NCBI GenBank assembly: GCA_026025075.1
Contig: JAPEUI010000148.1
Span: 1 to 35,648, forward strand
DNA from: Vezdaea acicularis
Taxonomy: Eukaryota
Direction of reading: 5' to 3'
Length of the DNA: 35,648 nt
Shown here piece after piece: positions 1 through 35,648 of this stretch (position 1 is the first letter of the stretch; the number at the start of each line of letters is the position of its first letter). The position numbers and the translations under genes are program-made. Below the pieces are notes generated by a model. That model did not search any database, was not told the origin of the DNA, and saw only the letters and a list, made by a program, of their open reading frames with translations.

Positions 1-1894
1 GCCATCCGCGTTCCAGAGACAGCATGCAACGTAGCCGTCCTGTTCCAAAGGCCCAGCTGGCTCAGATCGCGGTATCGGCAGCGGATTAATTCCCCGATCG
101 TAGTTTGACGGATCCCAAAGGCCAATCATGTTGACGGCAACTTGGCACAAGCGGCCCTTTCATGAGTACATGGCAAAAGATCAACGAATCATACGCCCGG
201 CTTCAGATCGCACGTTTGATCGTCAAGGCGTCAAAGCAAGGTACGCCTGCTCGGTTGCCCAGGTTGAGACGGGTAGCTACAGGTGTCACCGGTGAAGCAT
301 GCATGCTTGGACGGAGATCCAAGACAAAGCAATGCGTTTTCACGGCTGTAGATACATCCATCCCTGTCCAAGACTCGAATCGCACATAGTGTGTCGCCGG
401 CGGAATCGGAGAGCGATAAGAATCTGGCTCGGTCCTTGATATCATCGCAAGGCGTTGATATGTGTGTCTTATAATACCTGTCATCATACGTGTCTTGGAC
501 TTGTCTGGCCATTGCTTAGCTCGCGGTTCTGCTATTATCCGTAGAAGTAAAGAAGGCTTCTAGAAGCACAAAGGAAGGTGAGCACTTCGAGTAGGCGATA
601 CGCTTTTCGGCAAATACCCGCCCATGGTACTTGACCGTCCCTTTCAGTTGACTGAAGTCAACAAACACAGAACATTAGAGAAAGAAATGCAAGTATTCTT
701 TTGTAGCCTCTATCAATTGGATACAAATACCATGGTGTGAAGGCCGGACAAAGCAGTCGCTTTATGCCGCGTTGAGGCTGATTTCAGCCAGTTTTTGGAT
801 GAATTAGGAGGCCATATGGACTATGGTGATCCCTCATAGTAAACATACGCACTTCTTGCTTTCAAGTTGTAAAGATTATCTTTCTGCTTCGACTCAGAGA
901 ATAAGTCTAGCAGTGAAACGTCCTTATAGACCAGACCTTGAGTGCGCCCCAAGCTTTCGGCCTTATCGAATGGACATGCAGAACAGGCATTAGACAAAGG
1001 CTGATGAGAGGATGACTTTGATTAAGAAAGCGTTTCGGGCATTGAGGAAATGGTCCTTCGCGGCTCATCGCATTTTACAATGACTGCCCGTATTCAAATT
1101 GTAGGGCTGAGGCAATGCCGTCGGTCCCCTAACTCCTTTAGAAAGCTGATGTATTCCACCATCTGTAAGGTTTGCAACCCAGTATCGATTAAACCTGAAG
1201 AGCATGAATGGCATGACTAGATTTCTTCTAGCGTCCTTCGCGGAATGAGGCGGGACGTGCTCCGCCTCTCGCTTCCTCGCTATGAAGCCCTAATTACCTC
1301 CTAATTAGGCGATCTTTCCCGAGCTCATGTCCGGGGCATGGCATCAGCCTCTCCTGCGAACCGCAGATCGCGTGCGCGTTATTCCTCCGCACCATCAACA
1401 TGTTTAGTTCTACCGACCAATTGTGCCCGGTTCTGGGGTGTTCGTATGAACGCCTCGGAGAAAAGCTTGCTTCATTTCTCCGTAACACGAGGCAAAATCA
1501 CCCTGAATGGTTGATCATTCCCCGCTAGACGTGTTCGCCAAGCTTTTGGCGCACCTCCAAGGCAGACAAGAGCAAGGCGTTTAGCGGGCCGGCATGGCTG
1601 ATGAACAGGCCTTCAAAAGCTTGAGGTAAGCATAACCGCAATATAAACTTTGCTGTCGCGGGAAGCGTCCCGTGGTCGGGACGGTGAGAGGCTGGGAGGC
1701 TCATGAGGGCACTGCCGCTGTGCCAAGCTGAGGCTGCCTTTGGGCGAACCAAACACCGTTATGAGGGGCGCAGAACGGACATAAAATGCCTATGATCGCC
1801 CGCGACATGTAGGGTTCGCATGCTCACATAAAGCGGTGGCATTCTACGCAGCCACAGACGTATCGAATCTCACATGTAATCGAGCGGTCAAACT

Positions 1895-1900
1895 TATAAA
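1895..1900 (+). promoter_or_regulatory. Putative TATA box of the Gly/Ser-rich protein gene
   Basis: TATAAA about 130 nt upstream of the ATG at 2026, followed by a CT-rich tract, as is typical of filamentous fungal core promoters. Confidence 0.4.
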
Positions 1901-2025
1901 CAGAGACCATAACCTGGATACACCTCCAGACGCCCCTCAGTAACTTCTCTTCCTCACCCGGGTTCTGTTCACCCTCATATTATTGATATACCACCATAAC
2001 TCACATCCCTTGATCGAATTCAATC

Positions 2026-2607
2026 ATGCGTTTCACACGTTTCCTCGCCCTCCTCGCCCTCCTCATAACTGTCTCCTCTCTCGCCATACCAACTGACCTC
2101 ACTCTCTTCTCTCTGACAAAGCGGATCCCATTTCCCGCTGGCGGTGGAGGAGGAAGTGGCGGCAGCGGTGGCGGTAGTAGCGGCGGTAGCAGCGGAGGCT
2201 CAAGCGGTGGTTCCTCAGGTATGTCTAGCGGCTCCCCGTGGCAGTTATAGTGGAAGCTCATGCGGCCAATCAGGCGGTTCTAGCGGCGGTTCATCCGGCG
2301 GTTCATCTGGAGGTTCATCTGGCGGGTCATCCGGCGGCTCAGGCAGTAGCGGCGGGTCAGCTGGAGGCTCAATTGGTGGAGGCAGTGGCGGTTCATCTGG
2401 TGCAAGTGGCGCAAGCAGAGGAGGTTCAGGGGGCAGTAGGTGACCTCCACGATCTTTAATCGTATGTAGAGCTAATCAGAGTCTGTGACAGCTTCGGGAG
2501 CAGCCGGCGCAGGTGGGTCTAGTGCTGCAGTCGCACTCGTCCCAAGTTATGGGTTCTGGGCTCTTCCTGTTGTAGTGGTTGGAGCCGGGATGATAGTCTT
2601 CGCATAG
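2026..2607 (+). CDS. Secreted Gly/Ser-rich (GGSS-repeat), probably GPI-anchored cell-surface protein, 156 aa; join(2026..2218,2274..2435,2492..2607)
   Basis: Signal peptide MRFTRFLALLALLITVSSLA; KR dibasic site (LTKR|IPFP); 9 consecutive GGSS units. Introns GTATGT..CAG (55 nt) and GTAGGT..GCTAAT..CAG (56 nt) restore the frame (471 nt total). C-terminus ...GGSSAAVALVPSYGFWALPVVVVGAGMIVFA* fits an omega site plus hydrophobic tail. Confidence 0.85.
2140..2435 (+). repeat. Degenerate 12-nt coding repeat (GGN GGN Ser Ser)n
   Basis: Units such as ggcggtagtagc, ggcggttcatcc and ggaggttcatct; interrupted by the intron at 2219-2273. Confidence 0.85.
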
Positions 2608-2831
2608 AGGACGGCCTCACTTGTGAAGATGACGTGCGGGATATACCCAAGAGAGAAGCTGGACGTGATGAACATTTACATAATCTGCATACTGTCATTA
2701 CTAGCTAGCGTTTGGTGCAACGAAAGCAGTCGGCCGGCGTTGCAATGGTTGCAAGCTTTGGCCATAGCGTTTTCGATATATCAACATTCAATCCAGCTGC
2801 TTTGTACTCATTATTTCCAAAACATGGTTCC

Positions 2832-5495
2832 CTAGCACGCCCATCCTTCCTTGACAGTGCCAACAAACCCCCCTAGACCACTAGAGCCATCTAAAGCCCC
2901 TTTCCCAACATCAGGCATGGCAAGCAGCTTCGCCCCGCGCTCGACCCATTCCGTTGACGAGAGAAACTCAAACCGGATGAGCGCAACAGGATGAGACGAT
3001 GGTGTACTTTTACTAAAGGCAGTCTTGAGGCCATTTTTCTCGTCGTTGGCGTCGAAGGTGAACAAGCCTATTTGAGATATCGCAGGCGACTGCTCGAGGG
3101 GCCGCTGAGTCTCTTCCTCAGTCTCTCCATCCTTAAGTATATCCACACCCTTGACAGTAGCCAAGACTCTTACACTAGCAACATAAAGCACTACTCTGAC
3201 AGCTTTACTAAGCGCCTCGGCGTCTTCCTTAGTAAAGCTACCGGTGATCCCCTTATATGGCTTTGGAAGCCTTTCGCCAGACCCATGCTTGGCGCCAATA
3301 AGGATCATACCTTTGCGTGGCTTTGGTATGGGAATAGTAGCATCATGAATGGTTTGAACAAGGCCAATAGTGCCAACCTGTCCCGCAAGTAGCTTCCTGA
3401 CGGGCAAGCGCAGATTACGGATGCTTACAACGCGAACGGGCCGCCATTCCATGCCTCTAGATTCGTCTAGGTCGCTTTCGGATTCAACATGAAAGGGGCC
3501 GAGGAACAACTCATCGCCGACGGCTACCTCTCCATAGCGTAAATGACCGCTCAAGACAGGCCACATGTCGGTAGGCTTGTTGATTCCGGCGTTTGAAAGA
3601 TATTCGGTTGAATTGGACAAGGCAAATACCTCTTCTACATGGAATAGGGGTTCGGGGGCATCCTCGAAATGGAGTTCAGAAATCGGACGAGTTGGCGGGG
3701 AAGGTATTGGCAGTAGACGCAGCAATGCATGCATCAGCCCAATTCCGATTCCTTTTACGGCGCTAGTTAAAACAATTGGGACCGTCGAGCACAGATTATC
3801 TGCTTTAATTCCTCTAAGCGTCTGGAGAACGTGCGTGCGATCCTGATCCGATACAGAAAGGTCAGAATTGTCTCCGGGGGCTTCCACTACACTGTTACTA
3901 GCACACAAGACTGGGCGTCGGCCAGCAGCCTTCAGCGTGGAAAGAACTTTGGCCAGGGTTTGTCGGAGGCCGGTCTTGGATGCAAGGTCAAGCTTTGTTA
4001 TGACCACCACGAGAGGAACAACGAGCTTGAGGCAGAAGTCAAGATGGGCCTGAGAGAGATCGACATCTACGCCGGATGTGCCCAGTATCTCTTGCGCAGA
4101 CGATGCGCTTCCAAGTTTGCCCACTGAAATCTCGCCTTCGTTCGCAGCAATACAGAGAAAGGTCCAGTGAGGCGCCCATCCTACAAGCCCACGCACTGTC
4201 GTTCGCCGATATCGAGGATGACCAGCAGAGTCAGAGAAGAAGACTAGTCGACCATAATCCGCAGACGCATGGATATCTGTCCATGAAGATATATTACCGG
4301 ATGCATAGTTGATAACTACATCTTTCCTTGAGGAATGTTCCTCAGACGCTCCCTTGTACCCAATGAGTTCTTGAGCGACTGAACTGGTTACACCCGTCAA
4401 CAGCTCATGACGATGTCTCAAGAGGCTGAGCCTACTCTTCCCACGACCATTATCGAGTGTTGCTGTCGAAAGGGTTCCCAAAAGACTGGACTTTCCCGAA
4501 GTGGTGGCACCAGTCAATGAAACGCGTAGCTGCTCTGTAGTCGACTGCACGCTCTCCACAAATGGCCGATTCTCTTTATTTTGCAGTGGTTGATTATTTT
4601 GCTCGTCGATTAAACGCACGTTCCCAAGAGTAGAGATCTCTCCAGTTTTGTATGATCCGCGGTCAGGCTTTACAAGCGCTTCAGCGACCCAAAGACTTTC
4701 CGAACGAAGAGATTGGATAGGGGCGTTGTTGTCGTCTTGGGTCTCCTCCAACCATTCGCATCTACCGACAATGACTGCTCGTAGAAGGTGCACCCTGCAG
4801 CCAAGAGAACTAGCCATGGATCTTAAATTATTCAGACTCTCTTCCATCTCTTCTCTTGTAAGGCCCACAAAGGTGCCATCATCAGAAACTCCTATCTCAT
4901 ATAGAGCGCCTTTGCTCTCCTCCAAACCTGGCAGAAGATGACCTGGCCTATTTGGCTGGGAAAGTACAGATGGAGTCTCTGATAGTTTAGGTACGATCAA
5001 GGTCCCAGAAGAGGAAGAGTGATAAGGGGAGGATTGCTGTAAACGCCATAGTAGCTGCGTGGTCAGGTGTTGCAATCGGTTCTGACGGGATGAGTTAGAT
5101 GGCATGGGGAAGTTGGAACTGCCATCATCTGGTGTTCCCACTAGAGGGATTGCAATATCTTCTGGAGAATTGACATGGCCTAGTGTTGAATGATGGGACC
5201 CTGAAACACGCTTTGCGGTTGTAGAGGAGACAAACGATTTGCGTGGCCTTAGGAGCAAGTGCAACTTATATTCAGTAGGACCATCCTGCGGTTCCGCCTC
5301 AAGCTTGTCAATGCCACAATCTGCAAGAAGCTTTGGATATGACGACTCTAGTATATCCTTCTGATCTTCAGGAGTCAGGAATGGGGAGATCGTCTTCGCT
5401 TCCTCGTTCGACGTCTGCTGGGTAGACACCGATGGGGCCAACCACGGAGAAGATACACGTGGAGGATTTGGATCGTATGTAAAGATGGATGCCAT
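2832..5495 (-). CDS. GTPBP1/GTPBP2-like translational GTPase, about 887 aa, no intron evident
   Basis: G1 GATTSGKS, switch I RHRHELLTGVTSSV, G3 DSAGH, G4 TKLD, G5 TSAV; N-terminal EYKL...LLWRL...ALYEIGVSDDG block typical of the family; EF-Tu-like barrel region. The first ATG (MASIFTYDP) is at 5495; the ORF-track start at 5573 is a TTG. Confidence 0.85.
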   Translation of the reverse strand: MASIFTYDPNPPRVSSPWLAPSVSTQQTSNEEAKTISPFLTPEDQKDILESSYPKLLADCGIDKLEAEPQDGPTEYKLHLLLRPRKSFVSSTTAKRVSGSHHSTLGHVNSPEDIAIPLVGTPDDGSSNFPMPSNSSRQNRLQHLTTQLLWRLQQSSPYHSSSSGTLIVPKLSETPSVLSQPNRPGHLLPGLEESKGALYEIGVSDDGTFVGLTREEMEESLNNLRSMASSLGCRVHLLRAVIVGRCEWLEETQDDNNAPIQSLRSESLWVAEALVKPDRGSYKTGEISTLGNVRLIDEQNNQPLQNKENRPFVESVQSTTEQLRVSLTGATTSGKSSLLGTLSTATLDNGRGKSRLSLLRHRHELLTGVTSSVAQELIGYKGASEEHSSRKDVVINYASGNISSWTDIHASADYGRLVFFSDSAGHPRYRRTTVRGLVGWAPHWTFLCIAANEGEISVGKLGSASSAQEILGTSGVDVDLSQAHLDFCLKLVVPLVVVITKLDLASKTGLRQTLAKVLSTLKAAGRRPVLCASNSVVEAPGDNSDLSVSDQDRTHVLQTLRGIKADNLCSTVPIVLTSAVKGIGIGLMHALLRLLPIPSPPTRPISELHFEDAPEPLFHVEEVFALSNSTEYLSNAGINKPTDMWPVLSGHLRYGEVAVGDELFLGPFHVESESDLDESRGMEWRPVRVVSIRNLRLPVRKLLAGQVGTIGLVQTIHDATIPIPKPRKGMILIGAKHGSGERLPKPYKGITGSFTKEDAEALSKAVRVVLYVASVRVLATVKGVDILKDGETEEETQRPLEQSPAISQIGLFTFDANDEKNGLKTAFSKSTPSSHPVALIRFEFLSSTEWVERGAKLLAMPDVGKGALDGSSGLGGFVGTVKEGWAC

Positions 5496-5907
5496 TGCTT
5501 TAGATACTTCCCCCCTTATCTCGAGCCGTATACCCCTCAGATCTCTGCTGCACTCTAACTTCGAAGCTTTCAAAATAGAGATCTATTTCGTATTCGCCGA
5601 GAAAAGACCTCTATATCGAGCCGGAGTAACGATCTGGTATTAGTGTGAGCGCGATGAATGCGAAACAATCGTGACATTGGTGGAATCATCTTGGTTATTA
5701 GGATAGTGTTGTCGGACAAAGGATGGGTCCAATCGTAGCGGCAAGCTGGAGGAGCTCTAGACAAATAGAATGGACAAAGATGACATCTTGTCTTGGTGAG
5801 TAGAAAGAGTAATGATGAAGGTTTTGCAGGCACGGAGTCTTTGCCGTTGCTGGAATCTTTATGACAGCAGAGTGATGACTCGAGCTGAATAGTAGCGATT
5901 ACGACGG

Positions 5908-6090
5908 CACCCTCTGAGCAAAATAGTTGAGACAGCAGAAAATTAGCGAGGTATCTTCTCAGCGAAATTGTGCGAGAGGGAACCTCGCTTCTAGACAAAT
6001 GCAAGGGAGGTAAAGTACCTCACCGCACTGATTTGGTGAGAAGGTACCTCGCTAATTTTTTGCTGTCTCAACTATTTTGCTCAGAGGGTG
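5908..6090. mobile_element. Non-autonomous DNA transposon (MITE), 183 bp, 54-bp TIRs, 5-bp TSD GACGG
   Basis: 5908-5961 matches the reverse complement of 6037-6090 at 52/54 positions, with weaker symmetry further in. GACGG occurs at 5903-5907 and 6091-6095, immediately flanking the element. No transposase coding capacity. Confidence 0.88.
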
Positions 6091-6638
6091 GACGGAGAGA
6101 CTGCAACTCGTAACGCGAAATCTTCATGGCACGTGAATTTAGCCTGGAGCACGTGAGCTCTCACTTTTTGAATCGTGTTTAATGAACTTGAGCGATGGCC
6201 CCTTTTGGGCAGAATATCTTCAACCATAGGGAGCTCGTATGAGTTGCAAGTTATCTATTATTAACTCTGGCCATGATTTACAGCCTGAACCTGGTGTCGA
6301 TCTGGTCATCACTTTATCTGGTTAAGTGAATGCTGGTAACAAGCGGCATCTAAGCTCAAGTATCCATTTCAACAAGCAAAAGGTGCTTTGCGACAACCTT
6401 TAAAACGGCCAATCCAACCGTGAGATCCTAATCTCATCTATAGTCTAACATTTCCATCGAGTATGCAGAAGGGATCCGGTGCTTATGAGCTGTGAAAACT
6501 CGAGCCACGCATTTCAGAATGAAATGGGGAGCAAATGTTCAGGCCTTCTGAACTCCTACAAACCAACACCTATCACGCCCAGCGCCGCAGACCCTGTGCA
6601 GTCGAATAGCTTGAAATGAATGTTGGCCTTCCAGATTC

Positions 6639-11706
<5,068 letters not shown>

Positions 11707-11728
11707 TCACCTCACTATTCCAGTCACA

Positions 11729-12324
11729 ATGGTACTTTCGTTTATATTGATCCAGAACCGTCAGCAAGTATTCCCTGAAGCTCACGAACCGTAGAATACT
11801 AATTTCCTTGCTCTCAGAGGGAAGACCAGACTAGCCAAATGGTATGCACCTTACAGTGTGAGTCAGACTCTCGCCTACTTGATATAAAGCATACCGACGC
11901 TCGAACAGGATGAAGAGAAGGTGCGAATAAAAGGAGAAATACACCGGCTTGTAGCTCCAAGAGATCAAAAGCACCAGTCTAATTTTGCAGAATTTCGCAC
12001 GTTCAAGATAGTCTATCGGCGATATGCAGGCCTCTTCTTTTGCGCCTGCGTTGACGCCAATGACAACGAGCTTGCTTATCTAGAGGCTCTTCACTTCTTT
12101 GTTGAAGTGCTAGACAGCTTTTTTGGGAATGTCTGTGAACTAGACTTAGTCTTCAATTTCTATAAGGTATATTCGGAGAAACCTCCAAGTGTAGGGTCAT
12201 GGTGCTAAGCTAATCTGCTGAGGTCTATGCCATCCTGGATGAGGTGTTCTTAGCTGGAGAGATCGAGGAGACAAGTAAACAAGTCGTATTGACGCGGCTG
12301 GAACATCTCGATAAACTAGAGTAA
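11729..12324 (+). CDS. APS2: AP-2 adaptor complex sigma subunit, 144 aa; join(11729..11763,11818..11857,11909..12166,12223..12324)
   Basis: Spliced product [21 protein letters not shown]...[10 protein letters not shown]...[32 protein letters not shown]. The model needs a GC-AG first intron and a GAG acceptor in intron 3. Confidence 0.93.
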
Positions 12325-12590
12325 CTGTAACACATACCGCAGCAAGTGGCCGCTTCACTTCGTGCGGGCTCGATTGGACAGAGGAAGAAAGGGGATAAGA
12401 ATTTCACGCAATGCGAGGCGTTCTGACAACGCTCGGAGGACTTGCTCCTTGAACCCATCTTCTTTTACGGCCTATATCTAGTCTTTATGAATAAACCGCT
12501 AATATTCATAACCCATGCTTTTTGCACCGTCCCCTTGAATGCCTCACCATTCTATACCTATCATCAAAAAAGACATCTTGCATCAGAAAG

Positions 12591-15500
12591 TTAATTTGAC
12601 GCATAATTAAACGGGTTACGGCAAAGTGGACAAGAGCTTGTGTTGCTCGATTTGAACCATTTCAAGAGGCAGACTGGTGAGTTGTTAGTAAAGAAAAACC
12701 ATCATCGTATTGCCAGATAGAACTTACGGGAGTGGAAGAGGTTCGAACAGGTCGCACAGCGTTTACTAGGGAGCTGTTTGTCTTCTGATATCAGAGAATA
12801 ACAAATAGAGCATTCGGTTTGTCCTTTAAGGGCGCCTTTGACTGCTCTTCTCCAAGACATAAGACCTTCGATGATACCACCATTCTATTGATGATTAGCA
12901 TTTTCTCATCTCGACCGGGAAGCGTGCTCTATGGGCTTTACCGAAAACCTGATTACGCCCCTTGTACTTATTAGCCAACCTTGCCAGTCTCTTTCGTTTG
13001 CGGCCAGCCGATTCATGCCTTCCACAGTTGCGTTTTCCAGAGGAAAAGAGTTGGGTAAGCGTATTACTATTGACATTGCTTGCTCGTCAACCTCGAAGCT
13101 TGCGATGACTTCACGGGCTTTCTTCGAGACCTTGACAGTCATCTCCCTTTCTCCACTTGTCTCCTGCTCTTGGGCCCACTCACTGACGCCTTCAAGGGAG
13201 CTAGCAATAACCAAGGGCGATATGAATTTCTCGGTCCACGATAAGATAGCTAGCTGTCTCTGCCGCTTCGCAAGATCCAGCCACCATTTCTTAATTAAGG
13301 CAGGTGCATGCTCGAGGCAAAGATAGTAGATATGAGCCAGTAGCCAATTTAGATCTTTACGTGAATTTTCTTCCACATCAGTAAGGTAGTCACTAATGTT
13401 GCACTTTGAGACGTCCACAAGCTTGCCTTGCTTTCCTTCCAGAAGTTCGAACGCGAAGTCCAGTAACCCGGTGAGGTTTTCCGACTTATGTATAGACTCG
13501 ATATAATCCGATCTTACCTTATGAGAAGCATTAGAAAAATGATCAAAAATCAACCTCCATGCGTAGAGATATCCTCGCAAGGACAAAGGGATAGAATACT
13601 CGAAGCTGTTCTCATCAAAATGGTCCGCTTTAGGAGCTTCTGTAACGAGTGAAAGGAGCTCCGGTGGTAGTCTAGCGTTGCTTTTTGCGAGTGCAATATC
13701 GATCGAGACCTGTCCCTGGATCTCTGGTATTCTGCCATGCAAAAGGTCGAAGGCCGTCTGCTGTACTGCGCTGGCTCTTACGTGTAATAATTGGTACAGA
13801 TCATTCGGATCCTTGGTTGAAACAATTGAGAGACTGTGGACGTGGCGGCAAAGGAGATCGTTGACAATTCTGAGTGGTTGGTGAGACTCATCTGGCAGAT
13901 GTGAGGCTTTGAACGTAGTGAGTAATAGGTTCGCTTCTTCAGTTTCAAAATCTTGTAAAGCTTCATCAAGATCCTCATTGGATTGTTTCCGCAACTTTTT
14001 CAGGGTTAAGAGTAGTCTAAGGACTCCGTACAGTGCCGGGAGTTTCTCTCCAATATAGGGGTCCATCTCCTGATTGATACTGGTCCAAATGTTTTTCAGG
14101 AGCCCGAGAACAGCACCCCAATGCTCACCGTAAAGCTCCTTCACATATGGCAGGAGCAGATTGAGAAGCCTTAGAGTTTCAGCCGCTACCGCCCATTGTA
14201 AGCGCAGATTCGCCGAGGGAAGAGAAGCTGGCTTGTCCGCAAACGGACCCTCTGTTGAATGAGATGAGATCAACGAATTAGCAAGGAATAAGATGCGCCG
14301 CTGTGACGGTCCAAGACCAGCCTCATCCAGATTCTGTAAAGCAATACTTAGAAGGACAAGCTTGATCAAGTATGCTTCCGAATCAACCGGCGCGTTAGCC
14401 TCGGTCAATTCGTCAACAAGCTCATTCACGAAGCGGTCTGCTTGCGCGTTGGCTTTCGAATCCACATTAAGTCCAGAGAGCAGTGCGACAGTCTTTAGGG
14501 CATGCTTGCTTTCCCTTGACCAGGCTGTGTAAACTTTGGGAACATCTTTCTTACCTAGCGGACGCTTTGAATCTTCTGAAATCACACTGTATATGAAGCT
14601 CAACGCTCGAGCATTATAGAAGGAGAATGAAGTTAGATCTGAGGCATTATCCGCGAAATATTCAATCACACCGGTCCACCGCTCTGACTGCGCATGGAGC
14701 CAGTCTTGAACGGTCATTTGTGCATATGAAATGAGTTCTTCAATCGATGTTTCGACTTCTGGAGTAGGAGGCAACCATAAGTTGTTGGCGCCCGCCAGAC
14801 TAAGATTGTCTTTCGCCAGGTCTAAGACCAAGATCAGATTCCTGATTATGATATCTTGGCACTCCAATTCAGAGTGTTTGAGCAGGTTTGTGGATTGAGA
14901 AAGTCTTGTAACCAAAATCCAGCATCTTAATGCGGGTGAGTAGCCTTCTCCATCTCTGTTCACTCCGGAGGCTGGTTCTGCATTAGATGCATACGGTGTC
15001 TGGTCAATTATATGTATGGCGCCAGCAAGTTTACTTCCAATAGCCATTGAAGTGTTTGGTGAGATGTTCAAGAACGGCCGAAGCATTTCTTCCCACTCCG
15101 TATCATCTGGTAGTAAACCTGAAAGCAAGCTTGCGCGGTATGAGTCAGCAGTCAGATCGTGGAGCTTTACAGCCCTTTCAGCCAAGTGATCGACCCTAAG
15201 TTTGTCAGATATAAGATAATTAGTCTTGGTCAAGAGAAAGCTTACGAAATGGAGTTATGTTCTGTCTGTAGAAGGGATTTCTTTAAAACTGAAGTATAAA
15301 TCTTGCGGAACTCCATAGCGTCATTCGATATAGCAAGAATAGACTCAAATTCAGCGCAAGTTTTCTCTGCCTGAGCAGCCACATCATCATCGAGTGCTTC
15401 GCACAACGAGAGCAGATTTTTCATTAAGCTTGCACCATGTTCACTCTGTAGCAATTGGGTGAAAATGCCTTTGTTGTCGGCTGAGAGAATCTGGAGACCA

Positions 15501-18046
15501 TCAAGCGTTGCAGCAGCCTTATCATCCGTCGAAAGCCCAAGCACGAGACTACTCAGAAGACTATCGGTTGTTGCAGGCGAGAGAATATAAGCTGTGGCTA
15601 GAGTAAGAGACATGGGTTTCCTTGATCGACGAAGAACTCACATGAATATTTAAGCGCGTAGCCTAGCATGGACCACTTCTCCTTGTTGCCTTGTAACGCA
15701 AGCGCATAAGCTCTCGAAACGTATGTGTCAAGCTCAGGGACTCGGGGTAGTTCTCTTTCCCACTCCGGCCCCCATGAGAGAGGCGTTAGGAGATTCCTGA
15801 GGGCATCATCCAGGCCCATAGGGTCCCCTCGTAGGATTGCCGTACTCGCAGCAGTGTATGAGGTTTCAAAGGCATGATTTTGACCATTGAGACGGCTGAA
15901 TCGGAACAAAGCCGAGCTCAGAAAGCCAAAAGACGGTGAAAACACTAAATGCGCGATGTCTTCCGTAAAAAATGCTGCTAACTCCTTCAACGTGTTAGTA
16001 ACTATTCCTCTGATATCCGATCTAGAACCCTTACTTCTGCTAGTGGTGTATCGGTGATAAAGCCCGGCGTTTCGCGTAGGCAGGATTCGATTGCCGATGC
16101 AGCACCAAAAGGCTTGCCTAATCAGAGTCAGAAGGAGATCCTAGAAGAAGAAGCCTATCGCACCATTTCGGGATTTGAGTATGCTCATAGCTTCTCTTAT
16201 AATGCTCAGCGAAGATGGCTGAATTATCACGCGAACAGGCGGTTTTCCAGTGAGATGTGGGTGGATATCATTCAGTATTTCCTTCTGTAAGACAAACCAT
16301 CTCTCTCCTTGTTGACAGATCTCCCTTTGAGAAGTTTCAAACCCCTGAGATTGCTCTGGAAGAGATTTCTTCATGTTCTCAATTAACGTATTCGCTAGTC
16401 TCAACCACTGTTCAGTAAGAAACTCCGTGGAACGTGCTGTTGGTAGGTCGATAATAGAATAAAAGGCCGATGTACTATCACTGCCTTGACCTATGGCCCA
16501 TTCCTTCCATTCCTTATTACCGCGCCAAAGATGGTGATCAATAATTGGCATGAGGCTTCCCCTCAATAATTCGAACGCCTGATCAGCATTGGGGGACTTT
16601 TGGGTCGTCGTTAGCTGAACAAACAGTTTCCTGGCAAGAGCGATGTAAGTAATCCAAGGTGATGCCGGATCTAAGTTTCGAATCCCTTCTGGCTTGCTAT
16701 TTATGCCTTCGCGTAATGATTCGAGCATGTCTCGGGCCCCAGGTAAAGTACTAGGAAATATCTCTAGGGGCAAACAACGAAAAAGCGCTGCAAGCTGACC
16801 ATAGAAGAACCCACTACCTTGGGAACCTTTGCTGAGAAAGTGGCAGAGTCGAGATGTTGCAGACTTCTTATTCGAATATGCATCGGTCCATATGGTTGGG
16901 AAGATTTTAGTCAAATCCGTCAATAGTTCAATGTAGTCCCACGAAGAGCCCGTCTGGTTGATACTCAGGCCTTTTACGATGACGGTGGAGCTGATCAGCT
17001 GTAGATGAGAATTGAAGAAATCTACACATTTGTAAGAAAGGCTTTTAGAGACATGTGGGGATGCATTGCTTCTACCTTTCTGAACCTTAATACACATCCG
17101 CAGCAATTTGTACGCTGACCGTCGTATAAAGGCATCCGCATTCGATATGAATGACCAGAGCTTCTCATTGGAGAGAAAATCTTCATATAGGCTGTTTTGC
17201 TCTCGGATCTTATCCTCAGGAATCTCCTCTACGCGAAGCAAATATCAGGGGCTTGCAAGCTTGAAGAAATCCTCGGAAAAGCTTACCTAGAAGATTCGTA
17301 ACGACCGATAAACTTGTCGCTACAACCCTTGCATATTTACCTTCGGCGTCATCAGGACTCACTGTACGCTCGTCACTAAGTGTAGACGGCGTTTCTTCGA
17401 GAGCTGCGTCTCTAGAATAGCTCAATATGGCTTTCTCGAAGACCACCCAAACCCCCCGCTGCTTCTCCTCTGACGGGAATACTGAATTGAAAGAGGCAAG
17501 CGCAGCCCGAGCAACTGAGCGATCATTATCAAATCGCCCAGCTAGCCATGCACCAGCAACTGTGGGCATGTATTTGGCTATCCGTTTGCCGCTGGAGAGT
17601 GAAATCTGACCCTGGAACATATGGGCTAACTGACGGACACGGAGTGCGTTATCAATAGAAGTGCGGGGATATAGTCTGGTCTAATGCTGCCATCATATTA
17701 CTAATGGCGTTTCTTCTATACATACAGAACAAAGGAGACGCACCCATGCCTCCAGGATGCCATCTTCAACTCCATCCCCGTCGACTTCTAGTGACGACAC
17801 GTAGGCCTGTAGGTCTTCCAGCGCCTTTATTTTTGTTATGCTGTCCTTTTTTGACAATCCCTTGAGAGCTATTGTAACGTTCGGATCTGACGCCGAAGGA
17901 TATTCTAGTGGTTCGGTGATGTAGGACAGTTGAGAAGGGGCAGACCCTAGGCTTGTTGAAGATCCGAAGCCGCCAAAAGCGCCCACGCCCGTCTTTGCGT
18001 AAGCCCGGCTGCTGCTAGCCTGAACCTTGAACTGCCGTTTACTCAT
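12591..18046 (-). CDS. RKR1: E3 ubiquitin ligase listerin, about 1659 aa, 10 exons: 18046-17744, 17680-17287, 17228-17076, 17021-16164, 16117-16035, 15984-15642, 15597-15246, 15195-12942, 12884-12728, 12673-12591
   Basis: N-terminal LKGLSKKDSITKIKALEDL and LYPRTSIDN motifs; RWD-like IRLPNSFPL; C-terminal RING ECSICYS...[29 protein letters not shown]. Exons sum to 4980 nt in frame. Confidence 0.93.
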
Positions 18047-18864
18047 GATGCCTTATTTGACGGCTGGGAAGCGCCCAGGAGTATATTTGATGTGGCAAGA
18101 CCTGGGGTGCGTTTTCAAAGCTCGAAGGTGCCGATCTGTATCGGTTGGGTGGCTTGGAATTATCACGCCACAGAAGCTGGCTAGAACTCTCCCCACAATT
18201 CTAGTGAATTGCCAAATTCAGCCTAGCGCTATCATCCTCTCGAATGAAAAAGCTTTTGGCAGGCTTTTCCCCTGGCACCTTTTGGAAAGTATGTCCGAGG
18301 CGACGGACGAACGCCCCTAGATACGCCGTGGTTTGGGCTGCGGTGAACCCTGCTCCAAGCTGGTGTCACTTGACCCACTTCAGATAAGATTGCGGGAAGC
18401 GCGGGGCATGGACCCCTAGTATTAAATGGCATAGACATTCAATGACTATCATACTTCTCTCAATACCGACTGCTATTACCATGCGTGATGTCTACGCTCG
18501 TTCTGATAGAACCTTTCCTGCTGTCTGCTCATATGGCATGCGCGCTTCTTACATAGATGAAGGTCCAAGAACTTTGCAACCGAGGTCCAAGGCTCTAGCT
18601 TTCAATGATAGTAGCCACTGTAGTAGATATCTTTTCACATGGATCGGAAAGCAAGCGCAAGACTGTGATTACAAGTAGATCGATATGCGATGCTTGTTTG
18701 AGACCCCTTTCAGGAAGCAAATTTTCATACCTCATTATTAAAGCCTCGGCAACCGACGCGCTCATTAGAGAGCTTCGCGTCTACTTATTGTACAGGTGGT
18801 AGGGACAACTTTTTTCAACGTTAAAGCTTTCCAAAAATTTGCTTCTGTCAGGTCTCCCGTGGCC

Positions 18865-21747
18865 ATGAAGTTCAATATAGGGTGAGTTCCTATGAAAAAG
18901 CGTGTTCTGATTGATAGCCTAACTTGTATTTAGAGATTTACCTGTTCTTTTCCCGTATCCAAGGATATATCCAGGTGAGTCGAAGGTAAGCTGATATTTG
19001 GCTCTATACACTGGGCTAAATCTACTAGAGCAATATGCGTACGTACCTAAGCACAAAAAGGCAGAACCGGTTGACTCACTTGAGGATATTCGCACAGATA
19101 CATGTGTGATCTCAAAAGTAGGCATGATCTTAATTCTTCTCTGAGTAGAGGTGCTTATATTGAACAGAGACACTGGATGCGGGAGGCCATGGGGTATTAG
19201 AGATGCCCTCGGGGACTGGGAAGACCGTTTCTCTTCTGTCCTTGATTGTGGCGTACCAGCAACATTACCCAGAACATCGCCAGCTCATCTATTGCTCCCG
19301 TAAGTGGCGAAGTTGTGAGGAGCTCTAGAATTAGCGTTAAGTGGTTCCAGGTACGATGTCAGAAATTGAAAAAGCACTGGCCGAGCTGAAAGCGCTCATG
19401 AAGTACCGAACGGAGCAACTCGGTAAGGAAGAAGACTTCAGGGGACTTGGCTTGACGAGCCGAAAGAATCTATGTCTTCACCCTTCTGTAAAAAGAGAGA
19501 AGAGTGGTGCAATCGTGGATGCCAGATGTCGAAGCTTGACTGCTGGATTCGTGAAAGAAAAGAAGGAACGGGGAGAGGATGTTGATATGTGCATATATCA
19601 CGATGTAGGACTCCCTTGGGCAAGCGGAGAATGGTACTGAACGCTGAAGCGTACAGAACCTGGACCTGCTGGAGCCTCATAATCTAATACCACCCGGTGT
19701 TTGGACTCTAGATGGAATGCTACGATGGGGCGAACAACAGAAGCAGTGTCCCTACTTCACGGCGAGAAGAATGGTACATTCATGGTACAGAAATGAGAGC
19801 ACTCATGTACTGACCGGTGCTATAGATGCCATTCTGCAACGTTGTCATATACTCCTATCATTACCTTCTTGATCCTAAAATCGCCGAGCGCGTGTCTAAG
19901 GAATTTTCAAAAGACTGCATCGTCGTCTTCGACGAAGCCCATAACATAGATAATGTGTGCATAGAGTCCCTGAGCATTGATCTCACAGAAGATTCATTGC
20001 GGAAAGCATCAAGAGGCGCGAACAATCTAGATCGTAAGATTACTGAAATGAAGTCAACGGACGCAGAAAAGTTGCAGAACGAGTATTCGAAATTAGTTGA
20101 AGGACTAAGATCAGCCGACGAAGGGAGAGAAGAGGATGCATTCATGGCAAACCCTGGTGAGAATCATAAGAAGATACCCAAAAACGCTAGCTGATCGTTA
20201 ATAGCGTTACCTGACGACCTCTTGAAAGAGGCTGTGCCCGGTAATATTCGGAGAGCAGAGCACTTCGTGGCATTTTTAAAACGGTTTGTAGAGTATCTGA
20301 AGGTATGTTTCGGGAAGTCCGAGCAAAGAAAAGGGGTTGCTAATCTCATACAAAAAGACAAGAATGAAGGTCCTCCATGTGATATCAGAGACGCCAGACT
20401 CATTTCTTCAACACTTAAAAGAGCTCACATTCATCGAAAAGAAGCCTTTGAGGTACAGGACCGGTCTCTGCAGTGTCTAAGACTCTACTAACAGGAACCA
20501 GGTTCTGCGCTGAACGATTGACGTCTCTTGTCAGAACATTAGAATTGACAAATATTGAGGACTACCAGCCATTGCAAGAAGTAGCTATGTTTGCAACTCT
20601 TGCCGCAACGTATGACAAGGGCTTCCTCCTAATTCTAGAGCCGTTCGAGTCAGAGAATGCGACGGTACCAAATCCTATCTTGCACTTTACGTGCCTTGAC
20701 GCTGCCATAGCGATTCGACCAGTCTTCGATCGTTTTAGCTCCGTAATCATCACTTCAGGAACTATTTCACCTCTTGAAATGTACCCTAAAATGCTAGGCT
20801 TTGAGACAGTCGTGCAGGAATCATATAGCATGACGCTTGCTCGGCGATCATTTTTGCCTATGATAGTCACCCGTGGCAGTGATCAACTTGCAGTAAGCTC
20901 AGGCTTCCAAGTTAGAAACGAGCCCGGGGTGGTCCGGAATTACGGAAATGTTCTCATGGAGTTCTCAAAGATCACTCCCGATGGCATCGTGGTCTTCTTT
21001 CCTAGTTACTTGTATATGGAGCTAATCATCAGCAAGTGGCAAGCTATGGACATCCTCGACGAAATTTGGAAATATAAACTAATTTTAGTTGAGACGCCTG
21101 ATAGTCAAGAGACGTCCCTAGCTCTGGAGACATATCGTACAGCTTGTTGCAACGGCCGCGGTGCGATTCTGCTTTGCGTTGCTCGAGGAAAAGTCTCGGA
21201 GGGTATCGATTTTGACCATCATTACGGGCGCACTGTGATTTGTATCGGCGTCCCTTTCCAGTACACGGAGTCCAGAATCTTAAAAGCTAGGTTAGAGTTC
21301 TTGCGGGAAAACTACCAAATCCGAGAGAACGACTTTCTTTCTTTCGACGCGATGCGGCACGCAGCGCAGTGTCTGGGTCGTGTCTTACGTGGGAAAGACG
21401 ACTACGGAATAATGGTGCTCGCCGACAAGCGATTCCAGAAAAAGCGTAGCCAGCTTCCCAAATGGATCAATCAGGCATTGTTGGATGCAGAAACAAACCT
21501 GAGCACTGACATGGCCGTAGCTGCCGCGAAAAAATTTCTAAGAACCATGGCGCAACCGTTCCGGGCAAAAGATCAGGAAGGGATTAGCACCTGGAGCTAC
21601 GAAGACTTGATGAAGCATAAGGAGGTGTCAGAACACGAAGAGATTAGAAGGTTGCAGCAGAACGGTATGCAACCGGTTGTTGAAGAAGAATATGAGGATA
21701 TGGAAGTTGAGGCAGCGATCATGGCAATGGATTCGGGGAGTGACTAA
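18865..21747 (+). CDS. RAD3: TFIIH helicase XPD/Rad3, about 786 aa, 11 exons: 18865-18881, 18934-18974, 19029-19038, 19098-19117, 19168-19299, 19351-19604, 19657-19773, 19826-20156, 20205-20302, 20358-20452, 20502-21747
   Basis: Walker [17 protein letters not shown], four Fe-S cysteines (CLHP, CRSL, CIYH, CPYF), [27 protein letters not shown]. Exons sum to 2361 nt. Confidence 0.96.
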
Positions 21748-21846
21748 AATGGCAGTATGTATCGCTGACATGCATAGCACCAGGATAGAGATGCATTTAG
21801 GATTATAGTATCCGTGCGGAGGAGTCTGCTCTGAGTTTTATAAGAC

Positions 21847-23173
21847 CTAAGATTTGGTTAGGAAAGGGTGTTTCAGTGCCTCTTCTGCTGTGACCCGCTC
21901 GGAACGCTCAAATCTCACAAGCTTGGCCACGAAGTCCCTCTCTATTTCATCCGCACCAGGCAAAAGCTCCTCCCATGGCTTTCCTTCAAACTTACGAAAC
22001 CCCATCTTTCCCCAGTCTGGATATTCACTTGCACCAGGCCATGTCTCATCTGTTGGAGTGCCTAGGTTCTGAAAGTGACTTTGTATGAGAGCAAGTTCGC
22101 TACCTAGATCGCCGGAATCGAACAGCGGTTTGCTAGGCCTCGCAACAACCTCAGCTGCTACACACCCAGCAGCCCAAAGGTCGAGCGTTGTATCGTAAGC
22201 GTCGAATCCGAACAATAGCTCTGGAGGCCTGTAACATGTTGTCCCGACATCTGTGATTTTTCTATCCTTGGGCTCCCGAGAAATAGAGAAGCTAGGCGAC
22301 CATGCAGTGCCGAAGTCAGCAAGGAATGCCGGTCCCTCCGGCGTACGTAGAAGAATGTTATCCGGTTTGATATCGCGATGGATGATTCCTTTCTCGTGGA
22401 CGTAGCTTAATGCCTGAAAGAGTGCACGAATATGGAGACGTGCTAGCGTGGGTGGCAGCTTTTGAGCCCGTATTAGAGAGAAGAGCGTATACGGCTCGTA
22501 AGGAAATATGAGGGCCAGATTAGGCGCTTGGAGGCGAATTACATCAAGCAATGGAAGGATGTTGGCATGGCTGAGACTCTTGAGAATCTCGGCTTCAACA
22601 CGGGAGTTATGTGGAGGTGGATCCTCGTTACCTTGGGCTAACTTGAGGACAATTAGAGTTTGCGGGGAGGTAAGTGATGGAGCTCGGTATACAGTGCTAG
22701 ATGGGGTGCTGAGGAGATATTCGGCAGATGTATAAGGACCTATGGTCCGCCTAGAGGATGGGTCTTTGGTGAATGGGAAATCGAATGGGAGTACATCCGT
22801 CGCCGAGGTCGCTCGAGAATGATGGTCTACTCTCAGGTGATGAGTCTCCTCACCAATGTGAGTATTGTAATGGTTCTAACGACAACTAGTTAGACATATG
22901 TGTTGCCTGGGTCCAAGGTCCATAGGCCTATTTGCGTACCAATGAAATGGCTTTGCGATAAGTTCCGTCCTCGGTGTCTCTGGCATATGCCTGAGCCTCG
23001 GATCCAGAGACACCTGGATACACTTCTTTGTATGCCTCAGCTCTATAGCACAAAGAGTATTAGGAATTCCCCTAAAAGTATGACTGCAGATTCTCCGATA
23101 CTTGCATTTTCAGCACATTTGAAAGGCGTTCCGAGAAGCTTGCGCTCGAACGCCAATCCGGACTAGATGACAT
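21847..23173 (-). CDS. CAK1: Cak1/Csk1-like monomeric CDK-activating kinase with N-terminal KIX-like domain, 399 aa; complement(join(21847..22875,22940..23042,23106..23173))
   Basis: The frame is open far upstream of the ORF-track TTG start. Motifs VLK, PPHNSRVEAEIL (Cak1-type alphaC region), HRDIKPDN, DFG, YRPPELLFG, DLWAAGC; no GxGxxG loop (STPSSTVY), as is typical of Cak1/Csk1. Intron 1 is GC-AG. Confidence 0.82.
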
Positions 23174-23690
23174 CCCCCAATGCAGAAGTTACCAGAAGAG
23201 ATCACAAATGGGAATGTATATCTAAAACTTAGATAAGTGGGACAAATTTGAGGGAAGTTGCATGTAGTTGAGCGGTACTGTATCTCTCAGGCACAAGCTC
23301 CAAACTCGAAATGAACAAGAAATACCACCACTCCCGCAAAGGCGCGGCGCGTTCAATGGGCCATCAAACTGCCACGAAAGTGAAAAGTGTACGATTGAAG
23401 GAGCTGAGAACTACTAGTGATTCTTTCCAATAAGTTAGTCCATTCAACAGGTAGAGATCTCTCTTTACAGGGGTGTGTTAGCAGATGTGTTGGCAAAGTT
23501 CGAAATTCAGCATTTGTAGGCTCTCTCGGTGGCCGTTGGAGCTACGGCCGCGGCGCTGGGATCTTCAACTCGTGAATCCTATCCCTCGGCCTCCGAACGA
23601 CGCAACCCAGGAACTGTGTAGATCGATTTGGTGCGTTTTGTATAGTTCGCCTCAGTTCTCTATGTGTGCCTCGCCCAGTTCTGCTGCGAC

Positions 23691-26627
23691 ATGGAGTTCT
23701 CCAGGCAAGAATATCCGGCTATACTGGTAAGTCAATCCCAGAGTAACTCTGCTGCCCGGAAGAGCAGTGACTTAAGAGCGATCTTCGCAATAGGACACCC
23801 TCCAGCCAGCACAAGCAGTCGCCACACTCAACGAGCGAGTAAAGCGTGTCGGAAAGTTGAATTCGGAAGTCGCCGACTGGCTGCAGGTAATGCGCTACTG
23901 GAATTACCAGTGGTTGTCACTGCTCACAATGAGAACAGGAACGAAGGAAGGTGGAGGAAGCTTACGTTCAAGGCTTGAAGAAACTTGCAAGGAAACAGCC
24001 GCCTGATGAAAGTTCAGAGCTCGGGTGAGTGGTGAATACATTGTAAACCTACATCCATTGACCTAGCTAGTGTTTTTTCCGTGCCATGGACAAAGATAGT
24101 CTCATCAACGGAGGCAATCGCGGCCTCGCATCATGTTCTTGCGGGAAAGATTGAGATTGACGTGGAGCTTCCACTCCGGGAATTCACAACCAAGAATCGA
24201 GATATGCAAACTATGAGCACCATACAGGGGAACCTCGCGGCAATGGCTAAGGAAATCGATGCTGCGCAAGACAAAGCGGACAAGTTGAAAAAGAGGGGTG
24301 GCAAAGCTTCAGCCGAAAAAGTTGCAAATGCTTCGTCGGATGTCGAGAATGCTCAATCTCAATGGTCTTCTCAAGCTCCCTTTGTTTTCGAAAAGCTTCA
24401 GGCGCTTGACGAATCACGGTTAAACCATCTTAGAGACGTCCTTACCCAATTCCAGACGCACGAAGTAGACCAAGTCGAACGGAGTAGAGTGACAGCGGAG
24501 GATTGTTTGAATGCACTCTTGAATGTGGAAACAGTAGACGAGATCAAGACATTTGCTGCAAGAGCTGTGTCTGGCAGGCCACGGCTGGAAAGGAAAAGAA
24601 GTAGAACAATCATGGGATCTTCTACATCGACCAGTTTAGCGCCCCCTAACTTTCAAACATCAGATGCTGAAATAGCTCCCACCCCTCAAAGCCTTGAACC
24701 GGATGCCGCCAGTCAAAGGTCAGGTGCATCAGGTGGTGCAGTAAGGGCAAATACGCGTATGATTATCCTGGAAAGACTCTTTCACTAGATAAGACTAACT
24801 GTGCCTTGCAATAGCGAAAGAAAGCCGCCATGGAGGCCTCAGTAGTTTAAAGCGCCTTGGGACTGTCATAAGCAGAAGAAGGCAGAGTGCCATACCACCA
24901 TATGGAAGGACGCCATCACCAGGCAAGCAGTCCACCGATAGGTTTGGTGGCTTTGGGCGCAGCTCAAGAGATGCGCCGCCAGTTCCATCACCCCGAAACT
25001 CTTCAGTGAATGTAACAGGCTCGCCAACTCAAGAAGAGCGATCCAGCTCTTTTCCATCAGATGCCTTATCCCCTCTAGAAGCGCGCCAAAACTCGAGAGA
25101 TATCACAAATGGAGAGATCAGAGAATCGCAGTCCGGCCATCCAAACAATCTTTTGTCAGTGAATGGGCCTAGGATATTTGAGGGCAATCAAGGATCACCG
25201 ACAATCCAGCAACCTGCTTCAACGGCCGCACGGGAGCCCACTTACAGAGACCAATCGAATGCCCCCAGCCCTCCGCAGGTAAGTGCATCAGAAGCAATGG
25301 CACAAGCTCAAGCAGAGGCAGCAAAGTAAGTTAGCTTATTACATTGCCATTATTTACACCTAACAATGTCAGTCAACAGCCACAGTTCAAACTCGATATT
25401 CGTAATGATCCAATCCAGGAAGAAGATGGCGATGCAGAGACTGCACTTGCTCATGTTGCAAATACGTTAAGGGCGGTGAGTGCAAACCTTGTAAATTTCC
25501 TTTATGCTGTGCTGACAGATCAGCAGCAAGCTGCTCAGCCGCCAAGCCGGAAAGCTGGCACTGTTCGTGGGCGGAGGGAAGTTCGCAATACGGTTTTCGT
25601 GCCGTCTCCACCGACTCCAGAGGTGGCGGGCACAGAGTCCGCAAACCATAACAGCTCTCCTTTCAGGCCTGGGAAGGCTGTTGTCTTTGCTCCTGAGGAT
25701 CATGCCGGGTCCGATACGCAATCAGTTCGTTCCTCACGGTCTCTCAGCACTATTGCTAGCGCTATCGTCAGGCATCCTGACATGCATGAGCCTGGCCTAA
25801 ACTGCTCCGTTGTGGAAACTGTAAGCGCCTGGTTTGAACATGGCCAAATCGTCAAAGGGACTGTAATCGGCGAACTTGCTTTACAATATCATCCGCCAAG
25901 CTCAATAAGTACTGCAACAACGGAAGCCATTAGACTCGAGAATTTTCAGGCTCTAGAAAAGGTTGCGCCGAACCCAACATTTATCAGTCAAATTCCAGAA
26001 AAACCTGGAGAATACGATGTCAATCTTTCTCACCTCTCAAAAACTACCGTTGCGTTCAAATACAAAGTCCACTTGGAGGATACCGCTCTTTCTACACACG
26101 CTCCGTTAATCATTATTCCGTCTTGGAAAATTGAGCCAAAACAAACTTCAGTCATTCTGTCTTACGCATTAAACCCTACATTCGGCTCTGGAAGTATCAA
26201 AAATACCATCCTTCATGAAGTGGTCTTCATCATTCATGTTGAGGGCACGAAGCCTTCCAGCTGCCAGTCTAAACCGGTTGGAAATTTTTCAAAAGAGAAG
26301 TCTTTGATTTACTGGAGAGTTGGAGAAGTCAAGCTATCCGCTGATACCGCGCCTACCAAACTGCTAGCACGTTTTACAACCGAAGAAGAAGCAAAGCCTG
26401 GAAATGTCGAGGCCAGATGGGAGATCAGCGGCGAACATGCCACAGGTATAGGAAGTGGCCTGAACGTCAGCCAAATAAGCCCTACGTCTGCTGCGCCTAC
26501 GACATCAGTGCCAGGCCCAGATGCCGATCCCTTCGCTGACGAACGCGCTGTTCCAAGCCCGGGCTTTGGATGGAAAGAGGTTCCCTCAATGCGACGGGTA
26601 GTTAGTGGCAAATACTCCGCGTTATAG
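23691..26627 (+). CDS. SYP1: Muniscin Syp1/FCHO-like endocytic adaptor (F-BAR, linker, mu-homology domain), about 872 aa; exons 23691-23726, 23794-23886, 23939-24024, 24071-24756, 24815-25325, 25373-25475, 25524-26627
   Basis: MEFSRQEYPAIL; VADWLQERRKVEEAYVQGLKKLAR; FEKLQALDESRLNHLRDVLTQF (F-BAR); PGLNCSVVETVSAWF...VIGELAL...VVSGKY (muniscin C-terminus). Exons sum to 2619 nt. Confidence 0.88.
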
Positions 26628-27091
26628 TGTGATATCCGCCGTGCCACAGGAACATTACAATAATCGCCAGATCAAGGCTCGTTGTCGTAATAATAGATTG
26701 TACATATTATCCAAATGCTAATTTCCCCCTTTCAATGCGATCAACCCCTTCAAGAAAGGGGCAATATCAAATTAGCCGAATCCGAGTGCTTAGATACAAA
26801 AGCAATTCTGGCCTCCGGGGTCTTAAAGGCCCTGATTCCGACCAAAACTTAAACAGAGAATTGGACTAAATTTGAAACTTTCGGAGATGTCATGCCATTC
26901 AGATCCCAACCAATGAAATCTCTACATTTATATCTCGAAACCTCGAACGCGTTCTGTAGCGCCTTACATCTCGCGTTTGCTACTTTGATATAGAAGAAAT
27001 ACAGTGCATTAGATTCCACCGAGCGCCTCTTGTCTGGGCTTACTCTTTTTCTCTTTCACAGTCTTACTCAGCCATCGACGTCAGATTAAAT

Positions 27092-27460
27092 ATGGACCTA
27101 CAAACCTTCAAAGTTTCCCTCGGATATCTTCTGGCAACCACCTACATCTTTTCTGGCTTCCGCGCATTCGTCGACCCTCTCACTCAGGCACAAACATATG
27201 GCCTTCCCCTCACGGAGAAAACAAATTCCTACCTCCCTGTCATGGGCACGCGCAATATCGGCTTCGGACTCGGCATCAGCGCGCTCCTCTACAAGGGCGA
27301 TAAACGCTCTGCGGGATTCTTGTTGTGCATGGCGATAGTAGTCGGAGCGCTAGATACGTGGGCAGCATATCAGCATGCCAGGAAGATGACGCCGGGAATT
27401 TGGAGCAATAGTGTTGGGGACTTGGCCTGCGGTGCAGTGGGATATTGGTTGACGGTGTAG
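27092..27460 (+). CDS. Small multi-pass membrane protein, DUF4267-like, 122 aa
   Basis: About 4 hydrophobic segments with P..AQTYGLP, GTRNIGFG and GALD motifs that resemble DUF4267; single exon. Confidence 0.7.
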   Translation: MDLQTFKVSLGYLLATTYIFSGFRAFVDPLTQAQTYGLPLTEKTNSYLPVMGTRNIGFGLGISALLYKGDKRSAGFLLCMAIVVGALDTWAAYQHARKMTPGIWSNSVGDLACGAVGYWLTV

Positions 27461-27818
27461 ATAGTAAGGAGCGTCCAGCGGATGGGCGTGCGGATGCGAC
27501 GGTCTGATGATGCAATTTGGCAGCCCGATCATATCAAGGACTGATGATTGAGCCTTACACGTTGACTACATGGGTGGCTAAGAACATCTATATATTTAGA
27601 TAAGGACATTTACATGTTTTGCTATAGTAATAGAGTTGAACGCATCAATCACGTGCGAATAAAGAATGTCGCGACTGTTTGGCGATTTTGCCCTATGTAT
27701 ACCAAGGTCGCAACACAATGAGCAGTGAACCTTCCATATCTGTCGAAGCTATGGATATTTTGACGCGTCTTGAGCTGATATGAGCTCTCCAAATTCGAAA
27801 GCTCTGTCGCAAAAGCGC

Positions 27819-30249
27819 ATGTCGAGCGTCCGAGCGTCTCCAGCTCCCCGTACCAGCCTTCGTGTGCCCGCCTCGGATGTCTCCCGAACCAGTGTCAGGG
27901 TTTGTTATAATTAGATATACCTCTTATAATCACGGGCTAATGAGGAACAGATGAGCTCAGCTAGAAATAATACTACACAGCCAACATACGACTTCTTAGC
28001 AGGAGGCTCAGGGACCCCACCGAGGGCGTCGAGGGAGCCGCGGAATGCGCTTCGACATTCGCAGACGAGAGATTCAGTAAAACCTGGTAGGACGGATGAA
28101 AGGGAAATTACATAAGTGGAGTCCTCTGACGCAGTGCAGATCCAGCGAATGAACAGCTTCGTGCTGAGATCAAGGCTCTTCAATATGAACTCTCGGCCAT
28201 CAAATCTGATCGGGAGCTTGTAGATCTGCGGCATGAAAATGAGCTAAGAGAAGTGCAAAATAGGGCTGAGGAGGACTTCAGGAAAGCTCAGGTTAGTTCC
28301 GTGGCCTCGAAAGCGTCAAAGTCAATTACTTAATATGCATCAGGCCGCTGAGGCTCATGACTACGTTGCATCACACAAGTACGAATCCCTTGTCAAGCAG
28401 CTCCACGAAACCCAAGACCAAGCCTCGAAGGACAAACAAGAACTTGAACAGAAGGTTCGGAGATCACAAAATCGAGCGCAAAGTCTCGAAGAGGAACTAG
28501 AGGAGGCGCAAACCGAACTCTCTTCGAAGGAACGGCAGGCAAAGCACCAACTTAGCGAGCTCGATCTGAGGTTTACGACCTTATTGAAGACGTCAAACAA
28601 ACTTCGTGACGAGCTCCAAGAGAAGTCAGCTACACTTCAAACAACACATGACAGGCTGGTAGCAAAGGAAAGGGAAGTGGGTGACCTAGAGGGAGAGATA
28701 TTACGTTTGAAGGCACAAAATGGAGACGCGGACACGCTCGGCGTCATCAAAAGAGAGCTATCTGAGCAAGTGGCACACATCAAACATCTGGAGTCGGCAA
28801 ATCGCGATCAGAACGCGGAGCTCAAGCACTATCGCAAGCTGCATAAGAGTGTTGAGGTTGTGGAGGAGGAAAAGCGGGTCCTGGAAGGGAAAGTTCGGAT
28901 GATGGATGATCTTCGAAGGGAACTTTCCGAGGCGCAATTGCAGAAGCAAATCCTTCTTGATGAGAGGAAATCATGGACGGCCTACCTGGAGGATGCCGCA
29001 TCGTCTGGGAATGAATTAGGTATATGGTCGCCCGAAGACATGGCAAGAGCGCTCAGTCAGGAGCGTTTGAAGAGGACTTCTCTATTGGAAAAGCTCGGAA
29101 ACGTCGAACTCGAGCTTGTAGAAAAAGACGAGATTATCAAGAGTCTAGAGACGGACTTGCTAAAGATTAAAGCCGAGGCAGACAAGCTTAAGTCTGGAGG
29201 AGGCCATGACCCTAAGAAACTTGCGCGAGTCGAAAGGCAAAAGGTCCTTGCTATCAAAGAAGTCGAATACCTTCGGGAGCAGCTGGTACTGAGCACCTCT
29301 CCTGTCCTCTTATATTTAGCTATATTTAGCTAACAAGCTATAGAAAACATTCGATACAGAAGAAACCACTTTTCAATCTGAATCTTTTGATGCACAGAAA
29401 GTCCAGCGCATCACAGAGCTAGAAAGCATAATCGATCAATATCGACAAGAAGTTGCTACTCTTATGTCAGACCTCTCCAAGCAGGAAGCCCTGCCCGTCG
29501 CAGTGGCAAACGGGACTAAGCGTCCCCGCGAAGAGGGACCAGACGAGCGTCTAGGCCAGCTCTCGAGGAAAATTCGCAAGCTGCAAGACGACAACTCCAA
29601 CCTCCAGCAAGCCTACAAGATAGCACAGAGTGAGCTATCCGCCCAGAAGTCTATCCTTGAATCTCAAACTTCGACTTCTCGTACCCGTATCCTTGAATTG
29701 CGCTCAAACCCTACGGCCATTGCCGAGGCCGTGAAGACATCTACCTTGCAGGCGCTCAAGTCCGAAAACGCTGCGCTCCTTGCTCAACTCGAAGGTCAGC
29801 CGAGCACCAAGATGGTTCCCGTTCAGACCCTTGAAAATACGCGCCGCGATCTTGCGGATATGGAGAAGGTTGTCGCGGAGAAGGAGAAGCGAATGATGCG
29901 CCTCAAGCAGATCTGGTCGTCGAAGTCTCTCGAGTTCCGCGAAGCAGTTGCATCAGTGCTAGGTTGGAAGATGGATTTCATGCCCAACGGTCGCGTGAAA
30001 GTTACCTCCATGTTCTACCCGTCGTCTGGAACCGATGGCGGTGACGGTCCGGGGGGCGACGAGAACAGTATCATCTTCGACGGCGAGCAAGGCACGATGA
30101 AGATCTCGGGCGGTCCGAAGAGCCTGTTTGCGCTCGAGATCAAGGAGATGATCAAGTTCTGGGTGGAGGGCAGAAAGGAGATTCCGTGTTTCCTTGCGGC
30201 ATGTACATTGGAGTTTTACGAGAAGACAACGCGTGCCGCGAGGATGTAG
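27819..30249 (+). CDS. MAD1: Spindle assembly checkpoint protein Mad1, about 738 aa; exons 27819-27899, 27951-28086, 28140-28291, 28344-29285, 29344-30249 (alternative start at 27951)
   Basis: QPTYDFL near the N-terminus; long coiled coil; Mad2-binding motif RILELRSNPT; RLK motif (RMMRLKQIW); C-terminal LGWKMDFMPNGRVKVTS...IPCFLAACTLEFYEK. Confidence 0.92.
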
Positions 30250-31968
30250 GAGTTGGAGGAGAAAGGCAGAGGGGCGGCGTTCGGGCAACACTTCAAAAAG
30301 GAGGGGCTATTCCGTGGGGACGCATAGGGATATTTCTTCTCGATCATCGGCTTGTATCATACACCAAGTGAAAGGGCGCAACAAGGGTGGTCTGATTTCT
30401 TTGTTGAAGGGGCAAGTCATCGCGCTGTATCTACTACTGTCTGTGTCGGGAGATACCAGGAGAGTGCAGGAGATTGGCACGACTCGGATACTATACCATA
30501 CTTTGATATCGTATTGATAGTATTTCCGTTGATTAGTCCATGCTCTGATGCGCCGTGATGACCGAAAGTAGACCAATCTCTCCAGACTGCCATGAACCCG
30601 CACAATCAATAACTGGCCACGCCGACCCTCAGCTAGCCCTGAGTCACGTGACCATCTGTAGATGAAATCGTGGGGAAAGTGCTAGGGCGGAGATCCCCAG
30701 TACTCCGCCGCAAAGACACGTTGGTCGACCATTACGACATGCTTCACTATCCTTGGACATCATTTCTACTGCCCTGCGTGGCGCCTGCAACAATACGCCA
30801 TCGAGGATGGTGCGTTGCCTGCTCTTACGATGCGTATGTTGTACGAACGTTAACTTATAGGCAGATATAGGTGCCCCAGCCACCGTAATATGCCCAGCAG
30901 AGTTTAACAACAGATATGATGGCTGGTAAATGGTAAACAAGCGTTGTAAAATATGCTTCGGGGAACACAATATTTTGGATAGGGTCCAGGATTTTGCAAT
31001 CCTTCTGTTCGGATGTTGCTGGGGAAAGACGAGGGCCAGCGTGAGGGCCGTGATGCCCAAAATAGCGTGGCTGGCTCGAAGAGGCAAGATAAGCGACTAT
31101 CGCGGCCGCCAAGAGGGCTGGGCCCCAGCACGAAAAGCAGCGATCAGCGCCAATCAAGCGCAGGTGTTCCTGGTGCATTGCATCACCCCGAAACTGTTGC
31201 CAGCCCGGCTTCTGCGCTTGACTCCTTTCAATTGCATCTGCCAACGTCCCCCCTTCCCATTTCATCAACTTCACTCTCTCACCATCCTGTTTTCGCCTCA
31301 TCTACAACTTGCACTACGTTTGCGTGGAACGAAGAAAAGATCAGATCTTGCCATCCACGTAACTGCGCCACGGGCCGCCGTAATCGTCTACGTTCGGCTA
31401 CAAGCCTGCCGAGCGCCATCCGATCGAGGTCTAGCCAACATTTCCAACGGCTGGACGAGAAGCTGAGAATTCCAAGATAGCCCCCCCCGCCACGATCTCT
31501 ACTGCACGACACTCCCACGCTTGGTGCCGAACGCCATAAACGACGTTGCGACTGCATCGACACATTACTCCGCCTACCTGTCCGGCATCTTCGTCTTGCT
31601 CCCTCTCTTATTTACAAGCCAACGCCTGATGCGCCGGAACTTAGCGCGCTGACAGGTTTTGCGCGGCCAGCCGAACTATCTCCCTCATCCACCTTCGATT
31701 CGAGACTTGGGACTGGTCTTCGACTATCACATCCTCGAAACTGACTCCGAAGGTCGAGTCTCGATCTCTCTTTAGTTCGGCGTCTGAACAGCACTTCGAC
31801 ACTCCATGCCGCCCAGTCCATCAACGACGGTATCAGTCTCGGCCTCTCCTTTCCGTCATCTGTCACCATCCCGCCTGCTGCGATTGACATCCATCCCATT
31901 GCCCTCTCGATCTCTTAACCGGTAGCCAGGGAGATTTCCAGTGCGGCTCTGCGTGGATAATCGCAAAG

Positions 31969-34281
31969 ATGGACACAGCGGGAGCTGTCCTCTTAGAGGC
32001 TCACCATCTATATGCTCGGAACTCCACATCGACACATCCTGATCAGAAGCAACGGCCGCCAGTCTACAAGGCTATCGGTATATCGCTTGCCATATCCTCT
32101 GGTCTTTTCATCGGCACATCATTCGTATTGAAGAAGAAGGGGCTGCTCAAAGCGAACGAGAAATACAATGAGGAGGCTGGTGAAGGTTATGGGTACCTCA
32201 AGAACGCCTTCTGGTGGACAGGAATGACCCTGATGATCATCGGAGAAATCTGCAATTTCGTCGCATACGCCTTCGTGGACGCGATTCTTGTAACACCACT
32301 TGGGGCCTTGTCTGTGGTCGTCACCACTATTCTATCCGCCATATTCTTGAAGGAACGCCTCAGTTTCGTCGGCAAGGTTGCGTGCTTTCTGTGCATCATC
32401 GGATCCGTCGTCATCGTCGTGAACGCTCCACAACAGTCGTCTGTGGCTGATATACAGCAGATGAAGGGCTTTGTCGTCGCACCCGGTTTCCTTTCCTACG
32501 CGGGTGTCGTGATTCTGGGATGCGCGTTCATTGCGATCTGGGCCGGCCCGAGGTACGGAAAGAAGAGTATGCTTGTTTATCTCAGTATCTGTAGTCTGAT
32601 CGGCGGCTTGAGCGTGGTCTCGACGCAAGGCCTCGGTTCCGCGATCATTGCTCAGGCCGGCGGAGAAGCTCAGTTCAACCAATGGTTCCTTTATCTTGTG
32701 CTAGTGTTTGTGATCACTACGCTGGTTACCGAGATTATATACCTTAACGTGAGTAGTTCTCTGATCTAAAACTCCGGCGCTCGATTACTGACGTGCGCTA
32801 TCTTACAGAAAGCACTCAACATCTTTAATGCTGCCCTCGTCACTCCAACCTATTACGTCTTCTTCACATCTTCTACGATTGTCACGTCCGCTATTCTATT
32901 TCGTGGTTTCAAGGGTACCGTGGTCGATATCATCAACGTGGTCATGGGATTTCTGATCATATGCGCTGGCGTCATTCTACTTCAACTCTCCAAATCGGCA
33001 AAGGACGTCCCCGATACAGCAGTATTTGCTGGCGATCTTGACCAAGTACGCACCGTTGCAGAACAAGAACAGCCAGAGAGCGAGCCAAAGGCCGATGCCA
33101 TCCGTGGCACTGCTGCGTTGATAAGGAGGATTTCAATGTCACGGAGAAAGATGGAAGAGGAGGAAGCCAAGCGTCTTCACGCAGAGAAACAGGCGTCGAT
33201 GGAATCGATTGGAGAAGACGAAGAGTTCGTCTGGGATGGCCTCAGGCGTAGGAGAACGACCCTTGGTGGCCCACACCCCGGTAGTCTCCGGAGAAGGAAA
33301 ACATTACATCCCCCTCTTGGCCTGACCAAGTTTCCAACGGAGAACGATGACGAGGAAGCACAGCGAAACCACAACCACGGAGATGAACACACGGGCCCTG
33401 CTATGGGCATCATAGGCAGCATCCGCAGCAGAGCGAAGAGCGCCTGGATTCCCGGCCAACGGAAAGACCTCGGCCGCGGCAACACCGACCCCAAGACCCC
33501 GACCGACCCTGTCCCCTTGGGAGACATTCACATCCCGCCCTACAAAGCCGAGGACCCGCACGGCTCCACTACCTCTTTCCCACCTATGCCGCGCTCCACC
33601 TCCAACTTCCAAGACGTCCCCCTCCCCCCTCCACACGCCCCCCACATCGCCTTCGACGCCTCAGGCGGAAGCTCCCGCATCTCCCCCCGCGGCTCCTCCG
33701 CCCGCCCCCTCACCGAAACCCTAAACGACCCCTCCCTCCCCCCGCGCTCCCAAGGCTCTCTCGCCCCCGACGAACCCCGCGGCTCCACCGCCAAGCGCCA
33801 ATTCAGCTTCCAGAACGTCTTCCACCGCAACCGCGAAGCCGGCCGCAAGTCTCGCGCCGAGAGCGAAGGCCGCCCCGCAAGCCGTATCGGCCTGCATAGC
33901 CGCCAAGGTAGCAGCAGTATGGCCAAATCCGCCGTCGCCGGTGGCAGCACCGAGGAAGAACGCCTCGGCCTCGTCAAAGGCGATAGCTCCGCTATGCTTC
34001 CTCTCCCGGACTATACCAGCGAAGAGGAAGGCTATGGCTCGGACGGCAAAGCCAAGATTACCCCCCCCTCAAGCGATGCGCCCACGGAGGGCCCCACAGA
34101 TGAGGAAAAGCTGTATGAAGACCGCCGCAAGAAATGGGCTGCCACCCGCGCGGCTGAGGAAAGCCCGAGTCCGCTTAAGCGCAAGCAGACGGAGGAAGAG
34201 CGCCGGAAGGATGACGCGGAGATGAAGGATTGGGAGAGGAGGCAGGGTCGTGGCCCGGATGATCCTGGGAGCTTCATCTAG
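31969..34281 (+). CDS. NIPA-family Mg2+ transporter with long disordered C-terminal tail, 750 aa; join(31969..32748,32809..34281)
   Basis: GLFIGTSFVLKKKGL, WWTGMTLMIIGEICNFVAYAF, LVTPLGALSV, IYLN|KALNIFNAALVTPTYYVFFTSSTI; GTGAGT..ACTGAC..CAG intron. Confidence 0.93.
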
Positions 34282-35023
34282 TTCTGCTGGTTCTCCTTTC
34301 TGACTCGGGTTGTAGGGGAGTGGGGGAGGGCGGGAGGTTTGTTTAGGTTTTGGGTTCTAAATGGTCATAGCAGGCGCATTTGTCCTCGGTTTCTCCTTTT
34401 TGTTTTAAAACACGTGGCTCTTTTTGTGGTACGTTTTCTGCATCCGCACATAGAGATTGGCTTTGGAACATGATCTGCCGGAACAACTGCGCTTCAGCTC
34501 TCCTTCCTCCCTCATCGCCTTTCTGGGTTTCTTGTATCACCTACAATCATACTCTCCGCGTACATAGTCGATAGACAAGTTCATCCACGAATTCCCTATC
34601 CGTCATCCCTGCTCTCCGCCATTTTTCTCTTGGTTGTGCTTGTGACTGCAATGGTTTTGAGAGTGGTAGGTGGGTAGGTGCCTGGTTGGGAGGTAGTGTA
34701 TTGTATGCTCTGGGTTGGCTTTTGGAAGTGGGTTCGTGGTGGTCGGTATGTGAAGGAATTTTTAGACGGGAGAGGATGGGGGAGGGTTGGTAGTGCGGGG
34801 TTAGGAGGGGAAGTTATGGCAGTTCGAGATGCAGGAGGAGACGCTAGCACAGAATCTGTGAACAGTGGTAAACGGAGAAGATGGGTATAGAGGAAGATAC
34901 ATGACGTAACAGAGGGTCTGGCCTAATGCCAAGGAAGGGGTGGACGCCAGAGACGCCCGAGAGACGCCAAGAATGTGAATATATGATGTGTTTGAAGCAA
35001 AGGAACCGTGTGCAATGCATCCA

Positions 35024-35648
35024 TCATCCAAGGACCTTCAGCCCACCCTTAGTCTTACTCTGCTTCTTATGAACACCCGCCCCGGTATCCGCCTGCGTCC
35101 CCTTGCCCTTGCCATTCTTCCCAAACTTGCCCCTCTTATGCGTACTCGGGGCGACAGGCCTGATCTCCGTGGTGCTCTTCCTGAGCAGCACGGGGTGACT
35201 CCCGATATACTTCCCCTGCATATCCCTAGCCGCTTGGAAATACTCTTCTCCGTCGCTAAAGCTGACGAAGCCGTAACCGCGACTCTTGCTACTGGTTTTG
35301 TCGCGCACGACCCGCGCTTTCTGGCACGAGGGGTATTTGGAGAAAGCTTTGAAGAGGGAGTCGTCGGTGACCTCGCCGGCGAGGTTGCCGACGAAGAGCC
35401 GGAAGTGTGCGGGGTCCCATTCGAGCAGGCTGGGGTCGGACCAGGTCTTGCCGCCGCCGCTGCGGACGACGGTCTTGCGCTTGCCGTCGGCGCCGGATAC
35501 GACGGCGGCGACGCCAGTGTCGGCGTTCGCGGCGGAGGTGATTGCTGAGCTGCTCATGGCCTCATCTGTGCGGCCGCCGAGGGGGCCGGCGTTGGCGCCG
35601 CTGGCGGAGGCAGGGCCTTCGCCGCTTGCGGTGCCGAAGCGTACGCCT
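35024..35648 (-). CDS. RBM42-like RRM RNA-binding protein, 5'-truncated by the window edge
   Basis: VVRSGGGKTWSDPSLLEWD, RNP2 LFVGNL, RNP1 RGYGFVSF, MQGKYIGSHPVLLRKS. The frame stays open from 35557 to the window end, so the true start is probably outside the window. Confidence 0.88.
   Translation of the reverse strand, partial: GVRFGTASGEGPASASGANAGPLGGRTDEAMSSSAITSAANADTGVAAVVSGADGKRKTVVRSGGGKTWSDPSLLEWDPAHFRLFVGNLAGEVTDDSLFKAFSKYPSCQKARVVRDKTSSKSRGYGFVSFSDGEEYFQAARDMQGKYIGSHPVLLRKSTTEIRPVAPSTHKRGKFGKNGKGKGTQADTGAGVHKKQSKTKGGLKVLG

Follow-up and report, generated by a model that had tools for sequence, protein, structure and literature searches.

A MITE with a 5-bp GC-rich target-site duplication in an ascomycete genome and the Tc1-derived, non-TA transposase that probably moves it

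A 183-bp MITE with a GC-rich target-site duplication (TSD) of 5 bp was found in the window, the whole 35,648-nucleotide stretch of Vezdaea acicularis DNA analysed here. It was concluded, with a probability of about 0.9, that this MITE is non-autonomous and is mobilised in trans by a DD37-40E transposase of Tc1 descent, from a fungal lineage that has lost TA specificity. The evidence came from the copies of the MITE in the genome, from long elements with related ends that carry a transposase gene, and from relatives in other genomes.

The element, its GACGG duplication and its 54-bp TIRs, which had been described from the letters alone, were all re-found (Table 1). The arms differed at element positions 31 and 47 alone, which left 52/54 identical positions with the outer 30 bp perfect, and the inverted repeat reached 67 bp at 90% identity. 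By comparison with random 183-bp junctions within the window, the chance of an exact 5-bp flanking repeat was 0.00094. The MITE sits between a gene with a GTP_EFTU domain and the AROM gene. The best named matches of a window gene, in Aplosporella (37%) and Aspergillus (32%), indicated a divergent filamentous ascomycete host and bore out the ascomycete origin proposed earlier. Elsewhere in the window, a 12-bp tandem repeat, Gly/Ser-rich and inside a short reading frame, was observed at 2117-2443.

Table 1. Coordinates of the window MITE and its surroundings, and of long elements in the genome
Feature	Position	Strand	Length	TSD	Remarks
Window MITE	5908..6090		183 bp	GACGG
Left target-site duplication	5903..5907	none			GACGG
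Left TIR	5908..5961	+	54 bp		begins CACCCTCTGAGCAAAATAGTTG
Non-coding interior of MITE	5962..6036	none			inverted repeat weakly continues to 5974/6024
Right TIR	6037..6090	-			52/54 against left TIR
Right target-site duplication	6091..6095	none			GACGG
Host gene with GTP_EFTU domain (context only)	2832..5495	-			first in-frame ATG at 5495, ~410 bp from MITE
Pentafunctional AROM gene, main reading frame (context only)	6706..10896	-			3' end ~615 bp from MITE
Long element C135			1285 bp	CCTCG	ORF with one stop
Long element C274			1271 bp	CCGCC	ORF with one stop, first catalytic residue D-to-N
Long element C190			1250 bp	ACAG (4-bp subgroup)	intact 371-aa DD37E ORF
Long element C249				none	decayed
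Long copies with CGAAG/CGAGG ends	C276:17345-18531, C79:22418-23598, C312:1028-2214, C216:1830-3008				ORFs open in C276 and C79

A BLASTN search for other copies, as the sequence-only reading had suggested, showed that the element is multi-copy, with 37 matches on 14 contigs. The closest other copy was 92% identical, and the remaining near-full-length copies were 78-88% identical. Because the subfamily changes of these copies occur in both arms simultaneously, the identity of the two arms is no clock, and the recent insertion that had been deduced from it was not borne out.

Among 27 two-ended elements in the genome, 22 had an exact 5-bp TSD, three a 5-bp repeat matching at 4/5 positions, one a four-bp TSD and one none; an added pattern search gave six further two-ended MITEs, five with a 4-bp TSD and one with a 5-bp TSD. 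The pooled 33 members thus comprised 23 with exact 5-bp TSDs, three at 4/5, six with 4 bp and one with none, and TA was present on both sides in 0/33. The 5-bp GC-rich TSD claimed for the MITE was confirmed as genuine, and over the tabulated set the TSD length went with the TIR subfamily. All these counts are lower bounds from BLAST and end-pattern searches; six inspected candidates and 8/14 in the later pattern search were left out as single-ended or chance pattern matches. One 5-bp TSD in the genome, and one in the foreign relatives described below, fall within C-runs where the length is ambiguous. The GC content was 77% for the 5-bp and 71% for the 4-bp TSDs, and the target consensus of the 5-bp TSDs was a loose palindrome, tAs-SSNSS-sTa. 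The 4-bp-TSD subfamily (6/7 members) was found at C190:125643-126892 and, as MITEs, at C12:26474, C24:356, C119:12816, C171:6976 and C135:86254.

Nested insertions showed the origin of the duplication. Removal of the inner copy and one 5-mer restored a sibling of the window MITE in both C35 (92%) and C111 (85%), and in the long element C249 a MITE lies within one TIR between two copies of ACATG, a pentamer present only once in the opposite TIR. It follows from these three cases that the duplication derives from the target. Mutual insertion among family members accounted for 3 nested cases/33 (C35:43026-43395, C111:7054-7431 and C249:34323-35934), and next to the C249 long element, within a few bases of its end, lies a fourth MITE. 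For the window MITE itself, no joint skipping the element (empty site) was found in four moss-metagenome runs of one study that contain this stretch; these consist of low-depth contigs and possibly include the source sample.

Four long elements of the same end family, each with TIRs and one ORF, were found in the genome (C135, C274, C190 and C249), and the only intact ORF among them was that of C190, of the 4-bp subgroup. Such longer elements had been proposed as the place to look for a Transib/RAG1-type gene; they exist, but their ORFs are of Tc1/IS630 type and no RAG1-core-like protein was found in them. The long-element protein matched PF13358 (DDE_3) above the cut-off and HTH_Tnp_Tc3_2 weakly. 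The D-to-E spacing was DD37-40E in most clade members, and the catalytic triad was intact in C190 and in the foreign 5-bp elements L075, L076, L095 and L118. Coding elements were 1250-1285 bp long in this genome and 1270-1803 bp in foreign relatives. A profile built from 59 relatives matched the Sleeping Beauty catalytic domain with an E value of 8.5e-24. The predicted transposase model had a pLDDT of 82.7, and with it the top 15 Foldseek rows were all Sleeping Beauty, Mos1 or SETMAR. The structural matches of this model had Z 21.0 and rmsd 7.0 over 210 aligned residues for Sleeping Beauty, and Z 19.6 and rmsd 2.5 over 193 for Mos1; Z was 19-21 for the Sleeping Beauty, Mos1 and SETMAR matches and 10 for the next family. 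By its domains and predicted fold, the transposase is assigned to the Tc1/IS630-type DD37-40E enzymes, nearest to Sleeping Beauty and Mos1.

The clade proteins contain two CxxC motifs, in the linker and the clamp loop, which together might bind zinc. They were rejected as an explanation for the 5-bp stagger, since 3-bp elements and one TA element carry both too; the motifs are older than the 5-bp state. In the 5-bp clade, several residues are inserted into the clamp-loop segment that corresponds to Mos1 R186/F187/K190, and YFNC replaces WP before SPDL. Residues H217, E270, F298 and N299 (C190 numbering) are conserved in the 5-bp clade, against all 9 three-bp/TA proteins compared.

No long element with the exact window-subfamily TIR CACCCTCTGAGC was found in the assembly, the best match being 16 of the first 24 bases. 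In the left TIR of the window MITE, 20-23 of the first 33 bases agreed with the ends of C135, C274 and C249, which code for transposase, and the MITE interior was partly common to sister MITEs with other TIR tips (C203, C12, C24 and C119). Of these, C203 has interior sequence in common with the window copy (75% across 72 bp, E 2e-10) and carries the tip of C135 (23/24), while C12, whose interior is weakly similar, carries the tip of C190 (23/24). A further sister MITE, C271, has the tip of C274 (24/24) and, like C285, matches C274 at both ends. The TSD length of C203, C271 and C12 (5, 5 and 4 bp) was in each case that of the long element with the same tip, C135, C274 and C190. This is the pattern expected if a Tc1-type enzyme that reads the TIR tip sets the stagger, and we infer from these sequences that it would do so. 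Between the window copy and MITEs whose ends are the same as those of Tc1-coding elements there is a graded series. TIR distance correlated with protein distance (Mantel rho 0.33, 2/2000 permutations), which counts against the ORF as cargo.

Transposition by this Tc1-derived enzyme was weighed against three alternatives. A Transib/RAG-like transposase, missing from an incomplete assembly, could move the MITE, with the Tc1 ORFs as cargo between Transib-type ends. The CAC terminus, the A-tract near 30-35 and the 5-bp GC-rich TSD are shared by the element with Transib/RAG1/ProtoRAG and agree with Transib as described in the available part of the Transib paper; Transib-like proteins have been reported in some fungi, Erysiphe pulchra included (PMC9435367), and a Transib gene could be missed in an assembly of only 19 Mb. 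However, all long elements recovered between these ends are filled by a Tc1 ORF, the TIR type changes together with the Tc1 protein, and 4-bp TSDs occur in the sister subfamily and in its Tc1-coding element alike. According to the same part of that paper, Transib ends comprise a CACAATG heptamer, a 23-bp spacer and an A-rich nonamer; the nonamer then lies at ~31-39, and the Transib A-tract that had been put at 13-16 was misplaced. No CACAATG heptamer was found (the heptamer here, CACCCTC, agrees at 3/7 positions), and CAC is not kept across relatives, which also end in CAA or CTC. The clade partners encode a Tc1-type protein of 355-390 aa with unrelated architecture. Transib identity was rejected on this translation of the long partners (Tc1-type DDE_3), so that the sequence-only reading was partly supported: its fallback of an undescribed 5-bp-TSD transposase stood, but Transib/RAG did not. 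The RAG1 profile PF12940 had no match in the genome, but it matched no control genome either and the assembly is incomplete; Transib/RAG chains were absent among the listed fold matches, which excludes nothing on its own. A Transib-like mover was judged highly improbable, and the resemblance of the clade ends and TSD to Transib looks convergent.

Another superfamily with 5-bp TSDs, such as hAT5, Ginger2 or an unknown enzyme, might move the MITE, with chance or capture accounting for the end sequences that it has in common with the Tc1 clade. Such TSDs are made by hAT5 families and Ginger2 (PMC12730594 and PMC10045372, in the parts available), and the window-subfamily TIR is only 60-70% like the long elements. 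But hAT termini, as far as the source describes them, carry G at position 3, where the genome copies have C, and the partner elements encode DDE_3 rather than a hAT transposase. The graded MITE series leads from the window copy to Tc1-coding ends, and the extended target consensus is identical for MITEs and Tc1-coding relatives; this alternative was therefore considered very unlikely. Still less credible was a misplacement of the ends, by which the element would be a Tc1 MITE of the usual kind with TA flanks, or would include the 5-mers. There is a weak TA preference 4-5 bases outside the target centre. Yet the flanking 5-mer varies among copies and is repeated directly rather than inverted, the three nested insertions are exactly the element plus 5 bp, and the same procedure recognised canonical TA-flanked Tc1 elements in this genome.

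The named relatives of the clade transposase were all from Pezizomycotina, Pyrenophora tritici-repentis, Colletotrichum, Hirsutella and Drechslerella among them. The Pyrenophora tritici-repentis member (EDU42948.1 group, with EDU44168.1, EDU44512.1 and EDU44516.1) is one protein on 14 contigs with 51% identity to C190; in the P0028 cluster, this member is annotated 'HMG box protein' though it is a DDE_3 transposase. A metagenome scan confirmed 292 loci, of which the best 80 were taken forward; after 37 without paired TIRs, 6 without the terminal motif in register, 2 at contig edges and 5 duplicates were dropped, 30 distinct two-ended relatives remained, with ends placed by a motif that was picked after seeing the data. 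In this set from the best 80 of 292 loci, 18 relatives had a 5-bp GC-rich TSD, nine had no TSD, one each had 2, 3 and 7 bp, and TA flanks were found in 0/30. The 5-bp TSD was seen in 18/23 relatives on contigs of >=2.3 kb and in 0/7 on shorter ones, so that 7 of the 12 relatives without it, among those best 80 loci, came from short contigs; this absence would fit collapsed assembly. The target consensus of the foreign relatives was that of this genome's family, and ORFs of 355-390 aa were kept in 5 of the 18 foreign 5-bp relatives. One relative (L096:668-2024) has an open 382-aa ORF and a 7-bp direct repeat, CCCAGGT, and two close relatives on short contigs have no TSD; it is possibly a further TSD length in the clade. 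No relatives were found on viral contigs.

The genome also contains more distant Tc1-like elements, with shorter TSDs. Five TA-flanked elements from four families were found, and one family had the 3-bp TSDs TAA and TTA (C294:121026-122205 and C1:20940, L186) and branched between the TA and NNN groups. Elements with CGAAG/CGAGG ends had 3-bp TSDs of varied sequence in 11/17 copies and then in 9/17 further distinct copies, the latter counted after removal of one duplicate and one alternative start; in the remaining 14 of these 34 copies no exact flanking repeat was present. This sister family is abundant (92 end matches, including many ~270-bp MITEs), and its flanks are often CTA...TAG, about nine bases out. 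The careful tree had 32 rows and a midpoint root; an earlier, larger tree was a quick search only. In the careful tree the branching order was three TA elements, one TA element carrying both CxxC motifs, TWA, NNN, and then the 4/5-bp clade, with supports of 99/91, 97/93, 91/92, 94/92 and 100/99, the last being that of the 4/5-bp clade, which takes in proteins of Pyrenophora, Colletotrichum and Hirsutella. The 4-bp C190 is nested inside the 5-bp clade, and clade members 53-65% identical differ in TSD (4 vs 5 bp). This tree, in which the TA and 3-bp steps come from one genome under a midpoint root, is suggestive of an order TA, TWA, NNN and 4/5 bp, and the history may have been stepwise in that way.

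Integration by mariner/Tc1/IS630 transposases is described as confined to TA targets, with a stagger of 2 bp; in Mos1, both 3' ends are joined after excision to a bent target whose adenines are flipped out, with W159, R186, F187 and K190 holding the bend (all PMC5481204, in part). By analogy, the clade transposase probably catalyses the insertions seen here with cut-and-paste chemistry as for Mos1 and Sleeping Beauty. It would bind TIR tips of ~30-40 bp and excise the element, whose 3' ends would be joined to the two target strands at points separated by 5 bp (by 4 bp in the sister subfamily) within a loosely palindromic, GC-rich tAs-SSNSS-sTa site; gap repair would then leave the 5-bp duplication. 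Speculatively, the wider stagger might come from a remodelled target-binding face, with the clamp-loop insertion and YFNC for WP, together with the other residue changes, widening it on a two-CxxC background.

In several respects the family is like Tc1 elements such as Sleeping Beauty and fungal impala (DD37E): a ~1.3-kb element with ~30-bp TIRs and one ORF (PMC7325037, in part), DDE_3 with a weak HTH_Tnp_Tc3_2, a CA..AAAA-type TIR tip and the structural matches to Sleeping Beauty and Mos1. It is unlike them in its TSD of 5 or 4 bp, GC-rich and never TA, in its D-to-E spacing of mostly 37-40, and in the two CxxC motifs, the clamp-loop insertion and YFNC for WP. TSD type is used in superfamily assignment (PMC4122938, in part), and ITm elements are said to generate TA TSDs 'in general' (PMC10045372, in part). 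Because TA was absent throughout (0/33 in the genome and 0/30 among relatives), the family is classed as a variant lineage of Tc1 descent rather than as a canonical member.

The ITm-related Tc4/Tc5, ciliate TBE1 and Neurospora Guest have 3-bp TSDs, and we know of no GC-rich 5-bp TSD among them or in Zator. Zator resembles the clade in being ITm-related with a TSD longer than TA (3 bp; PMC10045372, in part), as in the 3-bp sister families of this genome, and differs from its 4-5 bp. In hAT5, hAT6 and hAT7 the TSD length likewise changed within one superfamily (PMC12730594, in part). That superfamily is another one, and hAT elements have no fixed target sequence, whereas the clade also drops Mos1-type TA recognition. 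A hairpin element of Pyrenophora tritici-repentis, PtrHp1, is reportedly ~166 bp long with TIRs and 4-6-bp TSDs, and to our knowledge has no transposase link. Its host carries a multi-copy member of the clade; the likeness is by description and a lead only. Two Zymoseptoria MITE families are also alike by description, being ascomycete elements with 5-6-bp TSDs and no transposase assigned in the part of the source available (PMC4522978).

On the whole, we lean towards the wider reading that the clade is an ancient, unnamed Tc1-derived lineage across filamentous ascomycetes, undescribed in print or curated libraries, whose stagger went from 2 to 3 bp (TWA, NNN) and on to a GC-rich, subfamily-specific 4/5, perhaps 7 bp, converging on the Transib/RAG signature. 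A literature search of mainly non-subscription papers, in their main texts, gave no account of a Tc1/mariner element with 4-5-bp non-TA TSDs. Clade members could be within the supplements of PMC7325037, PMC3538342 and PMC4522978, and since they occur in well-studied genomes, a Repbase/Dfam entry may already record the TSD. The group, which is widespread in fungi, indicates that the textbook TA target rule of the Tc1-type family can change in nature. If a single fold supports a natural series of 2-, 3-, 4- and 5-bp staggers, the residues that set target geometry and sequence choice would become directly testable in the Sleeping Beauty family. A GC-rich 5-bp TSD combined with CAC ends is not diagnostic for Transib in fungi, and the lineage may account for unassigned fungal MITEs with 4-6-bp TSDs.

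A TWAGCGA-like motif was also observed at window positions 5944-5949. It recurs in the inner TIR ends of C135, C249, C276, C294 and C6 and, at ~30-40 bases from the end, is common to otherwise differing Tc1-like families of the genome.
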